A stretch of DNA of 64,000 nucleotides from Perkinsus olseni (lineage: Eukaryota), in the NCBI GenBank assembly GCA_013115125.1, contig JABANN010000041.1, forward strand, positions 1 through 64,000, written 5' to 3'. Below, in pieces: positions 1 to 64,000 of the stretch; the first letter of the stretch is position 1, and each line of letters starts with the position of its first letter. The position numbers and the translations under genes are program-made. The notes below the pieces were generated by a model. It was not told where the DNA came from and ran no database searches. It saw only the letters and a program-made list of their open reading frames with translations.

Positions 1-206
1 AGTGGATTAGTGGCTAGGCGTAGCGAAAAAGTGGCCGGGGCGAGCGAATTAGTGGCAGCGAAAAGTTGATGGGTGTCGGTTGGCCCATCCGCCCTCCAAC
101 TCCGCTTTTTGTCGTGATAGTCCAGCGGTGCGTTGGGGAGTGTCCCCGAAAGGTCGATGAATCGTCATCCGTCCCTCCGTCCTGCTGTAGGCATGCTCTC
201 ACTGTA

Positions 207-1473
207 ATGTCTGCTGCTGCTACCGCTCCTCCCCCTACTCATGCATCATTCCGGTGTGGGGGTCCGTTCGTCTCGGCCACCCTTCACTCATTCGGCGGAG
301 AAATCATCGTAAAAGACGCCTTGCCCACCGGGAAGTGGAACGATGACGATGCTCTGAGAGAGCGCTTCCAGAAGGCCGGTGCTGTTGGCATTGACTTCGA
401 GTGGAAGCCCGATAAGAGTCCGGCCACTAACCATCCGATATCTCTGGTCCAACTCGCGACCGAGGACCTAGCCCTGCTGATACGGACGAACACCTGCCAT
501 GTCCTACCTCAGTGGGTGCGGGATCTGCTCAGTGACCCGAAGAAGGCCAAAGTGACCATCGGCTTTGATGTCTCCGACCATGCGAAGTTGCAATTTACGT
601 TTGATTTGGAGTGCAATAATGTTATTGACTTGTACGAGATTAGTAAGAAAAATCGCAACGTCCCTCGCGGAGGTTTGAAGCGGATAGCTCACCACTTTGG
701 CTACTTCTTGCGGAAGGACAAGAAGATCTCGATGAGTGACTGGTCCGCCACAGAGCCCCTCAGCGACATCCAAGTGGGTTCTCGAGTCGGGTTCGCGCGT
801 CGAATTTTTTTGTGAGTCAGATCCACTACGCTGCGGACGACGCCTTCTTCCCATTGCTGCTAGTGGCTCAGCTGGGCGGGCTGTTGGACTCTGGAGTGAG
901 CATGGAAAATCTCAAAGAGAATGTCAAGGCTGTCGATAATAAGGACAGGTGTGTCGGAAGCAATACCTCTGAGGAGTCGGGGAGGGTATGGTATTCAGAT
1001 ATGACGCCATGGTGAAGAAGCGAGCCGCGGTAGTGGACACGCTGAAGACCGACAGAAGTCAGCAGAGCATCGACGGCTGGGTGGCAGCCACGCGCGTCGA
1101 GCCAGGAATCGATCGGGACTTCCTGCTGTGCAATAGAGATGTAGCAAATGAAGCTTATTATTATTATTCTGGGCTTGATTGTAGCTCGTATTACTATTCC
1201 TCCTCTCCTTCTTCTTGTGCTTACTATTATTATTCATACCAACAGACAGTACCGCCGTACTGTTATGGTAACTACGACTTTGTACAGCATCCACAACAGC
1301 AGCAGCTGCAGCAGCAAGAAGCAGTCTTTTGCGATTCTGGGGACCCGCCCTCCTTCCCGTATTCAACGAATGAAGAAATGTACTATTATTATAACTATAC
1401 AGCCTCTGCAGCACCGGTCGTCGACGACGGAGGTATTGCGACACCTTCGGTGAACTATGACAACTCTCGTTAA
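207..1473 (+). CDS. DEDDy 3'-5' exonuclease (WRN/EXD-like) with a Tyr/Gln-rich C-terminal tail; 3 exons (introns ~774-820, ~949-998)
   Basis: ExoI GIDFEW, LVQLAT, ExoII GFDVSD, SMSDW..PLS..QIHYAADD (ExoIII YxxxD), joined across GT-AG introns. Confidence 0.85.
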
Positions 1474-1689
1474 GTGAGACGGTCTGTTGTCCATAGCTTA
1501 TTGGCGGTCATCACGCCGCTGCTGCTCCAGAGGGTTTGCCTCTGCTCTGTACTAAACTTGGCGATTTCCTCAAGTTTTGTGTTCTCCCGTTACAGAGGGA
1601 GTTGAGATATGAGAAATAAAGTTTATCGTATAATAGCCGTTCGAGACGACGATTCGAGAAAAAGTTGGTATCGAAAAGCATAATTCAGG

Positions 1690-2540
1690 TTTTCGAATGG
1701 CGACGAAAGGAGAAAGTTCTTCAAATTCGGCTTCGTGCTGGAGGCCTGGGCCTCGACGAAAGCTCCTCTGAGTCCGAGGAGGAGGACACCGAGGGAGACT
1801 TCGGTGTCCTGAAGAAGCGCCTCGCGCAGAAGTTGGTCGCTGAATGGGTACCTGAGAACGTATTGAGTAAGCTGCGTCACTCCGAGAAGGGCGATCGCCC
1901 TTCGTGTTTCAGCCGGGAGCTCGAGCAAGCGCGAGAGGTTCCGCCAGGAGGCGTTGTCACACCCTGACGACATCGAGGCCTGCTTCGACGGCGAGTTCTC
2001 CCGCTACATGTTCCGCCTGAGGCATCACCCCCTTGCTGCTGATCGAAATGTGGTAGTAGGAAGAGTGGCAAAGTTCTTGGGGATGACGACTGAGGAAGTG
2101 GAAGGTCGGATAGAGGAGGATGTTAAGCTGCAGGCCTGCATGGAGAGGCTGGAGACGGCTATGGTTAATACTGCCTCGGAACGTAGTATACTGGGTTATT
2201 CTGCCATGAGCATGCTTCGACCTTGGATAGGTAGCGTGGTGATGGGCCTGGTAGCTCGGTTCACGGTACTGGCGGACGGCGAGTGCAAAGATAAGGAGTA
2301 CAAGCGTTTATTGACTCAGTGGATCAAGGCCCTATGTGATGGTGATACGGGCTAGGAAACGAGGGCGCTGGGGCTGCTGGCAAGCCGTCTATTACTAGCT
2401 TGTTCGTCAGAGCGGAAGGATGCTCCCAGTCTGCGGGAGGAGATGAAGAAGAGGCTGGCTGTTGTCCGCGGTGAAGCCAGAACCGAAGAAGCGTCAGAGG
2501 AAGAGAATGAACCCCGGGAGAAGCGACAACGTACCGCTTA
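1690..2540 (+). CDS. Hypothetical multi-exon protein (start not resolved)
   Basis: ORFs 1665-1967 and 1954-2355 join through an intron at ~1867-1912; acidic SSSESEEED patch; ends ...KRQRTA*. Confidence 0.45.
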
Positions 2541-2697
2541 GTTATTCCATAACTGCTTAACGTTTCTACCAGCTCACTGGGGGAGAAGGGTTGGGTTGGG
2601 ACAATTCTGGGAGAGGGGCAGGAGGGCGTTGGGAATGAGTTTTGGCATGATCTTAAGATTTTTTATATCCGTTGAATAGGCGCTTATTTGAGACAGT

Positions 2698-5600
2698 ATG
2701 AGCTGGTTGCAGTCGACGCTGAGTAAAGTGCGGAAGCAGTCGGAGTTGGTCGGACGTACTGATGGGGGCGTCCGAGATTGGCAGGGATCGATGGGGGCTT
2801 GTGGGTCAGGTCAAGTTAGACAGGGCACACAGCAGATCGCGTCGGCCACCAGCAAATTCATGGAGGATATCAGTGCTGCTGGTAGTAGTAACAGAGTGAT
2901 GGGAGAGTCTGGGAGGCCAGGCCTTTTGGCCATGGGGAGAATCAATATGCTGGGCCAGCTGGGCCATGTTGATTCTACTCAGCTGAGCTACTCAGCTGAG
3001 CTGGGTGCTTCTAGAACGACGCTCACATCTCTCGCGAGTACCTCTTCCGAGTGAATTCAGGACGATGGATCTTTTTACATCGTCGAGAGGAGTGGGTGCC
3101 GTGCACCGGTTAAAGTCCATGCAGTGAGGGAGTCATCATTAAAAGTCGATAATTCCAGCACGGCTCAGTTTATTACGATAATGGATTACTAATGGTTCGT
3201 TGATCAAAATTACCGTCCTCGGGTACCTCTCAGTGGGAGCCTCTTACCCGTGCTGTCGTTGAAGTAGCGAGCAACCAATCGCGCTGTATGATGGGAGTGG
3301 TGGTCCGAATCGTAACCGCGACTGTCACCGTGTCTCGTACTGCAGGCTCCCTCCCTGCTGGATCGACCACAGGGCTGAGAACGTGTCAGGAAGTATCTTA
3401 CATGTTGGAGTCCTACATAGACGAGCTTGGGGCCGGCGGCAACGCTGCTAGGAAGCTGCCGGGGGTAGCGAATCTCATCGACTGTGGTGTTCTCGGACTG
3501 TTCAAGTTGTCAGCTTGTTGAGAGTTTGAATCGGTGGAATGAGGAGATCGCTCTCGGGAACGACGCGAAACAGAGGTACGACGAATGTCTCCTTGGCGCG
3601 GAGTCATGGGTGCTCTAGGTTCATAGACACTCCTGAGGGGATGTCACCGACGCAGCTGCAAAGCATCCCGCCGAACCAGATCACGGCCCTCACATTCCGA
3701 CAGGTGGGTGGGGCTGGGAGAATCTTCAGTCTAGTACGACCCAAAAGTGGGTAGATCCTGGAGATCATCTTTATTGTCGCCTTCGAGAGTCGGTAGGACT
3801 TATTCTCGTCTTTGGCAGGTGTTCCTGCGGTCTGAGTGCCTGGAGAAGCTTGTCGGCCTATGTGCTAGAGACGAGAGCTTGAGGGTGCTGCTGAGGGACT
3901 TGGCGAGTGTTGCCAATGCCCCTACAGAGGAGGATGAGGACATCACTATCGAGAAGATGTTCCGATTCATGGTACTGCGGGAAGGGGAGGAGGGAGGTGC
4001 AGTCTGTAACGGGGTACAGAATTGCGAGGATGAAGCGGAGATGAGGCTGCTATGGCGCGAGGCAGAAGCACGGCCGATCTGAGTTTATTGAATTGTGAAG
4101 CATTGTGTATCGGATAAAGTCAGCATGTAGCAACAACGAGGCCGCCATGGGGCGCGGGGTGAGCACGGCGATCGAACAATGATCGAAGCATTGAGGCAGT
4201 ACGTGGTTTAGTGAATCATTATGCAATATGTAGCGAGGGAGGAATGCTTCGTTCGAAGATGGGACCACTATGCCACGGGAGGAGAGCACGGCGGTCGGGC
4301 CATTGGAACAGTGATGATGTACTGGGTGCTGCCTCTCATCCGCGTGGCATAGCGGCCTCACTTCAGCCTGTCGCGTTTGGCTGTATAATAGTGGTGGGAA
4401 TAAATTCCTCCATCCCTTCAAGTCTCTTCGTTCAAGTACTACCTGGCCTCAACTAGCCGTCAGTGCCTCTCTAATTGGCGATAGTCTCCAGTGGCCCTGC
4501 TCCCTTCTCGCAGCCGTGGGATGCTTCAGATCCGCACGGAATGGCAATTAGGCTGGGTAGCTCTCGCATGAGTATCGGTTGCTCGTCAGATGTACAGACT
4601 GTTGGGGCAGTGCTTGCGAGGGCAGCCGACGGTGTGGCAGCAGCTGATAGAGTCTGTCATGCAAACTAGTAGGGCAGAGGATCTGTCTCAGCGGATACAT
4701 GAACCACCTCTGCAGGGGAAGACGTGCCGGTCGATCGAGAGCTCATCGCCTGGCTCGAGAAAATGATCACTGCCTTGAAGTTGGATTGGAAGGTACTGGT
4801 CTGGGCCGTGCTAGGGGCTTCGTCGCCCCCTTCCCCGGGCTCTATTGTGCCTCTCAGGACGATCACTACCATGACAGGGTGCTAAATACGATGAGGAGGC
4901 TGAAGGCGGACATGCAGAAGGAAGGAGAGGTGTGGTATTGATAAGGGTTCTTGTGGACGTCCCATCTGCTTTTCAGAGCCCCGTTTCCTCCGGAAGCTCT
5001 CAACTGCCGTCAGCCACGATTGCCACTCTGACCTGCCAGCTGAATCGTATAGTTAGTTCGGCCAAGGAGAGGAGGATCAAGTCTTTGGCACAGCGGGAGG
5101 CGACGATGAAGGTACTAAAGAAACTGAGGGGAGGGTCGGTCTCCGCGCCATCTTATAGGAGCTTCACCGGAGCTCGGGATAAATCTCGTTTTTTGTGGTA
5201 CTCCCCGGTATGGTCTCTTATTTTTCAGGAAGTGGTGAAGGCGTGCGAGGCCAAAATGGTGGACATTGACAAGAACGTGGACTCCCAGGCGACAGAGATA
5301 GCCGAGCTTGAGGAGCAAGTCAAAAGCATGCATACAGAAGTACTGAGGGCGGAGGGAGGGATGTCTTCTCCGGGGATCGAACCCGGGACCTTGCATTAGC
5401 AGGTCCATGAGCAACTGGAGGCTTTGAAGCCGAATGAGACTGAAATCGAAGAGCAGATGAAGACTCTGGAGGAGGAAAAAGAAAAGCTCGAAAAACGTCT
5501 CATGGAGATCAGTACGCTACGCACGCGCTGGAAATTCGTCGCGCTCGAATCGGGCCGGGGAATTCGTGAAATGCATCAGTCTGGTCGAGTGGTCCGTGGA

Positions 5601-7036
5601 CTGATGACAGTCAGGGAGTACTGTCACCGCATTAGCGTGCAGTTGTCGTCTTCAGATGAGGAGCTAGAGACCCTGGCAGCGCGCAAGAGCTCGATTGAGC
5701 AGGCGGAGGGCCAGCTGATGCGAAGCGACAAGGACACTTCAGAGCACTTCGAGGCTAGGATCGCCGAGCAGCAGCTGCATCAGCGACAGGAGGCAGATCT
5801 GAAGGGATATATTGTAATATTCATTATATCATGTTGTCAATGTTTATGACATTCCTCTATTGACCTGCTGAATTGTCATCATATGATTCAGTATTTCAAT
5901 ATCATTAGACTATCACGAGAAGGTATCATTATTATACTATGTCACTGTTGCAACACGCGTTGAATGACGCTGAGCAGCCGCCCTCAGGCCACCTTCAAGT
6001 CGGTGGTACTGGTCGGCAACGACGAGCTCACCTCGGTCTCAGCCAACCAGGTTGCGGAAATGGACGCCAAAATGGTGAAGACGAGAGAGAAGGCCGAGAC
6101 CGGCGCTACGGAGTGGGCGGGGATTTTCTGAGTGTCCCTGCTGTCGTAGATGGCCGTGGCAGGTTCTTGCTGAAGGAAGCAGCATACCTGGCTGTACTGA
6201 AGGCTGAGATGGAGTCGCCGGACTCCCCTGGTGAGCATGTCTTGCAGCTTCTGAAGCAGGCGGATAAGGCGTGGATGACTGTGGACAGGTGAGGGGCCGG
6301 CTGATGGTGATCTGGTGGTCGATATGGAAATCCGTAGGTTCGGGCGGCAATATGGTGAGTTCATTGAGGCGAAGCCCGACGCGGTGGCGGCACTACGAGT
6401 GAGTAATTTTCGAAAAAGCGTCGTAACGGCGGTGTGGTGTCTCAGCGCGTGTCCGACCTCTACGCTGGTTGCAAGGATGCAGCTGAGCCACACAAGCTGG
6501 AGGCGATGGAGAGGATCCATAGGGGCATGTCTGAGGATGTTACTGGGGCGCCCGTCATGAGCATTGCCACGCCGAGGTCCAGCGAGGGTGGAAGCAGCCC
6601 GCAAGGTACTGGGCTTACTGGGAGTCTTGGTTCAGTGGGAGTATCTTTAGTTCAACCCCCGCCGCCGGAGAATACAACTGAGGACGCTGACTCGGCGGCT
6701 AAAGTGGAGGTTGCTGGGGTCGAACCTGCGTCTAACACGGCTGCAACCCCTTCACCTGCTGAGAGGCCGTCTGATGATCGGACAGAGGCGCCTCCGCCGC
6801 CACCAGCGCAGGAGAAGAAGGCTGTGGCGCCGCCACCCCCTCCTCCGCGGAAGGACGACACGGAAAACAGAGAGGCTCCGGAGCAGCCGCCTGAGGTGAA
6901 GCACTGAATCTCAACTCGCCGTGGACTTTCGGGATCAATTATTGGCCCGTTTCAGTCCGCGGCTGCTGCTGCTGCTGATGCCACGGCCCCGGCTGGTAGT
7001 CAGGATGACAAGCTGTTTGATGACCTCCTGAAATAA
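2698..7036 (+). CDS. Large multi-exon coiled-coil protein with a Pro-rich region
   Basis: Chain of + strand exons separated by short GT-AG introns; heptad-rich segments at 5230-5800; PPPPP tracts at 6650-6850; ends DDKLFDDLLK*. Confidence 0.55.
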
Positions 7037-7208
7037 GGATCTTCATCACTACCGACTCAAGTGTTCAGCATTGCTATTTTTGATAGTTATCGGCAGTTTC
7101 ACTCGGCCCCCTCCGTAGGATGCGTTTGGGGTCTCCGCTGGCGCCTGGCTTCACTTCGGCTTCCACGGTACGATTTCTGAGGTTGCAGTTTCTTCTTTGG
7201 ATTGGCTG

Positions 7209-8544
7209 ATGGCATCCAGTCCAAGCGGCGGCTTTACTCCGCTCATGGAGCTGCCCGAAGTCGCCTACTCCTCCAGCACCCTGCCCACTAGCCCGGGGGC
7301 CCACAACGCGATCGTGCTGATCGTGAGCCTTCTTATGGGGGCGTGGGCGGTTGCGATAGTCCTCCGCTCGCTGAAGGCCGTGACCATCCTCAAGCACTTG
7401 CAGCCAGGAGGTGAGTGGTGTCTAGTCACCATCGCAATCAGCGATCTGCTGTGATTGCTTTTCAGTGGCTAACGGGGGTGAAGAGAATGCCTTCTCTGAC
7501 GCCTCCAGCGAGGACTCGAACGCTACGGCGGACGCTGCAGATCATCATCATCGTCCCATAAAGGAGCCGCACGTCCTGACGGTCCCTCGGATGTCGGTGT
7601 ACGCGAAGGACTTCGACTCTATCACGCGGAAGCACGTAGCCCAGATCTTGCAAGCTTCGCGAGAGCTGCGGAAGCCGCCAGTTCCGATACCCTCCCTGAA
7701 CCTGTGCAGCACCCTCACGTCAGTCGCTTACATTGGAGGCAAGCTGACGGTGAAGACCTCCTCGCCTTGCAAAGTCCACATCGCGACGGGTGTCGGCGCC
7801 AGCACTCTTGATGCTCTCCTCAATCCAACCTCCCACGCAGGGAGTACGGGCCCCATGGGAGCGGCAGAGAGGCGGGCAGCTGCTCGGCACTGGTGGCTCG
7901 AAGTTGTGAAGGAGGCTCTCAGGCCCACGGCCCTACCCTCGGAGGACGCCAGGCAGCTACGGTGGTCTCGCGTTCCGCCAGAAGCGGGGGTGATGCCACC
8001 GATGGTGGAGCCTCTGGCGCCTGCTTCGAGAGCTCGCAGTGAGGACGATTGCCGCTTGGAATTGAGCGCGAGTATCGGCGGTGTCTCCGATGCTCTTCAC
8101 TTCCCCAATTCGCAGCCAGACTTGTTGAACCGGTTGCAGGCCCTCTGCAGCACCACCATCGACTCCGGCACCTCAGTCGACCTTGTCATACCGCCGGTAG
8201 CTGGCGACGTCTTCCCGCTCATGCTGCTGCTCGCCGACCCCACCCGGGCGGGCTGGGTCCTTGCCCTCTGCGCGAACCAGACCGTTCTCGGAGAGTTGGT
8301 CGTGACAGATGACGGAGCCCTCCACTGCCTCACTTTGTTCGGACTTCGTCCCGAGGATGACAAGACCTGCATGATCTGCTACGATAACGTCCGCTCAGTC
8401 GCCCTGCTGCCGTGCGGCCACTGCTGCCTGTGTTACCGGTGCGCCCGACACCTCCGCGATCAGAAGTGCCCCATGTGCCGGACCGTTTTTGACGCGTATG
8501 TGACCATTCCTGTGCGCTTCGAGCGAAGCAGCAGCAACCTTTAA
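7209..8544 (+). CDS. Membrane-anchored C3HC4 RING E3 ubiquitin ligase
   Basis: N-terminal TM (IVLIVSLLMGAWAVAIVL), intron ~7411-7467, C-terminal CMICYD..LLPCGHCCLCYRCA..CPMCR. Confidence 0.85.
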
Positions 8545-8709
8545 AGCTCGTCGTCAGTGGACCGTCGTGATGTACCATTCCTTTTTGCTTTTGTTTGTAA
8601 CAGACGACTTGTCGCGTTCGTTGTTCAATTTTCTTCGATGACGTGTTGGGTGTCCTCGAGCTGGTGATGATGCGATTGGTCGTAGGGAGTGGCAGCTTCG
8701 GTTCTTTGA

Positions 8710-9772
8710 ATGGCAGCTATCGGGGCCTTCGTCGTCTCCTGGATCCTCTCGAGACTCACGCCCGGCTCCGACTGCCCGCCGACCACCGCCGCCCACCAAG
8801 AACGGCCACTGCGAGAACTCGAAGCGGTCCGACCGCTCGTTCCTGCCGTCCCGCCCGATGCGAAGAACTTGTAAGGCTTAGTCGGTCTGACGTGCTTGAG
8901 CTGGGCGAACGCTTCTAGTTTTCGCCCCTTCCAGGCCTCTGCCAGTACTGCTGGACCGTAGCAGCTCCACAGCTGCGGCCGTGGGCGACGAGTCTCTTCG
9001 ATTGGCCGTTGAGAGTGGCGATCCAAAACGGGTATACCACCGGGGTGAGGTTCACTAAGTAACCGAGACTGAAGAGGGACAGCTTATTCTATGCTGCGCA
9101 CGGGTCGACCACGGCGAGAGGAGCTTTGATTCCTTACAGGTTGCGGAGGTCCTGGCACGTCCCGACACTGACATCAACCGTTTCTTCGACCGTTTTTCTT
9201 ATCGTCATACAGCGCTCTTCATAGCCACCAAGCTAGGCAAGATCGATCTGATGCGGCTTTTGCTCAACGCCGGCGCCGATCCTAATCTGATATGCACAAG
9301 TAATGTTCAGCCATCATCCGTGCTCGCGCCCCGACTCTCGTCGGTTTCGGTCCAGGCACGCAAATTTACGAGAGAGACACTCTGGACTTTCACGAGACTG
9401 CTCTCTATCATGCCGTGCGGACGAAGAAGCTCGACGCCGCCAGAGAGCTGCTGTCACATCCCGCCACAGACGTGAATATCGTGTGCAGGTGAGTGGGGCC
9501 CTAGGGATGCCGTTGAACTCGAAGATGGTCCTCGATGGTCAGGCATGAATACGTCCGAGGGGAAGAAGAATGGGGCGAGGTGAGCGAATTCGCGTCGCCG
9601 CAAAACTGCTAACGCTCTGCTTGTTCCTGTCGTGTTCATCGCCATTACGATGTGCTCTCAGGACATCGAGACGATGACGTTCCGTGCGCTCGACGTGGTC
9701 CCGGTTGGCCCAGCTGGCGAGAGGATTGCGGCGGAGATCCGCGATAGAGGCGGCCTCACGGCTGCGGAGTGA
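8710..9772 (+). CDS. Ankyrin-repeat protein (multi-exon)
   Basis: Spliced repeats ESLRLAVESGDPKR/VAEVLARPDTDIN, HTALFIATKLGKIDLMRLLLNAGADPN, ETALYHAVRTKKLDAARELLSHPATDVN. Confidence 0.8.
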
Positions 9773-9919
9773 TCTGCTGCCCACCTCATCCCTCCAAGCG
9801 CATACTGGAGCGCTCATCATTCAATTGACTTGTTCTCATCCCTCACTTCACCCTGATGTAGTTTTCTTTATCCATCTGCCGCTTGTGTTCGTCAACTCCC
9901 CCGCAAACAAGCCAGACTG

Positions 9920-11398
9920 CATGGCCTACATCCTGTCGAGATTTTTCTGGACCGTACCCGTGCTTTCAGCGCACTTCGAAGCGCCGATGATTTCCCACGT
10001 AACGGGTATTCTATACGCTGTACTGCTTCGACCGTACAGTTCAGTAACTGTGTGGGAGACTGGGATAAGGCAGGGTGAAGTGCCTGTTTTGAAGCGACTG
10101 CCAAGCCCACGGAAGTTCTTCAATGAGCTCTCGGAAGTCCCTTTCGTTGTAGGAGGGGATATTTCGCCACCGCTTCCCCCATAGCCTCAGCAAGGTACGT
10201 TCAGCAGGCCTGGTCGACCCCTCGGACCCAATCTGGACTGATGAGGGTTTATTACAGGCCCTGGGCTCTGAATACAAACTGTAGGCGAAGCGGCGCCGAC
10301 GATGTTGTTGTTTGGTCTCGTTGCAGCTCAGCCGTTGAAGTTGAGCTTACCGAGACGCGCAGTATCCCAGCGGTGAAGGATTTCCCCTTGCCGAAGTAGG
10401 GGAAGGGAATCGGCTGAGTCTCTGTGGTGATCGTGTGCCGCAGATTTCTCGGCATGTACAGAACCAATGAGTTGTACTCGGTCTCGCAGATGCCAAGGCG
10501 CATTCGAAGTCACTACAAGCTCTTCCCTGTAATAGAGTATACGCCCGCTCGCTGACGAAAGGGCTCCTTCCAGTTCCTGTCATGCGGCGGCTGGACGTAC
10601 CACTTGTTTGAGCCGGTCTTGTGGATGGCTGGCGGCCGAACGCGCAGTGTTATCCATCAGGATAGCCAGCACAACCAGCACTGTGTTATTGACGGCTCCA
10701 AGAGGTTCATCATCTGGCCTGCCGATGTATTTCCGCCTCTACAACGGGACCGGACGAGGGGCTTCTTATATGCTGCAGAGCGGCATCGATTCCGACGCCT
10801 TCGGCTGGATTGACGTAGAAGATTTCCCCGAGCACAAGGAGCAGTTCCCGGAGGTATCCCTTCCGTGTAAAGGCCAAAATGCTTCCTCATGTGAGGTATA
10901 CGGAGCCTTCGCCGCCCGGGTCAACATCAATGATATGGACCTGAAGGCCTTCCCTGCATGGAGCGAGGCGGTGTGGTGGGAGGCTACACTAGAGGCTGGC
11001 GACTGTCTGTAGATGGGGCGGATGCCGCATGCTTGCTTCATCAGTGCTATGAAGTTACATGCCTCCGTGGTGGTTCCATCACGTCGAGTCGGGGACCAAC
11101 CGGACCGTTTCCAGCCACATCTGGTTCAACAAACCGCTCACGTGGTGAGAGGATGGCATTAGGGTCCTCGGCTGGCTGGCGGGATGGCCGTGCAGGTACG
11201 GCTTCGCGTCGACGTGTGATGACGAGGAGAATCCTTCGAGTACAGTCCTGTCAGATTGTGAGTTCTACGATACCACCGGCAATGATACACGAGCGTCTTT
11301 CGCTTCTCAAACGAGCGCATGTGGCAAGCTCAGAAAACAATATGAAGGGGTGGAGCTGTGAGGTTCATAGAGGCCGTAGATGTGTGCCTTCTATTTGA
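9920..11398 (+). CDS. JmjC/Cupin_8 Fe(II)/2-oxoglutarate oxygenase (multi-exon)
   Basis: LWMAGGRTRSVIHQD (HxD), HCVIDGSKRFIIWP, ATLEAGDCL/YMPPWWFHHVES (distal His). Confidence 0.85.
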
Positions 11399-11663
11399 AG
11401 TGGCGGTGGGGGAAGGGGGATATGGTGGTACTATCCGCTCCGGTACATTATAAGTTGAAACTTCAATAGTTCCATAAACTCCGTTTATCGGTGTTAAGCT
11501 GCTCAGTGCTCCATACATTGGGGCGGAGCGGAGCCCAGTGATCGATTTCGACACTCCCCTCCAGTTAACGAGGAGAGTGAGAGTCTCCCCCGAGTTGGGA
11601 CGGAGGAAGACAACGCTAGAGCAGCCGTCGAGGAGGCTAGAGCACCCCTTGACGAGCCGAACC

Positions 11664-12210
11664 ATGTCCGAATCGCGACTGTATCAGTCCTATGATCGAT
11701 ATGGTCCTACAAGCTATGGTCTCCTCGCCGGCGCACACCAACCTTCGGTAGCCGATGCGCCCCCCAAAACGCGCGCGACATCGCTTCGCGGTGTATGTGC
11801 GTGCACACCTCGTGTCACGTGATGCGTAGCTTCGCTTCATTAACGACCCGCAAGATCCTCGGCTGGATCTGGAGCTCTCTCCAGACTCTTGGCCCTGTGC
11901 ATCCCTCCCTGGGCGGCGATATGCGGATCTGCCTTCGTGGCCCATCCTGGGTTGTTCTCGCCCTCTTTCTGCAGAGCTCGTCTGCTTGCGTCGCTTCCCA
12001 CTGTCTAGAGCGCGAGTTACCGAGATCGCAGTCGGAGTCTCATGGCTGTCCGCGCGCCTTCTGGAATGGCAAGCCTTCCTTGCCAGTAAGCTACAGGAAG
12101 GCTTTCAATGGCCTCCGTTACAGGCTATCATGGATGCCAACCGAAGCATCCCGAAAATTCGCTGCAAATCCGAGTGTTTCGGGCAAGCTGATTGGGCGAT
12201 CGTAACACTA
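11664..12210 (+). CDS. Possible small multi-exon hypothetical protein
   Basis: ATG at 11664 (MSESRLYQSYDRYGP), followed by GT-AG bounded segments; no recognisable family. Confidence 0.3.
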
Positions 12211-12395
12211 GTAAACAACGGGGGCCTAGTGGAGTGTTTTCAGGATGGGGGGTAGGGACAGTTGTGTACGGAAACCTAGGTGTACATGAGCACGCAGGCG
12301 TGCACGGTGGCTCAGCAGTCACTTGCTATCTTGCGTTCTTGCAGTTCTTGCGGTACGCGAGGGTACATACCCAGCACGCACGCATCATCGCACGC

Positions 12396-13601
12396 ATGGC
12401 TTTCGGCACTGCGAGTCGATCACGGGCTGCTGATGGACTCCCGTCTGTCAATATAAGTGAAGGGACCCGTATGGGGTATATGGAAGAGGACTTCCTTCAT
12501 GGAGATGCCCGCGCTACGCTATCGATGGCCCAGTCAGTGCAGCCTGCTACCTCGCTCTTCCCTTCCATGGGACCTGCTGCTGGGCAGTACGCGACGAGCA
12601 ATGCTCACGTGCGTGCCTTATCTGTTACTGGCATGGAACCCAGTGGCCACTACCATCAAGGAGGTGCGCATATGAGTGACCTTGGTAGCGGCCATGAGCT
12701 CGCTATGAAACTGCTGGCGACTGGGGGCTCCCAGGGCGGCGCGGGAGCCTCTGTCCACGGCTTGGACACCGCATTATGCTCTATGAACAATATTCACCTA
12801 CCTGGGGCTCACGGTTATTCACTTCCCCAGGCTGCAGCTGGTGGCGTAAGGGTTGCTTACCCCCCTCTTCACATCGGGGGACCAACTCACGTAGGGTATG
12901 GTTCGAGGTCGGATGCTCTCCCTGGTGGTGGATTGCTAGACCCCTTCCATGGACTCGCTGACGTGCACACGCCCTTTGCTGGGGATCCTTCCCGAAGGCT
13001 ACCGCAGCACCAGCAGCTGCTCTCTGCCTCAGGGTCTCTGCCAATGATAGAAAGGCATGCTACTCTATCTAATCGGCCTATCAGAGTCATACGACGAGTC
13101 AACGGTTGGGTTACGAGCCTGCGAGCAGGACGGACACAGGTTACTGGTCCTTACCGGGCGAGCTTGGCCGAGTGCCTGATGGACCAAGAGCAGATCTACA
13201 GGGTGCAGGCCGAGAGAGGGCTCTCGAATGCACAGCTCTTGGACGTCCTCGAGGCGATGAAGCGTGCTGCGGAGAGCAACGGGGCGGCCACAGTTGGGGC
13301 TCGAAAACATCAGAAATCGGACTACTCGGCGCCTGTCGGAGTGAGGCGTATGAACAAAGGGTTCCGAGCGAGTGTCAGAGTGAATGGTCGTGAGGTGTAT
13401 GGTCCACTACGGACTGACGTCGACGTGGCGGGTAAGGACAGGGCCGAGATGCTAAGACTGAGGCACGTGTTCGACGTCCCTAGGATGAGGGAATTCGTCA
13501 AGTCGTTAGCAAATAGACCTGACAAAGCGCAGGCCCCTATCCACGCGACGACTGAAGGCACTTCGGCGGGGCGACGTAATCCAGCCCTTTTGCTACTGTG
13601 A
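12396..13601 (+). CDS. Intronless protein with two tandem AP2/integrase-like DNA-binding repeats (putative transcription factor)
   Basis: Low-complexity G/H/P N-terminus; repeats IRRVNGWVTSLRAGRTQVTGPYRASLAECLMDQEQI and GVRRMNKGFRASVRVNGREVYGPLRTDVDVAGKDRAEM. Confidence 0.6.
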   Translation: MAFGTASRSRAADGLPSVNISEGTRMGYMEEDFLHGDARATLSMAQSVQPATSLFPSMGPAAGQYATSNAHVRALSVTGMEPSGHYHQGGAHMSDLGSGHELAMKLLATGGSQGGAGASVHGLDTALCSMNNIHLPGAHGYSLPQAAAGGVRVAYPPLHIGGPTHVGYGSRSDALPGGGLLDPFHGLADVHTPFAGDPSRRLPQHQQLLSASGSLPMIERHATLSNRPIRVIRRVNGWVTSLRAGRTQVTGPYRASLAECLMDQEQIYRVQAERGLSNAQLLDVLEAMKRAAESNGAATVGARKHQKSDYSAPVGVRRMNKGFRASVRVNGREVYGPLRTDVDVAGKDRAEMLRLRHVFDVPRMREFVKSLANRPDKAQAPIHATTEGTSAGRRNPALLLL

Positions 13602-13887
13602 GACAACTTAGTCCTCTTGGGGTCTTTGAAGTCCACAGGAACTCATTGCCACAGGGCCTTCGAGCGCCTTGTAATATTGTGTATCGTCTAACTTCACGGC
13701 AAACTCTGTTATCAGCGGTCATGCCGCTAATATTACCTTATTTCAAATAAGTTATTTGTTGACGTGTATGCCCACACCCTTCGGAACCACTTTTCTTCAC
13801 TTTCAAGCGTTTTTGAGTTTTCACGAGTCACGGTTTAGACTGATTGGCTGAGCTACTCGTAGTGCAGGTAGGGTCAATTGCGAAAGC

Positions 13888-15029
13888 ATGAATGTGCAGG
13901 GGTCGCGGCTCAGCACAACTGACGGCCCGTCCGCCAAAAGGGGCCCCTCGGAAGTAAGGTTCAGTGAATCAGGACACCCCGCTCCACGGTATTTCAGCTG
14001 AACGTCGATCGATCCCGGTCCGATAAGTCCGCGTTGGAGAAAAGGCTCTCTTTGGTGCCACTCTCGAGGGTGATCTGTTGTGACCCCCGTGGTCTCAGCG
14101 ACGAGTGTAGCATATCGCACTCGAGTTCGAAAGAGTGGCTCTACTCAATCAATAAGGTAGAGATGTTGCCGCTGTCCTCACACAGATCCGCCATAACTCA
14201 GTCTCTGGCGCCGAAACCCCTGTCTGCTCGGGAGTACGGTCAATTCCAACGCCATAAGGTCTCAACGGGGATGCTTACCCTTGATGAACTACTGCAAGGA
14301 GGATTGCCAGTCGGGCAGCTTGTGGAGGTCTACGGTCCTGCAGGTGAACTACTTTCTTTGCTGTGAGCAATAAGAGTATCTTCAGGTTCCGGCAAGACTC
14401 AACTCCTAATGACCATTGCTGTGCGAGTGCTGGCCGATGAAGGTCGCGTTTTCTGGTTTGACACCGAGAGAACTCTTCACCCCGATCGATTCAAGTCTCT
14501 GTGTGAACGTTGGTCGCATCACGCCTCCTTCGAGACCATGCTGTCGAGCATGGCAATCAAAGAGTGTGATGATCTGCTAGATTTGGCACGGGGCGTGGAG
14601 GCTCTGAAGGCCCTCCCTATTTGCGGAGGTCACTGCCTTATTGTCATCGATAGTGTTGCCGCGGCCGCTCGTTGCAGCGAAGATGTGATCCTTTCTCGGT
14701 TGGAGGCTGACGGATCCAATGCGCGTGAATCCGAAGCTACCGTCCTCGCTGAGCGTCAAGGGCTACTCAATAGAGTGGCAGTCGCCCTCAAAGGCGCTGC
14801 TTGGCCCCAGCGTGCTGCTGTAATCGTCAGTAATCACGTGACTGCTGATTTCGATGCAGATCAAAATGATGCCTTCAAACCAGCTCTCGGTCTCACTTGG
14901 GCTCATGCGGTAAATGCTCAGCTCATGATAACGCGGACCGAGAGCCCCCTCGAAAGGCAGATCGTATTGACAAAATCCTCAGAGCAGTATGCTCCGTCTC
15001 ACAGCGTGCGTATCAACTCCGTTTCTTAG
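13888..15029 (+). CDS. RAD51 paralog (most like RAD51B/XRCC3 class)
   Basis: STGMLTLDELLQGGLPVGQLVEVYGPAG/SGKTQL (Walker A split by intron ~14344-14385), FDTE, LIVIDSVA (Walker B), VSNHVT, KPALGLTWAHAVN. Confidence 0.9.
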
Positions 15030-15117
15030 TAGTTGTGATTGTGTTATACAAGTAACTCAAAAGTCTTTGTTGCAGCACAACAAATGGACAACTGCGACAA
15101 GTAGGCTGCAGTGATCG

Positions 15118-16551
15118 TCAGAACTTGCATAAGCGGCATCGATAGCTGCTACTGCTGTTGATAGCCTTCAGCCGTGACATCAGCGGCTGGTGTGAATGGC
15201 GAGAACGAAACCGAGGGGCCGTCCGCGTGCTCGGTACCCGTACCAAACTGAAAGAACGATCAAGTAAGGACCAGTGAATAGGACTTTCTCTACCCCCCAG
15301 CTGGTCCTTCGCAGGAAAGTCGCTGTGAGCTCCTGGTGACGTTCGCTCTGAACAACCGCTCCATTGACCTGCGAAACAACATCGGTCGGGCAGTAGAGCC
15401 TGACCAGCCTCACCTTGAAATAGTATAGCAAAGTGATGACGCCTGTCGCCATCATATAAATCCCAGAAATGACACAAAAGAACGCCCAGAAGCTGAGAAT
15501 AAGCGACTGTTAACGGCATTCAGACGCGACGGGCCATACGCTGAATTGACCCTTATCGAGGTGTCATCGCCGATCTCGGCCAGTAGCCGGCTAGACGGCC
15601 CAGCCTTGTGAGTAGTGGTTGACACATAAGTGTAGTTGCCGCTGCAAATCATACCGAATATCTGCCAAATCACGATTTAGGGCTTCCCAAAATAGCCTAC
15701 TTACAATGTAGACGAGAGCGCGGCCTAGCAGAGACGTCATGAAAGGTGCCACGGCTCGGAGTCTTTTGTGCGCTGGTGAATCACGAGGGCTGCAAATCAT
15801 ACGATTACATTACTGCCATCCACTGGTGGACTGCTCACCAGAGCTCGGCGACGATACCAGATGCTCCAAGAGCAGCACAGACGCAGGTCTCAGCCATGTT
15901 ACGCATCATCCTCCACACAGAGTACTGTGGACAGAAGATGTATCTGACGATATCATGAGGGTTTCTCCGTGGCGAGGCGAAGGGCAATACAAGGGCAGCC
16001 AAGCGAGCATGCTCATCATGCTTCACTACCCGATGAGAGAAGTACGAAGCACACATGCGAGCACACAAGTGACCTCGCCCATTCCCAATAGTACGATAGT
16101 GAATGTGCGCAGAGCATGATGCAAGCCCCACAGCCTGTCAGAGGCAGCAGACTCTCGAAGACCTGTACGGTCCGGAGTGTTGAGAACGGCAATAGTAGCC
16201 AGTCCATCTCGATAACGCAGGCAGCCTAACGCTGACCTTGTTAAAGTGAATCAGGGGACCGAGAAGAACTGAAACAGGCAGATGCGACCTGCTGCGTATC
16301 TAATACAGTCCAACCTAGGATACAGTTCGCACTAGCAAGGCGCCTAGTCTATAGAACCAGCTTGCAACGATAAGCCACCGCCTTGACAACTCAACGCCCT
16401 CCTCATCACCATCAAACCCCACACAGTAAAAAATCGCTCCAACCTCACGAAAGTAATTATGGAAAATTACTACAACGAGAGCGAGGCTTCGGATTATATA
16501 AACAGACGAGATCACGGTTGCCTCCAACCATTGGGGAGGCATCCACATCAT
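15118..16551 (-). CDS. Multi-exon polytopic membrane protein of unknown function
   Basis: Several hydrophobic minus-strand segments (SVYIIRSLALVVVIF, LLGRALVYIV, LLGVLLCHFWDLYMMATGVITLLYYF) linked by GT-AG introns. Confidence 0.5.
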
Positions 16552-16654
16552 AGGGTACAGGAACTAGATAAATACAACGACAACCCCGTCAACGGCTGCA
16601 GCACTGTGAAAAACGCCTTTTAACAGCACGAGGGTATCGAAGACGGGGATGTCA

Positions 16655-16674
16655 ATGATGATGATGATGATGAT
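16655..16674. repeat. (ATG)6 microsatellite
   Basis: atgatgatgatgatgatgat. Confidence 0.9.
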
Positions 16675-17229
16675 CTCAGTAACGAGAAGTAATAGAAATT
16701 TCGAGAAGTCCTTTATTCAGGACGACCAGAATATTATCATAGCACACATTCCAAAGAGCCATGGTGATCAACTACACCGGAGGCGGCAAACTTGTGCTAA
16801 TAAAATACTACCAGAGAGATGATGAAGTACTACCAGTACCAGAGAGCTGCTGAAAGGCGAGCGAAAGGCTACATACAGTCTTTAATTTTACAATGAAAAC
16901 GCCAACATCGCTAGCACTACGATGAATACCAACGAGGGAAGCATGATCCGGTAGGCTGACGACTCGCGGCTGCTGGAGACAATAAACTGATAAGCAAGGC
17001 TATGCAAATTTCTTCATACCTGTTGGGTAGAGAAGAGGTCAGACGCAACAGTAGCCGGCTTGGCAGCAGACTCGACGACAAACAGGGTTTTTAACCACTG
17101 TCTCTGCAGCCGCTCACATCATCATCATCGCCATCGGATAGTACAGCGAAGAGAGGAGAGTAACTCATAGAAAATGAATATAACCGGGTGTGGTAGCACT
17201 AGGTGTTGATAATAAGGTTATACACCATA

Positions 17230-18222
17230 TTAGAAAATAGATAGACGATTGTCTAAAGTTTGCTGTGGGTACCCGTACTCAGGGAAATCGAAGCTGGCAG
17301 TAGTACCATAGCCGGGCAGCGAGAACATGTCAACACCACCGTCCCAAACACCAAACGGGTCACCACTTTCGATGCAGTTGACCGACGACAATGGTTGCAG
17401 GTCTTTCTTAGAATGCTCACCCGGTGTAGTAAGCACAGTCGTGGGCTCGGCACCTAGTCCTGGTGGAGGTAGTAAGAGCTTGTGCTTGTGCTCGAACTCT
17501 TGCACATCGCAAGTGTGACCACAGATGACATGCTTCGGCTGAGCCAATATTCTCCTTACGACCGCGGGGTCTTCCATCACAACGAAACCAACACTTGGCG
17601 GACGCACACGAACGGCCGAGTTGCTGCCTTCACCGTCCGACACAGAGGACGCCTTAGCTTGACGGTGCAGTATGAGCAGGTTAGAGACTTCTCCCCACAT
17701 TGAGAAGTATTCCCTTAGCTTAAGAGCGGAGTCAAAACCAAGCTTCTGGATCCTCCTCACAGTGAAGACACGATCCTCTTCGACACCGCTGAGGGCGTGA
17801 AGCACATGCCATAGGGGAACACCGTGAGTGGGGAAGGGCTTGTCAACATCAGCAATGGTCGATAGGGCGTCAAGGGCCGCCTTTTGATCTTCAGGGCGCA
17901 TACCATTAGTATCGATCTCATTGTTAATGTTAATGTCCTTGACCGAGGGCGTCTTAACGGAAGAAGACTGCAGCTGCCCCTCTACAAGGGAGGCCGAGAG
18001 CTGGAGATTGTCCGAGAGGGACCTGACCTGCTCGGTCAGCTTCTCTGAGCGCTCCTTCTCATACTTCAACTCATCTTCTAAACGGTGAATGGTTGACCAC
18101 AGCTTTAAAAGGACATTGTCGCTTTGGACTGAGTCAGCAGATCCATTCGAAGGCTGCGATGATGACGAAGAGGGCTGGCTGCTGTTGTACTGCTGGTAAA
18201 GGTCGTAGTCATAAATAGCCAT
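17230..18222 (-). CDS. Intronless protein with a coiled coil and a divergent RRM
   Basis: RVFTVRRIQKLGFDSALKLREYFSMWGEV...GFVVM..PAVVRRIL..HVICGHTCDVQEF fits the RRM beta-alpha pattern; likely ATG at 18222. Confidence 0.75.
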   Translation of the reverse strand: MAIYDYDLYQQYNSSQPSSSSSQPSNGSADSVQSDNVLLKLWSTIHRLEDELKYEKERSEKLTEQVRSLSDNLQLSASLVEGQLQSSSVKTPSVKDININNEIDTNGMRPEDQKAALDALSTIADVDKPFPTHGVPLWHVLHALSGVEEDRVFTVRRIQKLGFDSALKLREYFSMWGEVSNLLILHRQAKASSVSDGEGSNSAVRVRPPSVGFVVMEDPAVVRRILAQPKHVICGHTCDVQEFEHKHKLLLPPPGLGAEPTTVLTTPGEHSKKDLQPLSSVNCIESGDPFGVWDGGVDMFSLPGYGTTASFDFPEYGYPQQTLDNRLSIF

Positions 18223-19000
18223 AATGTTGGAATCAATGTAGACGGAAAAAGCAAACTGAAATGTGTCGTTGGGAAAGGTCAGGCTAGCAAGGACGCCGAG
18301 CACAAGAAAATAACGGAAAAATGCCGGGAGTGGGATTCGAACCGGGGCATTCGGCAAAACTGGTCTGACATCGTTGCTTGAACGCCAGTGCGTCGGATAT
18401 CGAGACGTGAAACAAAGGAACGCTTGAGTTACAACCACAGCCGGCCCATAGACAGTTGACTAGAATCGAGCGTAGTATTCCTGTGGTGGTATATCGCTAC
18501 AGTACCGGGTGCCCGCCCGACTGTTAAACGCGACGCCCGGGGTGCGAAAGAAAAAATGTACATCTCAAAGAGCTCAGAGCAGTCACGAAAGTAATACTAT
18601 TGACCGCCCTCATCATCGTTATCATCACGATCATGGCTAACATGATCTCCGGAAGAATAACCCATGAGTTGGGGAGCTCGGACATGGCCTCCAGGCCCTG
18701 CAGTGCTCCTGGACTCCAGGACCTGGGGTTGTTGTAAGTGACTTAGTAGCTGCTACCAATGGCCCTCTGCCCTTGGAGACGGATCAGAGGACGTAGATGC
18801 GGCGGCCCGCCGCCTGCGGGCACAAAAGCGGAGCGAAGCGGAGCAGAGAACTGAAGAAGCGGCCGTAGTAGCGCAAGAAGCTATCACCAGATCAACACAG
18901 CACGAGTTGAAATAAAGTCTTAGTCAACTAAGAGAGTACGTAGTAGCAAAGTCTGCCCAGAAAAAAAGCCTTCTGGCCGGAAGATGGGCACCAAGTTGGT

Positions 19001-22000
19001 TCATAGATGTGGGCCACGTCGACGGTAAGGAACACCGTTCTCATCGACTAAGCTCCGCATGTTTCTCGCCGAGGTGTAGATGATCCAATCGAACTCCAAA
19101 TCACGCTCGGCCATGATCGCCTTCTGCGTATCCTGGTACTGGGTCACAGCGAGGTCAGCCTGAAAGACAAACGTAGGTTTATAACACTCCTAAGGAGAAC
19201 ACATTCTTGTCCTAAGAGTGACAGACCCCGCAGCCTGAGAATTTGGGCCACGTCAAAGGCGCCAGCGCAAAGCCACGAAGTGCTACATTCTTGAATAGCT
19301 GCTTAACCATCTCGTCGCTCATACGCGGCATCGTCTGACCCGTTCTCGGCCTCGGCGGTCTAGAACCCTCGCCCGATGCCGAGCTCGAAGCTCCTCCTGC
19401 ATTGCTTTTCTCTGCGGGTTGAGATGCCAATCGCGCTGGCCGCCCCGGTGGTACAGTCCGCCTTGCGGGAGCACGTGAAGATACTACTGGCGGCTGTTCA
19501 ACTCTCGAGGATGACGAAACCCTCACCTCAGCGTCGACCCTTGGCGGCACCAATCTCCGTTCATTCTGGACCTTCGGAGGCAGGACCTTAATTCGCCGTA
19601 AGCCTCCGTTTACTCCCGCCTTAGGGACGTGAGGCTCCGTAATGTTCCATGCTGTATCCATGTGGACCTTCTGCTCAGAGCTCTTCCATCCTAGACTGGC
19701 GAGCCGTGCCAAGCCTTGTCTATAGACCGCACCCGAGCTACCACTTAATACGGTACGCTTGATCATCTCCAGCTCTACTTGAGCGGACGCAACTTGCCGT
19801 TGTGACTGCGGTGACGGCGACGCAGCCGCAACAGGCCTGCCTGGTGGACCTCCCGGTGGGGTCCTCCTACTCGGCGCCTCTCGTGCCGGAGGCGAACCTT
19901 CCCTCGCCGCCGGCTGGAATGGTCTGGCTGGTGGCGAAGACTCCGCTGGTATGATGGCCCGTGAAGACGACGAAGATCCCGCGCCACAGAGGAGGGCTTC
20001 AGAATCCTTGATCTCGGCCTCCGAAATGCAAGACTCGAAGTCCGAATCAGCAGTCGAATCGTTCCTCGGCCTCGACGCGGACGGTGCTACAACCGCCACC
20101 GAGGGCCCCGACGCTGACACCGCGCGAGTCGACTCCTTAAAGACCGGCGGTTCGCTCGCCGCGCTGACGAACGGCACATCCTCACTATCGGCAGCGCTAA
20201 CCTCCTGAGCTTTCTCAGCTGCAGGAGGAAGCTCAATCTCATCCACCGGGTAGATAGGCGAATCAGGCGCAACCTCATTAGCTCCAATTGTTCCCGCGAC
20301 TTCCGCGCAATCGTCAGGAGATTCAGTAGAAGCCCTAGCAGGAGTAGCCGTATCCTCTGTACTGGGCGTGTCCGTGGTCTGAATACCGACTACTTCGGGA
20401 GCCGAAGGGTTCTCCACAGCTCCATTCGTCGCGTCAGGAGGCAAGGCCCGGGCCTCAACCGTCGACTTAGTAGCTTCTACCGACTTGTCCGATGCACGTT
20501 CTGCATCGTTGCCCGGCGGTGGCGAGCTCGGTGCTGCAGAGATCCCCGCGTTGGCACGGGGCATTTCTACAGCAACCGGCCCGGAGACCGCGGGCGCTCT
20601 GTTGGTGGTCGACGTAGTAGTGGTGGTGTCCTTAGCGGTAGTAGCAGTGGTGGTGGCGGAGCTAGCTGGAACATCAACGGGTTCATCGTTCTTCCAAGGG
20701 TTGGTAGGCGCTGGTGCAATATCATCGATGTTAGAGAAGTCGATCAAGGACGTGCCAACACCACGATCGTCACCCTCCCCGGCCGGTAAAGCTTGTGTGA
20801 GGAGTCGGCACTTCTTCAAGTCGGGCTCCATGCGGCGAGCAATGTTCGCTGGCGATGGGTCCACCAGCCAGAGCTCCTTCTCGCGACCGGTCACTCGAGG
20901 CCTAGCGGGAGTCGGCGACGATGCCAAGCTTATCATATCCCGGACTGCAGCCCGCAGTTGAGCTTGTACCGCCCTAACCTGCACAGTCCACCAGGATCAC
21001 TTGAAGAGACGAGGATAGAAGCGGCTGACCTCCTGTAGCAGTTCGACATTCTCAGCTTCCAAGTCCTCCTCGTCAGTCACGGACTTCACGACGACAGACG
21101 CATCGGCTCGTCGCTTCGTCGAGTCCCGCCCCCGCAGCAGCACGGACTAACAGAGCAAGATGTGACAAAAGCAGGCGGTTTTCAACTCTTACAGCTGCCA
21201 TGAGGTCTCGGACCTTCGCCACCCTCGCCAACATCTCCCCCGTGATAGGGCCCATCGGATGGACTACCCGCCAAGCGTCTCCAGCCAGGCGGAGGTGTGT
21301 GACTCTCCAGGCTCCGTCAACCTGAACATGAAGAGAGCAGATTGTTCAACCACATGGCAAGCATGATATGATCAACTGTTGAGCGAGGCAAAAGACAAAG
21401 TTGAACCCCATCACCCACCTTGGCAGCCAAACCATGACGAAATGGCAAGAAGGCCATCAGCATGACCATCGCCACTCGATTACGGCACCGGCAGGGCAGG
21501 ACTGTGACGCCGTCAGCCCGAGCATCGTTGATCCTTCTGTTGTCCCCATGACTAGAAGACGCTTGTATCTTCCCCACTATGCCCCAGTACAGCTCAGGAC
21601 CCTCAACGATATCCCTCGGTCGGCGGTCGACAGGGCCCGTCCCAGACGATGGCGACGACACATTTGGCTTACTGCCCAGCCATCCTGGGGGATTCCTCGG
21701 TGACACTTGAACATGGAATTGCGAATTTATCCTCGAAGCCGATATCATGTCCGGGGTGTCCGAATAATATTTGCGCCATCGGATCACGTTCGGTATCAGC
21801 GGCCGCTTCAACTTGACCCAGTCTGCCCACGTTGCTCGATCAGGTTTCACCGTACACTGGTATCGCCCATCATAAAAAGCTTGCAGCAACCTCACCGTCA
21901 CCGGCGCGATGAACTGGAACTCCGAGTCCCGGACCATGACGTTCTTGTCGACCGACCGGTTATCCTCGGCAGGCTGGAACTCGAAGCTGTGGTCACTGGC

Positions 22001-22260
22001 ATTATAGTCGGCGTTCCCACCAGCGGGAGCCTTACCAGTCAGCTTCAGCACCAGCTGGTGCATCGGCGTGTTCTGAGAAAGAACTTCACTGAGACGAAGC
22101 CTTTGAGGAGTCGCAGACTTACCTGCCGAGAGGTGGCGTAGGCGTCCTCCTGCCTCATCACCAGCTGCTGAGGTAGCCTCTCGAACTTCACCAAGTCGCC
22201 GCATTCTTCAACCTTGGGGTCCTGAGTAAACCAAAGAAGATAGCCCGGTCTTCTCTCGTT
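19001..22260 (-). CDS. Multi-exon coding region, probably the long C-terminal extension of the DExH helicase (may be a separate gene); large Ser/Ala/Pro/Thr-rich exon
   Basis: ORFs 21317-22204 and 19212-20984 plus small GT-AG flanked exons, same strand and contiguous with the helicase exons. Confidence 0.55.
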
Positions 22261-22337
22261 CATCTGGCACGTGGTTCAACATAGTCAGAGTTCCAAGTTC
22301 CGCTTAGCAGAACTTAGCTTAGCACCAGCAGAATCTG

Positions 22338-25300
22338 CTACCCGCGCCAACTACCGAGCAGCGGACGATTAACTCCAGCCTTACCAGATGCTGGGAGTAT
22401 TCCCCCGTTATGACCCTGCTGTTGCAGCCCATACACAGTAAAGACTTGGCCTCGTCTACTTCTCTCGCCAACATCTCTGCAATACAATGATTGATGTAAA
22501 ATGATCAGCCTGGGAGTTGTCGACCTACGCTGGAATGTGGCCGTGTCAAGAACGGTGAGATTCCCTCGAAGATGGCCATCGAGTTTTTCCAGTGAAGCAA
22601 GAGTCACCTTATCACCGATGTCATCGCACAGCCAGCTGCAGAAGTCCTGCAGGTAAAGAAAACAAGCGGTTCACGCGAGACGCGCGGTGAACCCCCCTAT
22701 GTGCCAGGGTGGAGATATAACAGCCGAATATCCCAGAAGTTGTAGCACTAGTCCAAGTTCATACAGCGTTAACGTCATCGCGATTCGGAGATATTACATG
22801 GCATATCTTGCTCGCGGAGTTGACCAAGCCGTTAAATGCCTGGAGATTAACCGCCGCCGGATACCATGATTGCTCACGCAGCTTATTGTTGAAGAACCGC
22901 TCAGCCGTCGATCCTCCGCATCCAGCCTCCAACCCAGCTGCAATGCCCACCTGCAAAAAGAGATTGGGAAAATGAAACCCATGCACAATCGACGCTGGCG
23001 GACAGACGACTCACCTCGATGTATCGCACTAACAGCCGCCTCAGCATTATAGGCTCGCTGAAGGCACCATCGTCGAAGCTGATGCGCCACCAAAAAGAGC
23101 TCTCCATGTCACCGCGATAACGGTCTTCATATCCCGGCTGGTATCTAAAGCGAGCGCCTCTCCTGGGAATCGAACCGGAGACCTCTCACCGTGAGGCGAA
23201 CCGGAAGACGTCGCCGTCCTGGACCGAAGCTGCCGCCAGAAGGATCCCCTCCCCCGGGATGCCCATCAGCCATGAATAATAAACAATCCGCGTCACATGC
23301 GCATCAATATGCAACCTGAGAAAGGTGAAGGGTGGTCATCGAATTGATAGACACCACAGAGTAGCTTACCTCGTAGCCAGTGTTCCCAGCAGACTCAATG
23401 GACTCAACTCATCAGGCTTCTCCAGTAAGATGCCAGCATGGAATAGATCCACCACTGCTGCCTGAATCCCACGCCTCAAATCCCCTACAGGCTCGAGCGC
23501 CATCTTACTCTGACATTCTCCTGCCTCGGTGGCGTTATCAAAGCCTGCAGCAGCTCCGAGGGTTTGCATGACCCTGCAGCTGTTTTGTTCTTCTCTTGAA
23601 CATCAAGCATCTGCTGATGCTTTGAATCGAAAAGATACGACGGTAACGCGGCCTCCTTGCAGAACTCAGTAACGTACCTGCCATGGAACCCCGTCTTCTG
23701 AGCACGACCACGCTACGCTATTCCAGTGCAAAGCCCCCTCACGCATGGACGCCCCTCTTACTTAGCCTGCAGGAACAGCGTTGTGAGGTCCGTGAAGAGA
23801 ATTTCCGGTCTATCATACTCGTCCATGTACTCGTCATGGAACTCTTTGGTGAACAGCCGGATCGCCGTACCAGCACAGACTCGTCCAGTGCGGCCGGCTC
23901 TGAGGGGTCGCGAGTTTCGAAATAACGTTGTCATCTGCTCCTCTTCCTTACCTCTGCCTCACACTAGCCTTGGAACACCAAGTGTGAGTGAGCTTATAGA
24001 CCTGCCTCTCATGGTCAAAACTGATGGAAAAATCGTAAAGCACGGCCAAACTTCGTCGTCCCACATGTTCTCCCGTCTCAAGCCTGTATCAATAACCAAA
24101 TCCACATTGAGCACCGTCAAACTCGACTCGGCTATATTCGTAGCGAGAACCTGAGAATTACGCAGTTACGGGAGCACTTCCCGCCACAGAGCCTCAATGG
24201 CACCCAAAAAGCCCCACATGCCGCCACTCTCGGTAAATCAATGCGGGCTCCACCGACCACGGAGAAGAGAACACTACCCAGTGGAACCGAGGCTTACAAT
24301 CTTGCGTTCGTCATGCATGGGCTGCTTCGTCGCTAGGTCCTGCTCATCCTTAGTGAGCTTCGAATGCAGAGGGAAAACTCTGCAACACCAGGAATTGGTC
24401 CGCAATCACGAGCTAACAATGCCTACCTGATATATACCGTACCGAAGGGCAATCTCAGGCACTCCAACGTCTCATCGTAGTTCACAAATGTGTTCTGGGA
24501 CTCTGGAGTGGCGCCCTGAAGACAGAATTCATTCTTCAAAACACGTGACGCGGAACCCGACCTTGCAAGCCTTCTCCAGATCCTCCATGATAGAGTCGAT
24601 CTCCCCTTTACCCGGCACGAACACCAGCGTGGTGCTGCCCCGCTTGGCCCTGGTTAGCAGCATTTGGACGAGGAGGTCCTGGGTCGGCTTGTACCTGATC
24701 AGGGATCGCCATGTGAACGCCGGAGCACGACCCAGCAGCATTCAGGGAACGTGAGACCGGCAGCAGAGTGCTCACTGCCCTGGCTGGCTGGAATGTGGCA
24801 CGGACAGATCAATCAGAGCCGAGGTCGAAGCCACTGGCTGGGGCCCAAGAGGAGGATGCCCTCCATCTCCTCCAAGGATTGTCAGATGAAACTATTCGGA
24901 CTTTCACCAGTTCGACCGGACATGAGCTCGGTCGTGAGGTACCGAGAATTTGCGCTGGCCGAGCACGAGCCCATCATCGCTGAACCCGAGCTGCTTCTTA
25001 CAGCTCTGCTCTCCGATTGATATCGTCATCCCATGGCGGCTGCTCGGGGTTCACTCCCCCGGTTGCAAAACCATATTCATCCCTCCCGCTTTGACTGAAG
25101 AAAAGACACAGCTCACAAAATGCCACTCCTCCGTAACTGTGCTGTCTCGAACAAGTAACCAGCCGGAGCGGGAGCAAAACCACTCCTACACGGTGGCGAT
25201 CTTGCAAGGGCACCCAGGAAAGAGAACTTGCTATAATCATCATCCGACCAGAACCTCACATTTTCTGCGTCAATTTATCAAACTCTTCTTTTGCCTTCTT

Positions 25301-27627
25301 CGCGCCTTTGCCCAACTCCTCATCATTAATCAAGTCATTCAAATACACATCATCAACCGGGAACCGCTGGCCTTGAATCGTGATAGCCTTCGGCGCCGTA
25401 CCGTTGTTCAAGTCCGTGAAATACCTGACAGACCTCCGCCTCCCACACTACTCAACAGCACGATTCCCGTTAAAATAATGGGGTCGTGGAGAATGTTCGA
25501 AGATTCCCTCAACAACCCAAACGCGATCGACTCCAATAATTCGCTATCCGTTGTCCTGCACTTTCTCACGTGCTACAACCATCTGAACTCATCTCCACAA
25601 CCACTACATCTGCCATCCTACTGTGAGAAAAGATCCGAATTAAGTGTAGCGCTCATGATGACCAATTTAGTGTCACCGTTCTCCGGCCTCAGCAACAACC
25701 GCTTACAGATCAGACTCAGGAAATCAGAGTCCAAGGTGCGCTCGTGGACCTAGAGAAAACCATAATCGGTACAGGGTGCTCGTCAGGAGGGTGCAGGTGA
25801 ACACCTCTCACCTCGTCGAGCACAATATGGGTATACAGATGAACGTCGTCTGGTCTGTGGATGAGCACTTGCAACAGATATCCTGTCGTCACGTACCTGA
25901 ATAAACAAGACGCCTAAAGGAGACGAGTTCCAGTGTGTTCAGGAGTTCTGGGTCCAACGCCGAGAACCGGCTTAGTCAGACTAGCACTGCCGTATCTTGT
26001 TTCATAAGGGATGAGTTCAGTCAATTTAGCCAAGTTTAGGCAGCTCCCGCAACATGCCGCGCCTGAGTAGGCCTCGTGAAATCAGAGACCGAACATCTCA
26101 CCAGCGAAACGCCCCTCCACACTAAGCCACACACCGCCACTTACTCAATCTGCGTATCCTCGGACACGTTGCTCTGCCCCGACACACGGTAGCCCGTTAC
26201 TTGGCCCAAAGTGTTCGGGTTGCAAAATCCAGCAACTCTGATCACTAGAGCATTGAATAGAGCGCAAAGGCCATCACTCCTTACCTGCGAGCGACCTGAA
26301 TCGCAGCAATCCTGCGGGGCTGAGTGCACACAATCTTCGCAAGACGTCTACCTGCGGCCCAAGCAGACTCAACAAACCAGGGACCCTCAGTGGCCATAAA
26401 CCCGACCAAAAACTGTGCTTGGTTGCGCGTACTAGTGATCGCACTTCACAATTCGATTCCGACTCGGCTGATTACTCAGCTAATATCACATGGTCGATCG
26501 GCCTGGCTTCACCTTCCAGCGCTGTAGCGCCATCGGTCGCGAACGAGGAGAGTTCGCTGCATGGTCCCTACCGAATACTACCAGCCTCAGTTCCGCGATT
26601 TGGACCGACGTCTTGATCATCCTCAGCGAGCAAGAGAAGAGGAATCATCGTAGTCTTCCCAGATCCAGTGTCACCCTCGATGCAGGCGACTCTATGCCTC
26701 CGAACTCGCTTACAAACCTACACGGTGTGATATATTGTATCTTGCATGGGTCAACCTCGGATATGTCAGCGATTGTTACCTTCTCGCCCACTCGGAAAAC
26801 GGGCAAAGCCGTGCATTCACCTTCTGGAAAACGCACCTGACCAACCCTCCACACAGTGCCTAACGAGCTCTGCTTCTTACCTTGCCATCAGCGCCGGCCA
26901 TTTGCCTCAGCTTCCTCATGTTGCTGTCATCATCATCGTCATCCTCATCCTCATCGAAGTACGCGAAATCCTCATCGTCGTCATCATCGTCGTCGTCGTC
27001 AGCGCCATCGTCGGCTAAATCGGGGTCCACGCAGTCTCCTTCAGCTCTCTCTTCCGATTCGCCTGCAGCGTACCTATCAGGTAGTCGCTATAACTTCTAC
27101 GGATGAACCATTCCATTTGACACGCCCTTAACTCCTTCATCATGCCCGAGAGAGCGAAAGCGAAGCCGTGAGCAGCATAACCAGTTCACACAGATGCAAA
27201 GAAGCCTGCTCATTCAGAGTTCTATCAGAAGCGAGTTCAGTCAAACAGGCCTACTATTTCTCCCAAAGCAACCCACCGCCAAGTGCAGGTTGGCGGTAAG
27301 ACAATGGGGGATCGATAAGCCGATCCAGCAGCAGGCAACAACCATGACAACACTCAGTTGCTACTGCCACTGTAGATCGATTAGCACACATAATTGCCGG
27401 CGTGGAGATATCCGTCTCCTTCACCATCATTCGTACTCTGGCTCCCCCCCTTCCTCCTCTTCAATCGCTATGCTCTCCGCATCACTGCTGCTGGTATCGG
27501 ATTCAACCGAAACCCCATCCTCGTCGTCGTCGGACCAATCATCATCCAACTGGCGCTCGTCGATTTCGGCCACCCGGGAGAGCATGGAGAATGAACAAGC
27601 CTGTCCGACAGCCTCCCCCACATCCAT
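22338..27627 (-). CDS. DExH-box (RHA family) RNA helicase with an acidic N-terminus, many exons
   Basis: GDTGSGKTT (I), TQPRRIAA (Ia), YVTTGYLLQ (Ib), DEVHER (II), MSAT (III), LVFVPG (IV), PLHS, ATNIAESS (V), RAGRTGR (VI). Confidence 0.93.
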
Positions 27628-27810
27628 GACCCAGCGCGCTACATCGGGAAAATCTTAAAGTAACTAAATTTTTCTCTGACCCACTCTACGCAACGCCACA
27701 TGAGCTGGAAACACACACGTCATGAAATCAAAAAAATGTATACATCACGGCGGGAGAATCCACGACATAGAAAAACTCGGATAAAAAATACGCTTTGACG
27801 TCGCCTTGCC

Positions 27811-30800
27811 TCAATGTAGTGTCGGGAAAGCTCCACTGAGCTTGGTCACGTCGACCGCCGGCTCCCTCCACCTCGAGGTGATCGTCTTAATCCTAGTGTA
27901 GAATTGAACCTTAGCAATCAAATGAGCAAGCGCCCCTCAAGTTGCTCTGCCACCCACCCCAGCCTTTCCATAGAAGTTGAGGCTGGCCCATGCGGATCTG
28001 TTCCAACCCGTGAAAGAGAACATCGGCAATGGCACAGGAATGGGCAGATTGATACCAACCTGCCACGAGAAACAATCGCGTTGAGACGACCGCTGTTGAG
28101 CAGGTCTATGACCTGCTCCTGCTAATCGAAACGGACCTCTTCAAGGAAAGCAACCCAGTATTCACGAAAACCGACATCACTTCCGGGAGCCCGTTGCCGA
28201 TAGAATTAATAGGATGGGTGGCGCAAATAGTACGAGGGGTGGCCGGATGCCCACCTGGCCAACATTGATGTCGGTCTGGAACTTCCGCGCCACCGCACCA
28301 TTCTGGGTGAAAATAGCCACTCCGTTGCCAAACCTGCACCAACCGAGGAATCTGGGGACGCTGCACCGTCAGGGCAGAGGTGGTGGTAATCACGGGCTTT
28401 CTCTCATCATACGATCAGCCTACTGATTAGCGTTGATGAGATCGATCGCATCCTGCAGTGTGTCGACCTCAGCGCAGGTCGCCACTGGTCCGAACACCTC
28501 CTGGTCGTAAGATGTCATGCCGGGCTTGCATCCAGTGATGACGGTAGGTCCGACGAAGTTACCATCAGGGTAACCAGGGATCTACGGAGATACGTGGAAG
28601 CGACCGACAGGGAAGGCTAAATTTCCCCAATCAACCACCAAGAGTGACAAGAAACGAAGCGTCGACCAAACCAACTCCTAGTTGGCAACTAGCTCACAAG
28701 CAAAAGAGCCACCAACGTCGGTTCAGCCCAAGCGGCAAGCATTTGTAAGCATTGGGCCTAGAAGGCCTCGGTTGACCAATCGACTACTAGAAACAAGCGT
28801 ATTTAACGGTGTTGAATCAGGGTCTCCGAGAGCTCCAAACCTCTCACTTGAGGATGTCTCCCATCCAACAACAGTCTCGCTCCTTCACCCGTGCATCCCC
28901 CTATTATGTTCTCCACTCTCGAGAGTGCTTCCTTGGACACCAGCGGACCGAAGTCAGCGGATGCGTCCAAACCCTACACCAATATGATGGCATCGAAAAA
29001 TTAAAGCGAATACGAACATCTCCACAACTATGGATGCTATCGCCGTAGTTCCATCAACGCAGCAGGTGAGACCATACACAGAATCGGAAAAAGTGATCCA
29101 GGTCCAGCAGGGATCGTTAATGCCGAGGAGCTGTTCGACACCGGAAGCCTCAGTCCACCAACCCAATGCCACGACTATAACTATAACTGCCAACTATAAC
29201 TGCGCGGCTAGCAATCACCAAGTTAACATCTATACGCCCCTCGGCACTTGGGATGAGCGGGTGAGTGAACCAAGACACAGTTTCGCCCTACATGCCCCGC
29301 TTTGAACTTCTTCGCCCTCTCCACCAGCTCGGGTAACCACTCTCTCGCTTCACCGACGAACACTGGTACCGAGAGGGCCATGCACCGCTGCCCAGCCGCG
29401 CCGAAGGCCGCATTAGCCACCATATTAAGGGCCTGAGGACGCGAGGAAGCTTGATGACTAACAATTCCCGAGGGTGCCCACAGCCGAGCTTCTCGAACAA
29501 ATTCCTACCGTGCCGCCATTTTACGTACCAGCAGACCATGGAAAGCTACGAAAATGAAGGGCCTGGTACGAACGTACCGCGAAATCAAGGTAACTCGTTC
29601 GATAGCGTCAGCCTGAATCAGACCAAGGCCCGCTTACGTCCTCCTTGTCCGCATCCGGCATGACAACGCAATGGTTCTTCGCTCCCATGTTAGCCTGGAC
29701 CCTCTTTCCGTGAGCTGCGCCAGTTCGGTAAATGAACTCGCCTAAAACCCAGGTCTAAGGCGAGTGTAAATAGAGAGAGGAAAGATACCTGCCGTGTTGC
29801 CACCGACGAAACTGATCGCCTTGATGCTCGGGTGCTTGCAAATCCAGTCTACCGATTCGACTCCGCCGTGGACCATGTTGACGACCCCGTCGGGCATACC
29901 TCACAGGAACAATTAAAGAGAGCAACACAGACAGCCGGTAAGGCGTGGAGATACAAATGCTTCCTTCGAAGCTCGAAGCGCTACTACCAATAGAGATTAG
30001 TTACGCGCACTCGCACTACTCTGCCTTCCAGAAATGTCATATACGAGCGAAAAGGGCGTGCAGACACTTCACCGTTAGGTGGTGCTAGTACCGGTGTCCA
30101 TGAGCAGCTCCATCAAGCGCACTGACGTCAGAGGCACTCGAGGACTGGGCTTCAAAATGAATCTAGGGAGACGACGAGGACGTCAAAACACTGAGGCCGA
30201 TTATTCACACGCAATGATCAAATTGAATGGTCAATTATCATATTAGAAATGATCAACACCGCCGAGGACGACGATGCTGTTGGGTTCTGAAATCTCTCTG
30301 GATTGCCATAATAACGCCGTTGACGATGCTGTACCATCTCAACTTCATGTAAAGTGAATACGACCCTACTTGAAAATATTGAAGAGGGGAAAATATATAG
30401 AGGCTCTTAACTCCGATTGGGAGACCAAGGAGTTCTCACTCAACCTCATCATGCCACGCATCGCCACACCGCTCACTACGTGTTGCCCGTAGTGACCGCC
30501 AGAGGGAACATCCACATCGGTATCATCGCGGGGAAGTTGAAGGGGCATATCCCAGCTACCACTCCGAGGGGTTCGCGGAAGGAGTAGGTGTCCACGCCAT
30601 TAGCCACGCCTTGGACCGTCTCGCCTACGAGAGAAGCACTTCACCAAGAATGCATCACACCAATTATCACCCATCATGATGGTCTGCACTGAGCAGCTAT
30701 GCTCCACAACCTCGAGACCTCGGAAAACCTATCAGGTGAAATAGACTCGGCCATCCAACGTTCCGTCACTCCTACGCTTCCTTTGGCATCCTCCAATGTC

Positions 30801-31466
30801 TTTCCCAACTCATCCGACACTATGCGGGCGAGGTTATCCATGTCCTGTGCGAATCGGCGGAAATTTGGTATGAAAATTTGCATCCAGACGCACCTTTCGT
30901 ATCAACTCCGCGTATTTGAACATGTATCTCTGACGGACGGACACGGGCACCTGTCATCGAGCCGGATGATAGTCACCCAGTCACCCCTAGAGAGAGACCC
31001 ACCCTCTTCCAAGAATGGAACGTCTCGCTGGCCGTCTTCGCGGCTGCCTCCAACTCATCCACGGAGCACTTGGGCGTCTTGGAGAGGACATTCTGGGTCG
31101 CCGGATCCACCACATCAATTTCAACCTGCGTGTGAGACCAGTGCGAGCGATCGAACCAGGTGAAGAAGGTTATCGAATACACTGGGATGAAGCCTTCAAG
31201 AAGCAACGACAATGACGCGAGTGATGGACCATCGAATCACAATGAATGGTCTCCAATCCGAGGCTTAGCACAGTGCACAATAACGAGCGTAGCAAGGACG
31301 ATAACGGCCTTGTCACCTGTCCACTCTTGGACTCGATGAACTTCCCTCCCACGAACATGGGCACGCTCGACGGGTAGGGGCCACCGGGAGTGATTACCGA
31401 GAACCCACGCACAGCACTCACGGCAACGCACTTGGACGAGCGGAACTTGAGCGACGCGGTGAGCAT
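27811..31466 (-). CDS. ALDH6A1: Methylmalonate-semialdehyde dehydrogenase (acylating), mitochondrial; many exons
   Basis: [49 protein letters not shown] (catalytic Cys), EVFGP, GQVGI; N-terminal targeting-like peptide. Confidence 0.95.
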
Positions 31467-31574
31467 ACCGTCAGGCACTGAAACGACCCAGGTTCGACCC
31501 TAGCACTTCAATAATTCATCATCACTAAGCAGGACACTCGTATTGAAGTCGGAAACACATGAGACGTTCCATGG

Positions 31575-32889
31575 CTAGTGGTAGAGGGTCTTGTCAGGCT
31601 TGGCCTGCTTGTACCACTCCTTGTAAGGGCCGAGCTTGTGATTGGGGATGTTCAGCGGCATGATCTGCTCTCCATGACGATGATACGGTATGAGCACCTG
31701 ACCCTTCCCGCCGGCCTTCTTGTACCGCCGATCAGGATGGTACAGCCGCTGCAACTCATCGACGTTGTCCACTCGAGAGCTCGGTATCTTTGCCTTGTAC
31801 CTACAGCATCAGAACTAGGGTTCAACTTCCGATTCAAAGCCTCTCGCTTCCCTCGTCAACACACGCTAACTCATTCCGAGGAACATGGTGTTGCTCCGTG
31901 GAAATGCACCATCGCCATCAAATGTGTATCCTTACTCTTCCATAGCTCGCTTCACCGCCGGTAGGTTATCCATAAGGCTTTTGAATTCATCCGGAGACAA
32001 GTAGCACAGCGGTCGACGCCTACATGTGAGACGAGCGAGGAGCGGAAACGAGCACGCGCAAGCATGCGGCGCAGCGGGGCTCAGCGAATTCCTCACGAGA
32101 GCTAGGGCCGAGCATCGACATAACTTCTGATCTAGCGCCACGCTGGGAGTCGCCTAAGGCTCACTCCTCCGTGTCAAGATAGACTCACTATACACCCTCT
32201 CACTCGCACGAGTCTCACCGGAAGTCGGTTATGCAAAGGACTGTTTCCACTTGGTACTCAGGGTTCTCGTCAGCCTCCTCCGGCGTGAGGTCCTGAGAAA
32301 GCGACTTCTGAAAGCTTACCACCGCGAATTGGAAAATTCTCACATCACGCACAACAGCGGCTACCAAGGAAAAAGTAATGCTCATCTGAACCGGCCGAGT
32401 CGATTGCCCAGCCTCTTACTTTCTCGTGTGTTGCCATGATATAATCATTAGGATTCTCGCCAGGACGTAACAACGAAAGAGCGATCTCGTCTCGCATCTG
32501 CCACCAGAAAAGACTCCTCGAACCGAAGAAAGATAACAGAATAAACCACACCCATTTCGGACGGGAGATGTCTTCGTCAGGACGTCGAGGGTCCGCTTTC
32601 AACTCCACATTCGGCCGGGCGTTGTAAACAAAGAACTGCTTGCCCCATGGTTCGATTGGCTAAGAGAACAACTGATGGCGTCATGATCAGAAACCTAACC
32701 TATTTCGTATCTTGCACGCTCAACCCCGCCCGCACGCGCGCGCGAAAGATTCTCCAATATCACCTGTACTGGGGACGCATCCTTCGGTGGCCAGAAGCGG
32801 AACTTCGCCTGCCATCGTTTAATATCTGCCACAACGAACGATAAGACCAATCGCGCGTTTTTCCATCTCAACATGTTCCAATCAGGCAT
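31575..32889 (-). CDS. Multi-exon hypothetical protein
   Basis: Exons MPDWNMLRWK..., RPNVELKADPRRP..., LCYLSPDEFK..., ...KPDKTLYH* linked by short GT-AG introns. Confidence 0.6.
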
Positions 32890-32999
32890 TTGGTGAGACA
32901 GGATACCGAGAGATCCGAGGTTGAACAGCGCAAGATCCGGGATAGGTCGAATCCAATATCCAGCTATCCTTACTTTTAACGAAGATGAAAGGGGGATGT

Positions 33000-34787
33000 C
33001 GAAGCCTCATTGTAACCCAACCGACAGCTGTAAAAGACCCGTGCACCCGATAATGCTCTGAGTCCGCTGAGAAACTTCAAGAGCGCACAAGAGAGCAAGA
33101 TCAGACAGTTCCTCGTTGGCGCATCACTGCTAACATCTTCATGAGTTACTCCACAGAGAATAAGGCTCGCAAGTGGCAACGAAGGAAGGAATATCTCCGC
33201 CGTGCTCATCAGCATAACCACAGCGGCATCCTGAGTGAACCAAAGGGCACACGTGCCCCAGCTACCTCCCCGAAGGTGACAGTTCACCAAGTACCTCACC
33301 TTCGCCAATTCATCGCTAGCGATCTTTCAGGCCTGTGAAATAGCCCAGGCTCCCTCACAGCCCTGTATAAAGGTGCATACGTGATGTTAACTCAGTCAGC
33401 GTGATTCCCCCCATCGTAGGTTCACATCTGCACGTTCAACAGCTGTGGTACGGTCCCTCGTGGCGACGATCTCGACCGGCTCCTCCCCACCCCTCGCCCC
33501 GATATACTCGCCATCGGCCTCAGTGAATTCGGCATGTCCCTTGAGAAGACTCTCATCAATAAGAAAACCCTTCGAGTAAGTCTCCTCACAGCACGCCGGG
33601 TCGTCTATGCTCCCTTCCAGGTGCTCAGCCGCAACTGGGCCGCCGACGTGCAGCAGCGTCTCGGAGCCGATCAGTTTACCCTGGTGGCATCTCGTCAACT
33701 ACAAGGCCTTCTGCTGGTGGTCTTCGCTCGCGTTGACCTGCCCTATTGTCCTCTCGCTGTTAAGACCGACGCGGTGGCCACTGGGGCCGGCAACGTCGTG
33801 GGCAACAAAGGCGCCGTCATTGTCAAGCTCTTTCTGAGCGCCCAACAATCTGCTGACTCTGATGAACAGCAAGACTCAATCAGAGTCGATCCGAATCCAC
33901 ACAAGCGTGTGTCGTCGACAACTAAGGACCCGCCCCAAGCCAGTTTGACGTTTGTTCAATGCCACCTAGCAGCGCATCCACGAAACACGAAAAGGAGGAA
34001 TCAAGATTATGAGCGAATATTGACGACGAGTCGGCTTCTACAACACTTCAGTAGACATCGACCTTCGAAGAGCCGGAATCACCGTCCTCGCCCTGCGCAT
34101 CATCACCATCACACCACGAAGCGGCGGCCTCGCGTCGGAGTGTTCCGCCGTTTCCAAAAGCTCTACCGAAGGCGAGAAAAAGACACTTTCCGCAACATGA
34201 GGGGGCCCGTCTTTCTCTTCGGGGATCTCAACTTCCGCGTGCAGTGCGGCAACCGAGCGTACTGTGATCGGTTGCTCGCTATGGGACGGTTTGACGAGCT
34301 GCTCCATAAGAGATGTCAACTGACTAGGCAGCTGTTGCACAACGATGATAGTGATGACTCACAGGGGTCGGAGGAATCACTGGGAGAAATAGAAACAGTT
34401 TCCAGAGCACCGCCGTGGAGCGAGTGGAAGGAGGCACCGATCTTATTCCCACCCACGTACAAGTTCGACATGGGCACGAACGTGTAAGTGAACCCGACGG
34501 GCGATGTTTTTTCTCTTGGCGATATTGGGAGAGATAATTAACCCAGCTCTTGAATGCAACGTGCAAGCGAAGATTGTTTGTAGAAGGGATCTTCTCTTAG
34601 GTACGACACGAGTGACAAGCAGCGAATCCCTTCCTGGACTGATCGAATTTTGTGGCGATCCGACGCTGACGGTCTTCACCAAATAAACTGCCAAGCCTAC
34701 GACTCCATCTCTAGCGTGAAGTCTTCGGATCATCGTCCTGTCTACGCGAGCTTCGATATACGCCTTGGGTCGACGGATGGCATCTGA
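33000..34787 (+). CDS. Inositol polyphosphate 5-phosphatase (IPPc); start approximate
   Basis: [35 protein letters not shown] / [29 protein letters not shown]. Confidence 0.93.
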
Positions 34788-35505
34788 GCGGAAGCCGGAC
34801 TACTGCTGCTTACGGTCGTGGTGAGAGCACGGCGGGGGGCAACTCGGCGGCAGAGCATTCCCCTTGAAGGGGGCAAACGAGAAGGCGGGGCCTGATCCTT
34901 GTCTCAATTGCATGTACCGTTCCACTGCGAGAATCGTTGGACACATCGTTGTGCATTGCGTTGAGAAGCTCCGTACGGGTTCTTAACGAAAGAGGGATAT
35001 CGGAGTTTTCTGAGCTGACTACCATCAAACTTATCGGCCCGTCGCCTTTTTTAAAGCCCACGAACGCTAAGTCACAATCTACCGCAGGGTGCGTTCACCG
35101 ACAGCTCTAGGGCTTCGAGTTGTACCAAACATTAGGGCGATGCGGTTAGAGAAAGCCGGCTGAGGGCCCGTGAGAAGCTGAATATGCCGAGCACATGCAC
35201 CGTCCTCGACTGGTTTACCACCAACGAACGGTTCTACAACGTGGGAGTGAATCAATCTCGAAGTACGACTGCTAAGGTCATTGCCCCCTAATGGAACTAA
35301 TAAGCGCAACTCGAGAGATCAAAGCAGACATCAGTAACATTCTCACATAGCATCATAATGTAACATGTGTTATCTACCAACACGCTCACCCAAAGTTCAG
35401 GGCCTCCAAGGGCCCGTACGAGCGGGGTATCAACAGAGCAACAGGTGCATTCACTGATCAAGCAACTATAAGACACACCCCGGCCACGATTGAAACAAGG
35501 GTATC

Positions 35506-36571
35506 CTAGCCGTTCTCTTCACGCTGAAGCACACAGCTTCCAGAAGGGGAGGAAGGGGAGGAGCTCTCCGGCTTGGACCCTCGCGGCCGCGGAGTGGATC
35601 GAGATGTCACGCTGATAGTCGAGCACCATCGCGGCTTCGGCATAGGACGCGGTTCGATGATCCTTGAGATAGATCGCCCTGGCTTTGGTGTAGGGCGCCT
35701 CCATCGCGGCCTTGGAGTGGGGCGGAGACTAACTCGCGGTTTCGGAGTAGGTCGCGATCTGGCAGCGTTTGGGGTGAGATGGAGCATCATACTGGTGAGG
35801 TTCATGTACGTGTAGTAGGCGCGGAAGAAAGGATGCCCCAGACACGACAGATCGTTATCGTCCACGAGAAGATCCAGCACAGACTCTTCAGACCAGCACT
35901 CGCGTATGTAGTGTTTCGGATAGATCCTTATAGGTGTGGGCCGCGAACCCGAACTGTCAATGAGGTGAAAGCCCAATATGGGGAGGTAATCGCGAAATGG
36001 TGTTGACGACCAAACCACCCCCCGGTTATCGAACCATAAGGGTTGCAGCGTGGCTCAGGTCGCCGGGGTATAGTAATATTGCCGCGGAGAAGCGCCGTCA
36101 TTTTACTTCGGTAACATCTTGCTTAGATAATCTTAGGCGACTGACCAGTATTGATGGCCCAATGGGCCAGGCCCATAGTGGGTGCCATTGCTAAGCTTAG
36201 TGAGCATTCGATATGCACACTCGAGGCTCATGGTCCATGAGCCATGGATCTTGAGGTAGTGGCTCCACTGATGTCACCGGTTGAAGTCCGACCCGAGTTG
36301 CTGATCCGCAAGCTGACAGACTGATGATACATCGGGCTAGACTGGTTCGTGTCTGATCCTTCGGCCTCAGGAGTGTGGGATAGAAACTACATTGAACTAC
36401 GGAACTAGGAACCTCAGCTATTTGCCGTGAAAGCGCGGCCTGGTGATACCTGATGATATCCGGGAGATTACTATACCACCGTCTTTCGCGGTGGCCAGAG
36501 CAATATCCGCTATAGAATATCGTCGTGTCGCTGAAAGGACTTCCAGATCGGGCACCCTGCTCTACATACAC
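35506..36571 (-). pseudogene. Decayed pepsin-like (A1) aspartic protease with an RPTPKPR-repeat tail
   Basis: C-terminal LGHPFFRAYYTYMNL matches LGVPFFRAYFTHFDL of the 44520-45671 protease; upstream frames are broken by stops, with a degenerate AINTG near 36150. Confidence 0.55.
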
Positions 36572-36689
36572 TGTGTACGGTACACATCATCTTCTCACGC
36601 ATGCACGGATGGTAGGTCGCTCTTTAGTTTCCGGTATCATACCAGATATATAGTAATACCGGCGGTATTCAGCTGAGGTTGACAAGTAA

Positions 36690-36900
36690 GCCTTTAGAAA
36701 TTGGTAATTGTGGATAATAGTAGTTATTATTTCGGTAGTTATTATATTTGTCGGTTGTAGTAGTTCATGGTAATAGAAAGTGTACATTACATACCACTAG
36801 TAGATTATAATACTTGATAATTATATGTAATAATAACAGATAATGATACTAGTGCATTACTGTGTAATAATAGATACCATAAGTAGATAATTTCTCCCCT
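36690..36900. repeat. AT-rich low-complexity tract
   Basis: TAA/TAG/ATT-rich stretch contrasting with the GC-rich flanking genes. Confidence 0.6.
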
Positions 36901-37858
36901 CTCGGACATAACTACTGGTTTAACTCAAGGCCCTATTTGAACTACAAATTTTGTAGGGCTCACCAGCGAGTACATACAACCCCAGGCATCTTCCGGGAAG
37001 ATTCTTCCCGCATATTTACACGAACGGTTCGTCTACATATGCGGGTTCGTGACGAACCCCGTTACATCTCCGTGGAAGGGAGTCGTTTCACGTTTTCATC
37101 GTGGCTTGTCGACGACAAGTTATCGTGTCGTGCGTTGCGTTCAACTCAGCGAGGGTGGAGAGAGGCGCGATTCCAAAAACGGACAGATTGAAAACGCAAC
37201 ACCTCCCCCCTGGAATCAAATACTTAATCCACTTTCTTACCATAATTAACGAGTCGTTAATATCGACTTAGCCCAGCGGCGCTGGGTCAGCGCCAACTCC
37301 TTCTTATCACAGCAAGATGAGATCAGCGGTATAAACAACCGAAGAACTACCACGAACTCTCAACTTACACTCAAACTCACTTAAACCATGAACTTTATAT
37401 ACATCGTCTTCTGATGTAGAGTGGTTACTGTAAAGCCTTCTCTGGCTGTGACTCTACGCTCCCAGCTGTCTTGATCGCCGCGATGAAAACTCTACAATCA
37501 TCACATAATAAGGACAAATAGCGAATCGCTATGTTAAAACTTTACGTTATCCCTTTACGCTTGCCATCATTGTCTTCGAAGTTTTACACATTTACCATCC
37601 TCGCACACACGTATACCCCTTTGCAAGCGGATAACATTGGCTGAGTTGTGGTACGACGCTTCTGCACGCATGGGCATGTCGCTGAAATTTGGGGATTTTT
37701 CTGGGGCGAGCGCTCCGCGCTCGCTGTTACTTGTAACTGTTTTACTCCTTACGCTGTTTCTTGAGTCGCTGGAATTTGGATTCGCTGGAATTTGGGCCAG
37801 CCGTTCTGTGCGACTGACACAGCGCGAGACTATCAGGCGCCCTTTTCCGCTCTATCCA

Positions 37859-39121
37859 ATGACAGAGTCGTTAAGCAAGAGCCCGTCGCCGCGGATTGGC
37901 ACGCACTCCACTTTGTCCGACCAGAGCCCGACAGAACCAGTCGTGCGGGTTGACGTATGGCTGTGCGCACAGTTCTGCTTCATCGGTGTGGTGGCTCTTC
38001 TCGGGTGGAACTTCATCTTGGGCGAGCTCGGGGTTCTGATAGACGCATTTGGAGCCCCTTATGGTACCTGGGTCTCTATGTGCTACTCTCTGCTCATCAA
38101 CGCTGGTCAGCTCCTACTCGTATTCATCGGCAACAAGTTTCGCTTCGCTCCAAGGTTCGACGTAGGATGCATTGGTATGGGAACTTCTCAAATACTCATC
38201 GCCATCGTTGCCGTGACTTGGGCTCGGTCCAGCCAAACAGCGGGTTTTGTCATGGGTTGTATTCTTATTGGTGTCTTCGGTTTCTCTAACGCTATGATGG
38301 AGTCCTCTATGTTCGGCCTTGCTGCCATGTGCGAGGCCCGATGCATGACGTGGATCATGGTCGGGGAAGGCCTCGCCGGGATAGTCCAGCTACCATTGAA
38401 TCTGCTTGTTAAAGTCGTCTTGGAGTCCATGAACATAAGTAATGTCCCTTACACGAAATTAGTCGTCTTCTTCGCAATCTCCATGCTCATAAACTACTCA
38501 ATCGTCCCCGTGTTCCGTTGGTGTACCATGAAACATCCCTACATGCAACATGTCTTCGCAGTGGAACGTGGCCGAGAGAAATTCAGTCTCAGCCAGTCTC
38601 TGCAAAGGCCACTACGTTCGATCCTCAGAGACACTCTCCCGCAGGCGTTCAACGCCTGGATAAACTTCGTTGTAACGTTTGTCGTCTTTCCCTGGTTGGT
38701 GTTCCGAATGCCGCCCTCCAACCTCAGTGTTGCCGACTTCGGAGCGTATGTCGTGTACACTTTCCAAGTTTTTGATACTATCGGTAGGCTCGCGCCGAGC
38801 CTGAGCATAAGACTTGGCAAGAGAGCAGTTCGATGGGCAACTCTCTCGCGGGTCATATTCATCCCAATTTTTTTCCTCTGTGTACATGTCAACGTACCAC
38901 CGTTTAATCAAGATTGGTTTCGATTCGTTGTGATGGCCTTGCTGGCTCTCACCAACGGTGTATGTATAACATGGATCATGATACACGGACCGACACAGGT
39001 GCCTGAGGATCGTCAGGAGGAGCAAGAGGTGGCTGGTTACACGATGGCTTTCGCTCTCATTAACGGTATATTTATCGGTTCGCTTCTGGCGACGCTCATT
39101 GAGGCAGTCGGGCCGTACTGA
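37859..39121 (+). CDS. Equilibrative nucleoside transporter (ENT/SLC29), intronless
   Basis: ~11 TM segments; GVVALLGWNF, ESSMFGLA, MVGEGLAG, TFVVFP, FDTIGR, LALTNG; likely ATG at 37859. Confidence 0.92.
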   Translation: MTESLSKSPSPRIGTHSTLSDQSPTEPVVRVDVWLCAQFCFIGVVALLGWNFILGELGVLIDAFGAPYGTWVSMCYSLLINAGQLLLVFIGNKFRFAPRFDVGCIGMGTSQILIAIVAVTWARSSQTAGFVMGCILIGVFGFSNAMMESSMFGLAAMCEARCMTWIMVGEGLAGIVQLPLNLLVKVVLESMNISNVPYTKLVVFFAISMLINYSIVPVFRWCTMKHPYMQHVFAVERGREKFSLSQSLQRPLRSILRDTLPQAFNAWINFVVTFVVFPWLVFRMPPSNLSVADFGAYVVYTFQVFDTIGRLAPSLSIRLGKRAVRWATLSRVIFIPIFFLCVHVNVPPFNQDWFRFVVMALLALTNGVCITWIMIHGPTQVPEDRQEEQEVAGYTMAFALINGIFIGSLLATLIEAVGPY

Positions 39122-39232
39122 GCCCGAGCTACCATTTTCCGCTTAGTCGGATTTTCAATGTCCTCTCTGCGTTGCCGTTGGTCAGTGCGGGCAGCCGAAT
39201 GGTGAGCGCAGTTTTGTTGAGCCCAATGCCTC

Positions 39233-39535
39233 ATGCCGATTAAAATCAAGTACCCCAAAATCAACGGCAGGGTCATGGAAGCTGCCGCGAAAAGTATACG
39301 GAGAAGCTTCAAAGTCCCTGAATCGATCTCAGGGAAGTTGAAGGCCTTTGGGAGAACAGACACTGGTGCAAGAGTCAGCGAGAGCTGGGCTCATACTAAG
39401 CAGGCGGCGTATGACGCATACATCAAGAATCCAGCCTGTTACCGAGGGGGAGGCGGAAGCATCCACACTAGAGGGAAACCGGGCACACCATCGTACTACA
39501 GATCTATCCACCCTCAACGTATAACCTACCAGTAA
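39233..39535 (+). CDS. Small basic protein (100 aa), unknown function
   Basis: ATG-initiated intronless ORF rich in K/R, in a + strand gene run. Confidence 0.5.
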   Translation: MPIKIKYPKINGRVMEAAAKSIRRSFKVPESISGKLKAFGRTDTGARVSESWAHTKQAAYDAYIKNPACYRGGGGSIHTRGKPGTPSYYRSIHPQRITYQ

Positions 39536-39738
39536 TAAGCGGCGGGGGCCGCGCACTCTCCCGTGTCCTGCGGCTATGGCCTTAGCTGAAGTCTCGTCAT
39601 CGTCAGCATTCGAATTTCAGTGGAATCGGCGCAGTAGATTCAACGGAGCAAAGTGACACCTTCACGACCTGCATTGGCCTCTTTTCATTGAGAAGTTCTC
39701 AAAGATAGAAATTTGGGTTAACCATTAAGGGTGAAATT

Positions 39739-40005
39739 ATGAATCGATTCGCCGTTATTCTCTCATCGCGATATTATCGGAGGTTGATAATTGGCAGATC
39801 GATTGGCTTCTTCAGGCGGCAGAGCTTGATTGTCGGCGGAGTAACTTTGGCAACGGCGATAGTCCTCTTCATGATGATCAAGTTCCGCTTCAACGACACG
39901 CATCGACAGAAGGAATATGATGAGTTCCTCGCCAACCGATCTGCCATTCCGATGCCGCGTGGCCAAGCGAGAAGGGTCCACGAGCCGTTTTATAAGGACT
40001 CATGA
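39739..40005 (+). CDS. Small single-TM protein resembling cytochrome c oxidase subunit 6C
   Basis: Basic N-terminus, TM (LIVGGVTLATAIVLFMMI), then KFRFNDTHRQKEYDEFLAN. Confidence 0.55.
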   Translation: MNRFAVILSSRYYRRLIIGRSIGFFRRQSLIVGGVTLATAIVLFMMIKFRFNDTHRQKEYDEFLANRSAIPMPRGQARRVHEPFYKDS

Positions 40006-41507
40006 CAATGATAGTTTCAGCAATGGGACGGGTGCAGTGTTGTGGTAGTAGAAGAATGTGTGTACAACTCGGCTGTAGGGTACGGGATAGGGACGATCGG
40101 TCTCGATCTTGCTAGGCATAGTTCAGCACAGTAGTGGATAGGTCCGTATTGACACGGCACATGATAACACGGGAAGTTTCGGGAGCGAGCCAAACACCAA
40201 GCTCTAGAACAGGGGCTGCCTACAGGTGCCTCTGGGAAACGCGTACATGAGGGCCAGACTGACGCGATTGGTCGCCCAGGGCGACTCGCCCTTCGTCATG
40301 TACTCTCATCGAAGATCCTTTGACGAGTTCATGGGTGCTCGGCATGAGGATGCATCTGCCTCCTGGCTTGTGGGGTTGCGGAAACTGTAGACGTTCGTCG
40401 CCATTGCCTCTCATTCTCGCGACTGGGTTTGCCGACTTGTTAACAGGTGCCGTGCGGAGGGCCGTATTCCTGTCATCTCGGGGGCTCATACAGCATTGAG
40501 TTGGAAACGACGTCGTTTTATGATCGAATTCTAAACCTGTCAATCTGCTGCATACGCGGAACAGAACGTTGCCAAGAAAGCCTTCAGAATCCTTGCGTGG
40601 CGGAGCTCGGGCCGCATCAAGAGTCGGGCTCCTGCATCAAGGAACTCTATGCTCAATGACGTCGGATCTTCTCGGCTATCCCCAGCTATCCCTGTGATCC
40701 CGGAGGGCCCACCCCGTGATGCACACTCCCGCCTTGGTAGTCGGCGACCTCAACGGACGCGTAGTTGCCTTGATCCAAGTCAGCGGACTTGTTCAGGACT
40801 AACGGAATATCGAGATGCGCTGTCTCGCAATCAGTCGGATGATGAATCGCGGGTGCAAGCACAGGATTCAGCGTTCCCAGGTGTAATAGATGCTTCGCAG
40901 CACCACACATGCCGAAGTGTGAACCGCAGCCCTCTGTTGAGTGACTCAACTTGTGTCTATTCTTTTCGCGCACAAAAACTCGAAGGTGGCAACGAAGGTG
41001 TTCTGGCCTGTCTCAGAGCCGGGTCGAATCACCCAGTAAGTCGCCAGTCGTCTTCTGGTATTCTCCAAACCAAGAACCATTCCCGACTCCACCGTTCGTT
41101 AACATCGAGCTAACATGAAACCTGTTCATGCCAACTCAACGGAAAACTGCAGCCTCGCCTGGCGGAGGCGAGACGGCGCAGATCAGTCTCCTCATGGATT
41201 CGGAGACACCGATCTCTGTAGTGGCCGCGAATGACTAGTGATAGCGATATCGCTGGCTATTCTTTCGACGGCATCGACTTCGTTGAAGCTGCACATCCTG
41301 CATCAGGGGACCGATCCTCAGCAGCCTCAGCCGAGCATCGGCCACCGTTGCGTTTGCCCGATCGGGCATCTGTCGCTCCCGCTAGCTACGCTGGCCCGCC
41401 CAGAAGCGGCCTCGGCAGTGGTAACTCGCGTGTAAGAGCGTGTGGTCGGTTTGCAATATGGTAAGCTCTATCCGCATCCTTGTCCTAACCCTATCCATAT
41501 CTACGCA

Positions 41508-42367
41508 ATGGTTGCCCTCGTTCACACTCTCCTATTGGTCCCCTCGGCCGTTGCACTACAGTCGACTAGAGTCGAACAACCTGAGGTAATCGCTGCTGTG
41601 GAACCGCCCAGGAGAATCCTTGGCGACTCCCGCTCAGGTGGGAATGCCGGAGGCTAATACGATTGATAGCCTGCAGGCTCAAGTCTCCGGGCTGAGCTAT
41701 AACGTTGATCAGCTGAACAAGATGGTGGCTAGGCTGAGCATTCAAGTGCCTGAGTTGATCGCTCACACCGGGAAGGTGAGATTGAGGCTTTGTTCTGCGT
41801 GGCCGGCATGCAGTCTTTCAGTCTTTCAGACGACTGCGTCGTGGGGTTCGTTCTGTATGGGATCGTATGCAGACGGCGTCTCAAGCGTGTCCAAAAAGGA
41901 TGATGGCTCATATTCCGCTAGTTGGTCTGGGCGCGGACCACACCACAAAGAAATTAAGCTGCATTGGTGATACTCGTGACCAGTTTTCCCTGGTTTGGCT
42001 CTGCTAGTGTACCATGGGCTTAGTCGATTTGGACGCCGTCGTCAGGACAGCAGACGGCGAGACGATGGATATTTCCTTCGAGGACTACAAAACTAGACTC
42101 CAGGGCGAACTCATTGGGCCAACTGAGAAAATCGAAGCGGCCTTCTTCGGAGTGAATCCTTTTCCTAACCTCTTGAGTAAGATCAGACCGAATCTTGACT
42201 CCGAGGTGACGGACGCTGTGTGTAGGCACCTAATCCACGGAGCCATGGAGTTGAACTCGGAGGACTGGCCGGCGGGGAGAGGCTGGATCAAAGAGTTCTT
42301 GGATGATAAGATGAATGAAGCTTTTGTGATCATCGAGAGACATGGAGGAACTGTGGAGGATTTATGA
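41508..42367 (+). CDS. Secreted lineage-specific protein, paralog A
   Basis: Signal peptide MVALVHTLLLVPSAVAL, coiled-coil exon, C-terminus GWIKEFLDDKMNEAFVIIERHGGTV. Confidence 0.7.
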
Positions 42368-42840
42368 GCAACTCCAAAAGGCTTATCATGTTGTCCATGT
42401 TCATCTGAACTGTCTTCTGAGTGGATGCGTTCAACCAATGCAACGCGGATTATTTTTTGTCCAACTTCACTAAGTCACGGAAATCTGATTGACATCGTAA
42501 GGGATTTGGATTTGTGGGAAAGGATTGATCGGTCGACCCCTTGTCAGTGACAATTTGTCACGAGTAGTCTGCCCACACTCCCCTCCCAACTCGTGGTTGA
42601 CGTCGGCCACGCTTTTGTCCAGAAGGCGATCTCATTACAAGACGTAGATCTAAACTAATCGATAGAGCCTGCATCCTTTCGATTTAGTATCTCTACTTTC
42701 TGTCAACCTGGGCGCCCTCTGAGTTCGCCATCCTGTCACTGAACCGTAATGGCTTCTCAAAACAACCCATCTCCCTGAGAAGAGCCTGTTCCAGGTGTTC
42801 CAGTCAGCCGACTGCAGTATCGCTTCGCTTTCCCCTACTA

Positions 42841-43721
42841 ATGGTCGCCCTCGGCGTTCACTGTGCCTTGTTGATGATGTTGGCTCCAAAGGCTGTCATT
42901 TCCTTGCAGGCCGCTGGGCGCAAACGGCCTCGGGTAATCGTCCTAATGGGATAGCCTAGGCGCGACCTAACTGACTTTTCCTCAGGTCGAAATTCCTTTG
43001 GCAGATGTGCCTCAAAGCTTGGAGGCCATAGCGTCCGAACTAGGCAAGAAAATGGACGCTCGGCTGTCCGAGCTGAGCAGTGACGTGGCTATGCTCAACG
43101 AGCAAGTGACTAGGTTGAGCACCTTCACCCGGAAAGTACGAGCTCGGCACCGTTCTCTTACAATGATGATTGCCGGGCCATCATCCCTTCCAGATTTCCA
43201 ACCAAAACTCATTCTGCCAGGAGGATTCTGCAAACGGTGTGTTAACGGCGATGAAGGTTGGGAGTGGTGGATATACCGTTGAATGGTGGGAAACGGGACC
43301 ACAATGGGAGAACAAAATCGACGTGCACTGGTGATATCCATAGGGCTGAGCACCGGTGTTCAGTCGCTGTAATGCAGCATTTGTCACCGTCAGGGGAAAT
43401 GACGGAGAAACGATGACCCTCGAATTCATCGACCCCAAGGCTAATAGAAACGGATCGGTCAGCGGGCCGTGGAGGGGAATGAAAAGGGCCTTTTCAGGAG
43501 TCATTCCTTTCGCTAAGCGGTTAGACGAAATCAGGCTCAGAGTAACATCCAAGTTCACGCGGGCTGAGTGCAATGACCTGATTAAGGAAATCCAATCGAA
43601 TCCTCCGGACGGCTACCTACAGGGACCGAACTGGATGAACGTGTTCTTGAATGATAAGATGGATGCGGCTTTTGAACTAATACGGCAACATGGTGGAACT
43701 GTCACTTCTTTATCTTCCTGA
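42841..43721 (+). CDS. Secreted lineage-specific protein, paralog B
   Basis: MVALGVHCALLMMLAPKAVISL, same first-intron donor gtaatcg, coiled-coil exon, C-terminus NWMNVFLNDKMDAAFELIRQHGGTV. Confidence 0.7.
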
Positions 43722-43959
43722 ACCAACTAGTGCCACCAAGAACCTATCATGCTCATTGTGATGTTCGTGTCAATCAAATGTCCACTTGCGTTGAACGTTG
43801 GCTTGAAAGTTTCTGCATCGCACCGGAGGCCACATGCTGTGGTGTCGAGTCCGCAGATTTGTCGAGATTTGCACCAAGGGAACTCGAACTTGATGGATCA
43901 GTTGATTCCGCGAGCCTTTGTGATTCCCAGTGCCGCCACATGCGCTCCTAAACCGTCCT

Positions 43960-44100
43960 TAGATCACCTTAGGACGGCCTTGGCAGCCGAATGACCGAGA
44001 TGCCTCGTAACACGGAGGCTAGACTGGGTGAGCTGAGCCAACAAGTGCCAGAGATGACCACGTCCACTCGGAAAATGCGAACCCGATACCACCCTTCAAA
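43960..44100 (+). pseudogene. Degenerate fragment of a third copy of the secreted-protein family
   Basis: EARLGELSQQVPEMTTSTRKMRTR resembles DARLSELS...QVTRLSTFTRKVRAR of paralog B. Confidence 0.45.
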
Positions 44101-44519
44101 GTCCGTGAGGTGTGTTTTGAGTTCCCTTAGAGTTGCTCCAATGTGTGGAGTAATCATACCAGCCCATCCTATTTCCGCGTGACCGAGTCTACGCCTAGTT
44201 CTGAGGACCTTCCTCACTAGAGTCCGATCGGTCGGTATCGATGGTCTCTGGATGATAGCGAAGGAAGGCGGCAAAAAACAGCGCGATCTCTCGTTCAAGT
44301 GAACTGCGTTCGTCGGTTTGTCGTCATCTGTTGGTTCAACATCTCTGTCCCCGGGACAGTCCCGTGGTCCGAAAGCGGTTAAAGTACGCACGGCATTGCA
44401 GCTGACTGCTCAGTCTAGTGAAGAGGACCTCATGGCATCGTAAATACACGAATACTCACTCAACAACATCTGCTTCGCCGTTAGTCTAATACACCAGCAC
44501 TGGATACATACAACCATGA

Positions 44520-45671
44520 CTAAGGTAACAATGATGAACTCAGCTCTCTCCAAGTATTCTCTCCGGGTCTCGCAGAGCAATCTTCGTGCGGTACCGCCCA
44601 TCGGTGACGGTACTGAGCAATCTCGACGGTCGAGTTTTCTAAGTCGAAATGTGTGAAGTAGGCCCGAAAGAAGGGCACGCCGAGATGCACAGTCTTAGAC
44701 TCGGTCGGCACAATCGCTAGTATGCGCAACGTGTCCGAGTACTCTTCGGTGTAGTAAGCAGGGCGCAGCACCAGACATGCTCCGTCAGAGAAGTCGCCCA
44801 AGTTGAGTTGAAGTATCGGCATGCGCTCCATCTCAGTATTCCTAATCACCCACTTGTTGCCCTCGTGATCAACTCCCGATCTGTCCAGCATCGAAGTTAC
44901 TTTTTCGTAAAGTTGGGTGGGTAGCCGGATAAGAGCATCACCCGTATCGAGTACGGCCAGCTTGTTGTCCAATACGATGAACATCGACCCTTCAGTGGCT
45001 ACGCTCACGCTAGAGAGCCTCAGCTGTAGGAGAGACGACGTTTGCGAAGCGCTCGGCTGCACCAGCTCCATGTGTCTCATCGCGAAGACTGCACAATCGC
45101 ACTGTCCACCTAGAGTCAGCGTCCCATCTAGGTGTGTGCTCTGCTCAGGAGTGCACACACTGAACCTTCGCTCTTGGATAACCCCGGCTGCGTAGAGCTG
45201 CGTGAGGAAGGGCGAGGGGCCGCCCGGCTGAGGCTGCCCTAGACCGAGAAGACCGTGAGGCTCTTCTTCGATCGATGGCGAATTGAAGCCGATGATCAGC
45301 CCGAAGGTGGCATTGTGAATCACTCGACCGCCAATGGTGATTGAACCCTCATGCATCACAAAAGTAACATGAGTGTCGTCGCCAAATTCGACGAAGAATT
45401 TCCGCGAGGAGCGGTAGGGATCACAACCATCCGGACATGTATAGCATCCTGAGCTCAGCGTCGTACAGCTGCGATCGGTGTAGGTCTTCTCGTACCACTC
45501 CTTGTACACCACGAAGAGCGCCTGACTGCCCGTGTCTACTATCAGCCGCTGCTCCTGCTTATCAAATTCCATAGCTACAGCCCCTCCCTCGATGGGAAGG
45601 GTGATCTCTGCAGCCTCCATCCGCCAGAGCAAAACAAGTGCCGAGGTGAGAGCTCTGGCGATCGAAGTCAT
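44520..45671 (-). CDS. Pepsin-like A1 aspartic protease, signal peptide, intronless
   Basis: LIVDTGS and AVLDTGD catalytic motifs, GLLGLG, HLGVPFFRAYFTHFD. Confidence 0.92.
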   Translation of the reverse strand: MTSIARALTSALVLLWRMEAAEITLPIEGGAVAMEFDKQEQRLIVDTGSQALFVVYKEWYEKTYTDRSCTTLSSGCYTCPDGCDPYRSSRKFFVEFGDDTHVTFVMHEGSITIGGRVIHNATFGLIIGFNSPSIEEEPHGLLGLGQPQPGGPSPFLTQLYAAGVIQERRFSVCTPEQSTHLDGTLTLGGQCDCAVFAMRHMELVQPSASQTSSLLQLRLSSVSVATEGSMFIVLDNKLAVLDTGDALIRLPTQLYEKVTSMLDRSGVDHEGNKWVIRNTEMERMPILQLNLGDFSDGACLVLRPAYYTEEYSDTLRILAIVPTESKTVHLGVPFFRAYFTHFDLENSTVEIAQYRHRWAVPHEDCSARPGENTWRELSSSLLP

Positions 45672-45920
45672 GAAAGCAGCACGACTGGGGCGAGAGTACT
45701 ACGACTCAGATGGACCGAGACGGATGGAAATGCGGCGAGGAGACGGGAGAAACTCTCGTCTCCGGTGTGAAGGGCGCGTCCCCGCGGTGCTCGGCGAGCG
45801 GGTCTCTTACGAGATGGCTACAGTTCTTTCACGTTCGGAGACTGTGGATGAGGTCAGTACTGGCGAGAAACTCAATCCTGAAGAGCTTGAAACCGAGGTG
45901 ATCAATGTTATTCGGACGCA

Positions 45921-46778
45921 CTAATTGGCTCCCCGGAGGGCGTAGCGAAACGTTAGACTGATTCGTGGACGGTGTTCCCTCTTTCGAGACGGCAGGCCGT
46001 GCTTCCACAGCCTCTGCGTACTTCCTCCCATCACCAACAATGACCCACTGCGCGGCACTATGTGCACCTACATCGAGTTCTCTCATCTCCCGCTACACCG
46101 CCACCGTACTCGAAATACTACTTTTCTTTTATCCTTTTTGGCATCTAGGAAGAAGTCTCGCTCTGCTCCCAGGGAGATGCAGGCAATCGACGGTTCTTTA
46201 CCGAGGACCTTCTCATCATCGGAGTGCATTCCAATATTATCCGACCCGTCTCGATAGTAGTTGAGGACGCAGCAGTTGAACTGTTCACCACATTCCTTGC
46301 TCACCGCATCCTTCAATTTCTCTATGACCATCGGACCCCTCGTCCACGGCGAAGGCACCCTCAACGGCCCGCCCGAGTACCTGAGTACATCCTCATTCGG
46401 CGAGTCTCCCAGCCTTGACAACTACTACCTGTATTGTTTCCCATCATCAGCATAGAATGCAGTCAATCTCCGTTCAAGGTGCTCCTTTCCGAATATCTTA
46501 ACCGTGCCCTGACCCCAAGGGACTTCTCTCATCAACTCTCCCAATGCTTCAGCAGGATCTTCCACGAAGCTAGGCAAGTACGTCAACCACGAGCCCTCAT
46601 CATCCAACGGCCATCGATCCAGCGGGGTGTCCCCTGGGAGATTCAAATCCCTTCCTTCCCGCGGCCTAGGGGGTTCCGCTTTCCTAGACCGCTTTCGTGG
46701 TGGAAGCTTCTCTATCGAGCAGTCGCTCTCTTCTGAGCTCGAGCCCAGCTCAACCACCTCTCTCAACCCGTTGGTCAT
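45921..46778 (-). CDS. AlkB-family 2OG-Fe(II) dioxygenase (ALKBH2/3-like)
   Basis: ERRLTAFY, YRYSG, FNCCVLNYYRDGSDNIGMHSDDE (HxD), ISLGAERDF, GSLLVMGGSTQRLWKHG, RISLTFR. Confidence 0.92.
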
Positions 46779-47100
46779 CCATGTAGGTCCATGACTGAGG
46801 CACAGCCACGTCGAAGCCCCTCTCACTAGAACGCCACAACACCCAACTTGGACTGCAATAATGATTATGGTGATAATACTCGCAGGAGATTATGATACAT
46901 AATAGTCCAAGGGCCGGAAAATGGTGATAACTATACAAAACGTTAATGACGTATAGTACCAGAATGCATCATTACCAATGTACCGGGTACTAGACAACAA
47001 CCGCAATAAAAGAAGATAAAGAAGAAGATCTACAGAACGACGGCCTACCACTTCACAATGGGCATTCTAAAAGGCAAGACGGAAAAGAAGAATGGTGAGG

Positions 47101-49080
47101 TCAAATGAAGCTGTCTCTACTATGAGCCTCTAAGGGCAGTGGCGGGAATCGCGGAACTCTCTCGAGGCCGATGCTCCGTCGCCAAATGCCCGATCGGGAC
47201 CACCCTGCCTTGGGGCACATCTCCATGCGCAAAAAGCCTATGTCGCCGTTCAATGGGGCAACCGTACTAACTTTAATTTCAAGACTACCGGTCTTCGGAG
47301 GCCAACTGCTTCGATGATCAACTTCAGAAACCCGCCGCCTTTCAGTACTCTTTTTGGAGGCACTCGTCGACCTGCTACTACCGCGAGTCGCACTCCTCTG
47401 TGCTGCCGTGGTCTTCCTCGACGCCGTCTTCAAAGCCTCTGCGCTGCTGCTCTTCCTAGGCCTCCCACGCTTCCGCCGCGCTGAACCCTCGTCGCCAGCA
47501 CTCTTGTCAGATACTACAGAGCCTTCTCGGGCTTCTCGTATCCGCGAGCTTCGACGAACTGCTCCTTCGAGAGCCCAGTCCGGCAGAACGCCGTCCAGAC
47601 TGTCATCCGCCTGAGATAAGAAAGGCGAGCTCGTTTCTTGGCCGAACTAGGGGTCGCGGGCATTCTACCGATTTGCGCCTCCTTCCACCGCTCGCGTGGC
47701 TGCCCTCGTCGTCCTCGGCATCAGTACTAGAGGCAGATGGAAATCGAAGCCGTCGACGCTTCCGCTCACCAGGGTCGCCGTCTGTGCTGCTATCAGCGGG
47801 GGGCTGCAGAATGAAGAACATCCAGCCGAGCATTGAAGCCCTGGGACACACTACCTTTCGTACACGCCTGCGACTTGCATTGGACTTCGACTTCCGTTGC
47901 TTCGCTCGACTCCTGACAAACCAGAATCAACAGGAGCTCAGTCATATGCTGCTGGGACGCTAGGAGCACATAACCCGTACTACGATGGCCGACGGTCGTC
48001 ACGGAGCTTCCCAGAGGAGATAGTGACGATCTTTGGGTGGAGCTCTTCCTCTAAGCTAGGGGAATCATCGATAGCGAACTTATTCCGAGTTGACCTGAAG
48101 GAGACTCGCTTCGACCTAAGATATCCAACAAACTCAGAAAGACTACCTTCTCCCTATGAGGAGCTCTTCGTCATCAACGAGGTCGGCGCCGCCATTGATT
48201 CCGGACGAGCTTGAAGGAGCCGGAGACGCCTCGGGCTGCCGAGGTCGTTTCCGCTTAGCTTTTTTGGACTTGACGGCCGTAGGTGACGATGCTCGTTTTT
48301 TCAGCTTCTCCTTCTTGCCATGGTCATTCCGGCTCTTCCTCGGACCGAGTGCCCTACAAGATTGGCCTTGATAGCGGAAGGGCGGCTCCAGGCCGCACCA
48401 CCTACCTTTCGGTCATCGCAGAAGCTTCGTCAGTGTGAGCCCTCCGACGGTCTTGAGGAGGCCTGTCCACCCCACGACCGTCTTTGGAGCGCTCCTGCTG
48501 CTGCTGTTGCTCCTTCTCCCGCCTTTCTGACTCGGCAATCAAATTGATGTAGTACATCATTATACGGTCCTCTGAGGAGCCACCAGTAAAACCGCAATAT
48601 CGTGGCGCAGCGGGAAGCTTACCCGAGGACGCCATGATCTCCTTATCGTGAAACCAGGTGGCAGCTGCGGGTGTCTCAAGACACACTATATGAAACAACT
48701 GAAATGGCCAACTTCTCCTCGAGGACTATCTCCATAGCACTGACCAACGCGAGCCCGGTAGGTGGGAAGAAGAACGCTGAAGGGAGAGCCACGAGAGCTT
48801 CATTTCGTGAGGAACGGAGTCGCAAAGGCTGACCTCCAATAACCAGAGCCCTCTCGTAGTATCCGAAGTGCGTGGGAAAAGGGCTACGGAACGTTAACCG
48901 AGTGAGCAGGTTACAGTGCACCGCCGCAATGGTTTCGAACCTGTGAACCCGCGCCTCGGCCGCCTTTCCCTTCCAGTCAATGACGTTGGACGGCTCCAAA
49001 ATCGGGCAGTATACACCATCACCGTTTGAAACTAATTTGCGTGTGCTCCAACAGCGTTTTCACCGGACCCGTTGCAACAT
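47101..49080 (-). CDS. Multi-exon hypothetical protein with K/R-rich low-complexity segments; boundaries approximate
   Basis: Series of minus-strand ORFs (48676-48999, 48402-48698, 47603-47851, 47101-47433) with GT-AG boundaries. Confidence 0.4.
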
Positions 49081-49202
49081 GAACGGACACAGCATGGAGG
49101 CTTGCCGAGTTCTTATCGATCAGCAGGGCGCGCGCACCTGTCGAAGCTGGCCCGACTGCACTAGCTATGGTTGACTCTTACACTGTTTAGTCGATTGCAT
49201 CG

Positions 49203-51173
49203 ATGAAATTCCTTTTACCCACGCTTGCCTTAGTGGCAACTTCTGTCCTTGGGGCTAAGGACAGCAGTGAAAATATCGATGGCCCCGTGGTTGGTATCGA
49301 TCTGGGTACTACTTACTCATGCGTAGGAGTCTACAAGAACGGCCGTGTCGAGATCATCCCCAACGACCAGGGAAACCGTATTACTCCTTCCTACGTCTCC
49401 TTCACTGAGGACGATCGCTTTGTGGGCGAGGCTGCCAAGAACGAGGCCGCCGTGAACCCTCACAATACCGTGTTCGATGTTAAGAGGCTCATTGGCCGTC
49501 GCTTTAATGACAAGACCGTCCAGAAGGACAAGAAGTTGTTGCCTTACAAGATCGTTAACAAGAATGACAAGCCCATGATTTCCGTTGAGGTCAAGGGCGA
49601 GGAGAAGGTGTTCAACCCTGAGGAGATCTCTGCTATGGTATTGGGAAAGATGAAGGAAACTGCTGAGAACTATTTGGGTACGGAGGTGAAGAACGCTGTC
49701 ATCACCGTTCCTGCCTACTTCAATGATGCTCAGAGACAGGCTACCAAGGATGCCGGTACTATTGCTGGCTTGAACGTTCTTCGTATCATCAACGAGCCAA
49801 CCGCGGCTGCTATTGCCTACGGACTTGACAAGAAGAACGAAGAGAACATTCTTGTTTACGATCTTGGTGGTGGTACTTTCGATGTCTCCCTTCTTACCAT
49901 TGACAACGGCGTCTTCGAGGTTGTTGCTACTGCTGGCGATACTCATCTTGGTGGTGAGGATTTCGATCAGCGTGTTATGGATCATTTTATCAAGACTTTC
50001 CAAAAGAAGAATCACAAGGATCTTCGTACTGACAAGCGTGCCTTGGCCAAGCTCCGTCGCGAGGTCGAGAAGGGCAAGCGCGCTCTTTCCTCAACCCACC
50101 AGGTCCGTATCGAAGTTGAGAACATCATGGACGGTATCGACTTTTCCGAGACTTTGTCTCGTGCTCGTTTCGAGGAGCTCAATGCCGATTTGTTCAAGAA
50201 CACTTTGGGCCCTGTAAAGTCTGTTCTCTCGGATGCTGGCATGACCAAGGGTGAGATCGATGAAGTCGTTCTCGTTGGTGGTTCTACTCGTATTCCTAAG
50301 ATTCAGTCTCTCATCAAGGACTACTTCAACGGCAAGGAGCCCAACCGTGGCATCAACCCCGATGAGGCTGTTGCCTACGGTGCTTCTGTCCAGGGCGGTA
50401 TCCTCAAGGGTGAAGCGGGTCAGGATCTCCTGTTGTTGGATGTCACTCCGTTGACTCTCGGTATCGAGACAGTCGGAGGTGTGATGACTAAGATCATTGG
50501 CCGTAACACTGTTATCCCGACTAAGAAGTCTCAGACCTTCTCCACCTATCAGGATAACCAGCCGGCTGTCAGCATTCAAGTCTTCGAGGGTGAGCGTCCT
50601 TTGACCAAGGACAACCATCAGCTCGGCAAGTTCGAGCTCTCGGGTATTCCCCCGGCTCCTCGTGGTCAGCCGCAGATCGAGGTTACCTTCGAGATCGATG
50701 CCAATGGTATTCTTAACGTGAAGGCTGAGGATAAGGGCACCGGCAAATCTGAGAAGATCACCATCACCAACGATAAGGGTCGTCTGAGCGAGGATGAGAT
50801 CGAGTCCATGATCAAGGATGCCGAGAAGTACGCTGAGGAGGATAAGAAGGTCAAGGAGCGTCTCGATGCGAGGAACGCCTTCGACGGCTATCTGCGTTCT
50901 ATGCGTTCGGCCGTGGAGGGCAGCGGTTCCTTCAAGGGTCTCGGTGAGAAGATGGACGAGGACGAGAAGACCGAGGTTCTCGATGCTGTGAGTGAGGGCG
51001 AGGAGTGGCTCGAGGCCAACGGTGACAGTGCTGAGCCCGACGAGATCAAGGACCAGCAGAAGGAGGTCGAGGGTGTTTGCGCTCCTATTGTTTCCAAGTA
51101 CTACAACGCTGGTGCCGCTGATGAGGACGAGGACGATGATGACGACGACTACGACTCTCCTGATGAGTTGTAA
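49203..51173 (+). CDS. BiP: ER-luminal Hsp70 (BiP/GRP78), intronless
   Basis: Signal peptide, [38 protein letters not shown]-terminal ...SPDEL retention signal. Confidence 0.98.
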
Positions 51174-51291
51174 AGTGCGTCGCACTACTGTCTTTCCTGA
51201 AACACTGTTTTATACTGGTTCCTTTTCGTGCTTCTGATCACAGCGCGTCTCGCGTTGAGTGAACAACAACACCTGTATTGCAAAACGATGA

Positions 51292-51385
51292 GTCTCGGAT
51301 GATGATACGTGTCTAAATTGGAATTCCTCGTTTCAGTCAGGGCTTCCGCTCTATGCTGATTGAGTACACACCGTTCTGACGAGAC
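51292..51385 (+). ncRNA. C/D-box snoRNA copy 1 (guide antisense to 18S rRNA AACGAGGAATTCC)
   Basis: Terminal stem GTCTCG/CGAGAC, C box ATGATGA 51299-51305, guide GGAATTCCTCGTT 51320-51332, D box CTGA 51376-51379. Confidence 0.85.
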
Positions 51386-51399
51386 ATGACTGTTGCAAA

Positions 51400-51487
51400 G
51401 CATCAATGATGATACGTGTCTAAATTGGAATACCTCGTTTCGGCTAGGCCTCGGTCGATGCCGATCTTTACACACGTTCTAAGATGC
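51400..51487 (+). ncRNA. C/D-box snoRNA copy 2 (variant D box CTAA, one guide mismatch)
   Basis: Terminal stem GCATC/GATGC, C box ATGATGA 51406-51412, guide GGAATACCTCGTT. Confidence 0.7.
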
Positions 51488-51621
51488 ATGAATTGTTACA
51501 CAGCTGGCCTATTTAACAAGCTGAACTAATCCCCCTTAGAAAGGTACGTCGGTGGTGCTAGTCTAACTAAGTCGTACTGTCGTAGGCGTTGGACTTTAAA
51601 CTCACACACAAACAACAGGCT

Positions 51622-51707
51622 GCCGATGATGATACGTGTCTAATTTGGAATTCCTCGTTTCGGTCAAGGTTCTCCCTGATGCCGATCTGTTACACACTTT
51701 CTGAGGC
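51622..51707 (+). ncRNA. C/D-box snoRNA copy 3
   Basis: Terminal stem GCC/GGC, C box ATGATGA 51626-51632, guide GGAATTCCTCGTT, D box CTGA 51701-51704. Confidence 0.85.
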
Positions 51708-51786
51708 TAAAACTTGTCCTTTACACCCTCAAAAATATACGTCATGAATTGCAACTTGTAAAAAGTTCGTATCGATGGAAAATGCA

Positions 51787-53767
51787 TCATACGAGCATGC
51801 GTGGAAGTAATCTTCCAAAAGCGAACTCTTTCCGAATTCCGCTCAGTGTGGTCTTCTCAATGGCCGTCGTGCGCGCCAGCGACTCGGTGTACTTCCCTTC
51901 AGTATAGTCGTCCATCATAGCTCGCAGTGTTTGCCGTGCTTCTTCGAACACGCCTTGGTCCATGTACCTAGCAACGACCTCGCGGGAGGCTGCCAGGGTG
52001 CCACCCACTCGGTGTAGTGGTGAACATGAGCCTTTCTCTTATACAGTCGCCAAAAATTCGCGTGCATCTTCTCGAAAACAGGGCGTATAGCGCAACTGTT
52101 CACGAGAGACAGAAGGGAGTACCTGCAGCTCGGTCTGTAGGCAAAACTGCGTGGGAGACAGAACTCACGGGTAGGCGGTGTTGGAGTTCCTCCCAGCTGT
52201 TGCGCTGATGGCGGTGGGCAACACGTTGCAAATGCCGATCTTGTAGCAGTCATCGAGATAAGCAGGCCGGTTCAATGTCTTCTTGATTCGCGTTACATTC
52301 CGGTTAACGTCGTTCAAGGAGCATTCGCCTGAGACCGAGTTTCGCTGTCAGACTCCAAGCCGCGCACACCTCTGAGTAGGAAGGCCGAGGCCAGCGAAAG
52401 AGATGCTCTAGGGTCGACTCCGGCACCCGATCCGACGAGCTGGGATCCGGGCGAGAACGCGTCCGTGAACATGTGGTCGAAGCTTCGAGGCTGCAAGCGC
52501 ACATCCTTGGACCTGCAACTGGCTGCTGGAGGACAGACCCCGAGTGTTGTACCGCTGGAAAATCGGACTAAGCGCAGGCAGCAGGAAGTGGGTGTTGGGG
52601 AAGGGCACTAGGTTAGAGGTTATCTCGTTGAGATCAACGTTGAGGGAGCCTTCGAACCTCATGGACGCTGTGAGGTCCAACCAACACCTACAACACGAGG
52701 AAAGCTGTCCAGGGCTGGACGCGGCGGGATACCTGGCCACGATGGAGTTCATGTCGTCGAACGTGGTCTGCTTGCTCGAGAACATCCCTCCCCCGCCCTT
52801 CTGTGGGCCACCGCTCACCATCGCAGCGGAGGCGTTGTAGGTGTTAACGATACGAGCAAGGGCGTCGTTGCCTACCACGATGTTGCCAGCTGACTGCCGA
52901 GTGCGCCACTGACTTATTGGCAGAACGCAGCTAGCATTCTCCCTGAGTTTCGTGAGGGACAGTATAGCGTTGTACGGCGAGGTGATGACATCATCTTCGG
53001 CGTCAATGGTAGGGAAGAGAGCCGACACGAAACGGTACGCCTTCGACCCGTACCTACTTGTGACACGCTCATTCACGATGGGCAGGAAACTCACTCGTCC
53101 TCAAGCCTCTCCAGTATGTAGGAGCCGAGTCCACTGCCGGTGCCTCCGCCGAGGGAATTCACGCAGAAGAAGGCCTGCAGACTATCACACGCTTCCACTG
53201 CATATCGGACCTTCTCCATCACAGAATCACCGTAGGTCGCGCCATACCTGCCAGCTGATGACGTGATGGTGTAGTCGAGAGCAGCAGTTACCCGAAATAA
53301 CCGTGGGCCCAGTTGTTCCCGGCACCCGACACATCGGTTACGCATTGCTGCTGGCGACAGTCGTTCGGCCGCTTTGGGTCACGGAAGAGACTCCCGATCT
53401 TACTGTTGAGGACCTGAGACGATTGCTAGTCCTTCTCTTAGGGAGATGCCACTACCTGGTTTATGACTCCCTGCTCCATATCAACTAGGATGGCACGCGC
53501 ACGCATATTCTCGAGGGGACTGTCACTGCCTGTGGGAATGTCGGAACCGTTGGCATCCAGGTTGCGAAAGAATGTTGAGATGCAGTCGTCGTACCTGAGG
53601 GGCCCTCGCAGTCAACGTGATACCAGAAGGTTCTACATGATAGCTCTGCCCTGAGCCTGTCGGCGGCGCGCTTCGGCCGAATGTTCTCGGATGACAAGGT
53701 CCCAGAACCTCCAGCCGATCTGATTGCCGCACTGGCCGACCTGTATCGTCACCACTTCACGAGGCAT
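51787..53767 (-). CDS. TUBE1: Epsilon-tubulin (multi-exon)
   Basis: [88 protein letters not shown]. Confidence 0.92.
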
Positions 53768-53941
53768 GGTTTCAGATAGGCATAGAGCAGCTTAGCCAAA
53801 GGAGTACAGAGTTTCAACGGAATCTCTCCCACTATGCAGGTTCCCAGAGCTGGCGGCATCACTTCGTTACTCGACCTACTTGCAACTCAACTCATCTCGC
53901 GGCATGCCTCAACAGTACACATGGCACAGGACAATGGTCAC

Positions 53942-56634
53942 TCACGCAAGGGGCGCAGTAATCGTAACTCTGTTCCTCTTCTTGCTGAACTTCGCCTGTG
54001 CCCTGGACTCCTGCACTGTGGCTGGTATTGGTAGTTCCCGCCCATCAACACGGATCCTGTTCGCGCACAGCTCAATGTCGAACCTCGAGGCGTCAGCCTG
54101 TTGATCGGCAGGAGTAATGATGCAGATCAGCTGCCCATCTTTGGTCTCCATGCTCACTCGTGGCTCGTCCTGGGAAGAAGCAATGGAAACACACCTACCT
54201 GATTTTGAAACTAACAGACGATGATGCCTTCATCAGTCGCACCACTTCACCTTCTCCTCAGGGCTCTTCTGCGGGACGTCATCAGCCCACAAAGAGTTGT
54301 AAGAGTGTTTGTCGAAGATCTGCTCAATCTCTCTTTGCATTTTCTGCTGCTCGGCCGGAAGGCCCGAGGATGTCTTCTGCTGTGCCGAGGCAGCTGAAAA
54401 AGAGGCGACGCGAATCCGAGGACTCCCGAAGGATCCCTGGAGGTGTGAATAATTGCTCCTGACCACAATCGACCACATTGCAAACTGAGTACGATTTTTT
54501 CCGATGCGCTTCCGATTCGTGTAATAGGGAGCTCAACGAGCGCGCAACCTTCATGAGGTAATGACACGCGAACCACTAGCCAAACCTATTCCAGGCCGTG
54601 TGCGCTAGAAAGAAAGACAGACGTCCCGGCGTACTGTCAACGATCTTGCACGATTGTCTCAGCTTCTTCGGTAGCCATCCCATTGGGTCGCCGGCGTTCT
54701 CCGGTATGACACCTTCGGTGCTCCCTGATTCACCGTAGAGCACGCCTTTCGTGTTCGTTAGGAAACCCGGCTTGAGAACGCCCCGGCTGCGCCTAATGGC
54801 CGCACCGTTATCCGCTACAACCTGAGATGTAAGTACGAAGTTGGCTTGTCTGGTGATCTGCCACTTAACAGTACTAACAGCAAGCGGTCGTTTAGCTCAG
54901 TCGGTTAGAGCATCGTGCTAATAACGCGAGGGTCGCAGGTTCGAGCCCTGCATCGACCATTTCACTTCGCAAAAACATGCCCTTGCTGTGCTCCCCAACC
55001 CCACCGATCGGACGGAGCGCCGTTCTCATTCTTGGACGTCATTTACCGGCCTTTGTGACCGTGTGACGCCAATATGTTTGGGTCCGCGGTAAATGTTTGG
55101 GTCCGAGGTTCGTGCCGCGGAAGGTAGGCCCTTTGGTACGACTTCTTGCTTTCTCTTATTCCAGACAGCTCTTCCGCTTTCCAACGGATGTGCGCCCTCC
55201 TCTGATGGACTCCTCGCCATCTCATCCGTTACCGGTTACGCGTCGCTTCCACGACCGGGGACCTTAATTTAATTAAGGTCCGAGGTTAAGGTCCGCGGTA
55301 ACGCGCGCGTCTGCGGCCAGGTGTCACCCGGCCTCAACTCGCGCCAGTGACGCAAGAGCCAGAGCGCACTCCCTGACAGGGAGTGCGACAGGGAGTCCCT
55401 GTCTAATGAGTTGCATTGCAGATCTCCTCTCCTACCACTTCTGATGAAGAGATCCCCTACGTCGACCCACCTCGATAAGCTTAGCTTCTCGGGCTCCCGC
55501 TACTTGTTCCGCTGCCGAGGCTTCCTTGACTTCCTCGACATCGTCCTGCTCATCCGCTGGCTCGAATTCGACGGGAGTGTTCGTCTGCTCATCGAGGAAC
55601 TTATAGGAGGCCTTGAGGAACCTGGTGGACGGGACATGGTTGCAGAGGCGGCATTCCCCACGTTAATCTCCTGGCTACTTCCACCCCCGGGAGTTGACCT
55701 CCTTCACTGGCTTGGCGTAATTCTGGACGTTTCTCAGCGCCACCGTGACGAGGTCCACAACTAAGGACTGCCGCGTGGTCTCCATCTAATGAGAGGGGAT
55801 ACTTATTGGCCGCTTCAGCGACAAAGAGGGGAGGAGCTATGTGCGATAGTTCAGAACTTAGCGCCGTCGCCTGCTTCGTTGGACTTGAATCGACGTGCTG
55901 AGCTGAGCTATCCGGGGTTCGCCCTAGTGCTGTGTGAGCATGGCAGCGAGCAGACCAATAAATCTTATTTTCTCGTGGCGAGATGCGGTCTTCAAGGCTC
56001 GAGCAACGGAATCGTTGATGGATCCCAAAACCCGATGAGGGTGACAGGAGTCCCACCTTCCCTCCTCGTTGAATGATCGGCACACAGTCGGCGAGTTTCG
56101 ATACCAACCAGGGCGCGAAAATGACGTCAATAGCCACACACGCGTTGCCCGCCCTGTCGAAGACTTTCCGGAAGCTGCCGACGTCCACCGGCACCTGATC
56201 AGCTCCGATCCCCTATGATGCTGGCCGTACTGGGAAGAACCTCCGATCTTTACCTGCATATTTCTGATCCCCATTTTGTCAACCAGATGGCCGTCCGCCC
56301 TAGCCCCACTGGGCAGCAGAGGACCCTCGACCAATGGATGGCCGCAAATATTAACGAACATTTTCGTGCTGGTGTTCGGGCGCCTGACGAGGATCCAGTT
56401 AGTCCAGTCCCCAACGAGGAGGCTGCTCGCCCACCGCTGAACACCAGCTAGTGTGCGTGCTTCGGGAACTTCACCGATTGAGGTGCTGGACCGAACCGGA
56501 GGAGCAGACGGCACTCACTGATGCAGCGTGCAAGTCGTCTTCATAGCGACCCCAGGCAAGGGAATGAGCTTCGGGCGTGAGTGGAGTCCAGCGCTCGGCA
56601 CAGCCGAGGACGGGTAGTTGGTGGTCCTACTCAT
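53942..56634 (-). CDS. PIH1-domain protein with a C-terminal CS domain (PIH1D/Kintoun-DNAAF2 family)
   Basis: LIPLPGVAMKT, KMFVNICGHPLV, PVDVGSFRKVFDRAGNACVAIDVIF (PIH1-N); AQAKFSKKRNRVTITAP (CS). Confidence 0.8.
54886..54959 (+). tRNA. tRNA-Ile(AAT)
   Basis: GGTCGTT TAGCTCAGTCGGTTAGAGC A TCGTG CTAATAA CGCGA GGGTC GCAGG TTCGAGC CCTGC ATCGACC A; full cloverleaf with one acceptor-stem mismatch. Confidence 0.95.
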
Positions 56635-56726
56635 ACCGATGTGAAAAACACCTATTCAGTGGACAGGGCCTCCACGATCAACGAAAGGGAACGCATGCAT
56701 CCGAAAGAGCACAGCATTCTCAACTC

Positions 56727-58987
56727 TCATGAGGGTTCATGATCATCATCGCCGGCGAGGACGCCTCTGGCCGCGGCTTGCCACTTAGATGTCTCACCTG
56801 AGACACCAGCACAATAATGGAGGGGTCGACTCACGAGCAGTGATATAGACCTCTGGTGGACTTCAGTAGCTTCTCTGCCGCTGAGTGTGTTTCGACTCTG
56901 TCACCCCTCGCCGCTGTAATCGTAGATGCTCTGTGAGGGAAGAGCTTCTCGTACAGAAAGACCAGGACCTGCGCGGACTGCCCGGTAGGCCCGACTAAGG
57001 AAGGCTAGCTGCCTGCACCGTCTACATAACACCAGTGAACCGTGCGATCACTAGCTTCATCATAGTAGCATCCCGTTATCAACTCCCAATCCTGTAGCTT
57101 CTCCACCTTCTGCTGTTCAGTCTTTCTCGTTCACAACAAGCCCTTGATGCATTCTACGACTACATTCCCCACAACGACCCCGCACGTCACCTCTTCACTG
57201 GACACTAGCGAGTCGAGCATATCCTGCCGCGTGTTACGAGGTGACGTTTGCTTCAACCCATAGCCGCTGTATCTTCGTCTACAGGCATCCTGGCAGAGCC
57301 AGTACCCTCCGAAGGTGGCGAGGCCACCGCTCTCACCTTGCGGGCCTCGTCAACGCAAGCGAGGAAGTAGTCCTCGAGCTCAGCCTGGCGGACGTATCTT
57401 TGACTGGCAGCTTCCTCGAGCATGTCATGTGTGCGTCTCAAGTCCCTGAGCTCTCTCTCCAACTCCCCTATCTTGGTGAGGTACTCGGCTTCTAGGGAAG
57501 ACACCTTGCCTAACAAGGCGGAGGTACTGAAGGCCGAGGGCGAAGCTGTTCCAGCCTACTCGCTGCTTCAACCATGGACATACCGCTTCTCTCCGCTGTG
57601 ACATACTGAGGTCGTTGAAGGCCAGACGTCGCGAGATGAGCACCTATTCGTTGCATTTCGACATGCGACGGAGGGATGTCGGCAGTCGCATTCTCCCGCA
57701 TGCTGAGGCGAGGACCTTGCAGCAAAACCCCACCCGATGCATCGCCAGCCGCAGGCTCCCCGCTTAGGTCTGGCGCCCTCGTCCTCTTCAGCACCGCCTT
57801 GAGCACCTTAACAGCAGCAGCGTGACGCACTGCCCTCAAGCAGCCTCTACTTTAGCCTGTCGCTTAGATGCCTTCATCTGGTCTTCCAAATACCTCTTGT
57901 CTTCACTCAATGCCTCAGACCGAGCTTGCCACGTCCCAACCTGACTTTCCGACTTTCCGCTCCGTCGTGAGCGTGTAGCTAACACCCTGCTCGGGGCTGA
58001 GCTCGGTTACCTCCTTGCGGTAGTCCTTGCATAAAGCGTCCAGGCGTAGCGCCTCAGACATGAACCACTTGAGCTCCTTCTCCAACTCCTGGACCCTCTT
58101 GTCTCGCCGCACCTTGTCACCTTCTTTGTCTGCTTTCACCTTGAGTTCCCGGAAGCTCTTCTGGACCGTGCTCCTGCCAGCCAAACTAGACTGACTCATC
58201 TCCAACGCCCCAGCTACATGTGGGATTTGTACGACAGCATAAAGTCATGCTCATGCCTCTGCAGGAGGTCAGCCACCCTCTCCGGAAGCGTCGCAGCCAG
58301 AGTGTTGAGTTGGTCGAAGAGGCCCAGTACTGAGAGACAACATGAACTCAATGCTCACCTTTTGATACAAATTTCCCCAATGAAAACAAGCTATAGACCC
58401 CCAAAATATTGCACATGAAACCCGTGTTTTTATAGCTTCAAGGTGATGCAAAAAAGGGCCCACAACTCTCTGATGCTGCGGAATGTGAAGATGTCACAAT
58501 TACCGTTTGCAAACTTTCGAAGAATTCTCTCCCATGGCGCAAGAGGCGACACATAGCTCGTACTGTTCTCAAGTTTTCAAGAATGAGTCTCTTTTCTAGT
58601 CACCCAGTAGAATTAAGTTACTCATAATGATGAAAATATCAGCATGCATATTTGCACCAGTCCTGATACGTGAAAATGATCATAAGCCTTCAAACACTAA
58701 TAGTGGACAAACAACATCCCCACGAAGAAGTGGATCGGGCTCCTACCCCTAGGTCCGGCCACAGGCACGCTAGCTAGAACGGAAGCCTTGTTCTCAAGTG
58801 CCCCAGGCTCTAGCGCTTGGTCATGGCTCTGCGACCCTCGGCGCTCTCTCTCGAGATTAACGCCGGTGAGGAAAGCTGACGAGTCATTCGCGTCGTCTCG
58901 GAGAGTCTCCGAGGAGCTGCTCCCCAGGATTCGCTCCACAGTTTCGGAGGACAAGGAGTCCGCTGTAGGAGGCTTGTCTTGATGCAT
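56727..58987 (-). CDS. Multi-exon coiled-coil protein, possibly cilia/basal-body associated
   Basis: [53 protein letters not shown]; heptad-rich exons. Confidence 0.6.
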
Positions 58988-59070
58988 TGGGCGAGTTGAA
59001 GGAGCTGACCGCAGTGGAGGCCCCGAACTCTCGACGATGAAGTGAACGACAACAGACACTGTAGAGGGAA

Positions 59071-61548
59071 TCACCGACGCTCAGTCCATGACACGTAGCC
59101 ATCCTGGACGTCTCGAGGGAAGAAAAGCTCGCCATCATCGAGGTGCTCGTCACGAGGCAGGAGAACAGCAGCGGGCGGACCTGCTGGGCACACGCTGAGG
59201 TCGACAGGGGGAGCCCCTACTGCCATCTGCACCTAGGGCATCACTGCGCGACGACAGCCCGGCTAAGGAAACCTCGTCAGCTTCTCCGACAGGACTGGCG
59301 GAGCTGAGGATATCGCCGCCCTCGATGCCCTACAACAGCGGAGGACAAGCTTCTGAACCTTCCCTACGGGAGCAATCCTACAAGCAGCACGAGGGAAACC
59401 CGCAGACAAACGAGCAGTAATCCTCGGAGGGGCTCAACTCGTCGTTTACTACAAACTTCCCCGAGATTGACAGCAGGTTCTAGCACGTACACACGCCAAC
59501 TCGGAAGCATTTCCCTAGACAGATGTCGGAGAGCTAGAATGCCCCTACCGCAGCTTGACCACGAGACCCGCCTAGCCGGACCCTGCTCCGAGGTCGCCGA
59601 TCGCGTGGGGTCAATCGACCCTCTCCGAACACCTTCTTCAGGCGAGCTCCTTCTCTTCCAAGATGGCGGGGATGGGGAAACTTTCGCGGGGATCGAGGTT
59701 CTTCCGGAGTAGGCCGCCAGGGAGCTTCAAGGTGCTCGTGCCATGGCCGGCCCCCTGGCTGTCGGCACCTGCAGGGAGGGATGGTGTAATGGGCGCTGCG
59801 ACCGTTCTGATGTAGTGCTGGAATGACGGTTGGCAGTGCCAACTTGGCACACAGGCTCCCAGCCGGGCAGGAGACGGAACCGTTGCTCTCCGTCACTCTT
59901 CGACCGATAGAGCACTCCTCGGACTCGGTCGAGGGACGGTCCCTCAGGGACCCCTTCGAAGCACTACACGTCGCAAAAAGGTCACGTCTCCAATATCAGC
60001 CAGCCCAGCCGGTTCCGTCGTGACTCGATTAGGCTGATGGCAACTGGTATCGAGCCCCTCACCTTTGCTGCGTGAGCTCCTCCTCCCTCCTCTCCTGCTC
60101 CTCCCCCGCGGTTCGCCTTCTCCGGACCGGCCGTTGAATGGTCCGATCAGCTTCAACGACATCCTCTTCGCGTAGGACCAATTTCATATGGCATGAAGGG
60201 CTATTTTGTACCCTCGGCTGCTCACCCTTACAACCAACCTCTCCAACGAGCACCAAGGGAGGCAGCTCCTCCTCTTCAACTCTCCTACATGATGGTCGAG
60301 CTTCCACGTCCAATATGAAAGGGGGCAGGCTTCCGAGGTCTGTGCTGTACTCACGGCCAAGGCGTCGGACAACCTGCTGTGTTGGCGAGTCATGGCCTTC
60401 CCCTATTGTTTTCGGCGGACAGCGAAGGTCAGTGAAAGCCTCGCCCTTGCGTGCATCCGAAACTGGACTGGAGCGGGGAGAAATACTAAGGCTGTTGCCG
60501 CCGCTTAAGGACAGCTCTCGTTTCTTCGAAAGCTGATCGCATGCCACATTCAGAACTTCTATCACCTCGGCGTCGGAAGGAAGATGTTCCACGGCCAACT
60601 GAAACCCCAGCGCCGGCGGTACCCAGCGACGCACTCAGGAGGCTGCACTACTCGTAGTCCTCTCCGGTATGCCGTCAACGCCTCTCGTCGCCTGCCGAGA
60701 TGCTCGAGCTGAGCCCCCACGCTATGCATGGCTGCCACCGTTGTGCTGTGTAAAACGCTTTGTTGACTCTCTAAGCGGCAACCTAGTCCATGGGTGCATC
60801 TGAAGTGGGCTGGCCATGCTCTCCAGTGATCCTAGCGCTCTTCACGAAGGCGTACCCGGGCGAATCATCAACCCGAGTGACGACTATGGACGGCGAGCGC
60901 ACTGTTGCCGCTGGAGAGCCTACAGTGCATTGAGAAGCTTCAGAGCTCCCTGAGCGTGTCGGAGGGATTGATGATGTCTCCCTAAGCGGCTGAGCACCGA
61001 GGAGATGTTCAGATGCGTCCCAGCCACTGACAGATCTGCACTCGGGCCTTGGGAACCCATCTCTAGGCGTAGGGCACGGACTAGGAACCTGAGGAAGGGA
61101 GCGCGGCGATTCCAAAGTTATGAGCGCACCTCATAGCTATATGAGGCTTGTCTATAGCCCTATAGTAAGAGGCCATATTGTTCAGGGTCATGGCGTGGAA
61201 GCTTATATCGGAAACGAAGGCGGCAAGAGCCTCGGCTTCTCTCAAGTGCGCGATGCAAGACGCCATGGACCCCTCTTGCAAGTCTCGAGTAGCCTGACGG
61301 TTCAGAGCCGCGATCTAAAACAGAGAGACGTAGCTCGGGACCTCTCGAACGCCGAGGAGAATCGCTGACAGTAACCAAGTCATTCGCGGCAAGTGATCAT
61401 CTTGAGTAGGTTCAATTGGGTTCACACGCGTTGACAGGGAAGTAACCCATCTTGCTACAGCGGCGACACGACGGCAAGGGTGCCGAAATCGCCTTAAAGT
61501 GGATTTCATACTTTCTGGGCATTCATCGACGAGCACAGCACTCGACAT
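59071..61548 (-). CDS. Multi-exon TPR-like protein with a disordered Ser/Pro-rich C-terminal region
   Basis: AHLREAEALA..AMTLNNMASYYRAIDKPHIAMR (TPR pattern), followed by low-complexity exons. Confidence 0.55.
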
Positions 61549-61893
61549 TCACTTGATGATGGGCCGCGACAGACTCCTCTTCAAAGCGTACAGCAGCCGA
61601 AGCTTCTCACTCTTGATCGTGCTGCATTTTGTTCTTTATCGCCTGCTCGTGCTCTCGTCGGAGTCGGCCTATCCTTGTCCGAACGGTGACCGACACTGCG
61701 ATTCATGGGACAGTGCGATCGAATCGCATCAAGAAACGACCAAGCTGGACAGTACCACGCAAAGAGAACGCCATGAAACTCAGCCTCTGAGAGGGCTCTG
61801 AAGGGTATCATCAACACAACGCCCTCGAGTGAAGAGAAAGCCTTCGTAGCTAAAGGCCACAACGTGACCATGGTCCCTAATAGCAGCGTACGA

Positions 61894-62886
61894 CTAGTCG
61901 AATATACTAGGGTCGATGCCGAACTCCTTGTCGACTTGCTCCTCGCTCATCCCTCCCCGAGTTGCGATGAACCTGAGGGAGCGAGGAGCGACAGCTGCCT
62001 ACTGGGTTGCCGCGCCTACTGCCTGACGGTGCATATGTTGTCGGTCCAGATGTCCAATAGATCTCGAGACCGCCGCATCTCCTCGACTGATAGAACAGTC
62101 GTGCCCACCAGCGACCGGTCGCTGATTTGTCGCCCACTTTGCTCTTTTATCTTGCTCGGATCGGTTGCTTCGAGGGCCTCCAGATCCGCCGTCAACTTCC
62201 GCCGTTTACCTTCGAGCTCTTCGAACTCCACGCGCATAGCTGCGGACTTCTCCTGAGGGAGACTTTGCGCGGCGGGGAGACACCGGCCCAGCAACACGGG
62301 TCTCGTGATGGCGGGACTGACCTGCGTGACGCCGCTAGCTCCAAGGGCCGATGAGATCTCCTCCTTGCGACCTTCGGCCTCTGCCAGAGCTTCCTCAGAC
62401 GACTGCAAAGAGGCTCTGGTCTTGTCAAGTCTGGTCATTAGTGCTGCCTTCTGGCTCGACGGGAGGGCCCAGTAGCTGCAGAGGCAGGAACTTAGCCGCC
62501 AGACACCACTCTGGTAATTTCGAATGCTTTCAGCACGATCGAGCACAGCCGCCAGGTTCTATTTCAGTGGCCAAGAAAACGTACCCCAGTTCATGCAGGA
62601 CGGCCCCCCTTCGAGCCGTACATGGGACCTACATGTTCTGCGAGCCAACTTTTTCCATGCTCACTAGGCGGTCGCCATCTACTAGATGCTGGACAACTTC
62701 CTTCACCGATTGCGGTACGATACCACACCTGAGCGAGCTTCGAGCCCAAAAGGGGTCGATGGGCTCCAACTTCTTGGCTATCTTTTCAATTTCCTTGAAG
62801 TTGTAAAAGCTCTGCTCGGCCATGAGTGCCTCATGAAGCTTCGCTTTCTTCTGGTCGAGGCTCAAACCCTTCGCTCGTTTCGGCAT
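61894..62886 (-). CDS. MND1: Meiotic nuclear division protein 1
   Basis: KGLSLDQKK, FYNFKEIEKIA, GIVPQSVKEVVQHLVD, EKVGSQNIYWALPS, coiled coil, DIWTDNI, DKEFGI. Confidence 0.92.
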
Positions 62887-63100
62887 CGTTTCGGTGACAC
62901 GGTAAGAAACAGGAACTGCTTTCGGGCCATCTCCGGACGAATGCAGTGCATCCTCTGCAAGCACGGTAAGTCGATTGTGTCGAAGTAGCTACGATCATCC
63001 TGAATAATTTCCTGCATTCGAGCCCTCCTCCACCATCGCTGTGATTTACCAACAAACGTCGGGTAAAGAAGCTCACCGAAACTGGAAACAGAAACGTTTG

Positions 63101-64000
63101 TCATGAATTTGACGTAACAGAGTGGCCGTAGAGCACTCCTCTAAGATACGCATGCTGTGAATGCTTCTGACTAGGCCAGCTGTCCCATCTGATATGCCGT
63201 ACGTCGTACCCTAGCCGGGTGAGCAGACGGTGCTTCAGCTCGGTCGTCACCGTCGGGCGCTCCGTTCTGAAGCAGCAGGCACTACTTCCAGTAGGCGAAG
63301 AGGCCCCCCCCGCGCTACCCGTTTATGAAGTGTCGGGGCCCGTCGATCTCAAGTAGCTTCCTCGAGTTGGAAATGACAACATCGATTAGGTACGGCTGTT
63401 GTAGCGCTACCTGACGGCAAGCGGTGGTCATCCGCTCCTCGAGGGGACCCGTACCTCCAGAGTATGCGACACTTCAAGATCGGAGAGCTCTCGGGACACC
63501 ACCAAGTGCTGCTGCGAGGACATGGTCGGCAGGGCATCGTACTGATTGTTGACGCGAAGCTGACCAGACATGTTGCGACTCTACGCCCGCGGATCTCCCT
63601 CTACCCACCTGCGAGACCACAGCCAGAAAACCTCGTGCTCTCTGACTGAGAGCACACCACAGCAGCGGACGCTCCAGTCTTATATGCAGCTCGATAACGC
63701 AGAGGTTGATTTGGCAGTACGTGTCCAGTCTCGACGGACCCACCCCAGACTGAGCCAAGTACTCCACGACAGCTCCAAGCAAGCGCTCTTTCAGGTCGTA
63801 AAGCTCCTGGCCATCTCCATCCGAGCGATACTGGCACACTAACGGTAACATGAGGTGGTTAAGGGTGTCCACCAGCGGCTTCGTTGGTTGGGCGGGCCAC
63901 TTGGGGACCTCCGAAGCTACTGAATGCATCATTATGTAGAACCGATGATGATCCTCGAGGCCGAGCTTCGTGCAGATTTGGAGCAGGACAGCCAGTCTGA
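63101..64000 (-). CDS. RAP-domain protein (3' part; start lies beyond the window)
   Basis: PYLIDVVI..LLEIDGPRHF / TTELKHRLLTRLGYDVRHIRWDSW. Confidence 0.85.

Follow-up and report, generated by a model that had tools for sequence, protein, structure and literature searches.

The locus behind BiP

The window analysed here is the first 64,000 nucleotides of the Perkinsus olseni contig JABANN010000041.1, and the locus described lies on its plus strand, just behind a BiP-type HSP70 gene (49203..51173). This gene is a single 656-aa open reading frame (ORF) with a hydrophobic N-terminus, a C-terminal PDEL and a Pfam HSP70 match (E 9e-262); from its termini, we infer that it encodes the ER-type protein, BiP. 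Its 3′ UTR (51174..51245) reaches to the likely main mRNA end at about 51237, where the BiP contig of sequencing run X8 stops. Three related units follow on the same strand, at 51292..51385 (copy 1), 51400..51487 (copy 2) and 51622..51707 (copy 3), with a dispersed repeat between the second and the third (51500..51613, plus strand). Beyond them is a convergent gene of the tubulin family; it contains an intron, and its 3′ part occupies 51915..52821 (minus strand; tubulin matches E 2e-10; spliced joint at 52327-52369 in run X1). Elsewhere in the window are a tRNA gene (54886-54959, 64.7 bits), a single-ORF aspartyl protease gene (44520-45671, minus strand) and a weak C/D-like unit consisting of a box C and a 4-bp stem (58627-58700), which has no Rfam support on that strand.

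Three tandem units with box C/D anatomy

The first-pass annotation described three copies of about 90 nt starting about 120 nt after the BiP stop codon, and this is what we found: the copies are 94, 88 and 86 nt long, and copy 1 begins 118 nt after the stop. In copy 1, a terminal stem (51292-97/51380-85) encloses the C box (51299-305), the 18S guide (51320-32), D′ (CAGT, 51334-37), C′ (ATGCTGA, 51353-59) and D (CTGA, 51376-79). Copy 2 has its stem at 51400-04/51483-87, C at 51406-12, a guide with one mismatch at 51427-39, D′ (CGGC) at 51441-44, C′ (ATGCCGA) at 51458-64 and a D box reading CTAA at 51479-82. The corresponding parts of copy 3 are the stem (51622-24/51705-07), C (51626-32), the 18S guide (51647-59), D′ (CGGT, 51661-64), C′ (ATGCCGA, 51679-85) and D (CTGA, 51701-04). 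Box C (RUGAUGA) lies near the 5′ end of all three copies. A D box had also been claimed for each; box D (CUGA) lies near the 3′ end of two of them and fails in copy 2 (CUAA). Similarly, the conserved core and the D′ box given as CAGT/CGGT hold for copies 1 and 3 but not for copy 2, in which the core reads GGAATACCTCGTT, with one mismatch, and D′ is CGGC. With its guide mismatch and CUAA box, copy 2 is probably weakened or decaying.

The terminal stems (6, 5 and 3 bp in copies 1, 2 and 3) each have a different sequence, as had been described. The broader statement that structure is conserved and sequence is not applies to these stems but not to the remainder of the copies; the mean column identity is 81%, and the copies share a 45-nt core that is 87-93% identical. 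Pairing of D′ (CAGU/CGGC/CGGU) with C′ (AUGCUGA/AUGCCGA) is kept in 15 of 15 cells. One two-sided change occurs in this pairing and a further one in the inner hairpin between D′ and C′; this covariation is that of three paralogs, and 52 of 500 shuffles score equally high. The C′/D′ motifs have standard pairs in place of one of the two G-A pairs, and C′ is without its first GA. The internal pairing annotated as ACGTGT/ACAC is present as GTGT/ACAC in 3 of 3 copies, and the internal helix is kept in 20 of 21 cells. In copy 3, the ACAC element does not appear to be purely structural, in that it lies within the predicted LSU guide described below.

Whole-copy folding energies are no better than those of shuffles (z −0.33, −1.72 and +0.51), so the case for snoRNAs rests on boxes, stems and guide. 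The guide 13-mer has three matches at ≤1 mismatch in the window, compared with 0.06 expected, and none of 100 shuffles reaches three. A pattern of box C plus guide matches the 39.9-Mb genome four times, at the three copies and on the antisense strand of 18S, and a model built from the three copies and searched within the window matches just those three. The host also has fibrillarin (PF01269, 295 bits). Taken as a whole, the best explanation, and one that we regard as likely, is that the three loci are paralogous box C/D snoRNA genes arising from tandem duplication. This agrees with the identity assigned in the annotation, on the grounds of boxes, terminal stems, the C′/D′ hairpin and complementarity to host 18S. 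The locus is known here from its sequence and from RNA contigs; the mature small RNAs and the methylation are both predictions.

The repeat between copies 2 and 3 has at least 41 matches at E≤1e-5 (40 of 104 candidates scored). At nine repeat loci examined, a fixed (CA)n 3′ end is common to all and the 5′ ends vary. Repeats resembling target-site duplications (8-14 nt) flank six of the nine, the shorter ones possibly by chance, and none is resolved for the window copy. We read the element as the 5′-truncated 3′ end of a non-LTR-type retroposon with a (CA)n tail, and its presence would account for the 113-nt difference in the start spacing of the copies (107 versus 220). An H/ACA RNA in this spacer was considered and rejected, as the folding of this stretch is poorer than that of shuffles (z +1.21) and its sequence belongs to a dispersed repeat. 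Another short piece of the repeat, diverged in sequence, is on the minus strand at about 25952-25987. The spacer after copy 2 (51489-51502) resembles the D-guide region of the plant snoRNA snoR22 in a 13-nt match that is partly made by the retroposon start, and the spacer after copy 1 is similar to it as well; the likeness to snoR22 is probably a coincidence.

A predicted guide to 18S rRNA

The host rDNA contig G000:C488 is a partial assembly (18S 3′ half, ITS1, 5.8S, ITS2 and LSU 5′ part), and about 2.6 kb of rRNA was compared with the copies (18S 3′ half, 5.8S and LSU 5′ part). It carries 18S AACGAGGAATTCC, and the complementarity that had been claimed for the guide is therefore found in the host itself. 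The D′ guides of copies 1 and 3 form 13 of 13 pairs with it (duplex −21.5 kcal/mol), and that of copy 2 forms 7+5 pairs around the mismatch (−17.0 kcal/mol). D′+5 falls on the G of AACG in 18S AACGAGGAAUUCC (G000:C488:2507), as the annotation had predicted. This G lies 67 nt before the C that we take to be the C1639 equivalent in host 18S, matching 1572, and 3 nt from the equivalent of Bud23's m7G1575. In yeast 18S, Gm1572 is placed by snR57 and m7G1575 by Bud23 (PMC4344503, PMC5699541), and the snR57 guide, labelled S1572, ends in CGTTT plus the box (PMC3116282). Because the register of the copies' guide equals that of yeast snR57, its target corresponds to G1572, and the register supports the D′ assignment independently of the C′/D′ pairing. 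Copies 1 and 3 would very probably direct 2′-O-methylation of this G, whereas copy 2 is probably a weak guide to the same site.

The genome contains two further guide-like 13-mers, and because both are without C/D context, the cluster copies are the only candidates for the 18S site. The D-side element of copy 1 (51365-51374) is identical, in the sense orientation, to 10 nt of 18S near C1639, which is at about chance level. The element after box C was considered as an extra rRNA-pairing site and rejected: it forms 8 pairs and 1 G·U at an 18S position some 510 nt away from the target, a level reached by many chance matches.

A candidate LSU guide in copy 3

Copy 3 has a second candidate guide at box D (51688..51700, plus strand), which is complementary to host LSU GGAGUGUGUAACA on G000:C488 and places D+5 on the first U (G000:C488:166). 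Positions 3-13 form 11 Watson-Crick pairs and positions 1-2 form G·U pairs (duplex −17.4 kcal/mol). Among the 655 15-mers upstream of CTGA in the window, two reach 11 pairs; one is copy 3, and the other is without box C in a plus-strand box scan. Copies 1 and 2 keep a 7-nt D-side core but fail as box D guides, with at best 6 and 5 contiguous pairs; the copy 1 D-side guide has an extra C, and just 7 nt match the LSU. In 3 of 3 copies, the D-side core also pairs with the element after box C (−5.2 to −8.5 kcal/mol), and this internal helix keeps a C-C mismatch where the rRNA offers G. Judging from these pairings, we favour the view that copy 3 is a double guide that also targets the LSU, at the equivalent of Arabidopsis U1276. 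This guide, the retroposon end and the apparent decay of copy 2 had been missed in the first-pass annotation.

The D guide of Arabidopsis snoR22 (25S Am1263, Um1278) shares a 10-nt core, UGUUACACAC, with copy 3 and addresses the same LSU segment (PMC8583080). It targets the second U (Um1278; the host equivalent is G000:C488:164), whereas copy 3 would target the first U, 2 nt upstream. The A1263 guide of snoR22 is absent from all three copies and present on another contig, G000:C537, and because a gene with both snoR22 guides exists there, copy 3 is not a snoR22 ortholog. On that contig, a four-member C/D snoRNA cluster (G000:C537:49685-50070) is partly duplicated 1.5 kb further on, at 51203-51440 (L133, L134). 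Among its members are a double guide for the snoR22 sites, present in two copies and with the guides in the opposite order to that of Arabidopsis, and a gene resembling snoZ122 (33.9 bits against a cut-off of 38). The predicted LSU target position of copy 3 is absent from the methylation tables in the parts of PMC8583080, PMC11542601, PMC2656528 and PMC3116282 covered here, and other supplements or protist maps may list it.

Expression and genomic setting

Among 24 sequencing runs found, 20 cover part of 50700-51900, and four were compared in detail (X1, X8, X10 and X23). Coverage of the locus consists of contigs from X1, X8 and X10, which carry no strand, ends or level; X23 has 0 raw reads and is uninformative. 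X1 is RNA, since the downstream tubulin-family gene shows a spliced joint in this run and the intron concerned has zero depth. All of the cluster is covered in X1: one contig extends without a break from BiP to 51601, and the next takes in copy 3. In X10, the BiP contig ends at 51306, inside copy 1. In X8, which its uneven depth suggests is also RNA, the BiP contig, at depth 75, stops at 51237, a second contig of 457 nt covers 51267-51712 at depth 4.55, and there is no depth on the downstream gene. The X8 cluster contig extends 5 nt beyond copy 3 and finishes in additional A-rich letters, seen in this one contig. The co-transcription with BiP that had been suggested is consistent with two of the three covered runs, in which contigs are unbroken or continue from BiP, whereas X8 has a break at 51238-51266. 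We consider read-through from BiP to the cluster plausible on the basis of these strandless contigs, which do not by themselves establish one single transcript.

Ten others among the 24 runs cover a fraction of 0.43-0.46 of 50700-51900, which would fit a BiP mRNA end near 51237. It is probable that the main BiP mRNA ends some 55 nt short of copy 1 and that the cluster is carried on a rarer RNA. The gap between BiP and the cluster contains no spliced joint or leader-like loose end in any of the three covered runs, in contigs that drop rare forms; with this reservation, we rejected a 3′-UTR intron or trans-splicing at 51243. The genome contains 30 exact copies of the Perkinsus-type spliced-leader 21-mer, compared with 0 for a control pattern; this 21-mer was reported for Perkinsus marinus (PMC9399869). 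Two of them that were inspected (L131, L132) have no GT after them, so that they resemble relics carried by reinserted mRNAs more than genes for leader RNA. Another BiP gene ending in PDEL, which is 81% identical to the window BiP, lies at G000:C2621:21705-23666, and three tandem cytosolic HSP70 genes ending in EEVD lie at G000:C1660:35964-42609. No C/D cluster is present within 900 nt downstream of any of these four genes.

The most likely expression route, which we rate at somewhat better than even, is read-through past the BiP poly(A) site followed by trimming. RNA polymerase II would run past this site, near 51240, and the downstream cleavage product would carry all three snoRNA units. The snoRNP proteins would assemble on the units in this product, and exonucleases would trim it to the snoRNP-protected ends, giving the mature RNAs. 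Each RNA would then close its C/D kink-turn, bind the fibrillarin complex and pair its D′ guide with the 18S segment. The retroposon end would have landed in the spacer between copies 2 and 3 at a later time.

Comparison with known snoRNAs

The copies address the same 18S segment in the same register as S. cerevisiae snR57 (18S Gm1572; PMC3116282). However, the snR57 guide lies at box D (ATGA), with an idle D′ (PMC3116282), whereas that of the window copies lies at D′; unlike snR57, the copies are also three tandem genes, and the Rfam snR57 model has no match to them at E≤10. A D′-placed snR57-like guide has been noted in some filamentous fungi ('cf snR57, S1572?'; PMC3116282). As predicted guides, the copies work like snR57 and yet are not filed in the snR57 family, given the D′ guide and the absence of an Rfam match. 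Arabidopsis snoR8 (18S Am1579) has a guide in its 5′ half against the same 18S segment (PMC8583080). It targets the A 66 nt before the C1639/C1645 site, whereas the copies would target the preceding G, 67 nt before; its second guide is directed to 18S U1264 (PMC8583080, PMC11542601).

Similar gene arrangements are known from other protists. In Plasmodium, C/D genes lie just behind ribosomal-protein genes, with PFS9 in the L7a 3′ UTR and PFS11/PFS12 co-transcribed (PMC2656528); in the window, the neighbouring protein gene encodes a chaperone instead. None of the 18 targets listed in the part of PMC2656528 covered here is G1572, and four of the five supplementary files of PMC2811010 contain no snR57-like or snoR22-like guide string. 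The L7a snoRNA was later placed in a 3′-UTR intron (PMC2811010), in contrast to the window cluster, at which no splice joint was seen. Trypanosomes, which are trans-splicing organisms, have polycistronic snoRNA clusters on polyadenylated polymerase II precursors (PMC3273796); no trans-splicing of the window cluster precursor was seen in the three covered runs.

The Rfam comparison proposed in the annotation did not yield a family: none was matched at gathering score by any of the three copies, the best local match being to snoR77Y (19.8 bits versus 52). Eight weak local matches were obtained, every one to a C/D family. Rfam misses these genes, so annotation of the Perkinsus-type lineage is incomplete. 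In a metagenome scan, 82 of the 100 matches listed were rDNA and the other 18 were without C/D anatomy on reading; the pattern also fits antisense 18S. The scanned relatives have no look-alike stretch to the cluster, and no homolog from another organism emerged from these searches, which were weak. A full-text literature search returned nothing on Perkinsus snoRNAs by title or start of abstract, within a collection that covers subscription literature poorly.

Alternative explanations

The degenerate C′/D′ motif may not set fibrillarin at D′+5, in which case the RNAs could be 18S chaperones or could modify a neighbouring base, for example the A of snoR8. The D′ boxes and the loss of the first GA from C′ fit such a role, given that in yeast methylation fell 5-10-fold when either C′ GA was mutated (PMC3116282) and that plants methylate the adjacent A instead (Am1579, snoR8; PMC8583080, PMC11542601). 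We nevertheless think it unlikely, because the guide register is exactly that of snR57 (PMC3116282), the C′/D′ pairing is kept through changes, and several naturally divergent C′/D′ motifs were active in yeast tests (PMC3116282). That the copies are decayed, non-functional remnants transcribed by run-on alone is very unlikely: the guide mismatch and CUAA box of copy 2 and a retroposon end tolerated inside the cluster would be expected of decay, but copies 1 and 3 retain intact stems, guides without mismatches and C and D boxes that agree with the consensus, and the cluster holds the only candidates for the 18S site. A reading of greater weight, although still doubtful, is that all copies are single guides, with the D-side UACACAC maintained solely for its pairing with the element that follows box C, and the copy 3 LSU match being a relic or chance. 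The near-complete conservation of the internal helix, the failure of copies 1 and 2 as guides at box D and the lack of precedent for the exact LSU position in the tables examined would all be consistent with this, as would the fact that the U two bases on is already served by a dedicated snoR22-like gene with two copies on G000:C537. Against it, the 11 Watson-Crick pairs of copy 3 occupy precisely positions 3-13 counted from a D box of consensus sequence, a match equalled by 2 of 655 null 15-mers of which copy 3 is one; its rRNA duplex (−17.4 kcal/mol) compares with −5.5 kcal/mol for its internal pairing; and all three internal helices keep the C-C mismatch. We therefore retain the double-guide interpretation of copy 3.

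With regard to expression, the cluster could be its own transcription unit that merely happens to lie behind BiP, its start being set by a promoter or trans-splice acceptor near 51200-51290. This has a substantial though minority chance of being correct. It would explain why the X8 cluster contig is separate from the BiP contig and why the second BiP gene and the cytosolic HSP70 genes have no C/D cluster behind them; the C/D cluster on G000:C537 is without a long same-strand ORF upstream, the genome contains the 30 spliced-leader 21-mers, and 51218-51243 contains a pyrimidine tract plus CAG. However, the distance between the apparent BiP end and copy 1 is just about 55 nt, the X1 and X10 contigs continue from BiP into the cluster, and a leader-like loose end or joint near 51243 was found in none of the three covered runs (again in contigs that drop rare forms), and read-through with trimming remains our preferred route. 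The annotation had further linked an ER-stress gene to rRNA modification; in this scenario, ER stress would raise BiP transcription and thereby guide supply, tuning 18S methylation. The proximity of the cluster to BiP and the contigs continuous from BiP in two of three covered runs speak for such a link, but we judge it improbable: the second BiP gene does not share the cluster, snoRNA clusters are ordinary in the host genome, as the separate one on G000:C537 illustrates, yeast 18S Gm sites are fully methylated (PMC4344503), and a literature search found no BiP-hosted snoRNA by title or abstract where subscription literature is poorly covered. Even less probable is the combined scheme in which release after BiP cleavage ties guide supply to BiP, one RNA is a chimera of an snR57-type D′ guide and a shifted snoR22-type D guide, and ER stress tunes both methylations. 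If true, the two sites under its influence would be the one next to 18S m7G1575 and the one in the GTPase centre of the LSU.

Implications

The understanding of C/D snoRNAs is left unchanged by this locus, at which an RNA of an ordinary kind would be encoded in a lineage that has been little studied. G1572-type guides are known from yeasts, and the locus would add a Perkinsus-type alveolate to their range; it further predicts one LSU methylation site that is absent from the tables examined. The cluster behind BiP also provides a compact case for asking whether snoRNAs may arise from the downstream product of mRNA 3′-end cleavage.
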